Shown: piece by piece, positions 1 to 64,000 of the stretch
Layout of the letters: each line of letters opens with the position of its first letter
Numbering within the stretch: position 1 is the first letter of the stretch
Source: an uncultured Chloroflexia bacterium
GTDB taxonomy: Bacteria > Chloroflexota > Limnocylindria > QHBO01
Assembly (NCBI GenBank): GCA_963825525.1
Contig: CAWGTN010000003.1
Coordinates: forward strand, 32,001 to 96,000
Direction of reading: 5' to 3'
Length of the DNA: 64,000 nucleotides
The notes under the pieces: model-generated
The model's database searches: none
Told to the model about the DNA's origin: nothing
What the model saw: only the letters and a program-made list of their open reading frames with translations
Program-made: the position numbers and the translations under genes

Positions 1-440
1 CAGAAGAATGCGGTGAACCATCCATACCGCAGGCCCACGCGGCCTGCAGCGAAAGCGAGGACCTCGGTTCGATCGTTTCCGTCGTAACGCAGCCGGATCG
101 GACGCATCTCATCGTTTCGGCTGTCGACGCGGTTCACCGCGACGCCACGAGCTGTGGCCTCGACCATCAATGCATGTCCGGCAGGGGAGTTGCCAATGGC
201 TAGGGCGGCGTGGTTCCACCGGGATCGAGTCGCCAAGTGGATTAAGAGGGGGAGCCACAGGCTGAAGCGCCAGATCTGGCGCAGCGGCGTCGGCGTGTGG
301 AAGATGAGGACGTCGCCTTCGCCAACGGTGGCCCCGGCCGGAAAGGACACCACTTCCGGGGCATGTTCGGCACGGCTGGCGTTCATCGGGCCGGCCGTGT
401 CTGAATCGCTTGGTGACGCGACGCGGGTTCTCCCGCCCAT
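1..440 (-). CDS. Permuted papain-like amidase (YiiX/YebB-like NlpC/P60), runs off window start
   Basis: Not in the ORF track. Hand translation gives GEGDVLIFHTP..LIHLATRSRWNHAALAIG..MVEATARGV..AAGRVGLRYGW; start is ATG 440 or 386. Confidence 0.7.
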   Translation of the reverse strand, partial: MGGRTRVASPSDSDTAGPMNASRAEHAPEVVSFPAGATVGEGDVLIFHTPTPLRQIWRFSLWLPLLIHLATRSRWNHAALAIGNSPAGHALMVEATARGVAVNRVDSRNDEMRPIRLRYDGNDRTEVLAFAAGRVGLRYGWFTAFF

Positions 441-454
441 CGACTCGTCCGTAG

Positions 455-467
455 CGAATAATAGTTG
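455..467. promoter_or_regulatory. Candidate operator box CGAATAATAGTTG
   Basis: The 12-mer GAATAATAGTTG is identical to 43850-43861; lies in a divergent intergenic region. Confidence 0.45.
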
Positions 468-532
468 GTGACACTGTAGCGCCTCTGTCCAGAGGTACGG
501 CCTTCGTGCACCTTCTGGGGGCATAGGGGCTC

Positions 533-562
533 TTGCAAACGATTAGTTGAGCAGCCTAGGAT
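533..562 (+). promoter_or_regulatory. Sigma70-like promoter TTGCAA-18-TAGGAT containing box AAACGATTAGTTG
   Basis: -35 at 533-538, -10 at 557-562, upstream of the thermonuclease gene. Confidence 0.45.
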
Positions 563-612
563 CGCCGCCTGAGCGGCGTGCCCGAGATCGCCGTCGGAGG
601 GGAGAGGGGAAT

Positions 613-1695
613 ATGGGCCACGTGCTTGGTGCCCTGGCACTGGCTGTCATCGGCCTGGCGTTGCTGATCATCGTTGCGCCGATCCTGCTTGTCATAGCAC
701 TTGTCTTCATGGTCGTTGCCTGGCGGCTGCCGGCGGCGGCGTCCCGCGTGTCGACACATCCGCGGTTGGCCCCCGTGCCGTCCTCGGTGCGGTCGACACC
801 GATGCGTTTCGCGAGCGCGCTGGTGGCTGCGACCATCGTGCTGACCGTCGCGTCCGTGGCAATCCGGGGACCCAATGAGGCCGAGCCAGCGGTCGCCGCC
901 GCAACTCCGACCTCGACAGCTACGGCGTCACCATCCGCGACGCCAGATCCCACACGCACCGAGCGGCCGACGGCTCGCCCGACGCCACGTCCCACGCGCA
1001 CCCCAAGCCCGGAGCCCACGCCAGTGCTCGGGCAGGAGCCGACGGGTTCGACGGAGATCGGCCTGGTCGTGAACATCGTGGATGGCGACACGATTGACGT
1101 CCTCGTCGATGGCGTCGAGATGCGGGTGCGCTACATCGGCATGGATACGCCGGAGGTCCACAGTGGGTTCGAGTGGCTGGGTGCCGAGTCCAGCGCGGCC
1201 AACGCACGCCTGGTCGAGGGCAAGGAAGTCGTGCTCGAGAAGGACGTGTCGGAGACGGACCAGTACGGGCGCGCGCTGCGCTACGTCTGGTTGCACGACG
1301 GCGGCGAGTGGTTGCTGGTGAACCTTGAGCTCATTCGGCTGGGATTCGCGGTCGTGACGACCTACCCACCCGACGTGAAGTACGTGGATGACTTCTACCT
1401 GCCGGCGCAGGAAGTCGCCCGCGACGCGGGATTGGGTCAATGGGGCAGTCCGCCCACTCCGGCCCCTACGCCGGTCCCGCCGCCGCCTCCTCCAGCGCCA
1501 ACGGCGGCGCCGATTCTGCCGATCGTGCCGTCGAACTGCGAGCCCTCATATCCCGGAATCTGCATTCCGATCGGATCGGCCGATCTCGATTGCGGCGAGA
1601 TCCAATGGCGACGCTTCCAGGTTCGCTGGGACGTGCCCAACCCTGACCCGCACCGGTTCGACGGTGATGGGGACGGCATCGGCTGCGAGTCGTGA
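613..1695 (+). CDS. Membrane-anchored thermonuclease (SNase family) with C-terminal Excalibur-like Ca-binding domain
   Basis: IVDGDTIDV, VRYIGMDTPE, DQYGRALRYV motifs; N-terminal TM helices; Pro/Thr linkers; DLDC..FDGDGDGIGCE; GGAGAGGGG RBS. Confidence 0.9.
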   Translation: MGHVLGALALAVIGLALLIIVAPILLVIALVFMVVAWRLPAAASRVSTHPRLAPVPSSVRSTPMRFASALVAATIVLTVASVAIRGPNEAEPAVAAATPTSTATASPSATPDPTRTERPTARPTPRPTRTPSPEPTPVLGQEPTGSTEIGLVVNIVDGDTIDVLVDGVEMRVRYIGMDTPEVHSGFEWLGAESSAANARLVEGKEVVLEKDVSETDQYGRALRYVWLHDGGEWLLVNLELIRLGFAVVTTYPPDVKYVDDFYLPAQEVARDAGLGQWGSPPTPAPTPVPPPPPPAPTAAPILPIVPSNCEPSYPGICIPIGSADLDCGEIQWRRFQVRWDVPNPDPHRFDGDGDGIGCES

Positions 1696-1840
1696 GGCTT
1701 AGACCTTCCCTTCAGGCTTCCGCTGCGACCGGCTCATAAGCCGCACGCTACCTGGGCTGCTGGGACCATCTCGGTCACTCCATTGATTGCGTCGCTGCCC
1801 TCAGTCATCGGGACCGGCATCGCATGGGTTCCGCTGGCCT

Positions 1841-2998
1841 TCATGGTCGACGGGGTGACGATGCTGCAGCTGCCGGTGCGCGTCGTCGGCGCCGGTGAGA
1901 CGGCGAGCGCGTTGTCTCGCCCTCCGCACCGAACATATGATCGACGAGGTAGGCAGCGTCGCGACCGACTCCGCCGAGCAGCGCGCTGGCGCCGGAGTAC
2001 ATGAACGGCAGGCCGATGAATGACAGCCCCGGGACGCCGGTGACGATCCCGCGCCTCTGCATCGGCCAGCCATCGGGGCCGGTGACGGGAAAATGGATCC
2101 ATTCATGGTCCGGACGGAAGCCCGTGGCCCACACAACGTTCGCAACCTCCATCGTGCGGCCGTCATCGAGCACCGGATTCCCGTCACGGACTCCCTCCAC
2201 CCGGGCATGGATGCGCTCCACGCCGGCGTCGACGAGATCCTGCGGCTGAACGCGCTCGAGCGGCAGACCGTGGTCACGGATGTCCGCCTGCGCCTTGCGA
2301 CCCATCGGCGTGTCCATGGTGGCGATGTGGTTGATGAAGAACCAGAAGAAGGTGTCGAAGAGCCTGGCCAGCCGATCCTCCGGCCGGAACGGCATCTTGC
2401 CCACGTTGCGTCCGCAGAGCGCGGTTCGGTGGCCCTTCGCCGCCAACAGTGCGATCTCGGCGCCCGAATTGCTGGCGCCGACGACGAGCACGGGCCCGTC
2501 GCGCAGCTGCGAGGCGGTCCGGAAGTTACGCGAGTGGATCTGGAGGATGGCCGGGTCGAGGTCGCTCGCGATGTCGGGGATTCGAGGACGGTCGAATGCG
2601 CCGGTTGCGACGACGACCTGGTGTGCGAGGTACTCGTGCTCGCCGGCCGCGACCCGAAAACGGTGTCCGTTCGTGCCGGGCCACACGTCGTCGACCCGGA
2701 CGCCGTTGTGCAGGGGCAGTGCCCACCGCGCCGCGTACGCGTCGAGATAGTCGGCCACCTCGTCCTTGGTCGGAAACCCATGCGGATCACCGGGGAACGG
2801 CGTCCCGGGCAGGCTGTCCAGGCGGGCAGACGTGAAGAGGCTGAGTCCCTCCCATCGAGTGCGCCACGCGTCGCCCACCCGTGCGTGCGCGTCGAGGATG
2901 ACGAAGTTCCGCCGCCGCTTGGCCAGGTGGTGGCCGACGGCAAGCCCCGCCTGTCCGCCGCCGATGACCACGGTGTCGTACTGCTCCGTCTGCACCAT
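1841..2998 (-). CDS. Flavin-containing monooxygenase-like NAD(P)/FAD oxidoreductase
   Basis: GGGQAG FAD motif, VVATG, HSRNFR, VVGASNSG NADPH motif, WATGF. Confidence 0.88.
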   Translation of the reverse strand: MVQTEQYDTVVIGGGQAGLAVGHHLAKRRRNFVILDAHARVGDAWRTRWEGLSLFTSARLDSLPGTPFPGDPHGFPTKDEVADYLDAYAARWALPLHNGVRVDDVWPGTNGHRFRVAAGEHEYLAHQVVVATGAFDRPRIPDIASDLDPAILQIHSRNFRTASQLRDGPVLVVGASNSGAEIALLAAKGHRTALCGRNVGKMPFRPEDRLARLFDTFFWFFINHIATMDTPMGRKAQADIRDHGLPLERVQPQDLVDAGVERIHARVEGVRDGNPVLDDGRTMEVANVVWATGFRPDHEWIHFPVTGPDGWPMQRRGIVTGVPGLSFIGLPFMYSGASALLGGVGRDAAYLVDHMFGAEGETTRSPSHRRRRRAPAAAASSPRRP

Positions 2999-3105
2999 CT
3001 CCCTGTTCTCCAGCTGCGAACTGATGCAGACCACGATCCGATGAGCGGAGCCGATGGCGCATCGGACGAACGATCCATTCCACGGAGCAACCGCGATGGG
3101 TTGAT

Positions 3106-4770
3106 CTATGTAGACGGCCGGATGAGGTCGTGCTCGTAGGCGTAGCCCGTCGCGGCAGCGCGCGACGAGACGCCGAGCTTGTCGAAGATGTTGCTCAGGT
3201 GGCGCGCGACCGTCTTCTCGCTGATAACCAGCTCGACCGCCACGGCCCGGTTCGTCATTCCTGCGGCCACCAGGCGGAGCACTTCCACCTCACGCGTCGT
3301 CAAGCCGCCGGCAAGGGCAGCCGGCTTCCCCGCTTCGAGCTGGTTCAGGGCCGCGAGATCGGGGGTGGCGCCGAGGCGGCCGAACACATCACGCGCGGCG
3401 TCGAACTCCATGGCTGCGGCATCGTCGTCACCCAGCCGACGACAGGCGAGCCCGATGAGGACCCGTGCCCGCGCCGCCTCGTACGGGGCATCGAGCTCAT
3501 GCCACGCCGCCCACGAGGCGCGCAGGGCGATCAACGCGGCTCGCGGATCGCCCTCGACGAGGAGAACGGAGCCCTCGGCCCGCTTCGCCATGGCGCGCAG
3601 CTGCATCGAGCCGATCTCGTCCGCGACCATCCCCATCTCGTCCGCTGCCACGCGTGCCGAGTCAGCCGATCCGACGGCGAGCATGATCTCCACCAGCGGT
3701 CCGAGCAACCGGGCCCGGGCGAAGACGTTCGTGGTCTCGTCGATCGCGCGACGGATCGCCGCCGCGGCGGCCGTTGTGCGGCCATGGGCCAACCACAGCA
3801 GCGCGATGCCCGGTTCGGGGGCTCGGCCCAGGCTGCTCGCGCGTCGATACGCGGTCTCTGCCCTGGCCAGCTCGCCCCGCAGCCGATGCAGCTCGGCCGT
3901 CTGGTAGACGGCCTCCCCGAGGGCCGGATCGGGCTCGGGCTCGGCCAGCCGCTGGCTGGCCTCCAGCGCCTCGGCGGCAGCCTCCTGCCATGCCCCGTGG
4001 AACTGCTTGAGCTCGGCGCGGCTGAGCAGGCACTGTCCGCGGAAGGACACGAGCTGCGGTTGCGCCTCGCACCATCGGTCGAGCGCCTCGGTCCACTCCT
4101 GCGCCCTCCGAAGGTCGAAGACCTGCTGGCATGAGGCAATGACCGAGCAGTAGGCGATGCCGACCACCACAGCCGACACCTCGTCCGACGTGGCCGAGAC
4201 CATGACCTCGTCCATGAGCGCGAGGCCCTCCTCGGGCCGGCGGAGCTCGATGAGCGCCTCCCCCTGTCCCAGCCGCGCCAGGACCAGGAGGTCGGGATCC
4301 GAGAATGTCGTGGCGATGCGTTCGCCCCGAATGTAACTCTCCAGGGCCGCCGTCGGTTCACCGAGCGCGAGGCTCCTCGCCGCCGCGGCGACGATGAGAT
4401 ATCCCGACTCGACCCGTTCTCGGTCGTCCTGCCCGATGAGGCGCTCGGCGCGGGCGAGCCACCCCGCGGCCGGCGCCATCTCTCCGCGACCCAGGTGCTC
4501 GACCGCTACCCAGAACGCGGCGCGGGCCGCCCGTCCAACGTCCCCGGTGCGCACCGACTCCTGGTAGGCGCGGCGGGTTGCCGCCGCGCTCTCCTCGAAC
4601 TTTCCGAGCAGCTGCGCGGCGAGGGCAAGCCGCTCCAGGTCTTCCGGGGCGAGAGGCTCAGCGCGGTCCGAGGCGGAGAGGAGGGCATCCGCATCGGCCC
4701 ATGCCCGGCGGCTGAACGCCTCGCGTCCTTGCTGGAGCGTCGTCCGTCGCAGGCTCTCGCGTGATGCCAT
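3106..4770 (-). CDS. LuxR-family regulator with TPR-like sensor domain
   Basis: C-terminal LTTREVEVLRLVAAGMTNRAVA..ISEKTVARHLSNIFDKLGV; helical repeats upstream. Confidence 0.92.
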   Translation of the reverse strand: MASRESLRRTTLQQGREAFSRRAWADADALLSASDRAEPLAPEDLERLALAAQLLGKFEESAAATRRAYQESVRTGDVGRAARAAFWVAVEHLGRGEMAPAAGWLARAERLIGQDDRERVESGYLIVAAAARSLALGEPTAALESYIRGERIATTFSDPDLLVLARLGQGEALIELRRPEEGLALMDEVMVSATSDEVSAVVVGIAYCSVIASCQQVFDLRRAQEWTEALDRWCEAQPQLVSFRGQCLLSRAELKQFHGAWQEAAAEALEASQRLAEPEPDPALGEAVYQTAELHRLRGELARAETAYRRASSLGRAPEPGIALLWLAHGRTTAAAAAIRRAIDETTNVFARARLLGPLVEIMLAVGSADSARVAADEMGMVADEIGSMQLRAMAKRAEGSVLLVEGDPRAALIALRASWAAWHELDAPYEAARARVLIGLACRRLGDDDAAAMEFDAARDVFGRLGATPDLAALNQLEAGKPAALAGGLTTREVEVLRLVAAGMTNRAVAVELVISEKTVARHLSNIFDKLGVSSRAAATGYAYEHDLIRPST

Positions 4771-5210
4771 GGCACAGTAGTGTCTGCCATGGACGGTGCC
4801 CTGCCAAGACGCCAAGTCGCGTGCCATCGTTGGAGGCTCGCGATCGCCTGATCCGATGGCGCGTGGAGACCGTACCGGTAGGCGACCGGAAGCGGTCTGC
4901 TGGTCGGTGCCGTCAGGAACTCAGGCAGACCCACCGTCGATCTATCGAGAAAATACATCGGGATCGGCATCGCGATGATGGCCGTCGGCTGGATTGTTCT
5001 CGGGCTCGATCTCGCCATGCGCCGGGTCACGATGCAGCCCAGCTCCTACGAGTTGGTGTGTGCGAGGTGTGGTGTGCTGGAGGATCCCCCCGAGGTGCAG
5101 GCGAGTCCCGGCCCCGGGATGTCGGCCGAGCACCTCGCCCGCAAGCGGGACTTGAGAGCCGGCCGATTGGCGACCTGAGAGGTCGCCCGTTCCCCGGTAC
5201 CACCGGGCCT

Positions 5211-5350
5211 CCGCGACTTGTCATGTGCTCGCATGGTTCGCATTAGCCGGCCGTGAGGGTCAAGCTGGCGCGGGTCCACGCTCGGGCGACGGCGTTCGAG
5301 GTCTCCGGAGCTCGCTAATGCGAACCTGGAGAGCATTTGGCAGGACGCGA
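5211..5350. repeat. Intergenic repeat family A, copy 1
   Basis: GGTTCGCATTAGC (5235-5247) and GCTAATGCGAACC (5314-5326) form an inverted repeat with a 66-nt spacer; homologous to 10256, 11170, 23641. Confidence 0.85.
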
Positions 5351-5354
5351 ACCC

Positions 5355-6332
5355 TCACTCGGGTGACACGGCGCGGTCCCGAGCAGCGCGGGCGCGGCGC
5401 TTGCCCTCGTGCATGGCCTGGACCCGCCCGATCGGGATGGCATGGCCCTCCGCGATGAGATCAGAGGGCAACCGCTGCGGCTCCGGCATGTGCTCGCGCC
5501 ACGGATCGCGATCGCCGAGCTGCTTGAGCGCGGTGTGGATGGTGAAATCGGACGGGGTGATGTCGTCGAGGTCCTCCCACGCGATCGGGAAGGAGACGGG
5601 GACACCCGGTCGGACGCGCGGACTATAGGCAGCGATCACGGTGGCGCCGCCGACCCTGGTCGCGTCGACGAAGACCTTCCCGCCGCGATCGGCCCTGACG
5701 AACGCTGTGGTCGCGATGTCCGGATCCAGGTGCTCGGCGCGCGCCGCGATCGCCCGGGTTGCGGCGCCCGCGTCCTCCAGCGAACCGGTGTCGTCTATCG
5801 GCACGAACACGTGGAGCCCCTTGGCACCGCTGGTCTTCACGGCTCCCGCCAGGCCGACATCGGTCAGCGCCTGGCGAACCGCATGGGCGACCCGAACCGC
5901 CAGCGGGAACGCATCGGCCTCCGGGGGGTCGAGGTCGAGCACCAGGTGGGTCATCCGGTCCGGTTGATCGACGCGCACCAGGGCGGGGTGATACTCGATC
6001 GCCCGCTGGTTGGCGAACCACAGCAGCGTCCGGCGGTCGTTGCACAGCGCGTAGGACACGTCCCGGTTCGACGACTCGGCCCACATGCGCACCGTCCGCA
6101 CCCACGACGGCGTGTACTTCGGCACGTTCTTCTGCATGAAGGCTTCCTGGCCCCGATGAACCCGAATGACCGACAGCGGCCGCTCCTCGAGCACGGGGAG
6201 GATCCGATCCCGGACAGCGTCGAGGTACTCCACCAGGTCCCGCTTCGTCGCGCCGGCTCCGTCGAACAGGGGCTGGTCCAGGTTCGTCAGCCGGACGCCA
6301 TCGCGTTCTTCGGCTTCACTCGCGGTGCTCAT
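5355..6332 (-). CDS. LigD polymerase (primase-polymerase) domain protein
   Basis: LTNLDQPLF..TKRDLVEY, FMQKN, LVLDLDP, KTSGAKGLHVFVP, AYSPRVRPG.PVSFP. Confidence 0.9.
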   Translation of the reverse strand: MSTASEAEERDGVRLTNLDQPLFDGAGATKRDLVEYLDAVRDRILPVLEERPLSVIRVHRGQEAFMQKNVPKYTPSWVRTVRMWAESSNRDVSYALCNDRRTLLWFANQRAIEYHPALVRVDQPDRMTHLVLDLDPPEADAFPLAVRVAHAVRQALTDVGLAGAVKTSGAKGLHVFVPIDDTGSLEDAGAATRAIAARAEHLDPDIATTAFVRADRGGKVFVDATRVGGATVIAAYSPRVRPGVPVSFPIAWEDLDDITPSDFTIHTALKQLGDRDPWREHMPEPQRLPSDLIAEGHAIPIGRVQAMHEGKRRARAARDRAVSPE

Positions 6333-6606
6333 GGCGCGTGAAACGCTATCACGGCCCTCTCGGCGCCACGCTGGTCGTGCGAGCTGGCCGCGCCCAACGC
6401 ACCCTGTTCAGCTATTACCGGGGCGTCTTACCACTGACCGATCTCTCGGGCCGACGGAGCTGCGGAGCACGCCATGGCGAAGTAGAAGAGGGCCGAGGTG
6501 AGGCCGACCGCCGCGGTGGCGCGCGCTGCCAGCGAGCCGGCTGACGGCATGGGCCGATCGGACACCACCGGGACGCCGATCAGCAGGGACGCCGCCATGG
6601 TGATGA

Positions 6607-7135
6607 GTGCCAGACCTCGTCAAGGGTCGGTATAATGCTTCGGTTGCATCGAACTATCCGGAGATAACGAACATTTCGTCAGGACCGAACGAAGACCTGA
6701 TCGGCCGCGTCATCGCAGCGTACGACCGCTTCTATGCCTCGATCGCCAGGCTGCACGCGCCGCACGTCATCGAGCTCAGCCTCACGCTGGCCCAGCTCAA
6801 GGCGCTGTATCTGATCGCGTCCTCGGGATCGATGAGGATGCGCGAGGTCGCGGAGCGACTCGGGACGGCCGCCTCGACCACCAGCGAGGTGGTGCACGGG
6901 CTCGTCCAGCTGGGCCTGCTCGAGCGCGTCGAGGATCCCGCCGACCGCCGCCAGGTTGCTAGTCCGTCCGACGCCGGCGGCCGCCGAACGGCTCGAGGAC
7001 TTCTCGGAGCTGGGCCACAACCGCATTCGCGAGCTGCTGGCGCACGTTCAGGCGCCCGACGATCTCGTAGTCATCCAACGAGCGATCGACCTGCTTGCCG
7101 ATGCGGCCGTCGCCGCCGAAAGGAACCCGAGCTAG
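6607..7135 (+). CDS. MarR-family regulator (frameshift near 6957; start uncertain)
   Basis: LTLAQLKALYLI..EVAERLG..LLERVEDPADRRQV continues after a one-base shift as LVRPTPAAAERLEDF.. to TAG 7133-7135, abutting the RND ATG. Confidence 0.82.
6631..6655 (+). promoter_or_regulatory. TATAAT -10 box followed by near-palindrome TTCGGTTGCATCGAA (candidate MarR operator)
   Basis: TATAAT at 6631-6636 directly before the marR-RND operon. Confidence 0.5.
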
Positions 7136-10100
7136 ATGAACTGGATCACCCGCGCCGCCGTGAGCCGGCGGAGCGTCACAATGCTGCTGGCGACCGGCCT
7201 CTTCGTCGCCGGCCTGCTGTCATGGGGGAGCCTCAAGCAGGAGCTCCTGCCCGACGTCGAGTTCCCGGTCGCGACCGTGATCGCTCCGTTCCCGGCCGCC
7301 GGCGCCGATGACGTGGCCACCCAGGTGGTCGCACCGATCGAGCGCGCACTCCAGTCGATCGGCGGCGTCGACCAGCTGCGGTCCACGTCGGCGAACTCCA
7401 TCGGCTTCGTCACCGTGCAGTTCGAGTACGGGACCGATATCGACGAGGCGACGACCGCCATGGAGGAGTCGATCGCCGCCCTCGGTCTGCCGGACGGCGT
7501 CGAGCCGGTCGTATCCGCGCTCAACATCAACGCCTCGCCGGTGATCGTGGCCGCCATCTCGTCCGAGTCGGCATCCCTGGCCGAGCTGGGCGGCATCGCG
7601 ACGGACCTCATCGTTCCCAAGCTCGAGGGCATCTCCGGCGTCGCCGACGTCGAGCTCAACGGCGGCCTCGAGGAGCGGGTGACGATCACCCTCGACCCGA
7701 CGGCGCTGGCGGCAAGTGGCATCGGCGTCCCGCAGATCCAGGGCGCGCTCGCCGCGGCCAACGTGACGATCCCGTCCGGTGAGCTGCCGTCCGACAACGA
7801 GTCGATCCCGGTCACCACCATCGGCGCGATCGGCTCCGTGGAGGAGCTCGAGGGCGTGATCATCGGCGCCAATCCGTCCACCACGCCGCCGACGCCGGTG
7901 ACGCTGGGTGACGTGGCCGACATCGCGACCGACGAGGTCGCCACCACGGGCTACGCCCGCATCAACGGCTCCGAGGCCCTGGGGCTGACGGTGAGCAAGA
8001 CCTCGTCCGCCAACACCGTGGACGTTTCCGATGCCGTGAGCGAGGCGCTCGACGAGATCGTCGCCGAGAGCGGCGCGGACCTCGAGATCGAGATCGTCTC
8101 CGACCAGGCCGACTTCATCATCGAGTCGCGCGATGGCCTGCTGCGCGAGGGTGGCCTCGGCGCCGTGTTCGCCATCCTGACGATCTTCGCCTTCCTGTTC
8201 AGCCTGCGATCGACGTTCGTCGCCGCGCTCAGCATTCCGCTCTCGCTGCTCATCGCCGTGGTCGCCATGCAGCTGTCCGGGATCACGATGAACATCATGA
8301 CCCTCGGCGGGCTGGCGGTCGCCGTGGGCCGAGTGGTCGACGACTCGATCGTCGTGCTCGAGAACATCTACCGGCACCGCGCCATGGGGGAGGACCGCCT
8401 GACGGCCTCGCTGCGGGGGCCGGCCGAGGTCGCCGGGGCGGTCACCTGGAGCACGCTGACGACCGTCGCCGTGTTCCTGCCGCTCGGCTTCGCCGGCGGG
8501 CTGATCAGCCAGTTCTTCCTGCCGTTCGCCCTCACCACCGCGTTCGCGCTGCTCGGGTCGCTGCTGGTCGCCCTGACCGTGATCCCGGTGCTGGCCTACT
8601 TCCTGGTGTCGGCCCCGTCGGGGTCGGTCGACGAGTCCGGTGAGCCGATGCGCTCCATCTGGGTCCGCATCTACGACCCGACGATCCGCGCCACGCTGCG
8701 CAACCGATGGACTCGGCTGGGTGCGGTCCTTGGGGCCCTGCTCCTGTTCGTCGCGTCACTCGCGATCGTGCCGCTGCTCCCGACGACCTTCCTCAACTCC
8801 GGGTCGGAGAAGATCCTCGTTATCAACGTCGCGCCTCCGGCCGGGGCGAGCTCGCTCGCGGTGCGCGACCGCTCCGCCGAGGCCGAGGATCTCGTTCTTG
8901 GCGACGACGAGGTGGAGCTCGTCCAGACCACCGTACCGCCGGAGGGCGACACCGGTTTCCGGACGCTGATCTCCGCACAGGCGGGACGCGCCGCGAACTC
9001 GGCAACCATGTTCGTCCGCCTGGACTCCGACGCCGACCTCGAGGAAGCCGCGCTGCGGCTCGAGGAGACGCTTGGCCCGATCGAAACCGATGGGTGGGAC
9101 GCGACCGTCCAGCAGGCCAGCGGGCCTGGTGGATCGAGCAACCTCGCGCTCGTGGTGAGCGGACCCGACCTCGACTCGGTGGAGATGGGCACGGCCACGA
9201 TCATCGACGCCGTCGCGCCGATCGAGGGCCTCGGGACGGTCACCAGCGACCTGGTGGCAGCCGCGCCGCAGGTCGAGATCCGGGTCGACACCCGTCGCGC
9301 TGCCGCGGCCGGAGTCAGTGCGGCCCAGGTGGGCGGGGTCGTGCGCGGCGCCCTGACGCCAACTCCGGTCACCACCATCCGTCCGGATGACGCCGGCGCC
9401 GAGCCGGTGCAGGTGATTCTTCAGCTCGATCCGGAGGCCGTCGACTCGGTCGAGGCACTCGGCCGGCTGCCGGTCGGACCGGGCGTGACCCTGGCCGACG
9501 TCGCGACGATCGACGAGCAGAACGTCCGCGCCACGGTGAGCCGGGTCGGCGGCACCGCCTCGTCAACAGTGAGCGGCGAGGTCATCGGCGAGGACACCGG
9601 CGCGATCTCGGCGGCGGTCCAGGCCGAGCTCGATCGGCTCGAAAATGACGGGGAGCTGCCCGCGGGCGTATCGGTCTCGGTCGGTGGCGTCAGCCAGCAG
9701 CAGGCTGAGGCATTCGGCGGCCTCTTCGTCGCGATGGGAGTGGCGGTGGCGCTCGTCTACCTGATGCTGGTCCTTGCGTTCAACTCGCTGATCACGCCGT
9801 TCATCCTGCTGTTCAGCCTCCCGCTGGCGACGATCGGCGCCTTCCCGGCGCTGCTCCTCACCGGGAGGCCGATCGGGATCAGCGCCCTCATCGGCTTCCT
9901 CATGCTCATCGGGATCGTGGTGACCAACGCGATCGTGCTGCTCGACCTCGTCGAGCGGCTGCGGGCGGAGGGCGTGCCGTTGAAGGAGGCCCTCATCCGG
10001 GGCGGTCACACCCGCGTGCGGCCGATCCTCATGACGGCGCTGGCCACGATCCTTGCCCTCGTTCCGCTGGCGGCGGGGCTCAACGAGGGATCGATCATCG

Positions 10101-10228
10101 CGGCCGAGCTCGGCACTGTGGTGATCGGCGGCCTGCTGAGCTCGACGTTCCTGACCCTGATCGTCGTACCGGCAGCCTACTCGCTGGTGGAGGGTCTGCG
10201 GGCTCGGCTCGGGGGGCGGCCGGCCTGA
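7136..10228 (+). CDS. RND efflux transporter permease (AcrB/SwrC-like)
   Basis: 1030 aa; AVGRVVDDSIVVLENI, GIVVTNAIVL, RVRPILMT motifs; no membrane fusion protein adjacent. Confidence 0.95.
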   Translation: MNWITRAAVSRRSVTMLLATGLFVAGLLSWGSLKQELLPDVEFPVATVIAPFPAAGADDVATQVVAPIERALQSIGGVDQLRSTSANSIGFVTVQFEYGTDIDEATTAMEESIAALGLPDGVEPVVSALNINASPVIVAAISSESASLAELGGIATDLIVPKLEGISGVADVELNGGLEERVTITLDPTALAASGIGVPQIQGALAAANVTIPSGELPSDNESIPVTTIGAIGSVEELEGVIIGANPSTTPPTPVTLGDVADIATDEVATTGYARINGSEALGLTVSKTSSANTVDVSDAVSEALDEIVAESGADLEIEIVSDQADFIIESRDGLLREGGLGAVFAILTIFAFLFSLRSTFVAALSIPLSLLIAVVAMQLSGITMNIMTLGGLAVAVGRVVDDSIVVLENIYRHRAMGEDRLTASLRGPAEVAGAVTWSTLTTVAVFLPLGFAGGLISQFFLPFALTTAFALLGSLLVALTVIPVLAYFLVSAPSGSVDESGEPMRSIWVRIYDPTIRATLRNRWTRLGAVLGALLLFVASLAIVPLLPTTFLNSGSEKILVINVAPPAGASSLAVRDRSAEAEDLVLGDDEVELVQTTVPPEGDTGFRTLISAQAGRAANSATMFVRLDSDADLEEAALRLEETLGPIETDGWDATVQQASGPGGSSNLALVVSGPDLDSVEMGTATIIDAVAPIEGLGTVTSDLVAAAPQVEIRVDTRRAAAAGVSAAQVGGVVRGALTPTPVTTIRPDDAGAEPVQVILQLDPEAVDSVEALGRLPVGPGVTLADVATIDEQNVRATVSRVGGTASSTVSGEVIGEDTGAISAAVQAELDRLENDGELPAGVSVSVGGVSQQQAEAFGGLFVAMGVAVALVYLMLVLAFNSLITPFILLFSLPLATIGAFPALLLTGRPIGISALIGFLMLIGIVVTNAIVLLDLVERLRAEGVPLKEALIRGGHTRVRPILMTALATILALVPLAAGLNEGSIIAAELGTVVIGGLLSSTFLTLIVVPAAYSLVEGLRARLGGRPA

Positions 10229-10255
10229 CCCACCGCCGACCGCGTTTCCAACCCT

Positions 10256-10390
10256 CGCGACTGGTCATATGCCGCCGTGGTTCGCATTAGCCGGCAGTGA
10301 GCCGATGTGGCCGTCACCTCCACGCTCACGGAGCAGCCGATCGGCCGTCAGGAGCTCGCTAATGCGAATGACGCGAGCATTTGGCAAGAC
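10256..10390. repeat. Intergenic repeat family A, copy 2
   Basis: TTCGCATTAGC 10281-10291 / GCTAATGCGAA 10358-10368, 66-nt spacer, central TCCACGCTC. Confidence 0.85.
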
Positions 10391-10404
10391 ACGCGGCGAC
10401 GCAC

Positions 10405-11101
10405 TTAGGGGCCGTCGATGCCAGCCCCTGCCCGGCTGGGGTCGCGGTCGGCCAGCTCCCACGCATGGTCCATGGCGTGTTGGGCGGTGCGACGGATGAG
10501 GAAGCGCAGCGGCCACTTGCGCGCCGGCCGGTTCTCGGCGTGGTACTCGCGGATCGCTGCCACGTAGCGCTCGCGGAGCGCCGGCTAGCTCCTCCGGCGT
10601 GAGGCGGACCTCATCATCTTCGCGGATGGCCACTTTGCGCCAGAAGTTATGGCGTTCCGAGGCGTAGACGTGGCGGACGATCTGGTCCCGCTCACGCCCG
10701 CCGCCTCGTGGGCCCCTGCTCAGCGGTGCGGCGTCGCTCCCGACACGTCGTCGAAGTGCTCCCATGCCGCCTGCATGAGCCCGATCCGCCGCTCGAGCTC
10801 GTCATCGGCGAGTGGCTCCGCTTCGATGACGGACGGCACGTGGGCGATGCCCCACCAGTCGGTCGACGTATTGCCCGGGGTGCGCTCCACGATGTGCGGA
10901 ACGGCGCCTCGCTCGAACTCGGAACGGAGGCCGGCCCGCTCAGCGACCGGCGCATAGCGCGGCACGATATGCGAGCAGCTTCTCGACGGCCTCGTCCTCG
11001 GTCCGGCCCCAGCGTTCGAGTCCTGGCCAGTCCATGGCGGAGGCCACGACTCTCTTGCCCTTGGGGCCGATCTCGAGGAGGACGCGCAGTTGGTCCGTCA
11101 T
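10405..11101 (-). pseudogene. Conserved hypothetical protein (DinB-like C-terminus) interrupted by about three frameshifts
   Basis: Joined frames read MTDQLRVLLEIGPKGKRVVASAMDWPGLER../PRYAPVA../RGPRGGGRERDQIVRHV../KWPLRFLIRRTAQHAMDHAWEL; probably intact in vivo if the indels are read errors. Confidence 0.7.
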
Positions 11102-11169
11102 GCCCACAGGCTACCCTCGATCGACGGGAGTTCGCATGACTCCGATAGGCGATAGGCCATCTCCAGGAC

Positions 11170-11310
11170 CCGCGACTTGTCAAGTGCTCGCATGGTTCGC
11201 ATGGGCCGGCCGTGAGGGTCAAGTCGGCTCGGGTCCACGCTCCGGTGAAGGCGTACGAGGTCCCCGCAGCTCGCTAATGCGAACCTGGAGAGCATTTGGC
11301 AGGACCCGAA
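11170..11310. repeat. Intergenic repeat family A, copy 3
   Basis: GGTTCGCATGGGC 11194-11206 / GCTAATGCGAACC 11273-11285; closely similar to copy 1 along its length. Confidence 0.85.
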
Positions 11311-11319
11311 GCCCCTGGT

Positions 11320-11677
11320 TCAGCCGATGCCGGCGGCGCGATCCAGGTACTGCAGGAGCTCGTGGGCGGCCAGCTCGACCGCCTTGTGCCGCCACTCGGC
11401 GGCGCGGTAGTGGCAGGCGATGATGCCGCTGCGGTGGATCCGTCGAAAGTCGCCCATCACGAATGCGTATCGGCCCTTCGTCTCGTCCGTGGCGTCATCG
11501 GTCAGGCCGAGGTGCCAGTCGGCGTAGTCGTCCCAGGCGTGTGACTCCAGGTAGCGATTCTCGGCGTCGGCATCGGGCTGAACGTCGCCCCAGGTGCTGT
11601 CGAGGACGTACTGTCGGGCGTCGATGCGCTCCTTTGCGCGCGTCGACGGCCCGCGTGTTCACCGAATAGGAAGCCAT
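11320..11677 (-). CDS. Conserved hypothetical protein (frameshift near 11642)
   Basis: MASYSVN../AKERIDARQYVLDSTWGDVQP..WHLGLTDDATDETKGRYAFV.GDFRRIHRSG..AAEWRHK; GGAGG RBS. Confidence 0.7.
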
Positions 11678-11705
11678 GGCCTCCGCCCCTGCACAACCGC
11701 TGCCA

Positions 11706-12143
11706 TCAGGGCGACTCGCGGTAGGGGGCTCGCCAGTCGGGGGCGGGGAAGTCTTGAGCGAAATAGGCGCGGGAGCGGCTGATCCGTCCGTCGCGAACCT
11801 CGAAGATATTGAGCACCCACCACTGGGTGCCGTCCGGGTAGACCGCCCGGATGACCGCGGTGCCCCGCGTCCCCGTGCCCTCGACGCGAATCACGGTGTA
11901 TGACGGCGTGAGCGCGTAGGCCTCGTCGCTGATGACCTCCGCCAGCTGCGACGCGCCCGGATCCATGTCGGGGTAGTTCTCGAACTGCGCCCGGATCTGA
12001 GCGAGGCCACGGAACACTTCGCCGGATTGCGGGTACTCGAAAACCGCATCGTCCAGGAAGGCATCGTTCAGGCGATCCCAGTCCTGGCGCCCGATGGCAT
12101 CGGCCAGGGCGCTGATGACCGACTCGATCACGGATTCGCTCAC
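11706..12143 (-). CDS. SnoaL-like / NTF2-family protein
   Basis: DAVFEYPQSGEVFRG..FEVRDGRISRSRAYFAQDFPAPDWR. Confidence 0.85.
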   Translation of the reverse strand: MSESVIESVISALADAIGRQDWDRLNDAFLDDAVFEYPQSGEVFRGLAQIRAQFENYPDMDPGASQLAEVISDEAYALTPSYTVIRVEGTGTRGTAVIRAVYPDGTQWWVLNIFEVRDGRISRSRAYFAQDFPAPDWRAPYRESP

Positions 12144-12641
12144 GGCTTTGCCCCCTTCACCCTATCGCCGACTTGACCCACGGCCGCGGCCGGCACGGGG
12201 GCATCGATGGCCTTCACCTCGGCCGTGGAGAAGGCCGAGCGGCGCAGCGTCGCAAGGCTCCGCTCATGGACCTCGAGATACCTGCCGAGCGCCTGGCGGC
12301 GCACGTCCGCCGGCAGGTCTGTCCTGCGCCGACAGCTGCCGGTACCCGGCGTGCGTCATGTAGGCATCGACCACGGCGCGCAGATCTCCGGCAGGCATGA
12401 GCGTGGCGAGCTCGGGCAGCAGGCGCTCGAACGACGAGCGGTCGAGATCCGCGAGCAAGCCATGGTCGCGCCCGACAGAGATCGTCGTGCGATTCACGTC
12501 GAGCTCGAAGTAGACCGCCTTGGCCGCGTTGCGCGCCTGTCGCATGAACTGGCGGCGCTGGATGTAGAGGCCAACCAGCAGCCACCCCATCACGCCGACG
12601 AAGGAGCCAATGATTCCGGGGAGCAGATCGCGCCAGTCCAT
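12140..12641 (-). CDS. Hypothetical membrane-anchored protein (frameshift near 12320)
   Basis: MDWRDLLPGIIGSFVGVMGWLLVG TM; shifted frame DLPADVRRQALGRY.. ends at a TGA overlapping the next GTG. Confidence 0.6.
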
Positions 12642-12810
12642 CTTGGGCGGAGTATCGCGATGGGGACCGTCCCGCACAACGGGATTCTGCACAGGGGCAG
12701 GCGACCTACCCCGTCCTTCCTATTGCTCGGACGTCGGTCCCACGGTTTGGTTAGGCTGCCGATGCCGCGAGTGGCGAGAATCGCCCGGGCCGGCGATAGG
12801 AGGGACTCAG

Positions 12811-13498
12811 GTGGATCAACCACGAGGCTTTTCGGGGCGCTATCGCAGCGCGAGGAACCCGGTCGATGGTGGCAATCGGCGCACTCGGCCTGGTCGTGGC
12901 CGCGGCGTTGATCGGGGTCGCTCACACCATGACCGGGTTCGCCTTGATCGAGCGAGCCGAATCCGGGATGCTGGCGGTTGGCGAGGCGGAGGCATTCGAT
13001 GCGACGTCCGTGGGCATCGGCATTGGTTACCTCGCGGCCGGGGTCATTGCCGCGATCGCGTTCCTCGCGTGGCTGAGTCGGTCGGTCGACAACACGCCGT
13101 CGCTCGGCGGCGGCACGCCGGAGTTCACCCCGCGTTGGGCGATCGGCTGGTGGTTCGTGCCGATCGCGAACTTCTGGAAGCCCTACCAGGTCGTCCAGGA
13201 ACTGGACTACCGAATGGCGGCCGAGAAGCCGGTTGACTCGCGGCTCGTGGTCGTGTGGTGGTTGTTCTGGATCGGCGGCTCCATTGCCGCATTCATCTTC
13301 GTGCGGCTCCCCGAACCGACCAACCTCGAAGAGCTCTCATCGTGGTTCACCGCGAGTCTCGTCATCGATCTCGCGCAAGCAGTCGGAGCCGTGCTGGCGA
13401 TCCTGGTCGTCAGACGGATCCAGCGTCGAGCCAACGAGCGCGCGGCCTCGCTCGACGCACCCTCCGATCAACCGCTGGCGGCCGAACCCGCCGTCTGA
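12811..13498 (+). CDS. DUF4328-type membrane protein (probable frameshift near 12858)
   Basis: FLAWLSR..WAIGWWFVPIANFWKPYQVVQE; AGGAGG RBS before GTG 12811. Confidence 0.8.
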
Positions 13499-13528
13499 TA
13501 GCGGAGCGCCGGTAGTAGGCTTGGCGAC

Positions 13529-13861
13529 GTGATCAGCGAGGTGGTGCTCCAGGCATACGATGCGCTCGTGGCGACGCATCCGGAGCTCGAGCGCAAGGGC
13601 GCGACGATGCCCTACACGTCGCTCAACGGCCACATGTTCAGCTTCCTCACGCCCGATGGTGTGCTGGCGCTGCGGCTGTCGCCCGGAGATCGCGAGGCGT
13701 TCCTGGAGACGTACGCGACTCGGCCCGTCGAGCAGCACGGCGCGATCATGAAGGAGTACGTCGCGGTTCCGGCGGCGCTCCTCGATCAGCTGGACGCGCT
13801 CTCCCCCTGGTTTGACCGGAGCTGCGAGTACGCCGCTGGGCTGAAGCCCAAGAAGACCTGA
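13529..13861 (+). CDS. TfoX/Sxy N-terminal-like protein
   Basis: KGATMPYTSLNGHMFSFL..MKEYVAVP..YAAGLKPK. Confidence 0.7.
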   Translation: MISEVVLQAYDALVATHPELERKGATMPYTSLNGHMFSFLTPDGVLALRLSPGDREAFLETYATRPVEQHGAIMKEYVAVPAALLDQLDALSPWFDRSCEYAAGLKPKKT

Positions 13862-14049
13862 CGCACCGAGCCGCGGTGCTGGACGCGAGCGTCACCCTCG
13901 GCGGCAACCTCCTGCGCGGAACCCTGACAGGCGATTGTGCGTCTGCGGTCCATGGTATTCGGCGAGGACGCGAGCTACGCCGAACGGCCGCCGATGCTCG
14001 CGACAGTTGGCCGTCGCGGTCCGTTCGCGCTCCCGAGTAGACTCGCGCC

Positions 14050-14529
14050 ATGACTGCACCCGTGGCTTCAGATGCACCCATCCCGGCGTTCGCGCCGCTC
14101 CGCTACGTCGTCCACCTGATCATCGCGCTGGCGATCGCCGTGGTGAGCCCATTCACCGCCCTCGCCTGGCCGTTTGCCATCGGCGTCGGGATGGTGCTCG
14201 GATCGGGCCAGGCACGCCGTGAACGCGGAGAGACCTCGGGTCGCGGAGACGATCTGGCCACCGCGTTCATCGCAGCCATCGGGGTGATCGCGATGCTCTT
14301 CTTCGGCGCAATCATCGGCGGGATCATTGCCATCGTGGTCGTCGTGCTTGCCGCGTTCTCGGAGCGGGCCGCCGCGCACGCCTCGCCGATCGACCGCGGT
14401 GTCGCTCGAATTCTCGTGTTCCTCGTGCCGGCGGTCGCCTGGCTGGTCGTGTTCCCGCTGCTCGGGTTCACCGTCGACATTCGCTTCGGCGTCGTAACGC
14501 CCGCCGCAGTCCATACAATCGCTGGGTGA
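14050..14529 (+). CDS. Hypothetical membrane protein
   Basis: Several hydrophobic helices; TAGACT -10 box 6 nt upstream of the start. Confidence 0.7.
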   Translation: MTAPVASDAPIPAFAPLRYVVHLIIALAIAVVSPFTALAWPFAIGVGMVLGSGQARRERGETSGRGDDLATAFIAAIGVIAMLFFGAIIGGIIAIVVVVLAAFSERAAAHASPIDRGVARILVFLVPAVAWLVVFPLLGFTVDIRFGVVTPAAVHTIAG

Positions 14530-14879
14530 CACACGTCGAGAGCGTCGAGCCGATCTTCATGGTCTCCGACCTGGGATCGTCCGTTGCCCACTACCAGCGA
14601 CTTGGATTCCGCATCACCAACCACGACGAGCGGTACGCATTCGCTCATCGCGACCACGTGACCATCCATCTCGGGCAGTCGTCCGGCGGTGCTGGGGTAG
14701 TCGGCGGCGGATCCATCTTCCTCCACGTCGACGATCCCGACGCACTGGCCATCGAGTGGCGCATGGCCGGGGTGGTCGACGTCGTGGAGCCACGGGACAT
14801 GGAGTGGGGCATGCGCGAGGGATCCGTTCGTGATTCGGATGGAAACCTCATTCGCTTTGGGACAAGGCTCAGCCGCTGA
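14526..14879 (+). CDS. VOC/glyoxalase-bleomycin resistance family protein
   Basis: VSDLGSSVAHYQRLGF..WGMREGSVRDSDGNLIRFG. Confidence 0.88.
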   Translation: MTHVESVEPIFMVSDLGSSVAHYQRLGFRITNHDERYAFAHRDHVTIHLGQSSGGAGVVGGGSIFLHVDDPDALAIEWRMAGVVDVVEPRDMEWGMREGSVRDSDGNLIRFGTRLSR

Positions 14880-14926
14880 CGTGGTCACTGGCGCGTAGGG
14901 TTGAGACGCAGGTGGACAATCGGTCA

Positions 14927-16012
14927 ATGACAATCGATCGGGGCGCGCAGGCCGCCACGGTGGGTCTCCTCTTCCTCTTCATCGGCGGCTGCGCAGCTGC
15001 GCCCGATCCGACCGTCACCGCCACGGCCGGGTCCCCGTCGGCAACGACTCGACCGTCATCGGCTGAGCCGTCGGCGACTACAGCCCCGACTCCCGAGGCC
15101 GAGCCCACCTACGTCGTCGAGACGTATCCCGTGCCGGCCGGCTCGCGGCCGCACGACGTGGCGCCGGCCAACGACGGCGGCGTCTGGTACACGGCCCAGG
15201 GCAGCGGCAAGCTGGGGTGGCTCGATCCGGAGACGGGCGAGGTCCGCGAAACTGCACTGGGGTCGGGATCGGCACCGCATGGGGTGATCGTCGGCCCGGA
15301 CGGAGCGCCGTGGGTCACCGACGGCGGTCAGAACGCAATCGTGCGCGTTGATCCGGAGTCGAATGCGGTCGACGTGTTCCCGCTTCCGGCGTCCGCCCCG
15401 AACGCGAACCTCAACACCGGAGCATTCGACGCCGATGGCGTGCTGTGGTTCACCGGCCAGGCCGGCTGGTACGGGCGACTCGACCCTGCCACCCGATCTC
15501 TCGAGGTCTTTGCCGCGCCCCGTGGCCCAGGTCCCTACGGGATCACGGCCACGCCCGACGGTGAGGTCTACTACAGCTCGCTCGCCGGCAGCTACCTCGC
15601 CGCGGTCGATCGAGGCACGGGCGAGGTGCGCGTCATCGACCCGCCGACGGCCGACGCGGGTCTCCGGCGCGCCTGGTCGGACAGCAGCGGGGTGCTCTGG
15701 GTCAGCGAGTGGAACGCGGGACAGCTGGCCCGATACGACCCCGAGACCGATGCCTGGCGGGAGTGGCCGCTCCCTGGTGACGATCCACATGCCTACGCGG
15801 TATTCGTCGATGACACCGATACCGTGTGGCTCACCGACTTCGGCGGCAACGCCATCGTGCGATTCGACCCGAACACCGAGACCTTCACCAGCTTCCCGGC
15901 AGATAGCCAGCCGGCCGAGGTCCGCCAGCTGCTCGGACGTTCGGGCGAGGTGTGGGGCGCCGAGTCGGCCGCAGATCAGCTGGTCGTCGTCCGAACCCTG
16001 GACGGCCCCTGA
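14927..16012 (+). CDS. Virginiamycin B lyase (Vgb)-like beta-propeller lipoprotein
   Basis: PHDVAP..GVWYTAQ, PHGVIVGPDGAPWVTD, PYGITATPDG repeats; LFIGGC lipobox plus Pro/Thr linker. Confidence 0.85.
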   Translation: MTIDRGAQAATVGLLFLFIGGCAAAPDPTVTATAGSPSATTRPSSAEPSATTAPTPEAEPTYVVETYPVPAGSRPHDVAPANDGGVWYTAQGSGKLGWLDPETGEVRETALGSGSAPHGVIVGPDGAPWVTDGGQNAIVRVDPESNAVDVFPLPASAPNANLNTGAFDADGVLWFTGQAGWYGRLDPATRSLEVFAAPRGPGPYGITATPDGEVYYSSLAGSYLAAVDRGTGEVRVIDPPTADAGLRRAWSDSSGVLWVSEWNAGQLARYDPETDAWREWPLPGDDPHAYAVFVDDTDTVWLTDFGGNAIVRFDPNTETFTSFPADSQPAEVRQLLGRSGEVWGAESAADQLVVVRTLDGP

Positions 16013-16041
16013 ACTCGCCGCGGGCGCATTTGGGTGCCTGT

Positions 16042-16181
16042 GGGGAGTATCGGCCAGGACTTGGCCGAATTGTTCCGCCGGTGAGCGCGATAGCCAGGCT
16101 GACGGGCGCAAATCGGCTCATCTTGGCCAACCGTGGCCCGGAGATGGGAGAATCGGCCAGAACGTGGCCGTTAGTCCCACC
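16042..16181. repeat. Intergenic repeat family C, copy 1
   Basis: GGGGAGTATCGGCCAGGACTTGGCCGA...ATCGGCCAGAACGTGGCCGTTAGTCCCACC; homologous to 18004-18144. Confidence 0.8.
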
Positions 16182-16386
16182 CACGGCAGAGGGTCCACGC
16201 GGCTCCGGACCGTATCACCGAACCTCCGTCAGCGTCGCCTCCCTCGATCGGCTCCAGGATGACCACGGCAGTCTCGTCGTGGCAGAAGGACGCGGGCCTG
16301 GAGCCACGGAAGCCGATGCGACTCATCATGGGCCAGGGGCCGGTGCTCCAGATTGCGGAGCGCCGCTGATTTCGCGGTTTGCTCTG

Positions 16387-16550
16387 TCAGGCCGGTTCGC
16401 CGACCACCTCGTATTCGCTCTGCACCAGGCCGGTTGCGAAGTCGCTGGTCCGAACGTGGCGCAGGCGAATGTCGCCAGGCAACTCGCCGAACAGGGGCTT
16501 GCCGGCCCCGAGAAGGATCGGGATGCGGGTGACGATCAGGCGGCGGACAC
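16387..16550 (-). pseudogene. C-terminal remnant of a RibD/dihydrofolate reductase family gene
   Basis: LIVTRIPILLGAGKPLFG..GLVQSEYEV; N-terminal part absent. Confidence 0.65.
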
Positions 16551-16647
16551 CTCGGTCGCCATCGCTTGTTGGCATCGTCCCCGCTTGTCGGGCCTCAGTC
16601 CTCGGCCGATGCGCTCACTGCCGCCTACGTCATGCGTCGAAGCGAGT

Positions 16648-17120
16648 CTAGAGATAGCCCTCCGGCACCGGGCCGATGATCTCGAGGCTGTGGCGTTCGG
16701 CGATCGCGGCGAGTGCCGCCTCATCAGTCTCCCCATCGGCGATGGCGTCGCTCAGCTCATCGAAGTATCCAGTCATCGCACCTGGCGCGTAGAGGTTGAG
16801 CTTCCGGCTCTGGACGGACCCCACCCGGAAGCCATGCGGGTGCCCTGCGGGATGTAGATGAAGCTGCCTGCCGGGCAGACGTACTCCTCGTCGCCGATGA
16901 AGATGATGTACTCGCCGGCGAGCACGTAGAACGCCTCGGCGCAGTCATGGTGGATGTGCATCGGGGGACCGAAGCCGGGAGGCTCATCGGCTTCAAGCAG
17001 CGTGAAGGCTCCGTCCGTGTCATCGGCGGCGGACTTGAGCGACATGGCGAAGTTGCCCAGGTCGATGGCGCGACCCTCGCCGGGACGCAGAACATAGGGC
17101 CGCTCGTTTGGTCCGGTCAT
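16648..17120 (-). CDS. Cupin domain protein (one-base deletion near 16838)
   Basis: GPPMHIHHDCAEAFYVL..IPQGT/HGFRVGSVQSRKLNLYAPGAM..GPVPEGYL stop. Confidence 0.82.
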
Positions 17121-17184
17121 GAATCCTCCTTCGGAAGCCGGTAGGTCAGACCCCGAATACGGTATTCGCGCCAGTCAACACGCA

Positions 17185-17586
17185 TTACGATGCGGCAGGA
17201 ATGACGTGGCAGATCCCCGACGGATCGCAGTCACGTGGTTCCAGGCGCTGCGCGCGCTTCCCAAGTCGCGCGAGCTCGCCTTCAAGGCGCCGCAGTTCGG
17301 CGATTCGCGCCTTCACATCCGCGTGGCGACGCTCGATGAGCTCGGTCACGACCCGGCACGGCGCGCCCCCCGCGTCGCGGACGGTGATCACCTGGGCGAC
17401 CTCGGCGAGGGTCAGGCCAACCGCCTGCGCGGCACGGATGAAGCCGAGCCGATCCACCGCATCGGCACCGTATGACCGATAGCCGGACTCCGTCCGTTCG
17501 GGTGGCATGAGCAGGCCGCGCTGCTCGTAGTAGCGAAGGGCGGTGGCCGGGACCCCGCTTCGGCGTGACAGTTCTCCAATTCGCAC
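17185..17586 (-). CDS. MerR-family heavy-metal-responsive regulator
   Basis: RIGELSRRSGV..LRYYEQRGLL..GYRSY; Cys in GAPC and DCDPSGICH. Confidence 0.9.
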   Translation of the reverse strand: MRIGELSRRSGVPATALRYYEQRGLLMPPERTESGYRSYGADAVDRLGFIRAAQAVGLTLAEVAQVITVRDAGGAPCRVVTELIERRHADVKARIAELRRLEGELARLGKRAQRLEPRDCDPSGICHVIPAAS

Positions 17587-17604
17587 GCATCCACGATACG
17601 CCGC

Positions 17605-17636
17605 TTGACATTCGAGTGCGGTAGAAGGTCCAGGAT
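17605..17636 (+). promoter_or_regulatory. MerR-type long-spacer promoter
   Basis: TTGACA-20 nt-CAGGAT with an imperfect dyad ACATTC..GAAGGT, divergent from merR. Confidence 0.7.
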
Positions 17637-17672
17637 ACGGGGAGGGGCGAAGTGGTGACACGAGGATGAGCT

Positions 17673-17942
17673 GTGACGATGAGCAATGACACCGAGGATG
17701 CCGTCCGCGCCTGGAACGCGGCCGCCGACCGGCTGCCACCCGGATGGAGCCTCGACGGCGTCCGGTGCACGTCGACCGGCCTTGCCCCCGGAGAGCGTGG
17801 CGATCAGTGGCGCGCCGTGGCGGTGAACGCGGATGGAACCTCGCTCGACGCCACGGCGGGCGATCCCCAGGCGGCTCTGAACGAGTTAGTCGCGAGGCTC
17901 GCCGAGCGCCGTCCCGATCAAGGGGCGCCCGGGGCGACGTAG
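17673..17942 (+). CDS. Small hypothetical protein under the MerR-type promoter
   Basis: 89-aa ORF LPPGWSLDGVRCTSTGL..WRAVA. Confidence 0.65.
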   Translation: MTMSNDTEDAVRAWNAAADRLPPGWSLDGVRCTSTGLAPGERGDQWRAVAVNADGTSLDATAGDPQAALNELVARLAERRPDQGAPGAT

Positions 17943-18003
17943 GCCGCCGCCTGAGGTACGGTCCACCACCAGGAGCCGCTCTAGCTGGCCGCTGGTCCGG
18001 TCC

Positions 18004-18144
18004 GGGGAGTATCGGCCAGGAAGTGGCCGATCTGGTCACCACTTGACAGCAACAGCCAGGCTGCGGGACGGATCGTGCCTTCATGTTGGCCGATTGCCAT
18101 CCACACGCGGGAGGATCGGCCAGAGAGTGGCCGCTAGTCCCACC
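18004..18144. repeat. Intergenic repeat family C, copy 2
   Basis: GGGGAGTATCGGCCAGGAAGTGGCCGA...ATCGGCCAGAGAGTGGCCGCTAGTCCCACC. Confidence 0.8.
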
Positions 18145-18236
18145 GGGCGGGAGTGGCGCGCTGGGGTGTAGCCATCCCGTTGGCCACGCGCAGCACGTTG
18201 AGGGTGCTCAACGACCCAAGCCGAGCCGTATCATCC

Positions 18237-21072
18237 GTGGCCTCCGAGCAATGGGAAGCACCACCTGTGCCGCCGATCGTAGGTCGCGAGCGCGAGTTGA
18301 GCCTGGTCCGCCGGTTCCTTGAGGATGTCGGGGAGCGTGCGGGCGCACTCCACCTGCACGGCGAGGCGGGGATCGGCAAGAGCACGCTGTGGAGCGCGGC
18401 CATCGCGGACGCCGATGGGATGGGGTTCCGCGTTGTCACGACGCGGCCGACCCAGGCGGAGGGTCGGCTCCCCTTCGCCGGCCTGAACGACCTGTTCGGC
18501 GACCTCGTCGACGAGGTCGCGCTCGACATGCCAGCCCCACAGCGAGCTGCGCTCGATGTCGCCTTCCTGAGGTCCGCAGCGGAGGACTCCATCCCGGAGC
18601 CGCTTGCGATCTCGCTTGCCGTGTTGACGCTGCTCCGCGGCGCAGCTGAGCGCAAGCCGCTCATCCTTGCGATCGACGATGCCCCGTGGCTCGACGAGTC
18701 GACCGCGTCGGTCCTCGAGTTCGCGCTTAGGCGGCTCGAGCACGAGCGAATCGGCGTGCTGGTGGCAGAGCGAACCGTCGGCGGCAAGATTGAGGCACAC
18801 ATCGTGTCGGCCATGCCCGCCGAGCGAGTGAACGAACTCCGAGTGGCCCCACTCACCAAGGCCGCTACCGAACGCCTGCTCGCATCGGTCCTCGACCTCG
18901 AGCTGCCGCCAAGCACGGCCGCGCGGGTGCATCGAACATCCGGCGGCAATCCGTTCTACGCGGTCGAGATCGGGCGAGCGCTGCAGCGTCGAGGTGACCT
19001 TCGCCTCGAAGGCGACCTCCTCCCGGTGCCCGACTCGCTCTCCGAGCTCCTCCGGGATCGGCTCGATGAGCTCTCGGCCGTCGCATCGGATGTCGTCGAG
19101 ATCGCATCGGCGCTGTCGCGTCCGACCAGGCAGCTGCTCTCCGCCCTGATGGGTACCTCCGAAACCGATGCGGGCCTGCAGGAGGCGGTTGCGGCACGCG
19201 TCGTCCAATTGGAGGGCGACGCCATCCGGTTCACCCATCCGCTGCTCGCCGCCGAGCTGTACGCCGGGCTGGGTGATACGCGACGACGTGAGCTCCATCG
19301 GCGACTCGCCGGCCTCGTGTCCGAGCCCGAGGAGCGCGCGCGACACGTCGCCCTGGCAGCCGATGGCCCCGACGAGGCGGTCGCCGCCGAGCTCGAGGTT
19401 GCGGCCGAACGGGCCTACGCCCGAGGGGCACCCGACGCAGCGGCCGATTTCGCCGAGCAGGCGCTGTCGCTCACGCCGGTGCCCGAGGTTCGCGCGCGGC
19501 GTCTCCAGGTTGTCGCTCGCTACCACGTGCCGGCCGGCGACCTCACGCGAGCCGGGGAGCGGCTGGAGGAGGCGCTTGCCATGGCGCCGGCGGGCGAGGC
19601 CCGGGCCGAGATCCTCCTGCGTCTCGCGGAGGTTCGGCTCCTCACCGGCGATTGGCTCGCGGCCGAGCACCTGCTGGATGAGGCGCTGACCCTGGCTGGC
19701 GGCAGCCCACACCTGGAGATCGAGATCCGACTTCAACTCGGAGGTGTTGCCCACATCACCACGCGCCGCTGGACGGCCGGGGCCAAGCACGTGACCGAGG
19801 CCATGCGCATTGCCGAGGCTCTCGGCGATCCCGCGATGCTGGCCCGGACGATCGGTCCATACGCCACGTGGCGCTATCTCACCGGCGCCGGGATTCCGGC
19901 CGGCATCGAGAATCGGGCGGCCGAGCTGGAGCCGTGGACCAGCCACCTGCGAGCCATGGACCATCCGACGTTTGACTTCGCCGGTCTGCGCTGGCGCGAG
20001 GGGGATGTCGCCGGCTTTCGCGAGCTGGAACAGGCCCTGCTCGACCGAGCCGAGCGCAACGGCGATTACTCGAGCATCCCGTTCCTGCTCGGCAATCTCG
20101 TTCGTGCGGATCTTGCCGAAGGCAGGCCCGATGTCGCCGTTGATCGGCTCGAGCGCGCGGAGCGGCTGGCCAGAGCTACCGGTCAGGCGACCGGCTTGGC
20201 GCATGTTCTCCTGTATCGGACGCTCATGCTCGCGCGCCTCGGCCGGCCCGACGAAGCGTGGGAAGTTGGTCGCGGTTGCCTCGACCTCATCGCAAGGACC
20301 GGCTGGAATGTCGGGGAGCCCGGTGTCCGGATCGAGCTTGCGTTGCTCGAGCTGTCCCGCCGGGATGCGGCCCGGGCGCTCGAGGTTCTCGAGCCGTTCG
20401 GGACGCTGCCGACCATGCGTGGCAGCCCATGGGTCGTGTGGCACGGGGCGGTGTATGCCGAGGCCCTCATCGGCGTGGGGCGGCTCGACGAGGCGAGAGC
20501 CCTGTTGCAGGAATGGACCCGCCGTGCGCCGATGCGACGATCGGCTACCCAGATGCGCCACGTGGTCCGCGCCCGGGCACTCCTGGAGGCGGCGGCCGGC
20601 AACGTTGATGCCGCGGCCGAGCTGCTTGCATCGGCCCAGGCGGCCTTCGATGCATCCGGCAACCGATGGGGCCTGGCGCGCACCGCACTGCTGGCCGGCG
20701 AGATTCATCGCCGCGCGCGCCGGCGGAGCATCGCCAGGGCGGCCCTCGAGCAGGCCGAGCGGACTGTTCGGCGAGCTTGGCTCGGTCCTGTGGGCGGCGC
20801 ACGCGCGCGACCAGCTGCAGAGGATCGGCGCGGGCAGAGACGAGGTTGGTGGACTGACGCCGACACAGCACCAGGTCGCTGAGCTCGCGGTGGATGGGCT
20901 GACGAATCGGCAGATCGGCGACCGATTGTTCATGAGTGTGCACACCGTCGAGGCACATCTCAGCGCGGTCTATCGAGCGCTCGAGATCGGGGGCAGGCGC
21001 GAGCTGGGACCGGCGCTCGAAGGGCGGGCAGGTGCTGTCGGCGCGGCCGAAGCTTTGCCGAAGCAGGATTGA
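18237..21072 (+). CDS. Large ATP-binding LuxR regulator (AAA-TPR-HTH; frameshift near 20762)
   Basis: VGRERE, GEAGIGKS Walker A, LAIDDAPWLD, GGNPFY; LuxR HTH LTPTQHQVAELAVDGLTNRQIG is in the shifted frame. Confidence 0.88.
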
Positions 21073-21079
21073 GGCGCCG

Positions 21080-21346
21080 CTAGGCGCTGCGGCGGATCTC
21101 CGCGCTGAGGCCGAGCAGCTGCGGATCCGCCATGAATGCGGTCACGGCGCGCTCGCCGAGCGTGGCAAGGGCAGCCGTGAGCGCGATTCGTGGCGTGGCA
21201 CCGATCCCGACCTCGGGCTCGCCTCCGAAGTCGGCGACTGCCAGCCACCGACCGTCGAGCTGACGGAGCCGTAGGTCGACGTCAAGGCCCAGCTCGGTCG
21301 AGGTCAGGCGGGTGTTGACGCTGATAAGGTGGGGCGGCTGATCCAT
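21080..21346 (-). CDS. Small hypothetical protein
   Basis: MDQPPHL..VDLRLRQLDGRWLAVADF..GIGATPRIAL; codon usage plausible. Confidence 0.6.
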   Translation of the reverse strand: MDQPPHLISVNTRLTSTELGLDVDLRLRQLDGRWLAVADFGGEPEVGIGATPRIALTAALATLGERAVTAFMADPQLLGLSAEIRRSA

Positions 21347-21433
21347 GCCCGGACTGTGGGCCACCATTGCGACAGCTTGCCGGTCACGAATTCCCGTTCG
21401 AGCCGCGCGACCTCGTTCCCGGGAGGACGCACC

Positions 21434-22213
21434 ATGTCCGATGATCCGCTGCGAGACCAGGCCGACGCGGCCATCGACGTCCTCCAGCGTGCGACCCCGC
21501 CTCACGTCATCACCGATCTCGTCCTCTACGGGTCTGCCGCCACCGGCCGCGTGCGCCCGGACAGCGACCTCGACCTCCTGGCCGTGACCGCGCGCCGCCT
21601 GGCCGATGACGAGAAGCGACGGATCGTGGCGGGGCTGCTGCCGATCTCGGGTCGGACGACGCGTCCGCCCGGGTGGCGACCGCTGGAGCTCACGATCGTT
21701 GCGATCTCCGAGGTGCGGCCATGGCGCTATCCACCGCACATGGAGCTCCAGTACGGGGAGTGGCTGCGGGAGGACTTCCTCGCCGGCAATATCGAGCTCA
21801 GGGGCCCCGAGAATCCGGACATCGCCATCCTGCTCACCGATGCTCGCATCTCGGGTCGTGCTCTCATCGGCCGCGCGCCGGCGGAGCTCTTCGATCCCGT
21901 CCCTGCCGACGACCTGGAGCGCGCGATGGTCGAAGGCATTCCCGGCCTCCTCGCCGACCTCGCGGACGACACTCGGAACGTGCTCCTGACGCTCGCCCGA
22001 ATCTGGACGACCCTCGTCACGGGCAGGATTCGATCGAAGGACGAAGCCGCCGACTGGGCGCTCGCGCGACTGCCGGCGCAGGATCGGCCGTTGCTCGAGC
22101 GTGCCCGCGACCTGTATCGGTCAGGTGGCTACGGACTGTGGCCGGAGGCCGATGGGATCCGTCGCCTGACGGACGCGATGATCGCCGCCATCACCGCGGC
22201 TCGGGACGCCTAG
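21434..22213 (+). CDS. Aminoglycoside adenylyltransferase-like (AadA/ANT(9) family) protein
   Basis: LYGSA..PDSDLDLL, RPLELTIV, WRYPP..QYGEWLR, DTRNVLLTLARIW, SKDEAADW. Confidence 0.88.
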   Translation: MSDDPLRDQADAAIDVLQRATPPHVITDLVLYGSAATGRVRPDSDLDLLAVTARRLADDEKRRIVAGLLPISGRTTRPPGWRPLELTIVAISEVRPWRYPPHMELQYGEWLREDFLAGNIELRGPENPDIAILLTDARISGRALIGRAPAELFDPVPADDLERAMVEGIPGLLADLADDTRNVLLTLARIWTTLVTGRIRSKDEAADWALARLPAQDRPLLERARDLYRSGGYGLWPEADGIRRLTDAMIAAITAARDA

Positions 22214-23634
22214 CGGCGCGGCGCGAATCGCCCGTGATCGTGGATGCCGATGACCCGCCCCGACTCGTCCCGGATGAAGTAGCCGCGCGCGCCGGCGTAC
22301 GGACCGGAGTGGACGACAAAGCGGTCGCCCGGGCCGGCGAGCATCCACAGGGGGATCGGATCCTCGTGCACGTCGACGTCCTCGCCGAGTTGGGCGATGA
22401 CCTCGGGCGTCGAGGTCGACTCCAGCAGCAGGTGGTCGTCATTCACCCGAATCGCATCGATGGTCGAGACCGTCGCGAAGGTGCCCTCGTATTCCGCGAG
22501 CTCCTCCGCGGAGCGAGGCTCGCCGATTGGATCGGCGTCCTGAATGCCCAGGTAGTGGGCGAGCGCCCATCGGCGCATGCGCCGATTGAACAGCGGGCCG
22601 TTCGGCTCGGCGTTCGTCATCGAGATGATCGCGAATCGACGGTCCGGGGCCATCGCAAAGCCCGAATACTGGCCAAGCGTCGATCCGCCATGGGCGACGA
22701 TTCGCTCACCGCCGATATCCGACAGAAGCCACGAGATGCCGACGGCGTCGCTCAGGTCCGAACCGTGTGACTCGGCCGTGGGTTGCTGCATCCGCTCAAT
22801 GAGCCGCCGGGGAACAACCTGGGCTCCATCGGCCGCTTTGCCGCCATCGAGGTGGAAGCGCGCCCATCGGATCTGGTCCGATGCAGTCGCCGACATGCCG
22901 CCCATCGGGTTCCCGCTGCGAGCCATGGCCCACGGGCGCAGAACCCGGACTGTGCCGTCCGGCTCGCAACGGTGGCCGACGACGAAGCGTCGCGTCATGA
23001 CGTCGTTCGGCATGAACATCGTCATGTGCAGTCCGACGGGATCGAGAACAAGCTCGCGGAGCGCGGTTTCATACGGCATGCCGCTGACCTTCTCGATCAC
23101 GCGGCCGGCGAGGGCGAGCGACGCGTTGTTGTACGACACGACAAAGCCGGGCGGCGTCAGCTGCCGAAGCTCAGTCATGTGCGTGACGTACCGGGCCAGC
23201 GCATCATCCCCGTCGCCGGTATCGGTGAAGTCATCTCCGTCCCAACCCGCGGTGTGGTTGAGCAGCTGGAGCACGGTGACGGCCTCGGCCACTTCCGGAT
23301 CACGAAGCACGAGCTCCGGAACGTAGGTGCGTACCGGAGCGTGGAGATCGACCTTGCCGGCGTCGACCAGTCTCAGGAGCGCAACCGCGGTGAACGTCTT
23401 CCCCGTGGAGCCGAACTGGAACAGCGTCGAGCCGTCGACGGGAAGCGGATTCTCGACGCTCGTCACGCCGTGGAAGGCGAAGCGCTCCTGCTCGTCGTGG
23501 AAGACGCCGACGGCCACACCGGGGATCCCGAGTTCCTCGGCCAGCTCGCGGACCTGGGTCTGAAGCTGCTCGTCGATGTCCGGATCATACGGTCTCGGCC
23601 CGGGCCGCAAGGCTCGGTGGCACCGTTCTGACAT
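22210..23634 (-). CDS. Serine hydrolase (beta-lactamase / AmpC-like family)
   Basis: FGSTGK (SxxK), LLNHTAG, SYNN, HGGS. Confidence 0.88.
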   Translation of the reverse strand: MSERCHRALRPGPRPYDPDIDEQLQTQVRELAEELGIPGVAVGVFHDEQERFAFHGVTSVENPLPVDGSTLFQFGSTGKTFTAVALLRLVDAGKVDLHAPVRTYVPELVLRDPEVAEAVTVLQLLNHTAGWDGDDFTDTGDGDDALARYVTHMTELRQLTPPGFVVSYNNASLALAGRVIEKVSGMPYETALRELVLDPVGLHMTMFMPNDVMTRRFVVGHRCEPDGTVRVLRPWAMARSGNPMGGMSATASDQIRWARFHLDGGKAADGAQVVPRRLIERMQQPTAESHGSDLSDAVGISWLLSDIGGERIVAHGGSTLGQYSGFAMAPDRRFAIISMTNAEPNGPLFNRRMRRWALAHYLGIQDADPIGEPRSAEELAEYEGTFATVSTIDAIRVNDDHLLLESTSTPEVIAQLGEDVDVHEDPIPLWMLAGPGDRFVVHSGPYAGARGYFIRDESGRVIGIHDHGRFAPRR

Positions 23635-23640
23635 ATGACC

Positions 23641-23755
23641 GCTGAGAGCGACATTAGCCGGCCGCCGCGGTGATCCGGCCAGGAATCCACGCTCAGCTCT
23701 GCGGGTTCATCGGCTCCGCGGCTTGCTAGTGCGAACCACAACTGCAGTTGTCAAC
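23641..23755. repeat. Intergenic repeat family A, copy 4 (degenerate)
   Basis: CATTAGC ending at 23658 / GCTAGTGCGAACC from 23725, 66-nt spacer, TCCACGCTC. Confidence 0.7.
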
Positions 23756-23914
23756 GAGAGGCGGCGCCCCGGGATTCGCCAGGTCATCTGCGGGATTCGG
23801 ACCGGGAGGACGCCCCGAAACCATAGGGTCGCGCGGAATTTCGCTTGTCGTCCAGCTCGCCGATGCTCGACTCCGAGATCGCCCGGAGGATCCGGCGACT
23901 GAAAGGAGCGAGAG

Positions 23915-24145
23915 ATGACTCAGGTACCCAAGACGGTTCGCGCAATTCCGCAGACCGTGATCGTTCTCCTGGCCGCTGCACTGATGACGGTCGTCATCAT
24001 CAGCGCGATGCTGGTAGCAGGCACGCCGAACCTCTTCGGCGACCCGGGACCCGGGGCGAACCCCAGATCCCCGAGCCCAGCGCTTCTGGCGGCAGAGCGC
24101 GAGTGGGAGCGGCAGCGCATCCTGCAGATGAGCGGTCGCCCGTAG
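23915..24145 (+). CDS. Small membrane/secreted protein
   Basis: AAAGGAG RBS; one hydrophobic helix; C-terminal EREWERQR; followed by a hairpin. Confidence 0.75.
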   Translation: MTQVPKTVRAIPQTVIVLLAAALMTVVIISAMLVAGTPNLFGDPGPGANPRSPSPALLAAEREWERQRILQMSGRP

Positions 24146-24161
24146 CGCGTTCCCTCCGACG

Positions 24162-24195
24162 ATCCCGGTCGCGATCACCGTATCGCGGCCGGGAT
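24162..24195 (+). terminator. Hairpin, probable terminator
   Basis: ATCCCGGTCGCGAT-CACCGT-ATCGCGGCCGGGAT. Confidence 0.6.
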
Positions 24196-24345
24196 ATTCT
24201 GTGCGCCCGACACTCAGACCGTGATGACCGAGAGTGAGCGCGTCACAGGCGTCGAACTGGCGGAGCGTGGCTCAGACGTGGTGCGCGAACGCGTCGTCGC
24301 GCATCGATTTTTCGTCATGGTCGTGGATCATCGGCGACGAAGGCC

Positions 24346-24627
24346 CTACTCGCGCCCGACCGACGTGATCTCGATGTCGATGATCTCGCCCATGCCGACG
24401 CCCGCCGCTTTCCTCATGGCCTTGCTGACGCTCAACGCGAGACGCCCGCGGCCGGCGGGCATGACATTCGAGGCGAAGTCGGCGCCGCCGATGGTGCCGC
24501 GCACCCTCTGCTGCTTCAGGCCACCGATCGCCGCGATGTGCTCGCTCTCGATGTCGGCCACCGCCAGGCCGCTGTCCTTCTCCGGATTCCAGTAGCGGAG
24601 CAGCGCCCGGAAGCGAATCGGCTCCAC
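24346..24627 (-). CDS. DUF1905-like small protein
   Basis: RVRGTIGG..SNVMPAGRG.LALSVSKAMRKAAGVG.GE. Confidence 0.75.
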   Translation of the reverse strand: MEPIRFRALLRYWNPEKDSGLAVADIESEHIAAIGGLKQQRVRGTIGGADFASNVMPAGRGRLALSVSKAMRKAAGVGMGEIIDIEITSVGRE

Positions 24628-24641
24628 TGATCGGGCGCCGA

Positions 24642-24716
24642 CTACTTCGGTGCCGAGGCCTTCTTCTTTTTCTGCTTCTTGTCCTTGCTCTTGGATCCCG
24701 GTCCCTTGTCGCCCAT
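24642..24716 (-). CDS. 24-aa lysine-rich micro-protein MGDKGPGSKSKDKKQKKKKASAPK
   Basis: ATG 24716 to TAG 24642 with a GGAGGA RBS upstream; below the ORF track cutoff. Confidence 0.6.
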   Translation of the reverse strand: MGDKGPGSKSKDKKQKKKKASAPK

Positions 24717-24811
24717 CTTGCGGTGTCCTCCGCTACAGCGGGGTCGGCGCGACGCGTCGGCCTGCCATCGGTATCGTGCGCCGTCGGGTCAAGGCCCTGC
24801 ACAGGGCGCGT

Positions 24812-24995
24812 CCCTCGATATATCGAGGCGTCGTTCACATGAGGGCCGATTGACGCGTCGATCCCGCGATCTATCGAGCGCGCGAGAGCGTGAGACGTAC
24901 CCTGGCGCGCGCGCTCATGCCCACACGCACTCGATCTATCGAGGATTTGACGCGCGCCGAGGACCACAGGCGCATTCCCTTCGATAGATCGACGG
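24812..24995. repeat. Intergenic repeat family B, copy 1
   Basis: Four TCGA-N4-TCGA-like boxes starting at 24815, 24866, 24931, 24981. Confidence 0.8.
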
Positions 24996-25071
24996 GATGA
25001 GCCGCTCGCGCCACCGCGCGGCATGGCCAAACGGGACCTCCGGCACATGCCTGACGGGCCGCTCGGCACTG

Positions 25072-25087
25072 ATGCGCATCTGCGCAT
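25072..25087. promoter_or_regulatory. Candidate ArsR operator ATGCGCA-TC-TGCGCAT
   Basis: Perfect 7-2-7 dyad just upstream of the arsR-like gene. Confidence 0.6.
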
Positions 25088-25105
25088 GTGCGAGATGGTG
25101 TCGCC

Positions 25106-25465
25106 ATGGACGACATCTACGAGATCCAGGCGGATGTGCTTCGAGCGCTCAGCAACGCGCGGCGGCTCGAGATCATCCACTGGCTGGCCCAGGGTCCATG
25201 CGACGTCGGAACGCTCGCCGACCGCATGGCGATTGCCCAGCCGAACCTCAGCCAGCACCTGGCGCTCATGCGTTCGACCGGCATCGTCGAGGGGGAGCGG
25301 CGGGGCCGCGAGATCCGCTATCGGCTCATCGACCCGGACATCGTTCGGGCCTGCGGCCTGATGCGCGGGGTGATCGAGCGTCGGGTTGCCCGTCTGGCCG
25401 ATGCCACCCGGACGACCGGATCCGTCCCGCTTGCCGCGCCCCACTCGACGACCACACAGAGGTAG
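25106..25465 (+). CDS. ArsR/SmtB-family regulator
   Basis: QADVLRALSNARRLEII..QPNLSQHLALMR..GREIRYRL; two Cys. Confidence 0.9.
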   Translation: MDDIYEIQADVLRALSNARRLEIIHWLAQGPCDVGTLADRMAIAQPNLSQHLALMRSTGIVEGERRGREIRYRLIDPDIVRACGLMRGVIERRVARLADATRTTGSVPLAAPHSTTTQR

Positions 25466-25470
25466 CTCCC

Positions 25471-25884
25471 ATGGACGAACCGCTTGCCATCTCACTCTTC
25501 TCCGGCACCGACGACAAGCTGCAGGCAGCCGCGGTCCTGACCGCGGGCGCGGCGGCGGTCGGACGGCCGGTCCACATCTTTCTCCAGTACTGGGGCCTTG
25601 ACGCGTTTCGTGCCAACGGCGCGTCGCGTGAACGACTCCTTGCGCCCGAGGCCGGACCCGAGGGTCTTGCCGCGGTCGAAGCGCTCGCTGCCGCCGGACA
25701 GGCCAGCTGGCGCGACACGCTGGCGCAGGCGAAGGAGATCGGCGCTGTCGATATCCAGGCCTGCTCCCTCTCGATGGATCTTCTCAACCTGGGTCCCGAC
25801 GACCTCGACCCGATGGTCGATGGCGTCGAGGGCGTGACCGCCTTCTGGCTGGCCGCGTCCGAGGGCCAGGTGCTGTTCATCTAA
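25471..25884 (+). CDS. DsrE/DsrF/DrsH-like sulfur carrier protein
   Basis: FSGTDDKL, IFLQYWGL, QACSLSMDL, LFI C-terminus. Confidence 0.88.
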   Translation: MDEPLAISLFSGTDDKLQAAAVLTAGAAAVGRPVHIFLQYWGLDAFRANGASRERLLAPEAGPEGLAAVEALAAAGQASWRDTLAQAKEIGAVDIQACSLSMDLLNLGPDDLDPMVDGVEGVTAFWLAASEGQVLFI

Positions 25885-25895
25885 GGAGTTACGAC

Positions 25896-26129
25896 ATGAC
25901 CATTGCCATTTCGCAATCACTGGACGCGCGAAACCTCTCGTGCCCGATGCCGATCGTGAAGACCGCCATCGCCATCAAGACGCTCGCCTCTGGCGACGTC
26001 CTGGAGGTGCTCGCGACCGATCCCGGATCGGTCAAGGACTTCGACGCCTGGTCGAAGGTCACCGGGAACGAGCTCATCGAATCCGACGCGCAGGACGGCG
26101 TCTTCCGCTTCGTCCTGCGCAAGAAGTGA
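25896..26129 (+). CDS. TusA-family sulfurtransferase
   Basis: LDARNLSCPMPIVK..ATDPGSVKDF. Confidence 0.92.
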   Translation: MTIAISQSLDARNLSCPMPIVKTAIAIKTLASGDVLEVLATDPGSVKDFDAWSKVTGNELIESDAQDGVFRFVLRKK

Positions 26130-26139
26130 GGCACCCACG

Positions 26140-26718
26140 ATGACAGTCACCACCCGTGACCCAGACATCACTCGCAACGCCGAAACTCCGCCCGACGCGG
26201 AAGCTGAGGCCGCCGCGACCCTCCTGAGCGAGCACCCGGCCAAGACCAACTCGCTGGTGATCATCGCCGAGAGCGGTGACCTCGAGAAGACCTGGGCAAC
26301 CACCATCATGGCGTCCACTGCGGCCGCCTCCGGGATGGAGGTCTCGATCTTCTTCACCTTCTGGGGCTTCTTCCCGCTCGTACGGCCCGAGAAGCGGATC
26401 ACCGGCACCAACTGGATGCAGCGGGCGCTTTCGATCATGAACCGACCGGGCATCGACCACCTGAAGCTCAGCCGCATGAACTTCATGGGCATGGGCCCCT
26501 GGATGATGAAGCGACTCGCGCGCCAGTACGGCGTCGCGTCGCCCGGCGAGCTGCTCACCGCGGCCCAGGCGATGGGCGTGAAGCTCCTGCCCTGCCAGAT
26601 GAGCATGGACCTGCTCGGCTTCTCCCGCGACGACCTGATCGATGGGCTGGAAGAGCCCGTCGGCGCTGCCACCGTGCTCCAGCTGATCGCCAGCGGCACG
26701 CCGGCCATCTTCATCTGA
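26140..26718 (+). CDS. DsrE2-like sulfur carrier protein
   Basis: FFTFWG, LKLSRMNFMGMG, PCQMSMDL. Confidence 0.9.
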   Translation: MTVTTRDPDITRNAETPPDAEAEAAATLLSEHPAKTNSLVIIAESGDLEKTWATTIMASTAAASGMEVSIFFTFWGFFPLVRPEKRITGTNWMQRALSIMNRPGIDHLKLSRMNFMGMGPWMMKRLARQYGVASPGELLTAAQAMGVKLLPCQMSMDLLGFSRDDLIDGLEEPVGAATVLQLIASGTPAIFI

Positions 26719-26730
26719 AAGGACGAGATC

Positions 26731-26979
26731 ATGATTCAGACCGATACCCAGGCATTCACGCGCACGATCGACGCCCGCGGCAGCTACTGCCCGGGGCCGC
26801 TCATGGAGCTCATCCGTGCGATCCGTGAAGGCTCGGCCGGCGACGTCATCGCCGTGCAGTCCTCGGACAACGGATCCCGAATCGATATTCCCAAGTGGGT
26901 GGAAAAGGCGGGCCATCGGCTCATCGGCGTCACCCAACGCGACGGCTACGACGAGATCGTGGTCGAGCAGAAGCGCTAG
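26731..26979 (+). CDS. TusA-family sulfurtransferase (second copy)
   Basis: IDARGSYCPGPLMELI. Confidence 0.92.
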   Translation: MIQTDTQAFTRTIDARGSYCPGPLMELIRAIREGSAGDVIAVQSSDNGSRIDIPKWVEKAGHRLIGVTQRDGYDEIVVEQKR

Positions 26980-26989
26980 GAGGCTCTTG

Positions 26990-28147
26990 ATGAAGCACGT
27001 TGTAGTGGTCGGTGGCGGGGTCGGGGGAACCCTGTCCGCCAACCTCATGTCCCGAAAGCTCTCGCGCGAGATCGACCGTGGCGACGTCAGCGTCACCGTG
27101 GTGGACATCGCCGGTGAGCACGTCTACCAGCCCGGCTACATGTACATCGCCATGGGCAACCAGAAGCCCGAGGGTCTGATTCGCCCCGAGCGAGGCCTTC
27201 TCGATCGGCGCGTGCGGCTCGAAGTTGGCGAGGTGACGCGCATCGACGAGGCGTCCCAGCTCGTGGAGCTGGCCAGCGGAGCTCGTCTGCCGTACGACGA
27301 GCTCGTTCTGTCGCCGGGGGCTCGAATCCTCCCTGAGCTGATCGACAACTTCGCCGAGGAGGCGCATCACTTCTATGGCCCGGAGGCTGCCCAGCGCCTC
27401 CGCGAGGCACTCGACGCGTTCGAGGGCGGCAAGATCGTCATCGGCATCGCCGGGATGCCCTACAAATGCCCGCCCGCGCCACTCGAGGTTGCATTCCTCA
27501 TCGAGTCCGAGCTGCGCGATCGCGGCCTGCGCGACAAGAGCGAGCTGCACTTCTGCTCGCCCATCGGCCGCGCCTTCACGATCGAGACCGTCAGCGACAT
27601 GGCGACACCGATCCTGGCCGAGAAGGGGATCGAGCTCCACACCTTCTTCAACGTCGAGACGATCAATCGCGAGCGGAAGGTCGTCGAAAGCCTGGAAGGA
27701 GAGGAGCTGCCGTACGACCTCCTGATCCTCGTGCCGCCGCATCGCGGTGCGCAGTTCCTCATCGACTCGGGACTTGCCCCTGCGCCGGGCGGATGGCTCC
27801 CGACCGACAAGCACACCCTCGAGGTCGGCGGGCGCGAGAACATCCACGCGCTGGGCGATGCCACGGACCTCCCGCTTTCCAAGGCCGGCTCAACGGCGCA
27901 CTTCGAGGCTCCGATCGTTGCTGAGCGCGTCTCGGCCGCCATCCAGGATCGTCAGCCTGACGGGAAGCACGCCGAGTACACCGGCAAGGTCATGTGCTTC
28001 TTCGAGGTCGGCGACGGGAAGGGGACCCTGCTCCAGTTCGACTACGACAACCCGCCGAAGCCGCCCACGCCGAACCGGCTGTGGCACCTCGGCAAGGTGG
28101 CGTTCAACAAGGCGTACTGGATGACCGTTCCGCGCGGTCGCGTCTGA
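26990..28147 (+). CDS. Sulfide:quinone oxidoreductase-like flavoprotein
   Basis: GGGVGG, HVYQPG, YKCPPAPLE, GDATDLP.SKAGS, YTGKVMCF. Confidence 0.85.
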   Translation: MKHVVVVGGGVGGTLSANLMSRKLSREIDRGDVSVTVVDIAGEHVYQPGYMYIAMGNQKPEGLIRPERGLLDRRVRLEVGEVTRIDEASQLVELASGARLPYDELVLSPGARILPELIDNFAEEAHHFYGPEAAQRLREALDAFEGGKIVIGIAGMPYKCPPAPLEVAFLIESELRDRGLRDKSELHFCSPIGRAFTIETVSDMATPILAEKGIELHTFFNVETINRERKVVESLEGEELPYDLLILVPPHRGAQFLIDSGLAPAPGGWLPTDKHTLEVGGRENIHALGDATDLPLSKAGSTAHFEAPIVAERVSAAIQDRQPDGKHAEYTGKVMCFFEVGDGKGTLLQFDYDNPPKPPTPNRLWHLGKVAFNKAYWMTVPRGRV

Positions 28148-28164
28148 GCGGCGTTGCGCACCGA

Positions 28165-29163
28165 TCAGACCGTGACGATCACCTTGCCGCGAGCGCGCAT
28201 CGTCTCGAGGTACCGAATGGCATCGGCCGTCTCGGCCAGGGGATAGCAGCGGTCGATGACCGACCGAATGGTCCCTGCCTCGGCGAGCTCCTTCATGAAC
28301 AGCAGATCGTCGCGCTTGATGTCGGTCAGCATGGAGCCCAGCCGCCGATCACCGAAGCGGGAGATCTGTTGCGCCGAGAGCATGCGAGCGATCGGGCCGA
28401 TCCAGTCGCCCTTCGATGCACCCACCCCGACCAGGCGGCCGCGCGGCGAGAGCACCCGCCGCATGGCCAGCAGCGAGTGGTTGGCCGCGTTGTCGATGAT
28501 GAGGTCATAGCGCTGGCGCTCGCGCGTGAAGTTCGTCGTCGTGTAGTCGATGACGTGGTCCGCTCCGAGCGACCGCACCAGATCCACGTTCCCCGCGCTG
28601 CAGACGCCGGTGACCTCCGCGCCGAAATGCTTCGCCAGCTGGACGGCGTAGGTGCCGACACCGCCCGAGGCGCCGTTGATGAGGACTCGCTCACCACCCT
28701 TGATGTCGCCGTGCTCACGGAGCGCCTGAAGGGCCGTGACGGCGGCAACCGGGATGGCCGCAGCCTCCGACGGGGTCATATTGGCGGGAGCGTGCACGAA
28801 GAGCCGCTCCGGCCCGCAGACATACTCGGCGCAGGCCCGCGTCTTCTCGCCGAAGACCTCGTCACCTGGTTGCACCATCGTCACGTCGCGGCCCACCGCC
28901 TCGACCACTCCGGCAACGTCGATGCCGGGGATGTTGCGCTTCGGGGTGCGCCATCCCGAGGTCGTCCGGACGATGTACGGCTTGCCGCGCAGCACGTGCC
29001 AGTCGAGCGGATTCACTGCGGCGGCACGCACCCGGACGAGAACGTCGCCGGCGCCCGGGATCGGCTTCGGCACGTGCTCCACCCGAAGGATGTCGGGCGA
29101 CCCATACCTGCGGTACACGATCGCCTTCATGGACTCGGCGGAGCTCGGGTTCTCGATCGTCAT
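28165..29163 (-). CDS. NAD(P)-dependent alcohol dehydrogenase / quinone reductase (MDR family)
   Basis: AAVNPLDW, INGASGGVG, ARGKVIV. Confidence 0.9.
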   Translation of the reverse strand: MTIENPSSAESMKAIVYRRYGSPDILRVEHVPKPIPGAGDVLVRVRAAAVNPLDWHVLRGKPYIVRTTSGWRTPKRNIPGIDVAGVVEAVGRDVTMVQPGDEVFGEKTRACAEYVCGPERLFVHAPANMTPSEAAAIPVAAVTALQALREHGDIKGGERVLINGASGGVGTYAVQLAKHFGAEVTGVCSAGNVDLVRSLGADHVIDYTTTNFTRERQRYDLIIDNAANHSLLAMRRVLSPRGRLVGVGASKGDWIGPIARMLSAQQISRFGDRRLGSMLTDIKRDDLLFMKELAEAGTIRSVIDRCYPLAETADAIRYLETMRARGKVIVTV

Positions 29164-29186
29164 CGGCCTCTCTGGTGGTGGTTCGT

Positions 29187-29222
29187 TCGTACGCTGTAAG
29201 ACGCTACTCGTACGGTGTAAGA
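29187..29222. promoter_or_regulatory. Tandem TetR operator candidates
   Basis: TCGTACGCTGTAAGA (29187-29201) and TCGTACGGTGTAAGA (29208-29222), imperfect dyads between divergent genes. Confidence 0.7.
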
Positions 29223-29230
29223 TTGTCAAC

Positions 29231-29905
29231 ATGCCAGCCAGAACGCCATCCCGTACCAGCCCGCGGCCGGCGATGAGTCGCGAGCGGGTGATGGAGGCTG
29301 CCATCGGCCTGGCCGACGAAGCGGGGATCGGCTCACTGAGCATGCGCAGGCTGGCCCAGGAGCTCGGCGTGGAGGCGATGACCCTCTACTACTACGTCGC
29401 CAACAAGAACGAGATCCTCGACGGGATCGTCGACATGGTGGTCGCCGAGATGGAACTGCCGCCCGCCGGCGCGGAGTGGAAGGCGGCGGTGCGCCGGACC
29501 GCGACCTCGGCGCACGAGGTCCTCCAGGCCCATCCCTGGGCGGCGGGCCTGCTGCTGTCGCCGTCGCGCGTCAGCCAGGCCAGGCTGCGCTGGATCGATG
29601 CGCTGCTCGGGACGTTGCGCGGGGCCGGCTTCTCGGCGGAGATGACCGACCACGCCTATCACGCGCTCGACAGCCACATCATGGGATTCACGCTGTGGGT
29701 GGTGGGGATGGATCTCAACGGCGGGACCGACCTGGAGGCACTGGCCACCGAGTTCCTTGCACAGCTGCCCCGCAGCGAGATGCCGCACCTTGCCGAGCAC
29801 GTGGAGCAGCACCTCAAGCCACGCGAGGCCGATGACGAAGGCGACTTCGTCTTCGGATTGGACCTCATCCTCGATGGACTCGAGCGGATCCTCATCGCGG
29901 CCTGA
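29231..29905 (+). CDS. TetR/AcrR-family regulator
   Basis: SRERVMEAAIGLADEAG..SMRRLAQELGVEAMTLYYYV; FVFGLDLILDGL. Confidence 0.92.
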   Translation: MPARTPSRTSPRPAMSRERVMEAAIGLADEAGIGSLSMRRLAQELGVEAMTLYYYVANKNEILDGIVDMVVAEMELPPAGAEWKAAVRRTATSAHEVLQAHPWAAGLLLSPSRVSQARLRWIDALLGTLRGAGFSAEMTDHAYHALDSHIMGFTLWVVGMDLNGGTDLEALATEFLAQLPRSEMPHLAEHVEQHLKPREADDEGDFVFGLDLILDGLERILIAA

Positions 29906-29923
29906 GGCCCTCGGGATCGGGCG

Positions 29924-30105
29924 TCTCGATATTTCGATGAGTTTTCCACCGGGATGGGTGCCGAGGCGCGCTTCCCGCGATCTATCGAGGGCTACCGAGC
30001 GTGAGATGCGCATCGGCGTGCAGTTTCTCGCGCACACCCACTCGATCTATCGAGGATTCGGCGCGCTTACAGGCTCCCATGCGAACACCCCTCGATCTGT
30101 CGAAG
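29924..30105. repeat. Intergenic repeat family B, copy 2
   Basis: Boxes at 29926, 29977, 30042, 30092; nearly identical to 34521-34665. Confidence 0.85.
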
Positions 30106-30227
30106 GTCTCTGCGGCCTCTGCCGACGATCACCTCCAGACGCCCTCGCCGGTGCTGAGTCGATGCAATCAGAGGTGACAAGGCTCCACCTTGGCGGGCAT
30201 GTGACGTGAAGTCGCGATAATGAGCGC

Positions 30228-33221
30228 GTGACGCTCCGGCCCAAAACCGCTCCATTCGTCGGTCGAGCCCGGGAGCTCGAGCGCTTCGACGATGCGCTGC
30301 GTGGCGCCGAAGCCGACGCCTCGATCACGCTCGTCCTCATTGGCGAAGCGGGCATTGGCAAGTCGCGCCTGCTGCGCGAGTTCGAGCGACGCTCCCGTGA
30401 GCGTGGTTGGACGGTCATTTCGGGTGATTGCATTCAGGTCGGAGGTGGGGGCCACCCGTACGGGCCGATCGTCCAGGCGCTCGCCGGGTTGGTGGCCGAC
30501 ATCGGCGAGGATGCGCTCCTGGGCCTTGCACAGGTGACTCCGTCGCCGCTCGGCAGATTACTGCCTGGCCTTGCGGACCTCGAATCGCCCGTCGACCTCG
30601 ATGATCTCGATACCGCGCAATGGCGTCTTTTTGGATCGGTGCTGTCGCTCCTCGAGCGGATCGGGGAAGAGCGGGGCCTGGTATTCACGATCGACGACTT
30701 CCAGTGGGCCGACCCGTCGACGCGCGAGCTCGTGCAGTTCCTGGTCGCCGCGCTTCGCTCGCCGCGCGTTGTCCTTGTGCTCGCGGCCCGAAGGGGATCG
30801 GGCGAGGAGGGCGCCGGCTTGCCGTCGTTCCTTGGCGACCTATGGCGGCACGCACGAGTCGAGCGCGTGAACGTCGGCCAGTTCAATCGGAGCGAGGTGG
30901 CCGAGCAGATGGAAAGCCTTCGCGGCCGCCCGGTCGAGCGAGTGGACGTGGACGCCATGCTGGCACGTTCGGACGGCAATCCATTCTTCATCGAAGTCCT
31001 TGCCGGGGCGGCCGGGCGGGACGACGAACCGCTTCCGGCAACGCTCAAGGACGTCGTGATGAGCCGGATCAGCCAGCTCGACGAGGACGCCCGCACCGTC
31101 GTGGAGGTGGCGGCCATCGCGGGCAGGCTTGTCGACCACGATCTCCTGTCGGACGCGGCTGGCCTGCAGCCTGATCGGTTGTCGTCCGGCCTGCGTGGCG
31201 CTATCCACGCAGGGGTGCTGGACGTCGACTCAACCGGGGAGCGCTACGAGTTCCACCACGCTCTTCAGCAGGAGGCCGTCTACTCCCGCGTGTTGCCGGC
31301 GGATCGACGCCGGATGCACCTCGCATATGCTCAATTGCTCGCTGCCCGCCGCGGTGGTTCGGCGGCCGGTCGCGCAGCCGAGATTGCCCACCACCTCGAT
31401 TCGGCGCACGAGCCTGCAGAGGCGATCCCCGCGTTTGTGAGCGCAGCACGCGAAGCCATTCGCTTGTATGCGTTCCAGCAGGCTCTCGGCCAGATGGAAC
31501 GCGCGCTTGCCTTGATTGAGCTTCACCCCGACGTCGCCGATTCGTTGGGCATCGACCGGGTCGCTCTGCTGGCAATCGCGGCCGATGCAGCTTCGAACGG
31601 TGGTCTCGCCGAGCAGGCGATGAGCCTCGGTCGTCGGGCGGTTGACCTGAACGGTCAATCAGAGCCCCTTCGTCAGGCCCTGCTTCGAGAGCGGCTGGCG
31701 GACTACCTCGTCCAGGTCGGACAGATCGAAGGTGGTCTGTCCGAGCTCCGCTCGGCGGCGCGGCTCATCGAGTCGCAGCCCGCGGACGCGGAACGCGCCC
31801 GAATCGGTGCCGCCATGGCCCGCACGCTCATGCTCGCCTCCAATCTTACGGAAGCCGTCCCATTGGCCGAGCAAGCGATCGCATTGGCGAACCGATCATC
31901 CGCTCCTGCCGCGGAGGCGAGCGCGTTGATCACGCTCGGCGTGGCGCAGGCTGGACTGGGGAGGGTGGATGACGGCCTGGGTAACCTCCGACGGGGGCTC
32001 GAGGTCGCGGAAGAGGCGGGGGCAAGCGGCGAGGTTGCCCGCGCGTACTTGAACCTCAACTACGCCCTCTGGTCGACGGGCCACGTTCACGAAGCGCTAG
32101 AGATCGCGCAGGAGGGAATCCGGCACGCCCAAAGCCAGGGTGCGGAGTGGACGTGGGGCGTCACCTTGATGGCGGCCGTGGGAGAGCTCCTCTATGACCT
32201 CGGTCGCTGGACGGAGGCCGAGACGATGTTCCACGCCACGGCGGAGCGCCAAGCCTCAGGCACCGCGGAGATCGATTTTAGACGTTCCCTCGCCCAGCTT
32301 CGCATTGGGCAGGGCAGGCTGGACGAAGCGCGCGTGGAGATCCAACAGATGGACCGCCTGACTGAGTCGCTCGATCTGGCCGAGCACTCCACCTGGCAGG
32401 GATTTCTCCATGCGTCGCTCGCGGCGTGGTCCGGGGACTGGCGGGCCGCTCGGTCAGCCGCCGACGCGGCCATGGCTCAGATGCCGCCCGATGACCTCCC
32501 GTTCGAGGTTCCGCGACTTGCCGCTCTGGCCATCCGTGCCGACGCGGAGCTTGCGCTCCTTGCCGACGCGCATCGCAATCCGGGCCGTGCGGCAGAGGCA
32601 CGTGAACGGGCAGCTCGAACGGTCGAGATCGTCGAGCAGCTGGCCTCCACGCCGTCGGCCGCCGGAAATGTGCGACTTGCTGCCCAGGTCGCCCTCGTCA
32701 TGGCCGAGTCGTCGCGAGCCAGTGCCCTGTCCGATGCCGCCGCATGGGCTGACGCCACACGGTTGTTCGACGCGATTCCAATGCCGTTCGAAGCCGCATA
32801 TTGTCGGCTTCGTCACGCGGAGGTCCTCCTCGCGGAGCGGAAGCGCATGGTGGCGAGCGAGCTCCTCCATAAGGCGCACAAAGCCGCCGCGGGGTTGGGT
32901 GCAGCGGTGCTTGTTCATGAGATCAGCGGACTGGCGGCGCGTGCGAGGATCGACCTTGCGACGCAGCCGGCCCCGGAACGGGAGGTAGCGGCGGACGTGG
33001 CCAATCCGTTCGGCCTCACGGTCCGTGAGCTGGAGGTCCTTCGACTCTTGAGCCAGGGTCGTACCAATCGGCAGGTCGCGGCGGAGCTCTTCATCACCGT
33101 GAAGACCGCCAGCCTCCACGTCTCGAACATCTTGTCCAAGCTGGGCGTCGCGAACCGGGTCGAAGCGGCCGGTGTGGCCCATCGGCTGGGGCTCGACACG
33201 GCGGTCCAACTCCCGTCCTAG
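30228..33221 (+). CDS. Large ATP-binding LuxR regulator (AAA-TPR-HTH)
   Basis: FVGRARE, GEAGIGKS, IDDFQWAD, DGNPFF; C-terminal LTVRELEVL..KTASLHVSNILSKLGV. Confidence 0.93.
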   Translation: MTLRPKTAPFVGRARELERFDDALRGAEADASITLVLIGEAGIGKSRLLREFERRSRERGWTVISGDCIQVGGGGHPYGPIVQALAGLVADIGEDALLGLAQVTPSPLGRLLPGLADLESPVDLDDLDTAQWRLFGSVLSLLERIGEERGLVFTIDDFQWADPSTRELVQFLVAALRSPRVVLVLAARRGSGEEGAGLPSFLGDLWRHARVERVNVGQFNRSEVAEQMESLRGRPVERVDVDAMLARSDGNPFFIEVLAGAAGRDDEPLPATLKDVVMSRISQLDEDARTVVEVAAIAGRLVDHDLLSDAAGLQPDRLSSGLRGAIHAGVLDVDSTGERYEFHHALQQEAVYSRVLPADRRRMHLAYAQLLAARRGGSAAGRAAEIAHHLDSAHEPAEAIPAFVSAAREAIRLYAFQQALGQMERALALIELHPDVADSLGIDRVALLAIAADAASNGGLAEQAMSLGRRAVDLNGQSEPLRQALLRERLADYLVQVGQIEGGLSELRSAARLIESQPADAERARIGAAMARTLMLASNLTEAVPLAEQAIALANRSSAPAAEASALITLGVAQAGLGRVDDGLGNLRRGLEVAEEAGASGEVARAYLNLNYALWSTGHVHEALEIAQEGIRHAQSQGAEWTWGVTLMAAVGELLYDLGRWTEAETMFHATAERQASGTAEIDFRRSLAQLRIGQGRLDEARVEIQQMDRLTESLDLAEHSTWQGFLHASLAAWSGDWRAARSAADAAMAQMPPDDLPFEVPRLAALAIRADAELALLADAHRNPGRAAEARERAARTVEIVEQLASTPSAAGNVRLAAQVALVMAESSRASALSDAAAWADATRLFDAIPMPFEAAYCRLRHAEVLLAERKRMVASELLHKAHKAAAGLGAAVLVHEISGLAARARIDLATQPAPEREVAADVANPFGLTVRELEVLRLLSQGRTNRQVAAELFITVKTASLHVSNILSKLGVANRVEAAGVAHRLGLDTAVQLPS

Positions 33222-33350
33222 GCATGCCCGGAGCCGAGAACTGGGCGTCGGGGCAGCCATGTTGCTGGGCATCCGCCCGAGGCGATGTCGCGTCGTTGCC
33301 GGTCCTATGGGTCTCACGCCAATCGGCGTCGTACCAATGGAGGGCTCGAC

Positions 33351-34436
33351 ATGGGCGACCGGCTTCATCGATGGCGCGGACACCGCGTCATCAGCTTCGT
33401 CTCGGCGGTGGTACTCGTGATAGTCACGGGAGGGACAGCCCTTGCCCACGCACCGATCAGCGGACAGAAGGCCTACGCGGACTATCTCGACCTGCCGTAC
33501 CGTTTCGCGACCGGCACCCCGACGTGGGTGTCTTCGACCGTCCGGACCGTCTTCGAGACCGACTACCCCGACGCGAACTACAACAACACGCGGATGCCGC
33601 AGTTCGTGTACTCCACCAGCGCTGCGGCCCACGTCTGGTTCGTCGCCGACTCGACGTCGCCATGCAGTGGGTCAGACACATGGCTCATGTGCGCGGACAA
33701 CGACTGGGACGGCGACGGCAACCGGGCCGAGCAGGATTGGCGGATCTACGTTCGCGACGTTGAGAACGCCCCGGTCTACTTCAGTGGAACGCGTGCGGCC
33801 TGGCTACAGCAGACCGGCGCGTGCCCGTCCGGGCGGTTGTGCTTCGATGCGCGCCGTGCCTTCATCCACGAGATCCTCCATGTGACGCTCAGCGCTCCGC
33901 ACAACGAACAGGGCCAGGCGTATTCCGTGATGTCGGCGGCGACGCCGAACAGCCCGAAGAGTGGGTGGAACATCCACCACATCCAGCCCTGCGACGAGGC
34001 CGCCGCACAGCTGCTGTACGACCTCTCCTACACCGGCGGGCAGTACTCCGACTGCTTCGACCACCTGGCCAATGCCGTTTCTCAGGGTCTCGACAGCAAC
34101 CTCACCGTGGGAGCATCCGGCTACGGCGACTGCCTCGGAACCGGCGTCACGGCGAGCGGACGCCTGGAGATCACCAATTACAGCAGCTACAAGTTGCTCG
34201 CCGCAAATCCACTGACAAACCGCTCGATCTCCATTGACCGACGGCTCAAGGGATCGACGACCTGGACCACCATCACGACCGCGGTGGCCTCCAGCGCCTC
34301 CGGAAACAACTGGTCCAAGGTCTTCTCGTCAACCAGCGCGGGAACCTGGGAGTACCGCGCGCGATACCTCGGAGAGTCCGGTGTTGGACCGGCCACCTCG
34401 GCGATCTTCACGATCACATGGACCAAGGCATGTTGA
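33351..34436 (+). CDS. Secreted metzincin-like zinc metalloprotease with beta-rich C-terminal domain
   Basis: Signal peptide ending TALA; HEILHVTLSAPH plus SVM Met-turn; Cys-rich; GGAGGG RBS. Confidence 0.7.
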   Translation: MGDRLHRWRGHRVISFVSAVVLVIVTGGTALAHAPISGQKAYADYLDLPYRFATGTPTWVSSTVRTVFETDYPDANYNNTRMPQFVYSTSAAAHVWFVADSTSPCSGSDTWLMCADNDWDGDGNRAEQDWRIYVRDVENAPVYFSGTRAAWLQQTGACPSGRLCFDARRAFIHEILHVTLSAPHNEQGQAYSVMSAATPNSPKSGWNIHHIQPCDEAAAQLLYDLSYTGGQYSDCFDHLANAVSQGLDSNLTVGASGYGDCLGTGVTASGRLEITNYSSYKLLAANPLTNRSISIDRRLKGSTTWTTITTAVASSASGNNWSKVFSSTSAGTWEYRARYLGESGVGPATSAIFTITWTKAC

Positions 34437-34461
34437 TGACTCGACTCATCGACTGAACGGC

Positions 34462-34491
34462 AGACGCCCGGGGCACGCGCCTCGGGCGTCT
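34462..34491 (+). terminator. Hairpin, probable terminator
   Basis: AGACGCCCGGGGC-ACGC-GCCTCGGGCGTCT. Confidence 0.6.
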
Positions 34492-34520
34492 CCGCGGCGC
34501 TACCTCAAGGGCGGGCACTT

Positions 34521-34665
34521 CTTCGACACTTCGATGAGTTTTCCACCGGGATGGGTGCCGAGGCGCGGTTCCCGCGATCTATCGAGGGCTACCGAGCGTG
34601 AGATGCGCATCGGCGTGCAGTTTCTCGCGCCACACCCACTCGATCTATCGAGGATTCGGCGCGTC
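34521..34665. repeat. Intergenic repeat family B, copy 3
   Basis: Boxes at 34523, 34574, 34640; about 130 nt nearly identical to copy 2. Confidence 0.85.
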
Positions 34666-34810
34666 CACAAGCTCCCTCAGGGAGTGCGAGATGCTCGGCT
34701 TCCTCCTGTCGGCGGGCATCTCCCGCTCTCACCAGTACCACGAACGGTCCACCACGAGATCGACATCGGTCCCATTGGACGGTCACCGGATTGAGGTTCA
34801 TGCTGGTCCA

Positions 34811-35302
34811 ATGCGCATCGGACGTGTGCTCCTCGGAGCGCTTCTTCTCACACTGACCATCGCGTCACCGGCACCGGCGCCCGTGGCCGCAGACAATGGC
34901 CTCCACGCGAAGGTGGCGGCGGCCTACTTCCCGCGGTACGCGGATTCCGAGCTCCATGCGATCGCGCACGAGCGTGTCGCAGAGCTGGCCGCGTGCCAAT
35001 GCCTCAGCCACGACGGCGCACGGGGCGGTGCGGAGGTGATCGGCTACAACAGTGGCATGCCCGATCCGGCCGGCTCCGTGGTGAGGGCGTGGCAGAACAG
35101 CGCAGGGCACCACGCGATCCTGTCGGACACCTCCTACGGACGCATCGGCTGCGCGGAGCTGAATGACGGGACGCGCCACTGGTTCGCTTGCGTGCTGGCC
35201 CGCGGACCGCTGCCGCCGGCGGTTGCAGCGGCCCCACCACCGCCAGCCACCACCAACCCCGGGCCGATCCTGCTGCCGAACACGGCGCTGCCGGCTCCCT
35301 GA
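34811..35302 (+). CDS. Secreted CAP/SCP-domain protein
   Basis: Signal peptide; AEVIGYN..WQNSAGHHAIL..YGRIGC. Confidence 0.8.
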   Translation: MRIGRVLLGALLLTLTIASPAPAPVAADNGLHAKVAAAYFPRYADSELHAIAHERVAELAACQCLSHDGARGGAEVIGYNSGMPDPAGSVVRAWQNSAGHHAILSDTSYGRIGCAELNDGTRHWFACVLARGPLPPAVAAAPPPPATTNPGPILLPNTALPAP

Positions 35303-35303
35303 G

Positions 35304-35669
35304 GTGACCGGATCCGAGGCGATCGACGCCTATCTGGCCGCTCAGCCGGAGCCCCAGCGCCAGGCACTCGAGCGCCTCCGCAGCCTCATTCTGTCGCTCG
35401 TTCCCGAAGCCGAGCAGACGATCAGCTACGCCATTCCGGCATTCAAGCTCAACGGCAAGGGCGTCATCTGGATTGCCGGATGGAAGGCTCACTGCAGCAT
35501 CTATCCGCTGTCCGATGCGTTTCTCGAGGCGCACCGTCGCGAGCTGGACGGATACGGCATCGGCAAGGGAACGCTGCGCTTTCCCCCGGATGGGCCTCCG
35601 CCGGATGCGCTTCTGATGGCCCTCGTGAAGGACCGACTGACGGAGATCGCTGCCGAGTCGGCAGGCTGA
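35304..35669 (+). CDS. DUF1801 (YdhG-like) protein
   Basis: IDAYLAA..ISYAIPAFK..HCSIYP..KGTLRF. Confidence 0.85.
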   Translation: MTGSEAIDAYLAAQPEPQRQALERLRSLILSLVPEAEQTISYAIPAFKLNGKGVIWIAGWKAHCSIYPLSDAFLEAHRRELDGYGIGKGTLRFPPDGPPPDALLMALVKDRLTEIAAESAG

Positions 35670-35673
35670 CCGC

Positions 35674-36135
35674 CTACTCCTCGCCGATGTCCTCGTTCCA
35701 GATATCGGGGTGGGTCGCGATGAACTCGTTCATGAGGTCCACGCACTCCTGGGAGTCGAGGTTGATCACCTCCACGCCCCGCTGCCGCAGATAGTCCTCG
35801 CCGCCCACGAACGTCCGGTTCTCGCCCATCACCACGCGTGGAATCCCGTAGAGCAGGATCGCGCCGGTGCACATGTCGCACGGCGAGAGGGTCGTGTACA
35901 TCGTCGACTGCCGGTAGACCGACGCGGGCAGCCGCCCGCCATTCTCGAGGGCGTCGGTCTCGCCATGGCGGATTGCGCTGTTGTGCTGGACGCGGCGGTT
36001 GTGGCCGACGGCCAGCACGGTGCCGTCATCGGCGACCAGGGCGCCGCCGATCGGGACTCCACCCTCATCACGCCCGATCTTTGCCTGCTCAATGGCGTGC
36101 TGCAGTCCGGCATGGTCGCGGTCAACGGTCTCCAT
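35674..36135 (-). CDS. Nucleoside/cytosine deaminase
   Basis: EGGVPIG, RHGE, YTTLSPCDMC, WNEDIG. Confidence 0.92.
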   Translation of the reverse strand: METVDRDHAGLQHAIEQAKIGRDEGGVPIGGALVADDGTVLAVGHNRRVQHNSAIRHGETDALENGGRLPASVYRQSTMYTTLSPCDMCTGAILLYGIPRVVMGENRTFVGGEDYLRQRGVEVINLDSQECVDLMNEFIATHPDIWNEDIGEE

Positions 36136-36155
36136 CGGTCCTCCTGTGGGGTTGG

Positions 36156-37070
36156 TCAGCTGCGTCGGTATGGCTTCAGATAGGCGCCGGGATAGGCGAC
36201 GTTGCGGCCCGACAGGGCCAGGGCGGCGATCACCACCAGGTAGGGGAGCGCGAGCAGCAGCTCGAAGGGCAGCGCGCTGAACTCCGGCAGGATCCTGAGG
36301 CGGAACTGCAGCGAGAAGATGAGCGAGAAGAGGAGCGCCCCGATGACGCCGCGCCCGATCCGCCAGCGGCCGAAGATGACAAGCGCCACGCACACCCAGC
36401 CGCGGCCGGCAATGATGTCCAGGGTGAAGCTGCCGAGCAGCGCCAGCGTGATGAAGGCACCGCCGACGGCCATGAGTGCTCCGCCGATCATGATCGCCAG
36501 GTAGCGCGTGCGCGTGACGTTGACGCCGGCGGCATCGGCGGCCTCTGGGTTCTCTCCAACCGCGCGGATCTCGAGCCCGAAGCTGGATCGCTGGAGCAGC
36601 CACCAGGCCGCCGGGACCACGACGAGGAATGCAACCCAGGTCAGCGCGTACTGGTCGAAGACTGCGCCGAGCTCACCCAGAGCGCCGAACGGGTTGACGA
36701 TCGACATCGGTTCGATGCGCTGGAGCTCACCCCCCTGGAAGATCAGCCGGTTCGCGAACTCGGACAGGCCGATGAGGCCGATGGTCAGGCCGATGCCCGA
36801 GACGTGCTGGTTCGCACCGAAGGTCACCGTCAGGAGCGCCATGACGGCCCCGGCGCCGATGCCCACGGCGATCGCCGCCACCAGCCCGACGAGCGGCGAC
36901 CCGGTTGCCCAGGCCGTGGCGAAGCCGGCAAAGGCTCCCGCGTACATCGTTCCCTCGATGCCGAGGTTGAGCACGCCGCTGCGCTCCGAGTAGGTCTCGC
37001 CCACGGTCCCGTACACGAGCGGGGTCGCGTTGCGAAGCGTGGCCGCAAGGAGATCGAAGAGGAAGTTCAT
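36156..37070 (-). CDS. Nucleoside ABC transporter permease
   Basis: ERSGVLNLGIEG, GENPEAADAAG, AGRGWV. Confidence 0.92.
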   Translation of the reverse strand: MNFLFDLLAATLRNATPLVYGTVGETYSERSGVLNLGIEGTMYAGAFAGFATAWATGSPLVGLVAAIAVGIGAGAVMALLTVTFGANQHVSGIGLTIGLIGLSEFANRLIFQGGELQRIEPMSIVNPFGALGELGAVFDQYALTWVAFLVVVPAAWWLLQRSSFGLEIRAVGENPEAADAAGVNVTRTRYLAIMIGGALMAVGGAFITLALLGSFTLDIIAGRGWVCVALVIFGRWRIGRGVIGALLFSLIFSLQFRLRILPEFSALPFELLLALPYLVVIAALALSGRNVAYPGAYLKPYRRS

Positions 37071-38134
37071 CCGGATGCCACCTCGGCCGGCGCGGTGGTG
37101 GCCGCGGGTCGTCTCGTGCGGTGGCGCCGGAGGGTGAGGAGCGCGATGGTCGTGAGCAGGAGCACGCCCTGGACGACCGCACCGAGCTGGGTGGGGATTC
37201 CCATCGTCCGTGCGGCCGAGCTGGCCCCCACCGTGAGGTCGCCCAGGAACAGTCCGGCCAGCGCCACGCCCGGCATGCTGAGCGTCCCGAGCGTGGCGAC
37301 CACGATGCCCGTGTAGCCATAGCCCGGTGACAGGCCGCTGGTGAGCCGATTCTGGATACCGGCCACCTCGCTCACGCCGGCCAGGCCGGCGATGGCACCG
37401 CTCACGAGCGCCGCCCCGAGCAGTGTCCGCGAGACGTTGATCCCGGCGAACCGGGCGCCATGGGGACTCAGTCCTGCGGCTCGCAGCCGCAGGCCCGCCG
37501 GGGTGCGCGCCAGGACGTACCAGGCAACCGCGATCACAGCGATCGCGAGCACGAATCCAAGGTGGAGCCGCGACCGATCGATGAGGGTCGGGAACTCGGC
37601 CGAGGCGGCGATCCGCTCCGACTCCGGGAAGCCGGTCGCCGGGTCGCGCCACGGACCGTGGAGCAGGCCGTTGACGAAGAGCAGCGCCACCGGGTTGAGG
37701 AGCAGCGTCGTCACCACTTCGTCGATCCCGAAGCGGACGCGCAGCAGTGCGGGCACGATGGCCCACGCGGCTCCGGCCAGAGCTCCACCCACGATCATGA
37801 TCGGCAGGGCGAGCAGCGGCGGCAGATCGCCGACCAACGTCCCGATGCCCGCGGCGGCGACCGCCCCCAGCAGCAGCTGCCCCTCCGCGCCGATGTTCCA
37901 GTACCCGGCCCGGAAGGCGATCGCGACGGCGGCACCGGTCAGCAGGATCGGTGTGGCGCTGACCAGCACCTCGAGCAGCGTGAATCCGGACGTCAGCGGC
38001 ACCACCAGGTATGCCGCGTAGGCCGCGATCGGATTGGCTCCGGCAAGGAGGATCGGCCCGGCCGTGATCAGGAACGTGATGACGACGGCGCCGGCGATCA
38101 GGACCGGCGTGGACCAGGGCGAGATGCGAGTCAT
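37067..38134 (-). CDS. Nucleoside ABC transporter permease
   Basis: WNIGAEGQ, EVVTTLLLN, GYGYTGIVVA. Confidence 0.92.
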   Translation of the reverse strand: MTRISPWSTPVLIAGAVVITFLITAGPILLAGANPIAAYAAYLVVPLTSGFTLLEVLVSATPILLTGAAVAIAFRAGYWNIGAEGQLLLGAVAAAGIGTLVGDLPPLLALPIMIVGGALAGAAWAIVPALLRVRFGIDEVVTTLLLNPVALLFVNGLLHGPWRDPATGFPESERIAASAEFPTLIDRSRLHLGFVLAIAVIAVAWYVLARTPAGLRLRAAGLSPHGARFAGINVSRTLLGAALVSGAIAGLAGVSEVAGIQNRLTSGLSPGYGYTGIVVATLGTLSMPGVALAGLFLGDLTVGASSAARTMGIPTQLGAVVQGVLLLTTIALLTLRRHRTRRPAATTAPAEVASG

Positions 38135-39639
38135 GCGGCCCTGCCGCGGCCGGCCATGAGCATGCCCAGCTCGGCGAGATCCGCGCCGGACACCGGCATC
38201 GCGCCCACGATGCGTCCCTCGTACAGCACCACGAGGCGATCGGCCAAGGCCAGGAGCTCGTCGAGGTCCTCGGACACCAGGAGGATGGCCGCCCCGTCCG
38301 CACGACGGGCCAGAAGCTGGGAGCGCACGTACTCGGTGGCGCCGATGTCCAGGCCCCTGGTGGGCTGCGACACGATGATGACCCTGGGATCGCGCGACAG
38401 GACGCGAGCCAGGAGCACCTTCTGGATGTTGCCGCCGGACAGGGCCGCGACCGGGTCGTCGGGCCGGGCACGGATGTCGAAGCGCGCGATGAGGTCAGCC
38501 GCATGGTCCCCGATGCGCCGCTCGTCGATACGTCCGCCCCGTCGGAAGTCGTCGAGGTGCTCGAGTACCAGGTTGTAGGCGACCGACAGATCACCCACCA
38601 GACTCGCGTGCCGGTCCTCGGGAATGCGGCCGATCCCGGCCAGCATCATGCCCCGCGGGTCCGCGCCGGTGAGATCGGTCCCGTCGACCTCGATCCGTCC
38701 AGCGGTTGACCGACGCATGCCGGCCAGCACGTCCATGAGCTCGGTCTGGCCATTGCCGGACACTCCGGCCACGCCAACGATCTCGCCGCGCCCGACCTCG
38801 AGGCTCACGTCCTTCAACGCGGCGAGCCCGTGCGCGCCCGACGCGCTCAGCCCGCTGATCCGGAGGACCGGTGGGGTGGTGGCCGGTGGCGCATCGTCCA
38901 CGCGCTTCACTCCGAAGCTCGGCCGGCCGACCATCATGCTGGCGAGCTCGCGCTCATCGGTCTGCCCGTCGACCGTCTCGACCAGGCGCCCGCGCCGCAG
39001 GACGCTGACCCGGTCGCTGATGGCGCGCACCTCGGCCAGCTTGTGGCTGATGAACACCACCGACAGCCCGTTGGCCACCAGCGAGCGCAGCGTGGCGAAG
39101 AGCGCCTCCACCTCGCCGGGAACGAGCACGGCGGTGGGCTCATCAAGGATGAGGACCCGGCAGTCACGGGACAGCGCCTTGAGGATCTCCACGCGCTGCT
39201 GCTGGCCGACCGAGAGATCCTCGATCCGGGCATCGGGATCGACGCGCATGCCGAAGCGATCCGCGGCATCGGCCGCACCGCGCCGCGCCTCCGCCAGGTC
39301 CAGCCGCAGGCTGCTGGCTCGCCCCAGCACCAGGTTCTCGGCGACCGTCATCGGGCCGACCAGGGCGAAGTGCTGGGTCACCATCCCGACCCCGGCCTCG
39401 ATCGCGTCCTTTGGAGATCGGACGTTCAGCTGCCGGCCCGCCACGAGAATCTCGCCGGCATCGGCCTGGGTCAGTCCGTAGGCGATCCGCATGACCGTCG
39501 TCTTGCCGGCGCCGTTCTCGCCGAGGAGGGCGTGGACCTCGCCGCCGCGGACGTCGAAGTCCACGGCGTCGTTGGCGACGAGGTCACCGAATCGCTTGGT
39601 GATCCCGCGCAGCTCCAGTGCCGGAGAGGTGGCGGTCAC
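38131..39639 (-). CDS. Nucleoside ABC transporter ATP-binding protein (two ABC domains)
   Basis: GENGAGKT, LSVGQQQRVE, LSGGNIQK, QPTRGLD. Confidence 0.95.
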   Translation of the reverse strand: MTATSPALELRGITKRFGDLVANDAVDFDVRGGEVHALLGENGAGKTTVMRIAYGLTQADAGEILVAGRQLNVRSPKDAIEAGVGMVTQHFALVGPMTVAENLVLGRASSLRLDLAEARRGAADAADRFGMRVDPDARIEDLSVGQQQRVEILKALSRDCRVLILDEPTAVLVPGEVEALFATLRSLVANGLSVVFISHKLAEVRAISDRVSVLRRGRLVETVDGQTDERELASMMVGRPSFGVKRVDDAPPATTPPVLRISGLSASGAHGLAALKDVSLEVGRGEIVGVAGVSGNGQTELMDVLAGMRRSTAGRIEVDGTDLTGADPRGMMLAGIGRIPEDRHASLVGDLSVAYNLVLEHLDDFRRGGRIDERRIGDHAADLIARFDIRARPDDPVAALSGGNIQKVLLARVLSRDPRVIIVSQPTRGLDIGATEYVRSQLLARRADGAAILLVSEDLDELLALADRLVVLYEGRIVGAMPVSGADLAELGMLMAGRGRAA

Positions 39640-39650
39640 GCGGCTGCCGG

Positions 39651-40715
39651 CTACGCGTCCGGGATGGTGGAGCCCGGAGGCGTTCCCTCGTTGATGTCGA
39701 CCCGGAACGTGCCGGCCTTGATCTCGGCCTCGCGATCCGAGACCTGGGTGGCGAGCTCGTCGGGGATGCCACCCGGCACGTCGGTGTTGATCTCGGCCAG
39801 GGCGGCGCCGCCCTTGCCGACCATCGAGAAGTCCTTGAGGTCCTGCGAGGTATAAGAGCCCGCGATGACCTGGTCGATCACATAGGCCACGGTGGGTTCC
39901 ATGTTCCAGGTCACGCTGGTCGCGACGTTGCCGGGTGCCAGGTCCTTCTGGTCGCTCATGTTGCCGATGGCGACGAGGTCGCTCTCCTGCGCCGCCTCGA
40001 TGACGCCGAATCGCTCGGCATACAGGACGTCGGCGCCAGCACCGATCTGGGCCGATGCCGCCTCCTTGGCAGCGGCGGGATCAAACCAGCTGTTGAGGAA
40101 GGTGACCTTGACCTCGACGTCCGGGTTCGTCTCCTGGGCACCGGCGATGAACGCATTGACGATGCGGTTCACCTCGGGCACGGGATAGCCGCCGACGACG
40201 CCGATGACGTTGGACTCTGTGACGCCTCCGGCGAGCATGCCGGCCAGGTACGCCGGCTCATGGATCCAGTTGTCGAAGACGCTGAAGTTCGGTTCAGCGG
40301 GCCCACCGCCCGATCCGAATACGAATGCGATATCGGGGAAGTCGGCCGCAACCGCGCGCGCGGCCTCCTCGTTGCCGAAGGCGTCGCCAAAGATGATGTC
40401 GGGCTGGTCCTGCTCGGCGGTCTCGCGCAGCACGCGTTCCATGTCGCCGGAATAGCCGATGTCGTCGGTGAACGTGTACGAGATGCGGCCGGCATCGGCC
40501 TCGGCCTGGAGGGCGCTGTGGATGACGCCGTCCCAGGGTTCCTCGATCTGGGTTGCGTAGGCGCCGAAGACGGTGACGGTGTCGCCGTCACCTCCGCCCC
40601 CGCTGGATGCGGTCCCGCCGCACGCGCTCAATAGCAGCAGTGCACTGAATGCAACGGCCAGCGGTACGCTGAACCGGCTCTGATCGGGGAGTACGTGAGT
40701 GCGTGAAACGTCCAT
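39651..40715 (-). CDS. BMP-family ABC substrate-binding lipoprotein
   Basis: LSAC lipobox; EPAYLAGMLAG, SWFDP. Confidence 0.92.
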   Translation of the reverse strand: MDVSRTHVLPDQSRFSVPLAVAFSALLLLSACGGTASSGGGGDGDTVTVFGAYATQIEEPWDGVIHSALQAEADAGRISYTFTDDIGYSGDMERVLRETAEQDQPDIIFGDAFGNEEAARAVAADFPDIAFVFGSGGGPAEPNFSVFDNWIHEPAYLAGMLAGGVTESNVIGVVGGYPVPEVNRIVNAFIAGAQETNPDVEVKVTFLNSWFDPAAAKEAASAQIGAGADVLYAERFGVIEAAQESDLVAIGNMSDQKDLAPGNVATSVTWNMEPTVAYVIDQVIAGSYTSQDLKDFSMVGKGGAALAEINTDVPGGIPDELATQVSDREAEIKAGTFRVDINEGTPPGSTIPDA

Positions 40716-40865
40716 GTGACCGATACCTCATGCGGAACGGCTCGGGAGCCACAGCCGGGACCAACCGTCCTAGCCTACGCCTGTCGCGCGGTGCCCCGCC
40801 AGGGAATCTCGAAGCCGGGATGTGCGAGTTGGCCGCTGACGGAATCCGTGATGTACGGTAGGACC

Positions 40866-42833
40866 ATGGCCGACCTGGGGACGGAACCAGAGCAGGGGGC
40901 ACGGGCAGCCAGGCTCGCATTCGACGAGCGGCGATGGTCCGATGCAGTGGAGCTCTACCGACAGCTGGAAGCCGTCGAGGGCCTGGAACGCGACGACCTC
41001 GATCGATATGGCGAGGCGGCCTGGTGGACGGCTGATCTCACCACGGCGATCGCAGCCCGCGAGCGGGCGTTCTCCGCCCACATGGCTGCCGGCGACTCGC
41101 TGAGCGCCGCGTCGGCCGCCTTGTCCGCCGCCAACGACTACGGGCATCGGCTGCAGAGTGCGCTGGCGAGCGGGTGGGTGAAGCGAGCTGAGCGACTGCT
41201 CGCGGACCTCCCTGAATCTCCCGTCCACGCCTATCTCGGCCGCGCCCGGCTCGGGAAGGCGCTGGGTGCCGGCGACCTGGATGAGGCACTTCGCCAGGCG
41301 GACGCGATCCTGGCCATCGGCCGGCGCACAGGCGATCACGACATCGAGGCCCTGGGCCTTCAGGATAAGGGTCGCGTGCTGGTTGCTCGCGGCGAGGTGG
41401 CGGAAGGGCTGGCGCTGCTCGACGAGGCGATGGTTGCCGCCATTGGCGGCGATCTCAATCCGTACCCGACGGCCATCGTCTACTGCAATGTCACCGTCGC
41501 CTGCCAGGATCTGGCCGATTATCGTCGCGCCGTCGAGTTCGCGGAGGCAGCGCGACAGTGGTGCGACCGGCAGGCCATCGCCGGCTTCCCCGGCATGTGC
41601 CGTGTGCGACGCGCAGAGGTCACTCGGCTGCGCGGCGGTTGGGCGGAGGCCGAATCGGAGGCGCGGCAGGCCTGCGACGAGTTGAAGGACTTCAGCCTGG
41701 ACTACGCTGCGGAGGGGTTCTACCAGGTGGGCGAGATCCGGATGCGGATGGGCGACCACGACGCGGCCGAGGAGGCATTCCGCCAGGCTCACGAGCTCGG
41801 TCGGAGCCCGCTGCCGGGGCTGGCCCTCCTGCGATCGGCCCAGGGAAAGTCCGCCGCGGGCGTCACGATGCTGGCCCGTGCACTCGATGACCCTGCCGTG
41901 ATTCCCCTGACCCGCGCCCGGATCCTGGCGGCGTACGTGGAGGTCGCGGCTCAGGAGGGCACGCTTGACGAGGCCGAGAAGCGCGCGGCCGAGCTGGAAG
42001 CGCTCTCGGCAAAGTTCGGCACCCACGCGTTGCTCGCGGCCGCGGCCATGGCCAGTGGCCAGGTTGCGCTGGCGCGAGGCGATCCGACCGCCGCCCGGCC
42101 GCACCTCGAGCGCGCCCGTCGCCTGTGGCAGGAGACGGAGGCACCGTACGAGACCGCTCGCGCTCGCGAGCTGCTCGGACAGGCCGAGGCGTCCGCGGGC
42201 GATCCCGACAATGCCGCCATGGAGTTTCAGGCCGCACTGGCCACCTATCGCCGACTCGGCGCCATGCCCGATGCCGCGCGCCTCGAGGGCGTGCTACGCA
42301 CCGCGCTGATGGACTCCCCGGCGCAAGCATTGACGCGGACGATGATGTTCACCGACATCGTTCGATCCACGCAGCTCGTCGAGGCCATCGGCGACGAGGC
42401 ATGGACTCGGCTTCTCGATTGGCACGACCGGACCATTCGGGCGCTGATTGCGGAGCGCCAGGGCGAAGAGGTCGACCATGCCGGCGACGGATTCTTCATC
42501 GTGTTCGGTGACGCCTCGCATGCCATCGAGTGTGCGCTGGCGATCCAGCGCAGTCTGCGAGAGCATCGCCGCGAACATGGTTTCGCGCCGGCCGTCCGCA
42601 TCGGCCTTCACGTCGGCGACGTGATGCGTCCGGATACGGGGTACCAGGGCAGAGCCGTCCACCTGGCCGCCAGGATCGGGGGCTTGGCCCAGCCGGACGA
42701 GATCGTGGCGAGCCGTTCGGTCGTCGACGCCGCAGGCCACGGAGTCGCCCACGGACCGGAGCGTGAGGTGGAGCTGAAGGGCATCCGCGACCGGGTGACC
42801 GTCGTGACGATCCTGGATGGCGCGCAGGCCTAG
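40866..42833 (+). CDS. TPR-like sensor fused to a class III adenylate/guanylate cyclase
   Basis: FTDIVRST, AGDGF, RIGLHVG, AVHLAARI; N-terminal region resembles the 3106-4770 sensor; start uncertain. Confidence 0.88.
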   Translation: MADLGTEPEQGARAARLAFDERRWSDAVELYRQLEAVEGLERDDLDRYGEAAWWTADLTTAIAARERAFSAHMAAGDSLSAASAALSAANDYGHRLQSALASGWVKRAERLLADLPESPVHAYLGRARLGKALGAGDLDEALRQADAILAIGRRTGDHDIEALGLQDKGRVLVARGEVAEGLALLDEAMVAAIGGDLNPYPTAIVYCNVTVACQDLADYRRAVEFAEAARQWCDRQAIAGFPGMCRVRRAEVTRLRGGWAEAESEARQACDELKDFSLDYAAEGFYQVGEIRMRMGDHDAAEEAFRQAHELGRSPLPGLALLRSAQGKSAAGVTMLARALDDPAVIPLTRARILAAYVEVAAQEGTLDEAEKRAAELEALSAKFGTHALLAAAAMASGQVALARGDPTAARPHLERARRLWQETEAPYETARARELLGQAEASAGDPDNAAMEFQAALATYRRLGAMPDAARLEGVLRTALMDSPAQALTRTMMFTDIVRSTQLVEAIGDEAWTRLLDWHDRTIRALIAERQGEEVDHAGDGFFIVFGDASHAIECALAIQRSLREHRREHGFAPAVRIGLHVGDVMRPDTGYQGRAVHLAARIGGLAQPDEIVASRSVVDAAGHGVAHGPEREVELKGIRDRVTVVTILDGAQA

Positions 42834-43810
42834 GCGGCGGCATCCACGCGACGGGGTCGTCCCAGCAGGTATCCCTGCCCCAGTGTCACGCCGATCCGGA
42901 CGAGGGCCTCGCGCTCGGCATCGGTCTCGATGCCCTCGGCGATCAGAAGGGATGCCGATCCTTCCGCGTATCGCTGGAGGCCGGCCACGATCGCCTGTCT
43001 CGTCGGATCGGTCTCGACACCGTGAATGAGGTTGCGATCCAGCTTCACGATGGCTGGCCGAAGCTCGGCGAGGTGGCGCAGGCTGGCAAACCCGGCACCC
43101 GCGTCATCGACTGCCAGCCGTACCGTCCCGCCGATCGCCGCCAGCGCGGCCCGCACGGCCACGTAATCGGCCACCGGCTCATGCTCTGTCAGTTCGAGCA
43201 CGATCGGGCGTTCCGTGCGACGGAGCAGGCGGGCGAGTCGAGGGCTCACCAGCATGCTCGCCGAGGCATTGAGGCTGAGCCATAGGTCCGGCGCGAGCTT
43301 CGCCGCCGACCGCATGGCAGCCTCGATGCAGGCGGCCTCCAGTTCGACCCCGAGCTCGAGCTCAACGGCGTCGGCAAATCGATCCGACGGAGCCACGCCG
43401 TCATCGAATCGCGTGAGCGCCTCGAAACCAACGGGTCTCCCGTTCTGCAGGTCGATGATCGGTTGAAAGACGATCTCGAACCCTCGATCTCGGATGATCG
43501 CGGAGAGAATTCGCGTGCGCCGCCGCTGGAGATCTCTCGCGCGCAGCTCGCCGGAGATCCCGCGCCGATCCTGCTTGATGAGCACCACCAGGAGCAGCGA
43601 GGCCACGCCGGCGAAGGCCACGTCGATCATCGGGCGGATGCGGCTTGCCAACGCGGGATCGGCGATGGCGTTCACGGCTCGGTCGCTCAACAGCATCCAC
43701 GCGATGAGCGTCACGAACGTGAGCACGGCAATGCCTCGCGGCGACACCATGGCATCAACAACACTGCGGCTGCTCCCCCCGGGCGCAGTTCCTGCGCCGC
43801 GATCGGTCAC
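42830..43810 (-). CDS. Membrane-anchored EAL-domain c-di-GMP phosphodiesterase
   Basis: FQPI, EAL, ELTE, DDAGAG, KLD, AEGIE, QGY; two N-terminal TM helices. Confidence 0.92.
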   Translation of the reverse strand: MTDRGAGTAPGGSSRSVVDAMVSPRGIAVLTFVTLIAWMLLSDRAVNAIADPALASRIRPMIDVAFAGVASLLLVVLIKQDRRGISGELRARDLQRRRTRILSAIIRDRGFEIVFQPIIDLQNGRPVGFEALTRFDDGVAPSDRFADAVELELGVELEAACIEAAMRSAAKLAPDLWLSLNASASMLVSPRLARLLRRTERPIVLELTEHEPVADYVAVRAALAAIGGTVRLAVDDAGAGFASLRHLAELRPAIVKLDRNLIHGVETDPTRQAIVAGLQRYAEGSASLLIAEGIETDAEREALVRIGVTLGQGYLLGRPRRVDAAA

Positions 43811-43848
43811 CCGGTTGTCTCCTTCAGATCTCGGTGGGTCGTGGGAGA

Positions 43849-43887
43849 TGAATAATAGTTGTTTCCGCGATCCGTCACGGGTACTAT
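43849..43887 (+). promoter_or_regulatory. Peptide-gene promoter TTGTTT-17-TACTAT with box TGAATAATAGTTG overlapping the -35
   Basis: -35 at 43859-43864, -10 at 43882-43887, box at 43849-43861. Confidence 0.6.
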
Positions 43888-43938
43888 CGGCGGCCTCTGG
43901 GTGGGTGCCGCGGTTGGCGGGCGGAAAGGGAACTCCTC

Positions 43939-44046
43939 ATGCTCCGAATCCGCTCGTACCTGTTCTCCGTCGCACTGTCCGCACTTCTCACGCTCCTGAC
44001 GGCAGCCGCCGTCCTGGCAGAAGGCCAGCCTCCCATTCCGCGTTGA
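43939..44046 (+). CDS. 35-aa putative secreted signalling pro-peptide MLRIRSYLFSVALSALLTLLTAAAVLA-EGQPPIPR
   Basis: GAAAGGGA RBS; basic n-region, hydrophobic h-region, V-x-A cleavage site, 8-aa polar tail; abuts the XRE-TPR gene. Confidence 0.8.
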   Translation: MLRIRSYLFSVALSALLTLLTAAAVLAEGQPPIPR

Positions 44047-44060
44047 ACTGACCGAGCCGC

Positions 44061-45431
44061 TCAGAATCGAGAAACAGTGCCCGCCGGCCGTGCCCGCCCG
44101 TGAGAATCAGGGGTGACCTGAATGCCCGCTCCCCGGCCCATCGCGTCGGCGTAGAGCCGATTGGCTTCGGCGTGCTCACCCATGTCGGACAGGAAGCCTG
44201 CCCACTCGGCAAGGACGTCACGTCTCCTGGTCGTGGCCTGATGTGATTCGAGGAGTCCTGTCGCAGTGCGATACGAAGCCTCGGCAGCCGTTCGATCGCC
44301 TTGGCGACGCGCGACTCGAGCGAGGGTGAGATGGGCGCCGACTGCGGCCAGGTACGATCCGCCGTCGGTGCTCGCGGCGAGTGCTTCCCGGGCCAGCTGA
44401 GTCGCCGCCGCTACGTCGCCTTCCAGCAACGCAAGCTGTGCATCGGCCTCCGCCACGTCGGCAGCGAGCCGCGGGTCGTGGACGTGCCCCGTCAGTTCTC
44501 GAGCGCGCGACAGGTGTTCGCTGGCCCGGGCCAGGTTGCCCAACTCGATGAATACGAGACCGATGTTGATCTCGAGCGATGCCTCTTCTCGCTCAGACTC
44601 GGATCCTCGGTAGAGGGCCAAGCTCTCCTGCCCAGTCCGCAGGGCGCGCTCCAGGTCTCCGACGCGCCGATACTGCAGCGCCAATCCGGCAAGGAATGCG
44701 GCACGTTGCCTCAGCGACGTCTCCTGCGACAGCGCTCGTGCTTCTTCCATGTAGGTGAGCGCCCGCGCGGACTCGCCATCCCATGCTTCGACGTTTCCGA
44801 GTTGTGCCAGGAGGCGGAAGCGGAAGTCGGGTGCGACGTGGAGCCCATCGCGGTCCGCGGCGAGCAGAGCTTGCAGGATGGATCGCGCCTCTGCCGGATT
44901 GTCATCCTGGTAGTGCGCGCCGGCGAGCCAATAGCGTGACATCGCGGCATCGGCTGGGGAGCCAAGCTCGTCGAACAGTCGTGCCGCCTGCGACGCGGGC
45001 CGGATGGCGTCTCGTCCCCGGCCGAGCCGGCACAGCGCCTCTGAGCGGCCACGCAACAGCTCGGCCTGCTGTCGGCGGTCGTTGCCGGCGCGATCCAGCA
45101 GCGTGTCGTAGGCGTCGAGTGCCCGCTCCGCGTCACCGGATGCCAGCAGAAGATCGGCCTCGAGGCGCGCTGCCGCAGCTGGCTCCTCGGCGACCAGATC
45201 GGTGATCGCCACGCCGAGACGCTCGCTGAGGAATGTGAGGGCCGCCATCGATGGCTTGGCGAGGCCGCGCTCGAGCGCGCTGATGTAGGCAGCGGTGTAT
45301 CGGCCGCGCGCCACATCCGCCTGCGTCAGCTCGGCGCGGGTCCGCACCTCCCGGATGCGCTCTCCGATGCGGCGCGCGACGTGCGAGTTATCGACGACGG
45401 TGACTTGGCGACGCGCCCTTGTGGTCTTCAC
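44061..45431 (-). CDS. XRE-HTH plus TPR regulator (PlcR/NprR-like architecture)
   Basis: IGERIREVR..LTQADVA..TAAYISALERG..PS..LSERLGV, then tandem TPR-like helices; likely leaderless GTG at 45431 (ORF extends to 45458). Confidence 0.9.
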   Translation of the reverse strand: MKTTRARRQVTVVDNSHVARRIGERIREVRTRAELTQADVARGRYTAAYISALERGLAKPSMAALTFLSERLGVAITDLVAEEPAAAARLEADLLLASGDAERALDAYDTLLDRAGNDRRQQAELLRGRSEALCRLGRGRDAIRPASQAARLFDELGSPADAAMSRYWLAGAHYQDDNPAEARSILQALLAADRDGLHVAPDFRFRLLAQLGNVEAWDGESARALTYMEEARALSQETSLRQRAAFLAGLALQYRRVGDLERALRTGQESLALYRGSESEREEASLEINIGLVFIELGNLARASEHLSRARELTGHVHDPRLAADVAEADAQLALLEGDVAAATQLAREALAASTDGGSYLAAVGAHLTLARVARRQGDRTAAEASYRTATGLLESHQATTRRRDVLAEWAGFLSDMGEHAEANRLYADAMGRGAGIQVTPDSHGRARPAGTVSRF

Positions 45432-45438
45432 GTGTTCG

Positions 45439-45468
45439 ATGATAGCGAGCCGTACCAACTCATAGTTG
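45439..45468 (-). promoter_or_regulatory. Regulator promoter: TATCAT -10 and dyad CAACT-CAT-AGTTG over the -35 region
   Basis: Dyad at 45456-45468; -10 at 45444-45439, 7 nt before the GTG. Confidence 0.6.
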
Positions 45469-45504
45469 TCGGATGGGCCCGAGTTCGTAGATGAATCCGC
45501 CCGG

Positions 45505-46188
45505 TCAGAGCTGCCAGTACGCGCCGGTCAGACCCAGTTCGGCGAAGTGGGTGAGCAGGTCGTCCTTGCCCGGGCGCGCGTAGTCGATGGCGAATTTTGT
45601 CCGATAGATGGGGCCACTCAGCGCATGGGCCTCGTCGGGGGTCAGAGACGCGGCCTGGTCGGCAGGCGCGCACAGGTCGGACGCGTCGCGGTGCTCAGTC
45701 GATGAGAAGAAGACCATGGTGTTCGCGCAGGTGGTGACGATGTTCTCCCACCATTGCGTCGGCTTGAGGGCCAGGTACACCATCGCTCCGGAGGGCTGGA
45801 CGACCGTGGCTCCGCCCGCGCGCAGCTCGATGTGGATCGGCTCGGCGCAGTGATGGCATGCAGAATCAATTGTCACGTCGGCTTCGTCCAGCATCGCGTG
45901 GAAGGCGACCGCATCCCAGGCGCAGTTCGCGAAGTAGGTGCGGCCCTCGGCGGTGACCCGGAACGGCGTCGCGATGGCCGAGAACGGAAACGCCATCAGC
46001 ACGCGGGCCGTTCCCGGGACGAGTGCGATGTGCCGTGATGCGTCCAGCTCGCGGAGCGCGCCGGCTGCCTCGTCTCGGCCGAGCGAGAACTCGACCATCA
46101 GCTGCTCGACCACGGGCGGGACGGCGTGCTCACGGAAGTGTTCGAAGATGCGCAGCCGTATGCGCTGGATCAGCGTGGGCTCACTCAT
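45505..46188 (-). CDS. MerB-like (alkylmercury lyase family) protein
   Basis: MAFPFSAIATPF, ANCAWD, CHHC, TCANTMVFF. Confidence 0.8.
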   Translation of the reverse strand: MSEPTLIQRIRLRIFEHFREHAVPPVVEQLMVEFSLGRDEAAGALRELDASRHIALVPGTARVLMAFPFSAIATPFRVTAEGRTYFANCAWDAVAFHAMLDEADVTIDSACHHCAEPIHIELRAGGATVVQPSGAMVYLALKPTQWWENIVTTCANTMVFFSSTEHRDASDLCAPADQAASLTPDEAHALSGPIYRTKFAIDYARPGKDDLLTHFAELGLTGAYWQL

Positions 46189-46287
46189 GGCGGGTCCCTG
46201 CGACGACGTGTCGCGGCAGTGTAGCGACCGACGTCCGCATGCGGCATGCGCGGTTCATCACAGGCTGGAGCGGTAGCATCAGCGGCG

Positions 46288-47931
46288 ATGAATCAGTCGA
46301 GCGTCAATGGGGGGCCGGACCGCCTCGTGACCCACGCGGACCTGGCGTTCCTCGGAGGGAGCGTCGAGCCGATCGTTCGCGGCGGGCCACCGGTTGATGC
46401 CCTGGCCGTGCGGGATGGTCGCATTGTTGCGGTCGGCACAGCGACGGAGGTGCGCGACTGGATCGGTCCGCAGACCGAGGTGGTCGAGCTGGCGGGGGAG
46501 ACACTGATCCCGGGGTTCCAGGACGCCCACATTCACCCCATCGAGGGCGGGTTGTTGGCCGAACGCTGCGACCTTCATGCTCTCGCCGATGCCGACGCCT
46601 ACCTTGCGGCGATCGAGCGTTACGCCGCCGCACGACCTGATCGGCCGTGGGTCGAGGGCAGTGGGTGGTCGCTCTCTGCCTTTCCGCGAGGCGAGCCCGG
46701 CCGCGAGCTCCTGGATCGGATCGTCCCTGATCGCCCCGCGATCCTCGAGAGCAACGACGGTCACGTCGCCTGGGTCAACACGCGGGCGCTCGAGCTGGCG
46801 GGGATCACGGCGGCGACGACCGGCGTTCCGGACGGACGAATCGTGCGCGACGACCATGGTTCCCCTGCAGGGACGCTGGTCGACGGAGCAATCGACCTCG
46901 TGGCGCGACACGTACCCGCGCCGACCCACGCGGATCTGTTGGCCGGGTTGCGCACCGCCCAGGCGGAGCTGCATGGCCTTGGCATCACGGCCTGGCAGGA
47001 CGCACACGTCGAGCCGGCCAACCTGGCCGTCTACCGCGAGGCGGCGACCTCGGGCTGGCTGACGGCGCGCGTGGTGGCGGCCCTGTGGTGGGATCGCGAC
47101 CGAGGACTTGAGCAGATCGACGAGTTCGAGGACCAGCGCGCCGCCTCTCGGGTCGGTCGGCTGCGGGCCGATAGCGTGAAGCTCATGCTCGACGGCATCC
47201 TCGAGTCGCGCACCGCCCTGATGAACAGTCCCTACCTCGGTTCGGACTGGAGTGGCGTCCCGTTCATCGACCCGGAGCTTCTGCATCGGGCGGTGGTGGA
47301 GCTGGATCGGCGCGCGTTCCAGGCGCATTTCCACGCCATCGGCGATGGGGCCATTCGCTTGGCCCTGGACGCGATCGCATCGGCGCGTGCGGCGAACGGG
47401 CCGAGCGATGCGCGCCACCACATCAGCCACCTGGAGGTCATCCATCCCGATGACGTGCCACGCTTCGCCGAGCTCGACGCAGTCGCCAACATTCAGCCGT
47501 TCTGGGCGGTCGACGACGACCAGATGCAGGACCTGCGCATCCCGTCCCTCGGAGCGGAGCGCGTTGGCTGGCAGTTCGTCTTCGGCAGCCTGGTCCGTGC
47601 AGGGGCGAGGCTCGCCGCCGGTAGCGACTGGACGGTCACCACCGCCAACCCCTTGCTGGAGATCGAGGTCGCGGTGAACCGGATCGCGCCTGCCGCACGC
47701 AACGCCGCTCCATTCCTGCCCGATGAGCGCTTGAGCCTGGACGACGCGCTTGCCGCGTTCACCCGGGGCAGTGCATGGGTCAACCACCTGGATGCGGACA
47801 CCGGCAGCATCGAGGTCGGGAAGCTTGCCGATCTCGTCATCCTGGACCGGGATATCCGGGCACCCGATGCCGGGCCGATCGGCGACGCGGTGGTCCGGCA
47901 GACGTACGTCGAGGGCCAGCGGGTGTTCTGA
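46288..47931 (+). CDS. Amidohydrolase (YtcJ / Amidohydro_3)
   Basis: PGFQDAHIH, DGHVAWVN, HAIGD, GSDW, GSIEVGKLADLVIL. Confidence 0.92.
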   Translation: MNQSSVNGGPDRLVTHADLAFLGGSVEPIVRGGPPVDALAVRDGRIVAVGTATEVRDWIGPQTEVVELAGETLIPGFQDAHIHPIEGGLLAERCDLHALADADAYLAAIERYAAARPDRPWVEGSGWSLSAFPRGEPGRELLDRIVPDRPAILESNDGHVAWVNTRALELAGITAATTGVPDGRIVRDDHGSPAGTLVDGAIDLVARHVPAPTHADLLAGLRTAQAELHGLGITAWQDAHVEPANLAVYREAATSGWLTARVVAALWWDRDRGLEQIDEFEDQRAASRVGRLRADSVKLMLDGILESRTALMNSPYLGSDWSGVPFIDPELLHRAVVELDRRAFQAHFHAIGDGAIRLALDAIASARAANGPSDARHHISHLEVIHPDDVPRFAELDAVANIQPFWAVDDDQMQDLRIPSLGAERVGWQFVFGSLVRAGARLAAGSDWTVTTANPLLEIEVAVNRIAPAARNAAPFLPDERLSLDDALAAFTRGSAWVNHLDADTGSIEVGKLADLVILDRDIRAPDAGPIGDAVVRQTYVEGQRVF

Positions 47932-48062
47932 GGCGTCAGGCGAGCTGGCTCATGCTGATTCCAGGGGTCGCTCGCTTGGCCACCAGCCGGTACGCTACTT
48001 GCTCATCGATCGGCCGCGTCAACTCCACAACAGATCGTTCGCGGCCGATACGGAGGTATGCC

Positions 48063-48878
48063 ATGGAAACGGATGTTCGGGCACGAAACAACGTGCGCGT
48101 CTTCGGGCGCGGAGCCCAGCCGATGCTCTTCGCGCACGGGTTCGGTTGCGACCAGAACATGTGGCGCTGGATGACGCCGGCGTTCGAGAACGACTACAAG
48201 ATCGTGCTGTTCGACTACGTCGGCAGCGGAAAGTCCGACGTGAACGCCTACGACCGTGACCGCTACGCGACCCTCGACGGCTACGCGCAGGACATCGTCG
48301 ACATCGTTCGCGAGCTCGACCTGCGCGACGTCATTCTGGTCGCGCACTCGGTGAGCAGCATGATCAGCGTTCTCGCTGCCATCGCCGAGCCGGATCGATT
48401 CTCGCGCCTGATTCTCATCGGCCCTTCGCCGAGCTACCTGAACGACGGCGACGAGTACCGCGGAGGCTTCGAGCGCGCGGACATCGAGGGACTCCTGGAC
48501 CTGATGGACAAGAACTACATCGGATGGGCCAACTTCCTCACGCCAATGATCATGAAGAACGACGAGCGGCCCGAACTCACCCGCGAGCTCAACGAGAGCT
48601 TCTGTTCGACCGATCCGGTGATCGCCCGGCAGTTCGCGGAGGTCACCTTCCTCTCCGACAATCGCTCGGACCTGCCTCGCCTCACCGTTCCGACCCTCGT
48701 CCTCCAGTGCACGGATGATGCGATCGCACCGGACGGGGTCGGGCAATTCGTGGCGGATGCCGTTCCTCAGGCAACGTTCCGCCAGCTGGCCGCCGTCGGC
48801 CATTGCCCGCACATGAGCCACCCGGAGGAGACGATCGCGGCGATTCGTGACCACCTCGCGGCCGTCGGGATCGCCTGA
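48063..48878 (+). CDS. rsbQ: RsbQ-like alpha/beta hydrolase
   Basis: RNNV, AHGFGCDQNMW, AHSVSSMI, FCSTDP, GHCPHMSHP. Confidence 0.88.
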   Translation: METDVRARNNVRVFGRGAQPMLFAHGFGCDQNMWRWMTPAFENDYKIVLFDYVGSGKSDVNAYDRDRYATLDGYAQDIVDIVRELDLRDVILVAHSVSSMISVLAAIAEPDRFSRLILIGPSPSYLNDGDEYRGGFERADIEGLLDLMDKNYIGWANFLTPMIMKNDERPELTRELNESFCSTDPVIARQFAEVTFLSDNRSDLPRLTVPTLVLQCTDDAIAPDGVGQFVADAVPQATFRQLAAVGHCPHMSHPEETIAAIRDHLAAVGIA

Positions 48879-48882
48879 CCCG

Positions 48883-49977
48883 ATGCCGACTCCGGCGCCG
48901 CTCGATCCCATCCTCGACGGGGCGGCGTGCGGTTACCTGTCCGTCGACGAGACCGGACTCGTCAGGACGGCCAACACGACGCTCGCGCACCTCATCGGGC
49001 GATCGCGCGAGTCGATGGAGCGCCGGCACATCGACCAGCTGCTCTCCCCGGCGGGCCGAATCTTCTATACCACCCATCTCTTCCCGCTCCTCCAGCTGCA
49101 GGGTCGGGCGGAGGAGGTCTACCTCCCACTGCAGTCAGACGACGGCGAGGACATCCCGGTCCTCGTCAATGGCCTCACCCGCCACCTCGACGGGACGACC
49201 GTGCACGAGCTCATCATCGTGCCGATGCGCCAGCGGAACGAGCTCGAGAACGAGCTGATCACCGCCCGCAAGGTCGCGGAACAGGCAGCATCGGCGAAGG
49301 ATCGATTCCTCTCGATCGTGTCGCATGAGCTTCGGACCCCGCTCGGCGCCGCACGGGGGTATGCCGAGCTTCTCCTGCGCGAGCGGAACGGGGTCCTGAC
49401 CGATGGCCAGCGCCAGTACGTGCAGCGGATTCTCGACGCGACGATCTACCAGGCGTCATTGATCGAGGACATCCTCGACTTCGCAGGTCAGCACGGTCAG
49501 CGGCGAAGGCTCGACATCTCGACGGTTGACGTCGAGGAGGTCATCGGGCGCGCGGAGACATTACTCGCGGTGCGTGCGGACGAAGAGGGACGCCGGCTGA
49601 GACGGGAGCCGATGACCGCCTCGGGGCGGGTGTCGGGTGATCCGCGGGCAATCCAGCAGATTCTCCTGAATCTGGGCACGAACGCCATCAAGTTCAGCCC
49701 GCCGGACACAGAGGTGCTTCTTACGTCGCGCGTGGCCGATGGAACCGTGGTGATCGGGGTTCGCGACCACGGTCCGGGGATTGACGCCGATCAGCTCGAG
49801 CGGATCTTCGAACCGTTCGTCCGGGTCGACACCGAGGCCGCCCGTCGCACGAAGGGGCTCGGCCTGGGCCTCGCGATCAGCCGCGACCTCGCTCGCTCGA
49901 TGAACGGCGACATCCGGGTGGAGAGTGTGATCTCGCACGGATCACTGTTCAGCCTGGAGCTGCCGGCCGCGTCCTGA
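48883..49977 (+). CDS. RsbP-type PAS domain sensor histidine kinase
   Basis: ACGYL..RIFYTTHLFPLL PAS; SHELRTPL, NAIKF, DHGPG, GLGLGL. Confidence 0.9.
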   Translation: MPTPAPLDPILDGAACGYLSVDETGLVRTANTTLAHLIGRSRESMERRHIDQLLSPAGRIFYTTHLFPLLQLQGRAEEVYLPLQSDDGEDIPVLVNGLTRHLDGTTVHELIIVPMRQRNELENELITARKVAEQAASAKDRFLSIVSHELRTPLGAARGYAELLLRERNGVLTDGQRQYVQRILDATIYQASLIEDILDFAGQHGQRRRLDISTVDVEEVIGRAETLLAVRADEEGRRLRREPMTASGRVSGDPRAIQQILLNLGTNAIKFSPPDTEVLLTSRVADGTVVIGVRDHGPGIDADQLERIFEPFVRVDTEAARRTKGLGLGLAISRDLARSMNGDIRVESVISHGSLFSLELPAAS

Positions 49978-50013
49978 GCACGGCCCGAAGCTCGGGACCG
50001 GTATCCTTTCTCC

Positions 50014-50775
50014 ATGGACCTTGGACTCGATGGGCGCGTCGTCCTCATCACCGGAGCGGGTGGTGGCGTGGGCCCGACCCTCGCCGCCGCCTTCGCCGCG
50101 GAGGGCGCAGCCGTCGCGCTCCACGTCCGCGACGCGTCCAGGCGCGGCCGCGCACACGATACGGCGGACGAGATCCGGGCCGGCGGCGGACGCGCGGCGG
50201 TGGTCGGGGCGGACCTGCGGGCAACTGCAGCCGTGGAGGCCATGGTCGCGGACGCCACGGCTGAGCTCGGGCCGATCGGCGTGCTCGTGAACGCCACCTC
50301 CGCCTTCCGGGCCGAGGGCGTCACCGAGATCGACGACGACAGCTGGGCCTCGATGATCGGCGACATGCTGGGGGCCACCTTCCGCGTCACCCGCGCCGTC
50401 GCTCCCGGCATGCGCGACGGCGGATGGGGCCGGGTCGTGAGCTTCGCATCACGCTCGGCCATCGTCGGGGCGGGGAAGGCGGCGCACTACGCCGCCGCCA
50501 AAGCCGGCGTCATCGGGCTGACGGCCTCACTGGCCAAGGAGCTGGGGCCGGATGGCATCCTCGTCAACGCCATCGCTCCTTCGCAGATCGTGACGGAGCG
50601 TGACGGGGAGCCGTCGATTCCGGAGGAGCGCGCCGCGAAGATGGCGAAGGCAATCCCGCTGCGACGTCTCGCCACGCCGGATGACGTCGCCCCCCTGGTC
50701 GTCTGGCTCGGATCGGCGGCGAACAGCTACGTGAGCGGCGAGACGATCTCCTTCACTGGCGGCGCCCGCACCTGA
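50014..50775 (+). CDS. SDR-family oxidoreductase
   Basis: TGAGGGVG, YAAAK, VNAIAP. Confidence 0.92.
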   Translation: MDLGLDGRVVLITGAGGGVGPTLAAAFAAEGAAVALHVRDASRRGRAHDTADEIRAGGGRAAVVGADLRATAAVEAMVADATAELGPIGVLVNATSAFRAEGVTEIDDDSWASMIGDMLGATFRVTRAVAPGMRDGGWGRVVSFASRSAIVGAGKAAHYAAAKAGVIGLTASLAKELGPDGILVNAIAPSQIVTERDGEPSIPEERAAKMAKAIPLRRLATPDDVAPLVVWLGSAANSYVSGETISFTGGART

Positions 50776-50787
50776 GGCGCGGATTGC

Positions 50788-51222
50788 CTAGCGCCAGGCT
50801 GCCACCAGCACGGAGACGATGAGCACGCCCAGGACGTGATAGCTGCCATTGATGGCGAACCACGTCCATGGCTCCGGCTTGTTCGGGTCGAAGGTCGCAT
50901 CGACCATGGTGTGCATGAGCAGGAGGCCGACGCCGGCCACGAGGCCCAGCACCACCCCTTCGCCGATGGTGTCGGTCCCCGTCGCGGCGGCGAGAAGGCC
51001 GATCGCGACCGCGATCACCAGGTAGGCGGCCAGCGGCACGATGTAGGTCATGGGGTTCATCTCGGGCGACGTCCGCTCCGAGTCCCACCCGATGGATCGC
51101 TGCCACTGGCGTCCCAGCAGCATGGGCGAGTACCACAGCGCGCCGAGGACGAAATAGATGACACCGCCAACGATCACGGCAAGCCAGTTCAGCTGGCCAA
51201 GGGCATCGAAACTCACGACCAT
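50788..51222 (-). CDS. DUF1761-family membrane protein
   Basis: NWLAVIVG..LGALWYSP..INGSYH. Confidence 0.85.
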   Translation of the reverse strand: MVVSFDALGQLNWLAVIVGGVIYFVLGALWYSPMLLGRQWQRSIGWDSERTSPEMNPMTYIVPLAAYLVIAVAIGLLAAATGTDTIGEGVVLGLVAGVGLLLMHTMVDATFDPNKPEPWTWFAINGSYHVLGVLIVSVLVAAWR

Positions 51223-51263
51223 CCTCCGTACCGCGTGACCTGGACGGTCACGTTCCGATCAGC

Positions 51264-51842
51264 CTACGCCTGCCGGTCCGTGCCGGCGACACCCGCGTCC
51301 CACTCGTCACGCAACATGGCGTAGATCAGCTCGCTGGTCCACTCGTCCTTCACCAGCTCGTTCTCGTACAGCAACGCCTCACGGCGCATCCCGAGGCGCT
51401 CGAGCAGCCGCGCCGAGGCCCGGTTCCGTGCGTCCAGCCGCGCCGCGATGCGGTGCATGCCCAGCTCGTCGAAGCCCAGGCGCAGCATGACCCGGGTCCC
51501 CTCGGTGGCGTATCCGTGGCCCTGGTGGTCGGGGTGGAGGATGTAGCCGATCTCGCCCTGCTCGTGCTCGCGGCTCGTGATCTGGAGGTTGACGTAGCCG
51601 ATGAGGTCGCCGGACGGGAGTGTCAGCGCCAGCACGAGGCCGTCGTGCTCGTCATCGATACCCGTTCGCTCGGCGATCTGCGCCAGCGCCCTGCGAGCCT
51701 CGTCCTCGTTCCGGGGCGAGGTGTAGAGGAATTCGTTGACGTCGATGCGCCCGACGATGGCGTGGAACGCGTCGAAGTCGTCCGGGGTCAGGGGTCGGAG
51801 CACGAGCCGATCGGTGGTGATGGGCTGGACAGGACGCTGCAT
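51264..51842 (-). CDS. GNAT (RimJ/RimL) N-acetyltransferase
   Basis: TDRLVLRP, EIGY, QGHGYATE, RNRASARLLERLGM. Confidence 0.9.
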   Translation of the reverse strand: MQRPVQPITTDRLVLRPLTPDDFDAFHAIVGRIDVNEFLYTSPRNEDEARRALAQIAERTGIDDEHDGLVLALTLPSGDLIGYVNLQITSREHEQGEIGYILHPDHQGHGYATEGTRVMLRLGFDELGMHRIAARLDARNRASARLLERLGMRREALLYENELVKDEWTSELIYAMLRDEWDAGVAGTDRQA

Positions 51843-51896
51843 CGTAGCGATGGTACGGGCCAGCGCGGCCACGGCGTCGCCCGTAGACTCGCGCCC

Positions 51897-52463
51897 ATGA
51901 CGGATCCGCCCGACATTCCCTGCCGAATCCTCCTGATCGGGATGATGGGCAGCGGCAAGTCGACCATTGGCCGCCTGCTCTCCGATACCACGGGCTGGAC
52001 GTACCTGGACAACGATGCCCTGGTGGCGCGCGTGCGCGGCGCTTCGGCGCGCCAGGTGCTGGCCGCCGACGGCGAGGACGACCTCCGCGCGGCCGAGGCG
52101 GAGGCCCTGGCAATCGGCCTCGAGGAGCCGACACCGAGCATCATCGGCGCGGCGGCCGGGACGGTGCTGGATCCCGCGCAGCGCCAGGCGATGCGTGATC
52201 GGGCGTTCGTGGTCTGGTTGGACGCCGATCCCGCCACGCTGGCGGCACGAGCCGTGGGTGCGTCGCATCGGCCATGGCTGGAGCATGATCCGGAGGCATG
52301 GATGCGGGAGACCCGCGCCGCACGTGAGCCGCTGTACCAGGAGATCGCGGCGGCGCGGATCGACACGACGACCGGGGGGCCGGCCGAGGCCGTGGAGGCC
52401 ATACTTGAGCGGCTGCGCGCGGTCGCCGATTGCGGGGCAGGCATGGAGGAGACGGCCAGATGA
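51897..52463 (+). CDS. Shikimate kinase-like protein
   Basis: LIGMMGSGKSTIGR, VVWLDA, HRPWL, REPLY. Confidence 0.85.
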   Translation: MTDPPDIPCRILLIGMMGSGKSTIGRLLSDTTGWTYLDNDALVARVRGASARQVLAADGEDDLRAAEAEALAIGLEEPTPSIIGAAAGTVLDPAQRQAMRDRAFVVWLDADPATLAARAVGASHRPWLEHDPEAWMRETRAAREPLYQEIAAARIDTTTGGPAEAVEAILERLRAVADCGAGMEETAR

Positions 52464-52831
52464 GAATTGCACGCACCTCGCAGACCGCGCTGGAACCGAT
52501 GGCCACCGATACGTTCAGCGGGACGGTACGGCGCCGTGACCTTGGCCGGGTCGAGACGCCGGAGGGAGCCGCGCTCCTTGTCACGTTCGAGGCCGGGGCG
52601 CGAACCGATTGGCACCGGCATGCCGGCGGGCAGATCATCCATGTGCTCGAGGGAGTCGGCCGAGTTGCGACCCGTGACTCGGCAGCCGTCGAGATCCGAC
52701 CGGGCGACATGGTTGAGGCACCGCCCGATGAGGAGCACTGGCACGGCGCGTCACCCGACGCCAGCATGACCCACCTCGCGCTGAGCTTCGGCGAGACCGT
52801 CTGGCTCGAGCCGGTCGCCGACGACAACTGA
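52460..52831 (+). CDS. Cupin domain protein
   Basis: FEAGARTDWHRH..GQ, EEHWHGA. Confidence 0.88.
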   Translation: MRIARTSQTALEPMATDTFSGTVRRRDLGRVETPEGAALLVTFEAGARTDWHRHAGGQIIHVLEGVGRVATRDSAAVEIRPGDMVEAPPDEEHWHGASPDASMTHLALSFGETVWLEPVADDN

Positions 52832-52837
52832 GCTCAC

Positions 52838-53815
52838 ATGCGTCTTCGCGTGCCGGGGGCGGCTGAGCCGAGCTACCCCGCACCTGATGCGGTCCTCCGC
52901 GCGGCCGGATCCGGGTGGCTCGAGCGCATCGATCCTGCCCGGCTCCAGGCAGTGGTCTCGGCCCTCCCGGGTCCCCGGAATCGGATGGACGCACGCGTGG
53001 CCATGGAGGCGACCGACGCGCTGCTGGCGGACTCGTGGCGCGCGTCCGGCTGGCGAGTCGGCCGCCAGCGCGTCGCCGGTGGTGGGAGGAACATCGTCGC
53101 CGTCCGCGACGGTGCGACGCGCGAGGCCGTGGTGGTGGTTGCCCACCATGACACGGTGTCCGGCTCGCCGGGAGCCGATGACAACGGCGCCGGCCTTGCC
53201 GCACTGATCGAGCTGGGCTCGCTCGTGGAGGGCTCGCATCGGCGCACGGTGATCCTCGCCGCGCCGGACTTCGAGGAGGTTGGCCTCATCGGGTCACGCG
53301 CGCTGGTGCGCTGGCTGCGCTCGGCGTACGACGTGCGCGGCGCGATCGTCTTCGATCCGATCGGCTTCATGGATGCTCGCCCGGGCACGCAGTCGGTCCC
53401 GCCGGGCATCGATCGGCTCTATCCCGACCAGGTCGCTCGCCTGGATGCGCGGGGGAGGGCCGGTGACACGGTCGTCGGCCTCTACCGGCACTCATCGCTG
53501 GAGCTGGTTCGAACCTGGGCCAGCTGCCTGGCAACCGTGCTCGATCCGGACCGCATCCTCCTCCTGCGAGATCCGGTTGACCTTCCGGTCCTCGGTCGCG
53601 CGCTGCTTGCCGTGCCGGCGGCGCGTCACTTCTCCCGCAGCGACCACGTCCGGTTCTGGCGCGCCGGCCTGCCCGCGATCCAGGTGACGAACACGGCGAA
53701 CTTCCGCAACCCGAACTACCACCGGCCGAGCGACACGCCCGACACGCTCGACTATCAAACGCTGGCAGTCATCACGGCCGCCACCGCCCTGGCCGTCGAG
53801 CGCCTGGCAGGCTGA
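52838..53815 (+). CDS. M28-family peptidase
   Basis: AHHD, PGADDNGAG, EE, RSDH, YHRPSD. Confidence 0.88.
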   Translation: MRLRVPGAAEPSYPAPDAVLRAAGSGWLERIDPARLQAVVSALPGPRNRMDARVAMEATDALLADSWRASGWRVGRQRVAGGGRNIVAVRDGATREAVVVVAHHDTVSGSPGADDNGAGLAALIELGSLVEGSHRRTVILAAPDFEEVGLIGSRALVRWLRSAYDVRGAIVFDPIGFMDARPGTQSVPPGIDRLYPDQVARLDARGRAGDTVVGLYRHSSLELVRTWASCLATVLDPDRILLLRDPVDLPVLGRALLAVPAARHFSRSDHVRFWRAGLPAIQVTNTANFRNPNYHRPSDTPDTLDYQTLAVITAATALAVERLAG

Positions 53816-53850
53816 GTGGCCGCGCCGCGGCGTTGGCTACACTGCGGCCA

Positions 53851-54648
53851 ATGCTGCGCACGGTCGACATCACCCGCTATATCACGCCCCTCCGAGAGGG
53901 CAGTTCGCTGCCCGCTCTCGTCGAGGCGGATGACGGCCGCGAGTACGTCATCAAGTTCCGTGGTGCCGGGCACGGCGAGAAGGCCCTCATCGCCGAGCTG
54001 GTGGTGGGGGAGATCGGGCGGTCGCTCGGCCTTCCCGTTCCGGAGATCGTGCTCGCAACGCTGCCCGACGAGATTGCGCGCGCCGAGTCGCATGACGAGA
54101 TTCGGGATCTGCTCGGTTGGTCGGTGGGCCTCAACATCGGCCTCGCGTTCGTGCCGGGAGCGCTGGCCACCGACATGACGAAAGTGCCTCGCGAGGGACC
54201 GGGCTGGTCGGCCGATGTCGTGTGGTTCGACAGCCTGACCACGAACCCCGACCGTACGCCGCGCAACGCGAACCTCGTGATCGGCAGCGGCGGACAGACC
54301 TGGCTCATCGACCACGGGTCGGCGCTGTACGTCCACCACGCGTGGGCCGATCCCGAGGCTCACGCCGTTCGAGCCTTCGAGCGCATCGGCGAGCACATCC
54401 TGCTGCCGTTTGCCGGCTCCCTGCTCGAGGCCGACGACCGCATGGCGCCGCGGCTCGAGGCCGCGACACTGGACGGGATCGTTGACCAGGTTCCCGATGC
54501 CTGGCTCCGGGACACGCGATTCGGCGCACCCGATGAGGAGCGCCTCGCGTATCGGCGGTACCTCGCGGCACGGCTCGGAGCGCACGCCACCTGGGCCGCC
54601 ACCGCGGAGCGGCTCCGGACCGAGGTGCAGCGTGACGCCGTCGCGTAG
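53851..54648 (+). CDS. HipA-like kinase
   Basis: PLREGSSLP, VIKFRGAG, NPDRTPRNANL, LIDHG. Confidence 0.85.
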   Translation: MLRTVDITRYITPLREGSSLPALVEADDGREYVIKFRGAGHGEKALIAELVVGEIGRSLGLPVPEIVLATLPDEIARAESHDEIRDLLGWSVGLNIGLAFVPGALATDMTKVPREGPGWSADVVWFDSLTTNPDRTPRNANLVIGSGGQTWLIDHGSALYVHHAWADPEAHAVRAFERIGEHILLPFAGSLLEADDRMAPRLEAATLDGIVDQVPDAWLRDTRFGAPDEERLAYRRYLAARLGAHATWAATAERLRTEVQRDAVA

Positions 54649-55024
54649 TTCGTTCTCGTATGCCGTCGTGCGCGTCGTGCCCGACATCGAGCGCGAGGAG
54701 TTCCTGAACGCGGGCCTCATCCTGTTCTGCCGCGAGAAGAAGTATCTGCGCGCCGGTATGTCACTCGACGTCGACCGCCTTCGGGCGCTTCGCGCCGACA
54801 TCGACGCGGACGCCGTGCGTGGCCAGCTGGATCTCGTGGAGCGGATCGCGTCGGGCGCCGTCGAGCGGGGGCCGCTGGCGGGGATGTCGCAGTCCGAGCG
54901 ATTCCACTGGCTGACGACCCCGCGCAGCACGGTCGTTCAACCCGGCCCCATCCACGGCGGGATGTCGGAGGACCCGGACGCGACCTTCGATCGCCTCTTC
55001 GGCACCCTGGTGCGGGATCCATGA
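54632..55024 (+). CDS. DUF3037-family protein
   Basis: YAVVRVVPDIEREEFLNAG, ERFHWLTTPRSTVVQ..HGG. Confidence 0.88.
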   Translation: MTPSRSSFSYAVVRVVPDIEREEFLNAGLILFCREKKYLRAGMSLDVDRLRALRADIDADAVRGQLDLVERIASGAVERGPLAGMSQSERFHWLTTPRSTVVQPGPIHGGMSEDPDATFDRLFGTLVRDP

Positions 55025-55845
55025 CGCGATCGCAATGGCTGTGGCTGGCGGCGGCTGCCGGGATTGCGATCCTGGCGCTGTCCGTGGTGAACGGGTGGAT
55101 TCTCCACGACCGCGAGGTGCGCGGCGAGGGATACCGCCAGGTGCAGGTCTACCTCAGCGCCTGGCGCGGCGTCGCGATGCCGGTGACTGCCGCGGCGGCG
55201 GTCGTTGCCGGCGCCGTCGGGCTCGGCGCCGCGTGGATGGCCGTCACCCGTTCGCGCCGCGGGTTCGCGCTCCTGGCCATCGGCGCCGCGATCTCGTTCG
55301 GGCTCATCGTCGCGACCGCATGGCCGGTCGGCCAGACCGGACACGCCTCGAGCGTGACGCTCACCCCGTCATTCATCGCGCCGGTGGCGCTCGCCCTGGG
55401 CGCCGTCATGGTCGTCGGACTCGTGCGTGGGCTGCGGCCCTCGCGGCGAGTGCTCGCGGCCTCGGTGGCGGTGGCCCTGGTCGCCACCGTGGGAGGAATC
55501 GGCGGCCGTTGGCTTGGGTTGCAGTGGGCGGAGGGAACCGGCCGTCACTGGGAGGTCGGTTCGTACGCGCGACCCGCCGCCGGTGGCCAGCCTGCCGAAA
55601 CCCTCCGACTGACCGGCGATCACTACGAGGTTGTCGGGCGCTGGTCGGGTGACTTCGAGAGTTCGGGATGGACCGTCAGCCTGGACAACGACCCGGCCTG
55701 CCCCGAGGCTCGCGGGACCTACCACGTTCATGGAGAAGGCGACGAGAGCATCGAGGACCTCCGCTTCGTCATGGTGGTCGACCCGTGTCGGGACGGAGAG
55801 CGAGCGGCCGATCTCGAAGCCGGCATATGGGAGCGGCTCCCGTGA
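55021..55845 (+). CDS. Hypothetical membrane protein
   Basis: About five TM helices and a soluble C-terminal domain with two Cys; ATGA overlap with the DUF3037 gene. Confidence 0.7.
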   Translation: MTRSQWLWLAAAAGIAILALSVVNGWILHDREVRGEGYRQVQVYLSAWRGVAMPVTAAAAVVAGAVGLGAAWMAVTRSRRGFALLAIGAAISFGLIVATAWPVGQTGHASSVTLTPSFIAPVALALGAVMVVGLVRGLRPSRRVLAASVAVALVATVGGIGGRWLGLQWAEGTGRHWEVGSYARPAAGGQPAETLRLTGDHYEVVGRWSGDFESSGWTVSLDNDPACPEARGTYHVHGEGDESIEDLRFVMVVDPCRDGERAADLEAGIWERLP

Positions 55846-55884
55846 GATCAAGATGAGGTACAGGACGGCGGCGAGCGCCGACGA

Positions 55885-56286
55885 CTAGGCGGCGGGCCGC
55901 TCACCCTCATCGGGCGCGCGACGGAGCGACAGCAGCAGTCGCACGGCGACGACGAGGATCAGCACGGCAAACAGCCGGCGCAGCAGACCCTCATCCAGCG
56001 ACAGCGCCGTCACGCTGCCCGCCAGCGCCCCGATGACCCCTCCGGCCGCGAGGAGTGCCGCGTCCCGGACCGTGAAGCGCCCGTGGCGGTAGTGGGTGAC
56101 CGATCCCAGGATCGCCGACGGGATGATGACAAGCAGCGAGGTTCCCTGGGCCACGTGCTGATCGAATCCGGCGAGCAGCACCATGGCCGGCACGATCACG
56201 ACGCCGCCGCCGATGCCCAGCAGGCCCGCCAGCAGCCCGGCGCTCAGACCGATTGCCAACAGCAGCCCGATCTCCATGACCGTCAC
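55885..56286 (-). CDS. Half-size TauE/SafE (TSUP) transporter
   Basis: GLLGIGGGVVIVP, AQGTSL. Confidence 0.85.
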   Translation of the reverse strand: MTVMEIGLLLAIGLSAGLLAGLLGIGGGVVIVPAMVLLAGFDQHVAQGTSLLVIIPSAILGSVTHYRHGRFTVRDAALLAAGGVIGALAGSVTALSLDEGLLRRLFAVLILVVAVRLLLSLRRAPDEGERPAA

Positions 56287-56645
56287 GAGACGAGCATCGC
56301 GACAGCCACGACCACCATCAGCAGGGCGAATCCCGCGCGCAGGCGATCGTCGCCCACTCGAGGCATGGCCCATGCGCCGATTTGGACGCCGACGATCGAC
56401 CCCAGGGCAACCAGCAGCCCGGCCCCAAGGTCGATGCTGTCACCGCGTCCGAAGACAATGGCACCCACGATGGCGATCGGCACGATCGCCGCAAGCGAGG
56501 TGGCCGAGCCGCGTCCCTGGGTCATGCCCGCGAGGAGCACGAGGGCGGGCACGAGGATGATCCCGCCGCCCACGCCGAAGAGCCCGCTGAGGACTCCGGC
56601 AGTCAGTCCGATCGCGGCAAGAAGCAGGGGACGCGGACGATCCAT
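56283..56645 (-). CDS. Half-size TauE/SafE (TSUP) transporter
   Basis: GLFGVGGGIILVP, ATSL. Confidence 0.85.
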   Translation of the reverse strand: MDRPRPLLLAAIGLTAGVLSGLFGVGGGIILVPALVLLAGMTQGRGSATSLAAIVPIAIVGAIVFGRGDSIDLGAGLLVALGSIVGVQIGAWAMPRVGDDRLRAGFALLMVVVAVAMLVS

Positions 56646-56651
56646 TCCCGA

Positions 56652-57419
56652 TTACTGGGTCGTGCGTCGCGTGTAGAGCCACAGCCCGAGCGGGAATGCG
56701 ACGACCAGCGTCCCCAGCGACCACAGGATGGCCGGGATCGCGGCCGGCCCCGGCTCGCCGCTCAGGGTGAGACTGCGGACGGCGTCAATGACCAGGGTCA
56801 TCGGCTGCCGATCCGCGAACCAGCCGAGCCAGTCCGGCATCGTTTCGGTGGGGACAAAGGCGCTGCTCACGAACGTCAGGGGGAAGACCACCGCGAAGAT
56901 GATTCCCTGGAGTGCCTCGGGCGTTCGTACCAGCGACCCGGCGGCCACCCCGATCCAGGACAGCGCGAAGCCGAAGAGCAGCATCAGTCCGACGGCAGCG
57001 GCGCTCGCCACGATTCCGCCATCGGGCCGGAAACCGACGAGCAGGCCGACGACCCACATGATCGCGATCGCCAGCAGCGCTCGCAGGAGGTCGGTCAGGG
57101 TGCGGCCGGTGAGCACGGAGGACTGGTTCATCGGCAGCGAGCGGAAGCGGTCGATCATGCCCTTCTGCAGGTCGTTCGCCAGCAGCACCGACGTGTAGAT
57201 CCCGGCGAAGGCGATCGTCTGCACGAAGATGCCGGCCATGAGGAAGCTGGCGTAGTCACCCGGAACGTCGATCGCACCTCCGAAGACGAGGCTGAAGAGC
57301 ACCACGAACATGATCGGGCTGAGCGTCACATCCAGCAGGAGCTCGGGCGTGCGCTTGATGTGGATGAGGTTGCGCTTCACCATCTGCCACGAGTCGCGGA
57401 ACCACCATGCGGCGCTCAT
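56652..57419 (-). CDS. ABC-2 permease (DrrB-like)
   Basis: GMIDRFRSLP, PLTFVSSAFVP..MPDWL. Confidence 0.92.
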   Translation of the reverse strand: MSAAWWFRDSWQMVKRNLIHIKRTPELLLDVTLSPIMFVVLFSLVFGGAIDVPGDYASFLMAGIFVQTIAFAGIYTSVLLANDLQKGMIDRFRSLPMNQSSVLTGRTLTDLLRALLAIAIMWVVGLLVGFRPDGGIVASAAAVGLMLLFGFALSWIGVAAGSLVRTPEALQGIIFAVVFPLTFVSSAFVPTETMPDWLGWFADRQPMTLVIDAVRSLTLSGEPGPAAIPAILWSLGTLVVAFPLGLWLYTRRTTQ

Positions 57420-58381
57420 GCCGGCACCTCTGCGGCGTCCTCTGCCGGGCTGCCGGTCAGCGACAGGAAGACCTCATCGAGCGTTGGCCGCCGGAAGCCG
57501 ATGTCCTCGACCTCCACCTTCGCGCGATCCAGCTCGCGAATGGCGTGCGTCAGCAGCGCGCCGTGCGACGCGACCGCAACGCTCACCTGCCGTGATCCCG
57601 CGTCGGCTCGTGCCTCGCCCTCTCCGATCTGCTCGAGCACGCGCCGCGCCGCGTCCATCGCCGACCCCTCGCCGATAGTCACCTCGAGCCGCTCACCGCC
57701 GACCTGTGTCTTCAGCTCGTCCGCCGTGCCGCGCGCGATGACCCGTCCGTGGTCGATGACCGCGATGTCATCGGCCAGCCGATCGGCCTCCTCCAGGTAC
57801 TGAGTGGTCATGAGCACCGTCGTCCCGCCTCGGGCCAGCTCGGCGATGAGGTCCCACATCGAGAGCCGGCCCTTCGGATCGAGGCCAGTGGTCGGCTCAT
57901 CGAGGAAGATGACCGGTGGCTCGGCAATCAGAGCAGCCCCGAGGTCGAGCCGGCGGCGCATCCCGCCCGAGTAGGTCTTGACCGGCCGGTTTGCGGCATC
58001 GCTCAGCTCGAAGTGCTCGATGAGGTCACCGGCGCGCTGTCGAACCACGCCCGGCGCGACCCGATACAGGCGTCCGACCATCTCGAGATTCTCGTAGCCG
58101 GTCAGGAGCTCGTCGAGTGCCGCGTACTGCCCCGCCACGCCGATCTTGGCGCGGACCTCCGCCGGATGCCGGAGGACATCGATGCCGGCGACCGTTGCCT
58201 GGCCCGCATCGGGTCGGGTGAGCGTGGTGAGCACGCGGACCGCGGTGGTCTTGCCGGCCCCGTTCGGTCCCAGCACACCGAGGATGGTCCCCTCGGCCAC
58301 GTCCAGGTCCAGGCCCGCCAGCGCGTGCGTGTCGCCGAAGGACTTGTGCAGGCCGGTGGCCTCGATCATCGATCTGCTCAT
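57416..58381 (-). CDS. ABC ATP-binding protein (DrrA-like)
   Basis: GPNGAGKT, YSGGMRRR, LDEPTTGLDP, TTQYLEEAD. Confidence 0.94.
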   Translation of the reverse strand: MSRSMIEATGLHKSFGDTHALAGLDLDVAEGTILGVLGPNGAGKTTAVRVLTTLTRPDAGQATVAGIDVLRHPAEVRAKIGVAGQYAALDELLTGYENLEMVGRLYRVAPGVVRQRAGDLIEHFELSDAANRPVKTYSGGMRRRLDLGAALIAEPPVIFLDEPTTGLDPKGRLSMWDLIAELARGGTTVLMTTQYLEEADRLADDIAVIDHGRVIARGTADELKTQVGGERLEVTIGEGSAMDAARRVLEQIGEGEARADAGSRQVSVAVASHGALLTHAIRELDRAKVEVEDIGFRRPTLDEVFLSLTGSPAEDAAEVPA

Positions 58382-58440
58382 GTGACCGCAAGCGTACTCG
58401 ACTTTCCTTTTCGGGTCGGGTAGCGCATTCTCCGCGGCAC

Positions 58441-60012
58441 ATGGAACCATCGATGATCGAGGGCCTCACCGGGATCGCTTCGCTGCACTGGCAGTCGGGC
58501 TTCACGCGTGACAGCGATATCGAGTTCCGCGAGCTCCTGGAGCAGCTGCCGGCCGCCGCGTACACGACGGACGCGGACGGGCTGATCACGTACTACAACC
58601 GGCCCGCGCTCGAGCTGTGGGGCCGGGCACCGGTGCTGCGCGACGCGGTCGATCGCTGGTGTGGCTCATTCCGCCTCTTCGAACCCGCCGGCGACCCGAT
58701 CCCGCACGATCGATGCTGGATGGCGCTTGCCATCCAGGAGGACCGCTCCTACAACGGCAAGGAGATCGTCATCGAACGCGGCGACGGCAGCCGTCGCACC
58801 GTCCTGGCCCATGCGAACCCGATTCATGATGACGATGGCGCCGTCCGTGCCGCGGTCAACGTCCTGGTGGACATCACCGAACGCAAGCTCGCCGAGCTCA
58901 GGCTCCAGGAAGCCGATGAGGCCAAGACCGAGTTCCTCGCCATGCTGGCGCACGAGCTCCGCAACCCCCTCGCCGCCATGCAGAGCTCGGTCGAGGTCGC
59001 GATGCGGAGCGAGGACGACGCGACGCGCGTCCGTGCCGAGGCCGTGGTCGGGCGCCAGCTCCATCACCTGGGCCGCATCGTCGGCGACCTCGTGGACGTC
59101 GCTCGAATCACCCGCCGCACGCTCGAGCTGCGCCGGGAATCGATCGAGCTCGACGAGGTCATCGGCCAGGCCATCGAAACCAGCAGGACAGCGCTGGACG
59201 CGGCGGGACAGCGCCTCGAGATCACGCTTCCGGACGAGCCGATCCACCTGGACGCGGATCGGGTGCGATTGGCACAGCTCTTCAGCAATCTCCTGCTCAA
59301 CGCCTCCAAGTACAGCTCACCCGGCGACGCAATCAGCATTGATGCGGCGCGACGGGGGAGCGAGGTCATGGTCACCGTCCGCGACCGTGGGATCGGCGTG
59401 CCCCCCGAGCTGCAGGCCTCGATCTTCGAGATGTTCGCGCGCGCTCCGGCGGTGAAGCAGGACGGCCTCGGGGTCGGGCTCACGTTGGCGGCGCATCTTG
59501 CCCACCTGCACGGCGGCTCGATCGAGGTCCAGAGCGACGGCCCGGGTCACGGAAGCGCGTTCAGCGTGCGCCTGCCGATCGAGGCAGCGGCTCCGGGGAC
59601 AACGCGTGCTCCCGATGACGTCGCGGGCCCGGCCGCAGCGCAGCGGATCCTGGTCGTCGACGACAACCACGACGCCGGGGATGCGCTGGCTGCGCTGCTG
59701 GAGCTCGACGGGAACGAGGTGCACGTGGCGCACGATGGCGAGGCGGCCCTCAGGCTCGCGGATCGCATCCGGCCGCAGGTCGTCCTGCTTGATATCGGGC
59801 TTCCCGGCATGAGCGGCTACGAGGTCGCGGAGCGCATGCGGACCACGGACTGGGGCGCATCGGCGCTGCTGCTGGCTGTCACCGGCTGGGGCCATCCCGA
59901 CGATCGCCAACGATCTGAGCGCGCCGGGTTCGATGAGCACCTCATCAAGCCGATCGAGATCGAAGCCCTCGAGGCCCTCGTGGCTCGCCACGCGGCCCGA
60001 TCGGGCGACTGA
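58441..60012 (+). CDS. PAS hybrid histidine kinase-response regulator
   Basis: PAS (WCGS), AHELRNPL, NASKY, VVDDN, LLDIGLP, LIKP. Confidence 0.93.
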   Translation: MEPSMIEGLTGIASLHWQSGFTRDSDIEFRELLEQLPAAAYTTDADGLITYYNRPALELWGRAPVLRDAVDRWCGSFRLFEPAGDPIPHDRCWMALAIQEDRSYNGKEIVIERGDGSRRTVLAHANPIHDDDGAVRAAVNVLVDITERKLAELRLQEADEAKTEFLAMLAHELRNPLAAMQSSVEVAMRSEDDATRVRAEAVVGRQLHHLGRIVGDLVDVARITRRTLELRRESIELDEVIGQAIETSRTALDAAGQRLEITLPDEPIHLDADRVRLAQLFSNLLLNASKYSSPGDAISIDAARRGSEVMVTVRDRGIGVPPELQASIFEMFARAPAVKQDGLGVGLTLAAHLAHLHGGSIEVQSDGPGHGSAFSVRLPIEAAAPGTTRAPDDVAGPAAAQRILVVDDNHDAGDALAALLELDGNEVHVAHDGEAALRLADRIRPQVVLLDIGLPGMSGYEVAERMRTTDWGASALLLAVTGWGHPDDRQRSERAGFDEHLIKPIEIEALEALVARHAARSGD

Positions 60013-60038
60013 GGCAGGCGGGCCGCCATACTGGCGCC

Positions 60039-61022
60039 ATGGCACGCGTCGCGGTCGTCTTCACCGGCGGCACCATCTCGATGCGCAGCGACGCCGGCGC
60101 ATCGGGCAACATTCCAACCCTGCGAGCCGATGACCTCCTCGCCTCGGTTCCGGGCCTTGACGCCATCGCGGACATCGAGCCGATCGACTGGGGCCTGGTT
60201 CCCGCGTCCCACCTGACCTTCGCCCAGGTCCTCGAGATCGGCGCGATCCTCGGTGAACAGCTGGCCCGTCCGGATATCGACGGCGCCGTGATCGTGCAGG
60301 GGACCGACGTGATCGAGGAGACGGCCTTCGCCTGGGACCTGCTCCCGCTTCCGGCCAAGCCGATCATCGTGGTCGGCGCCATGAGGTCGGCCAGCCAGGA
60401 CGCGTACGACGGGCCGGAGAACCTGCGGAGCGCCGTGGTCGCGGCTGCGGACCCCGAGCTTGCGGACCAGGGAGTGGTCGTCGCCATGGCCGGCGAGCTG
60501 CACGGCGCGGACGACGTCCGCAAGACCCACACCCACGCGCATGCAACCTTCCAGAGCCCGAATGCGGGCCGCCTGGGCATCGTGGCCGATGGTGCCGTCA
60601 GGCTCATGCGCCGCCGGCGGCCCGTGCACCTTGCGCGCATCCCCGAGCGGGCTGCCCTGCCCGTCCCGCTGCTCAGCGTGGTGCTCGACGCCGAACCGAT
60701 GCTGCCGGTCGCGCCGCAGGGCATGGTGGTCGCGGCGGCCGGCGGCGGCAACAGTCCGCTCGCCTACCTCGAGCTCGCGCGGAGGCTCATCGATGACGAC
60801 GTGCCGGTGGTGCTGACGACGCGCGCCGCGTCCGGCCAGCCGCTCCCGGGATACGCGTTCCCCGGTGGCAGCAGCGAGTGGTGGGATGCCGGCGCCATCT
60901 TCTCGGGGACGCTCGATGGGCTGAAGAGCCGGGTCGCCGTGGTCCTCGGACGGGGCGCCGGACTGTCCATGTCGGAGCTCGCCGACCTGTTCGAGCACCA
61001 CGGTGGGGGGCGCCGGGCCTGA
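60039..61022 (+). CDS. Asparaginase
   Basis: FTGGTISM, QGTDVIEET, GAMR, KTHT. Confidence 0.9.
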   Translation: MARVAVVFTGGTISMRSDAGASGNIPTLRADDLLASVPGLDAIADIEPIDWGLVPASHLTFAQVLEIGAILGEQLARPDIDGAVIVQGTDVIEETAFAWDLLPLPAKPIIVVGAMRSASQDAYDGPENLRSAVVAAADPELADQGVVVAMAGELHGADDVRKTHTHAHATFQSPNAGRLGIVADGAVRLMRRRRPVHLARIPERAALPVPLLSVVLDAEPMLPVAPQGMVVAAAGGGNSPLAYLELARRLIDDDVPVVLTTRAASGQPLPGYAFPGGSSEWWDAGAIFSGTLDGLKSRVAVVLGRGAGLSMSELADLFEHHGGGRRA

Positions 61023-61033
61023 CGGCACCGCCG

Positions 61034-62431
61034 TCAACCGGGAACGCGGTGGACCTCGAGCAGGTTCGGCCCGCTTCCGGGACGCGCGGTCGACGCCACG
61101 AGCACGACCGCTGAGCCCGCCTCGAGCGTGGTGTCCTCCCCGAGCAACCACGCCATGAGTCCCAGCCGCTCACCCTCGTCGCCCGGCGGGACGCAGGCTC
61201 GAGCCCGCACGCCGTGGATCAGGGCGAGCCTCGAGACCACGGCCGGATCGGGGGAGAACGCGTGGATCGGCACCTTCGGGCGCAGTCCGGCCAGGATCCT
61301 CGCGGTCCGACCGGTCCGCGTGTAGCAGGCAATCGCGGACACGTCCCGATCGGCGCTGGCCAGTGTCACCGCCGCGAAGGCGAGGGCATCGGCGTCCGTC
61401 TCCCCACTCGCCGGCGCCCCGACGGCCAGGTACTCGGCGCCCTGCTCCTCGCACAGGCGGCAGATGCGAACGGCGGCCTCGGCGGCCAGGATCGGGTGCT
61501 GGCCGATGGCGGTTTCGCCGGAAAGCATGATCGCGTCGGTGCCGTCGAAGATCGCGTTTGCAACGTCGCTCGCCTCCGCACGGGTCGGGCGGGGTGAGCC
61601 GATCATCGACTCGAGCATCTGGGTGGCGACGATGGTGGGCACGCCGCGATCCAGCGCTCGCCGCACCAGTTGCTTCTGGAGCAGCGGCACCTCCTCGTAC
61701 GGCAGCTCGACCCCCAGGTCGCCACGCGCGATCATCACGGCATCCGCCACGTCGCAGATGGCCTCGAAGTCGTCGATTGCCGGGCGCGTCTCGATCTTCG
61801 CCACGATGGGTGGGCCGTCCTCACCCAGCAGGGTTCGGAGCTCGGACACGTCCGTCGCGCGACGGACGAACGATTGGGCGATGTAGTCGGCGCCCAGCGC
61901 CAGCGCGTGGGGGAGGTCGGCGCGGTCACGGTCGGTGAGGGCGGGGATCGAAAGGCGCTCGGCGGGAATGCTGACGCCCGCCCCGGATCGGATCAACCCG
62001 CCGCGCACCACCTCGGCATGAATCGTGTCCGAATCGACGCGCGAGACCCGCAGCTCGGCGGCGCCATCCGCCAGCAGGATGCGGTCGCCGGCGCGCACGT
62101 CGTGCGCAAGGGCCGCATACCGGACGCTGACTCCGTGTTCGTCACCCGGTCGCCCGCTGCCGGGCTCGAGACGAAACTCGGTGCCGGTGGTCAGCTCCAC
62201 CTCGCCGTCTCGGAGCTCCCCCAGTCGGATCTTGGGACCCGACAGGTCCGTCATGATCGCGACGGTCCGTTCGGGATCGGCGTCGCGGATGCGCTGGGCC
62301 GCCAGCGAGCGCGTTTCCGTCGTGCCGTGCGAGAAGTTGAGGCGAGCGACGTTCATGCCGGCCGATACGAGCTCGTCCACGCGGCCGATCGAGGCCGGCC
62401 CGATGGTGCAGACGAGCTTCGTCCGCCGCAT
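61034..62431 (-). CDS. pyk: Pyruvate kinase
   Basis: RRTKLVCTIGP, RLNFSHG, AKIE, ARGDLGVE, ATQMLESM, MLSGETA. Confidence 0.97.
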   Translation of the reverse strand: MRRTKLVCTIGPASIGRVDELVSAGMNVARLNFSHGTTETRSLAAQRIRDADPERTVAIMTDLSGPKIRLGELRDGEVELTTGTEFRLEPGSGRPGDEHGVSVRYAALAHDVRAGDRILLADGAAELRVSRVDSDTIHAEVVRGGLIRSGAGVSIPAERLSIPALTDRDRADLPHALALGADYIAQSFVRRATDVSELRTLLGEDGPPIVAKIETRPAIDDFEAICDVADAVMIARGDLGVELPYEEVPLLQKQLVRRALDRGVPTIVATQMLESMIGSPRPTRAEASDVANAIFDGTDAIMLSGETAIGQHPILAAEAAVRICRLCEEQGAEYLAVGAPASGETDADALAFAAVTLASADRDVSAIACYTRTGRTARILAGLRPKVPIHAFSPDPAVVSRLALIHGVRARACVPPGDEGERLGLMAWLLGEDTTLEAGSAVVLVASTARPGSGPNLLEVHRVPG

Positions 62432-64000
62432 CAGCTGACGGTCGCCCCGGACTTGTAGGCAGCGCCTGCCGCTCGCCGGCGCTCGTGCTGTCCGAGCAGT
62501 CGCTTGCGAAGGCGAATGGCCGTCGGCGTCACCTCCACCAGCTCATCGGCGGCTATGAACTCGATGGCCGACTCGAGGGTGAGGACTCGCGGCGGTGTGT
62601 GGATGCGATAGTCGCCGTCCGTCGCCTGGGTGCGCATCTTCGAGAGCGCCTTCGACTTCGTGGGATTCACGTCCATGTCCCCGGGGCGCGCGTTCTCACC
62701 GATGATCATGCCCTCGTACACCTCGGTCGACGGCCCGACGAAGAGCTCGCTGCGCTCGACCAGCGATGAAAGCGCATAGGCCCGCGTCTCGCCGGCGCGA
62801 TCCGAGACGAGCACGCCGCTCGTCCGATGCGTGACCTCCCCGGCCCAGGGCCCGTACCCCTCGCCGATCTGGTGGAGGAGTGCCGTGCCTCGTGTGTCCG
62901 ACAGCAGCTGGCCGCGATAGCCGATGAGTCCGCGCGTCGGAATGATGAATTCCATCCGCACCCGACCGTCGGCATCGGTGCTCATCTGCTCGAGTCGGCC
63001 GCGGCGTCCGGCCAGGGCCTGCTGGACGACGCCGATGTAGTCGGGCGGGATGTCGATGGTCGCCCGCTCGTAGGGCTCCATCGTCTTGCCGCCCTCCTGG
63101 CGAAGGATGACCTCGGGGCGGCTGATCGTGAGCTCGAACCCCTCGCGCCGCATCTGCTCGATCAGGACGGCCAGCTGGAGCTCGCCGCGGCCGCGCACCT
63201 CGAACGTCTCACCCGACTCGGTGGGGTGGATCTCGATGGCCACGTTGCCGAGGACCTCGCGATCCAGCCGGGCGCGGATCTGGCGGGAGGTGAGGAACGT
63301 CCCGTCGCGCCCCGCCATGGGGGACGAGTTCACGCCGAATGTCATGCGCAGCGTGGGCGCGTCGACGTCGAGGCGGGGGAGCGGCCGAGGGTCGGCCGGA
63401 TCGGTCAGATGTATCGCCGATCGTGACCTCCGGCAGGCCGGCCACCGACACGATGTCGCCGGCCACGGCCTCGGTGATGTCGACGCGCTCGATGCCGTGG
63501 GCCGTCTGGAGCGCGGTCACCGTGCCGGTCAGGGTCATGCTGCGCCCCGGCTCCACCGTGCCATCGGTGTCTTCCGCCTCTTCCCGCACGATCGTCACCC
63601 GCTGCCCGACGCGGATGGTGCCGTTGTGGATTCGGCCGACCGCCATCCGTCCCACGTAGTCGTTCGCCGACAGGTTGGTGACCAGCAGCTGGAGCGGATG
63701 GCCTTCCTCGTGGGTCGGCGGCGGCGTTACGCGGACCAGGATGTCGAGCAGTGGCCTGAGGTCCGTGCCCGGCTGCGCGAGGTCCGTCGTCGCGGTGCCG
63801 GCCTTTGCGTTGGTGTAGACGACCGGGAACTCGATCTGGTGCTCGTCGGCTCCCAGGTCGATGAACAGCTCGTAGACCTCGTCCAGCACTTCGGCGGGGC
63901 GCGCATCGGAGCGGTCGATCTTGTTCAGGGCGACCACGACCGGCAGGTGGCGTTGCATCGCCTTCTGGAGCACGTAGCGTGTCTGGGGCAGCGGACCCTC
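62431..64000 (-). CDS. typA: Translational GTPase TypA/BipA (5-prime end outside window; frameshift near 63410)
   Basis: NKID, GRGELQL, MRREGFE, PTRGLIG, YEGMIIGEN, ELVEVTP..IRLRK. Confidence 0.95.

Follow-up and report, generated by a model that had tools for sequence, protein, structure and literature searches.

A peptide gene and an adjacent HTH-TPR regulator gene in Limnocylindria as a candidate RRNPP-like signalling pair in Chloroflexota

We analysed a window of 64,000 nucleotides from an uncultured soil bacterium, in which a gene for a 35-aa pre-peptide converges on a gene for an HTH-TPR regulator. Our best reading, to which we give a probability of about 0.6, is that the two genes represent a new RRNPP-like peptide-signalling family, a two-gene module for cell-cell communication in Limnocylindria (Chloroflexota). 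An RRNPP-type reading of the pair had been put forward in a preliminary description of this DNA. It is supported by the comparisons reported here, with expression, export, re-import and binding of the peptide as putative steps, and none of the objections named there that computation could address held up. The host had been described as apparently non-Firmicute, and the genome was indeed placed in Limnocylindria, Chloroflexota. The features of the pair are as follows.

43923..43931, forward strand: Shine-Dalgarno sequence GGAAAGGGA, 7 nt 5' of the ATG
43939..44046, forward strand: peptide ORF of the ORF list, ATG start, 35 aa
43939..44019, forward strand: residues 1-27 of the pre-peptide, read as a Sec-type signal peptide
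44020..44043, forward strand: predicted mature 8-mer EGQPPIPR, from the putative cleavage site; stop codon at 44044..44046
44061..45431, reverse strand: receptor gene, 456 aa from the GTG at 45431
45192-45386, reverse strand: receptor residues ~16-80, XRE-type HTH
44142-45182, reverse strand: receptor residues 84-430, nine TPR-like helix pairs in the model

The small ORF quoted in the preliminary description matched the ORF list exactly, and its ribosome-binding site was confirmed in the sequence. A motif rich in G and A, equal or close to GGAAAGGGA, was found at the same position in 12/12 clade-A loci. All 12 clade-A ORFs were 108 nt long, with pairwise differences of 485/241/1048 at the three codon positions, and their identity was 0.75 within the ORF versus 0.42 and 0.33 in the flanks. 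The nine clade-B ORFs were all 126 nt long, with codon-position differences of 291/196/488. No Pfam domain was found in the 35-aa peptide. The exact peptide of the window was absent from ~15 billion predicted proteins, among which two relatives were present as 'hypothetical protein'. The invariant length, the third-position substitutions and the conserved Shine-Dalgarno sequence and promoter-like box indicate that 43939-44046 behaves as a real, conserved gene. It is hardly credible that the ORF arose by chance, or that, without any link to the regulator, it encodes a hydrophobic peptide that resembles a type I toxin and has an antisense partner. High-GC DNA is rich in spurious ORFs, a consensus scan of 43600-45700 found no intrinsic terminator, and the transcripts of the pair probably overlap because the genes converge across only 14 nt. 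However, the codon pattern, the fixed length and the conserved translation and promoter signals argue for a real gene, homologous ORFs occur in two classes, and no Rfam family matched 43000-46500 at E<=1. An antisense arrangement is also not general, since most clades have divergent or co-oriented pairs.

The n-region of the pre-peptide contains R3 and R5; a hydrophobic core comes next, with V-L-A at -3 to -1. R3, R5 and A27 were invariant across 15 aligned peptides. The features of the peptide that suggest secretion, scored by a script that covers hydrophobicity and the -3/-1 rule only, were a basic n-region, small -3/-1 residues and a Kyte-Doolittle value of >=1.9 over a 15-residue window; the uncharged core would also fit an uncleaved anchor. 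The predicted tail followed the pattern (E/D)(G/S)xPP(I/F/H)P(R/K/H) in 12/12 clade-A orthologues. The same precursor design was read from 68, 25 and 64 unique peptides of three sets, in which a basic n-region and a hydrophobic core preceded small -3/-1 residues (ALA, VMA, VLA, VGA, SCA and others). The +1 residue was mostly D, E or G, with D or E the commonest. Precursors were 27-44 aa long and their tails mostly 7-11 aa. An uncleaved single-pass peptide, with its N-terminus inside and the 8-residue tail outside, could instead be a small membrane protein, with a role in tuning a membrane process or in anchoring the regulator. Its uncharged core of ~21 residues is within the range of a transmembrane helix and also suits an uncleaved membrane anchor in length, and this core is unusually conserved in the genus, with L19, A23 and A27 invariant and TLLTAAAALA nearly so. 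We regard this alternative as improbable, in that small -3/-1 residues followed mostly by D/E/G, as seen in all three peptide sets, are the signal peptidase I pattern. Moreover, clade-specific conservation is highest in the short extracellular tail, and the cytoplasmic part of ~6 residues is too little for holding a TPR protein.

On the opposite strand, the receptor ORF spans 44061..45458 and would encode 465 aa if the TTG at 45458 were used; the GTG at 45431 matches the start of the orthologues. The peptide stop codon ends at 44046 and that of the receptor begins at 44061. The 14-nt gap to a ~456-aa XRE-HTH and TPR gene noted in the preliminary description was thus borne out by the coordinates, and also by the Pfam matches (HTH_3, E 2.9e-6; TPR_12, E 1.1e-15; plus further TPR families). 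The AlphaFold model of the receptor had a mean pLDDT of 92.6 and a pTM of 0.80. Searches of Pfam and NCBIfam at E<=1 returned generic TPR and HTH models and no curated RRNPP subfamily model, and the best NCBIfam match was NsdA_fam_reg (58 bits versus a cut-off of 75). Since no curated RRNPP subfamily model matches, the receptor does not appear to belong to an already known family and would at best found a new subfamily. Weak profile matches were obtained to PDB chains of PlcR (HTH only), RapH, NprR and RapJ, and the A1 profile gave E values of 3.1e-7 for NprR and 1.4e-9 for the PlcR HTH.

Structural comparison aligned the whole TPR domain with apo NprR (5dbk; Z 24.2 over 345 residues, rmsd 5.9). 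RapJ-PhrC (Z 23.4), RapI (22.9), phage Raps with pheromone (Z ~22.8-22.9) and NprR-NprX (4gpk; Z 21.0) followed; AimR, with both HTH and TPR aligned, scored Z 17.3, and PlcR-PapR7-DNA was at Foldseek rank 30. A scan of 48,161 chains that did not depend on Foldseek placed RapI and a phage Rap at ranks 4 and 5, as the best-ranked bacterial full-length matches. These comparisons depict the receptor, as modelled, as an HTH with a TPR superhelix of NprR/Rap size. Eukaryotic TPR proteins scored equal to or above NprR and Rap (TTC7B, Z 27.7; LGN, Z 26), so the fold does not discriminate function. The highest scores (Z 26-27.7, over 310-325 residues) went to LGN/Pins and TTC7B, which, according to the entry titles, hold extended peptides in a concave groove. 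Unlike the receptor, these are eukaryotic scaffolds with no HTH and no gene-pair context. A complex prediction of receptor residues 85-456 with the whole 35-aa pre-peptide rather than the 8-mer alone (chains of >=30 residues), made with alignments and without controls, gave a score of 0.02 (mark 0.32), which has no weight either way on binding.

We examined how the two genes are distributed in the genus. In one draw, the peptide profile matched 15/41 genus genomes. The receptor, at E<=1e-100, was found in the same 15 genomes, on the same contigs and adjacent to the peptide; neither was found in the remaining 26. The EAL neighbour of the window pair was common to only 1 of 14 other clade-A loci, that of the closest relative, and its cyclase neighbour was found in one other locus. 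Since the flanking genes vary among genomes, the pair behaves as a self-contained module. The same genome holds a second, paralogous pair on another contig, which is divergent, carries a tail ending in ..GGADFPLRR and appears to be orthogonal; paralogous pairs inside one genome had differing tails. These results demonstrate that peptide and receptor are inherited, lost and moved together.

The changing neighbourhood also bears on whether the peptide is the precursor of a RiPP, modified after translation under the control of the HTH-TPR protein as a pathway regulator. Sub-threshold NCBIfam matches to the RiPP-associated TPR protein HaaT and the Cys-rich tails of some clades point that way. The HaaT matches, however, reached only 23.5-51 bits against a cut-off of 1125 and fell on generic TPR repeats, the N-terminal part resembles a Sec signal and not a RiPP leader, and no modification enzyme is conserved beside the pair, the 14 clade-A loci having unrelated flanks. 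We consider this explanation very unlikely.

To follow the pair across Chloroflexota, one fixed criterion for a signal-like small ORF was applied both genome-wide and to the receptor loci. The 2.58-Mb genome contained 88 such ORFs, or 0.034 per kb. The preliminary description had proposed a look at receptor homologues for neighbouring signal-like ORFs, and these were present: 71/97 Limnocylindria receptor loci had an adjacent ORF by the fixed criterion, against ~0.04 per locus by chance, and the two Dormibacteria receptor families had a co-oriented upstream ORF at 29/40 and 66/66 loci, counts that overstate the independent events because related genomes are not independent. In Limnocylindria family f2, a small ORF was seen by eye at 3/3 loci. 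Orientation among the 71 Limnocylindria loci was divergent in 53 and convergent in 18. On the tree, the tails tracked receptor clades, and orientation (convergent, divergent or co-oriented upstream) was likewise a clade trait. The peptide codes included ..PPIPR, ..GGDFPR(LR), ..GxWP, ..WPNP, ..CC and CDP..C; Dormibacteria tails ended in CC and those of family f2 had two Cys. Because the tail classes coincide with clades, phylogeny would confound an analysis of covariation between TPR and tail. A search at E<=1e-30 yielded 1,732 representatives, among them giant multi-TPR proteins as well as true relatives, and this number gives no family size. Clusters of HTH and TPR look-alikes were also seen in Actinomycetota.

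By the fixed criterion, 26/97 Limnocylindria loci had no adjacent peptide. Two of these (L022 and L033) end at a contig end, a third (L075) had a peptide under an earlier criterion with a 13-residue window, and among the others are entire subclades of the syntenic paralogue. We re-examined 25 loci of distant homologues, from families including f8, f10, f16, f18, f25 and f29. The 22 distant Chloroflexota loci outside f19/f24 gave no candidate under a relaxed criterion except a poor 24-aa ORF at L219, and in f19 a divergent ORF of 26 aa was present at one locus (L208). These distant homologues suggest that such HTH-TPR regulators can work without an adjacent peptide. A search of 50,697 phage records gave no receptor homologue, and the only plasmid match, in two Priestia plasmids, was confined to the HTH; an origin in mobile elements, which we considered, is unsupported by these searches.

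We aligned the 160 nt 5' of the 12 clade-A peptide ORFs, and the following upstream features and possible further sites were recorded.

43848..43863, forward strand: AT-rich box, own copy ATGAATAATAGTTGTT, genus consensus TTGATAATAGTTGAT, from the alignment
43882..43887, forward strand: -10-like hexamer TACTAT within conserved GGTACTATCGG, 17 nt past the -35-like hexamer
457..468, forward strand: second copy of the box core (AATAATAGTTGG), ~150 nt 5' of the nuclease gene
613-1695, forward strand: membrane-anchored SNase-family nuclease gene (SNase Pfam match, E 1.2e-12)

The AT-rich box overlaps a -35-like TTGTTT at 43859-43864 and is a candidate operator or -35 element of the peptide promoter. 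The consensus scan of 43600-45700 reported no sigma-70-like promoter and missed the -10-like hexamer, so it is solely on conservation that the promoter reading is founded; neither of the two intergenic regions contained an inverted repeat. The box pattern RATAATAGTTGR occurred at 12 places in 11/41 genus genomes, and a reversed-pattern control gave 1 match. Nine of the 12 places lay ~50-250 nt past the end of a receptor match, and one (G079:C72) lay 217 nt from a partial receptor match. As the box was found essentially only at the peptide promoter, no regulon is defined by it. A regulon drawn from conserved neighbourhood was ruled out, as flanking genes vary among genomes. In the 2.58-Mb genome, ATAATAGTTG occurred just twice, at 457-468 and in the peptide promoter. 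The SNase-family nuclease gene is a weak lead for a regulon member, and the spacing of the 457-468 site to promoter-like elements is unlike that of the peptide promoter.

Divergent regulator-target pairs are common, and the HTH-TPR protein might control the small gene without the peptide being its ligand. The exported peptide would then be antimicrobial, metal-binding or surface-active, and what the TPR domain senses would be either a partner protein or a metabolite. The conserved promoter box at the peptide gene and the many homologues that work without an adjacent peptide are consistent with this, and the CC-ended Dormibacteria tails and two-Cys f2 tails could mean metal binding or disulfide chemistry. 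What such a relation leaves unexplained is the clade-wise diversification of the tails with the receptor, the differing tails of paralogues and the strictly joint gain and loss amid changing neighbours; an unmodified linear peptide of 7-11 residues is also short for an antimicrobial. We therefore judge it unlikely, although it is the strongest of the alternatives, and keep peptide signalling as the preferred reading.

Among known systems, NprR has ~420 aa, and NprX is co-oriented with and downstream of its receptor gene. Like NprR, the receptor begins with an XRE-type HTH, behind which come nine TPR-like repeats, and is of similar size; the small gene beside it encodes a predicted Sec-type signal. 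In contrast to NprR/NprX, there is no family-level sequence match, the precursor appears to consist of signal and mature peptide with no pro-region, and the genes are convergent or divergent and lie in Chloroflexota. Rap/Phr, PlcR/PapR and AimR/AimP share with the pair a cytoplasmic TPR receptor and an adjacent small pro-peptide, for which export is predicted here. Rap proteins have no HTH and act on proteins, PlcR has five TPRs, and release of the C-terminal peptide from Phr, PapR and AimP takes a second round of proteolysis.

SHP precursors are comparable in length to the 27-44 aa found here, and Rgg receptors are smaller than the receptor of the window. SHPs are hydrophobic and exit via PptAB/Eep, not via Sec and signal peptidase I. 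The tails found here differ from them in being Pro/Gly-rich and hydrophilic and in following an AxA-type site. No Rgg model in Pfam or NCBIfam matched the receptor. As far as the accessible text of the source goes, Rgg/SHP groups I/II are divergent and group III is convergent and overlapping at the 3' end of rgg, and a conserved Asp or Glu opens the mature peptide of groups I/II (PMC13361665). The gene layouts match those found here, where D or E is likewise the commonest +1 residue. The preliminary description had set the convergent layout apart from that of PlcR/PapR; this pair is indeed convergent, but convergence is not new in view of group III. From their sequences, the genes do not appear to belong to the Rgg/SHP subfamily, which they resemble only in the layouts and the acidic first residue.

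In its accessible text, the RRNPP_detector paper seeks receptors that are 250-500 aa long and bind peptides through a TPR-type domain, next to propeptides of 10-100 aa, and covers Firmicutes and viruses only (PMC10075063). RRNPP propeptides are expected to carry a secretion signal, of Sec type by SignalP or of PptAB type, and an oligopeptide permease brings the peptide back into the cell. The systems described so far come from Firmicutes, their plasmids and phages. The receptor, at 456 aa and with a TPR domain, and the adjacent 35-aa ORF are both within these ranges. The host range found here, Limnocylindria in Chloroflexota with sister families in Dormibacterota, is beyond that described, which is a historical limit and not a mechanistic need. 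The literature likewise yielded no report of an RRNPP-type system in Chloroflexota, in line with the preliminary description, which knew of no characterised example in the lineage.

In the mechanism that we infer, which includes cleavage, export, re-import, binding, an operator and a regulon, the 35-aa pre-peptide would leave the cytoplasm through Sec, and signal peptidase I would cleave it behind V-L-A and so free the 8-mer EGQPPIPR without further processing. At high concentration, the peptide would be re-imported, probably by a peptide ABC importer. A signal peptidase I gene is present in the genome, as are at least six SBP_bac_5 peptide/nickel-binding genes (eight match segments), none of which adjoins the pair. 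In the cytoplasm, the nine TPRs of the XRE-HTH regulator would hold the peptide in their concave groove, and this binding would alter how the regulator acts at DNA. The likeliest site is the AT-rich box over the -35 of the peptide promoter, and a regulator acting there would lead to autoinduction.

A wider reading, which we hold at even odds, is that cytoplasmic-receptor peptide quorum sensing extends beyond Bacillota. The pair would then belong to an independent or very old RRNPP-like family native to Chloroflexota and vertically kept in Limnocylindria and Dormibacteria, with many orthogonal channels (as many as two or more pairs in one genome) and 7-11-residue tails freed directly by signal peptidase. 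Some orphan receptors may hear foreign peptides, and Actinomycetota may be included, across monoderm Terrabacteria. Limnocylindria and Dormibacteria are abundant in soil and freshwater and known from metagenomes only. If the reading is true, these peptides would be the first candidate cell-cell signals for both groups, and short, cheaply synthesised peptides would become available for purified receptors, reporter hosts and as cultivation aids. More than 150 peptide-receptor pairs offer a natural set for the evolution of specificity. The origin or convergent reinvention of RRNPP logic would move deep into monoderm bacteria, and a diversified family of RRNPP design in Chloroflexota would alter the view of this trait as Firmicute-bound.

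The small ORF of the preliminary description was found at 43939..44046 (+), with an ATG start, 35 aa and exactly the sequence reported, and the ribosome-binding site claimed for it, GGAAAGGGA, is present 7 nt upstream. The minus-strand receptor ORF extends over 44061..45458 from a TTG codon (465 aa); translation from an in-frame GTG (45431) would yield the length of 456 aa proposed earlier, and this GTG agrees with the starts of the orthologues. The distance between the two stop codons, given as 14 nt, was measured as 14 nt. Pfam assigned HTH_3 and many TPR families to the receptor, as expected for the XRE-HTH and TPR protein described, and a Pfam search matched no family in the peptide. No Rfam family was matched in the region of the pair. 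The neighbouring genes identified with Pfam were as follows.

40716..42833, + strand, TPR-adenylate/guanylate-cyclase protein gene
42830..43810, - strand, gene for a membrane-anchored EAL-domain protein
45505..46188, - strand, gene for a MerB-like (alkylmercury lyase family) protein

The MerB family gene shares the strand of the receptor gene and is its immediate upstream neighbour. The cyclase and EAL genes overlap by 4 nt, tail to tail, and the EAL and peptide genes are transcribed divergently on either side of a 128-nt spacer. Only the closest relative (locus L004) also has the EAL gene beside the pair, and a cyclase gene adjoins the pair in one other genome (locus L008). The assembly comprises 2.58 Mb in 4 contigs and is 92% complete. 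Among public records, the receptor's nearest relatives were in MAGs titled Candidatus Limnocylindria, Chloroflexota or 'uncultured Chloroflexia'; the host is therefore a high-GC member of the Chloroflexota, class Limnocylindria, and, in line with the preliminary description, not a Firmicute. A few relatives are recorded under Steroidobacteraceae, Conexibacteraceae and other names, which we read as submitters' bin labels.

Receptor orthologues at 63-74% identity were collected from relatives (clade A, 12 distinct loci). In 12/12 loci there was a convergent ORF of 35 codons, 108 nt long in every case, whose product ends in the tail (E/D)(G/S)xPP(I/F/H)P(R/K/H). Pairwise differences at codon positions 1/2/3 numbered 485/241/1048, and ungapped identity was 0.75 within the ORF vs 0.42 upstream and 0.33 downstream. 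A G/A-rich Shine-Dalgarno motif was kept, and upstream of it an AT-rich box (consensus TTGATAATAGTTGAT), a 17-nt spacer, GGTACTATCGG and CTCCGGGTGG were kept in this order. We read these elements as a putative -35/operator, -10 and 5' UTR; this reading rests on conservation because a generic promoter scan made no call at the peptide promoter. The box RATAATAGTTGR occurred at 12 places in 11/41 genus genomes, 10 of them beside a clade-A receptor locus, and a reversed-pattern control matched once. The box core ATAATAGTTG has only two copies in the 2.58-Mb genome. The second, at 457-468 of the window, precedes by about 150 nt a gene for a membrane-anchored nuclease of the SNase family (613-1695; Pfam SNase, E 1.2e-12); the regulator may have a further target here, or the match may be due to chance. 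The exact peptide was absent from a collection of 15 billion proteins, and two relatives were present there as 'hypothetical protein'; such genes are thus partly missed by gene callers.

A peptide profile matched 15/41 genus genomes in one draw, and the receptor, at E<=1e-100, was found in the same 15 genomes, on the same contigs and adjacent. One genome carried two copies of each gene, and 26/41 carried neither. One of the 15 (genome G310) is flagged unpublished, and the result holds without it. Since related genomes are not independent, the 15/15 co-occurrence does not represent 15 events. The flanking genes vary: EAL is shared with the closest relative only, and TetR, MFS, Vgb-lyase-like, PD40, SDR, cyclase, APH or unassigned ORFs occur elsewhere. 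Because the pair co-occurs while its flanking genes differ, it is, on these genome comparisons, a self-contained module of patchy distribution that would be gained or lost as one unit.

The AlphaFold model of the receptor, built on an alignment of 50 receptors (A1), had a mean pLDDT of 92.6 and a pTM of 0.80. In the model, the HTH comprised five helices (residues 16-80), and 18 more (84-430) formed nine TPR-like pairs. In Foldseek, designed and eukaryotic TPR proteins came on top, with RapI, PlcR-PapR7-DNA, RapJ and RapF in the top 50. Eukaryotic TPR proteins also scored highest in VIA-align (TTC7B, Z 27.7; LGN, Z about 26). Below them came apo NprR (Z 24.2 over 345 residues, rmsd 5.9, covering the whole TPR domain of NprR), RapJ-PhrC (23.4), RapI (22.9), phage Raps with pheromones (about 22.8) and NprR-NprX (21.0). 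Among 48,161 chains scanned independently of Foldseek, the best bacterial full-length matches were RapI (4th) and a phage Rap (5th); NprR ranked 17th, MalT domain III 19th and AimR 30th, the last aligned over HTH and TPR. Curated RRNPP models did not match the receptor sequence, and in a profile search of PDB chains the matches to PlcR (HTH), RapH, NprR and RapJ were only weak and stood amid numerous generic TPR proteins. Because fold matches are present and the curated sequence models are unmatched, the modelled receptor is NprR-like in predicted architecture and outside every described subfamily. Genes for at least six SBP_bac_5 peptide/nickel-binding proteins and for signal peptidase I are present in the genome. 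Chloroflexota are commonly considered to have a single membrane, an envelope that suits a cycle of export and re-import.

A second pair was found in the same genome on contig C2. Its receptor is 44% identical to the first, and its divergent 41-codon peptide ORF (Shine-Dalgarno AAGGAG, tail ..GGADFPLRR) lies about 180-215 nt upstream of the receptor. Members of the receptor family were present, at E<=1e-40, in 97/103 genomes of f1, the family to which the window belongs, and in 45/91 of coded family f3, and were not found in three other families (0/92, 0/12 and 0/2); these tallies include six genomes flagged unpublished. With 60 further Limnocylindria loci, 97 were searched for ORFs up to 700 nt upstream and up to 500 nt downstream of the receptor. 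An ORF qualified if it encoded 28-48 aa, had K or R close to its N-terminus, reached a hydropathy of at least 1.9 over 15 residues and left a tail of 3-18 residues. Such signal-like ORFs, sought beside receptor homologues, adjoined 71/97 loci vs a chance expectation of about 4 (about 0.04 per locus; 88 ORFs in the 2.58-Mb genome, 0.034 per kb). Candidates were divergent (53), convergent (18) or co-oriented (3, read as noise).

The other 26/97 loci had no candidate under this criterion. Contig ends truncate two of them, three are from family f2, and in one (L075) a peptide qualifies if the hydropathy window is changed slightly. The remainder mostly form monophyletic subclades of a syntenic paralogue, and the majority of the genomes concerned have a further receptor-peptide pair. 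The subclades lacking an adjoining peptide ORF comprise L057-L063, L065-L067, L069-L071, L073, L074 and L076-L080. We read these peptide-less receptors as candidate orphan ('eavesdropping') receptors. In f2, inspection by eye located a co-oriented 38-41-aa ORF upstream in 3/3 loci (L029, L031, L032), one of which was also recovered under a relaxed criterion. These ORFs lie about 180-260 nt upstream of the receptor and end in A(A/Y)A-CDPxxxGxxC; the tail cysteines, 6-8 residues apart, suggest a disulfide-cyclised peptide. In four further loci (L044, L046, L055, L045; tails ..AACSNG(N/G/A)G(F/W)P), Cys+1 could be lipid-modified instead of the peptide being cleaved by signal peptidase I, because V-A-A-C, in the region of predicted cleavage, is compatible with a lipobox as well. 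In another receptor-peptide clade (clade B; L002 and 11 other loci), the peptide-receptor intergenic region holds a conserved inverted repeat, GGGACC...GCAATGACCC...GGTCCC, and a conserved block, GGTCAA..GCTTGCCA..GTGTAGACT, ending about 8 nt before the receptor ATG. These elements suggest that the receptor mRNA is leaderless and that an operator is shared. A conserved convergent gene (about 200 aa, membrane-anchored, no Pfam family) and then DUF3090 lie 3' of the clade-B receptor.

The A1 profile found full-length homologues in 96/401 Chloroflexota genomes at E<=1e-30, and 40 receptor loci were retrieved from other Chloroflexota families. In two receptor families, listed in public records under Dormibacterota/Dormibacteria, the receptor gene was preceded at 40-160 nt by a co-oriented ORF. 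The first peptide type (27-31 aa, ending ..(A/S)CAE..WPNP) occurred in 29/40 loci of its family, those without it being a lower-identity subgroup. The second (30-33 aa, once 41, ending ..A(D/E/G)xxxxCC(x)) occurred in 66/66 loci. Within L309-L378, about 20-175 nt separate the CC-type ORFs from the receptor match downstream, and the tails end in ..CC, ..CCH, ..CCS or ..CCL; disulfide formation, metal binding and lipidation are candidate chemistries. We re-examined 25 of the 40 loci retrieved from other families under the relaxed criterion. The 22 outside the two Dormibacteria families gave no candidate save a poor 24-aa ORF at L219, and L208, of the first family, gave a divergent 26-aa ORF. The nearest protein clusters in feature space include two Actinomycetota HTH_3 and TPR_12 clusters (408-422 aa; 830 and 296 members).

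Across the three main peptide sets (68, 25 and 64 unique peptides), residues -3/-1 were small (ALA, VMA, VLA, VGA, SCA, ACA and others), +1 was mostly D, E or G, and tails mostly had 7-11 residues. Tails varied with the receptor: in a quick maximum-likelihood tree of 92 receptors, the careful search being unfinished, tail type and gene orientation were clade properties.

Tail types and peptide-gene orientation on the receptor tree
..PP(I/F)PR, convergent
..SPxxWP (sister clade), convergent
..G(S/G)WP and ..GPWP, divergent
..GGxPFP(R/H/K), f3 clades
..GGGDFPR(LR), second pair of the genus
..AACSNGNGFP, a further clade

Pairs residing in one genome had different tails. This is the pattern expected of orthogonal signalling channels and supports such a reading without proving it, because vertical co-inheritance alone would give the same pattern.

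The peptide-receptor signalling pair first proposed is supported as far as sequence analysis goes. RRNPP-like peptide signalling is the most likely mechanism, with a probability of roughly 0.6; the main rival, a regulator and its target with no ligand relationship, appears unlikely. For the signalling mechanism, we infer cleavage, export, uptake and binding of the peptide, as well as the operator and regulon. Full-text searches, with subscription journals outside their scope, found no report of RRNPP systems in Chloroflexi/Chloroflexota or other phyla, and full-text searches found none of RRNPP propeptides in metagenome-assembled genomes. No report on quorum sensing with a signal peptide and TPR was found in Chloroflexi, papers on quorum sensing and Dormibacter, judged by title and abstract, did not deal with such a system, and a term search of a 2026 Limnocylindria paper did not return quorum, pheromone, tetratricopeptide or XRE. 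The RRNPP_detector survey is stated to have covered 7,974 Firmicutes genomes and 47,982 viruses (PMC10075063), and another paper places RRNPPA regulators 'in firmicutes and phages'. The RRNPP-like design is already known; what is new here is the receptor family, the phylum, the minimal precursors and the peptide codes.
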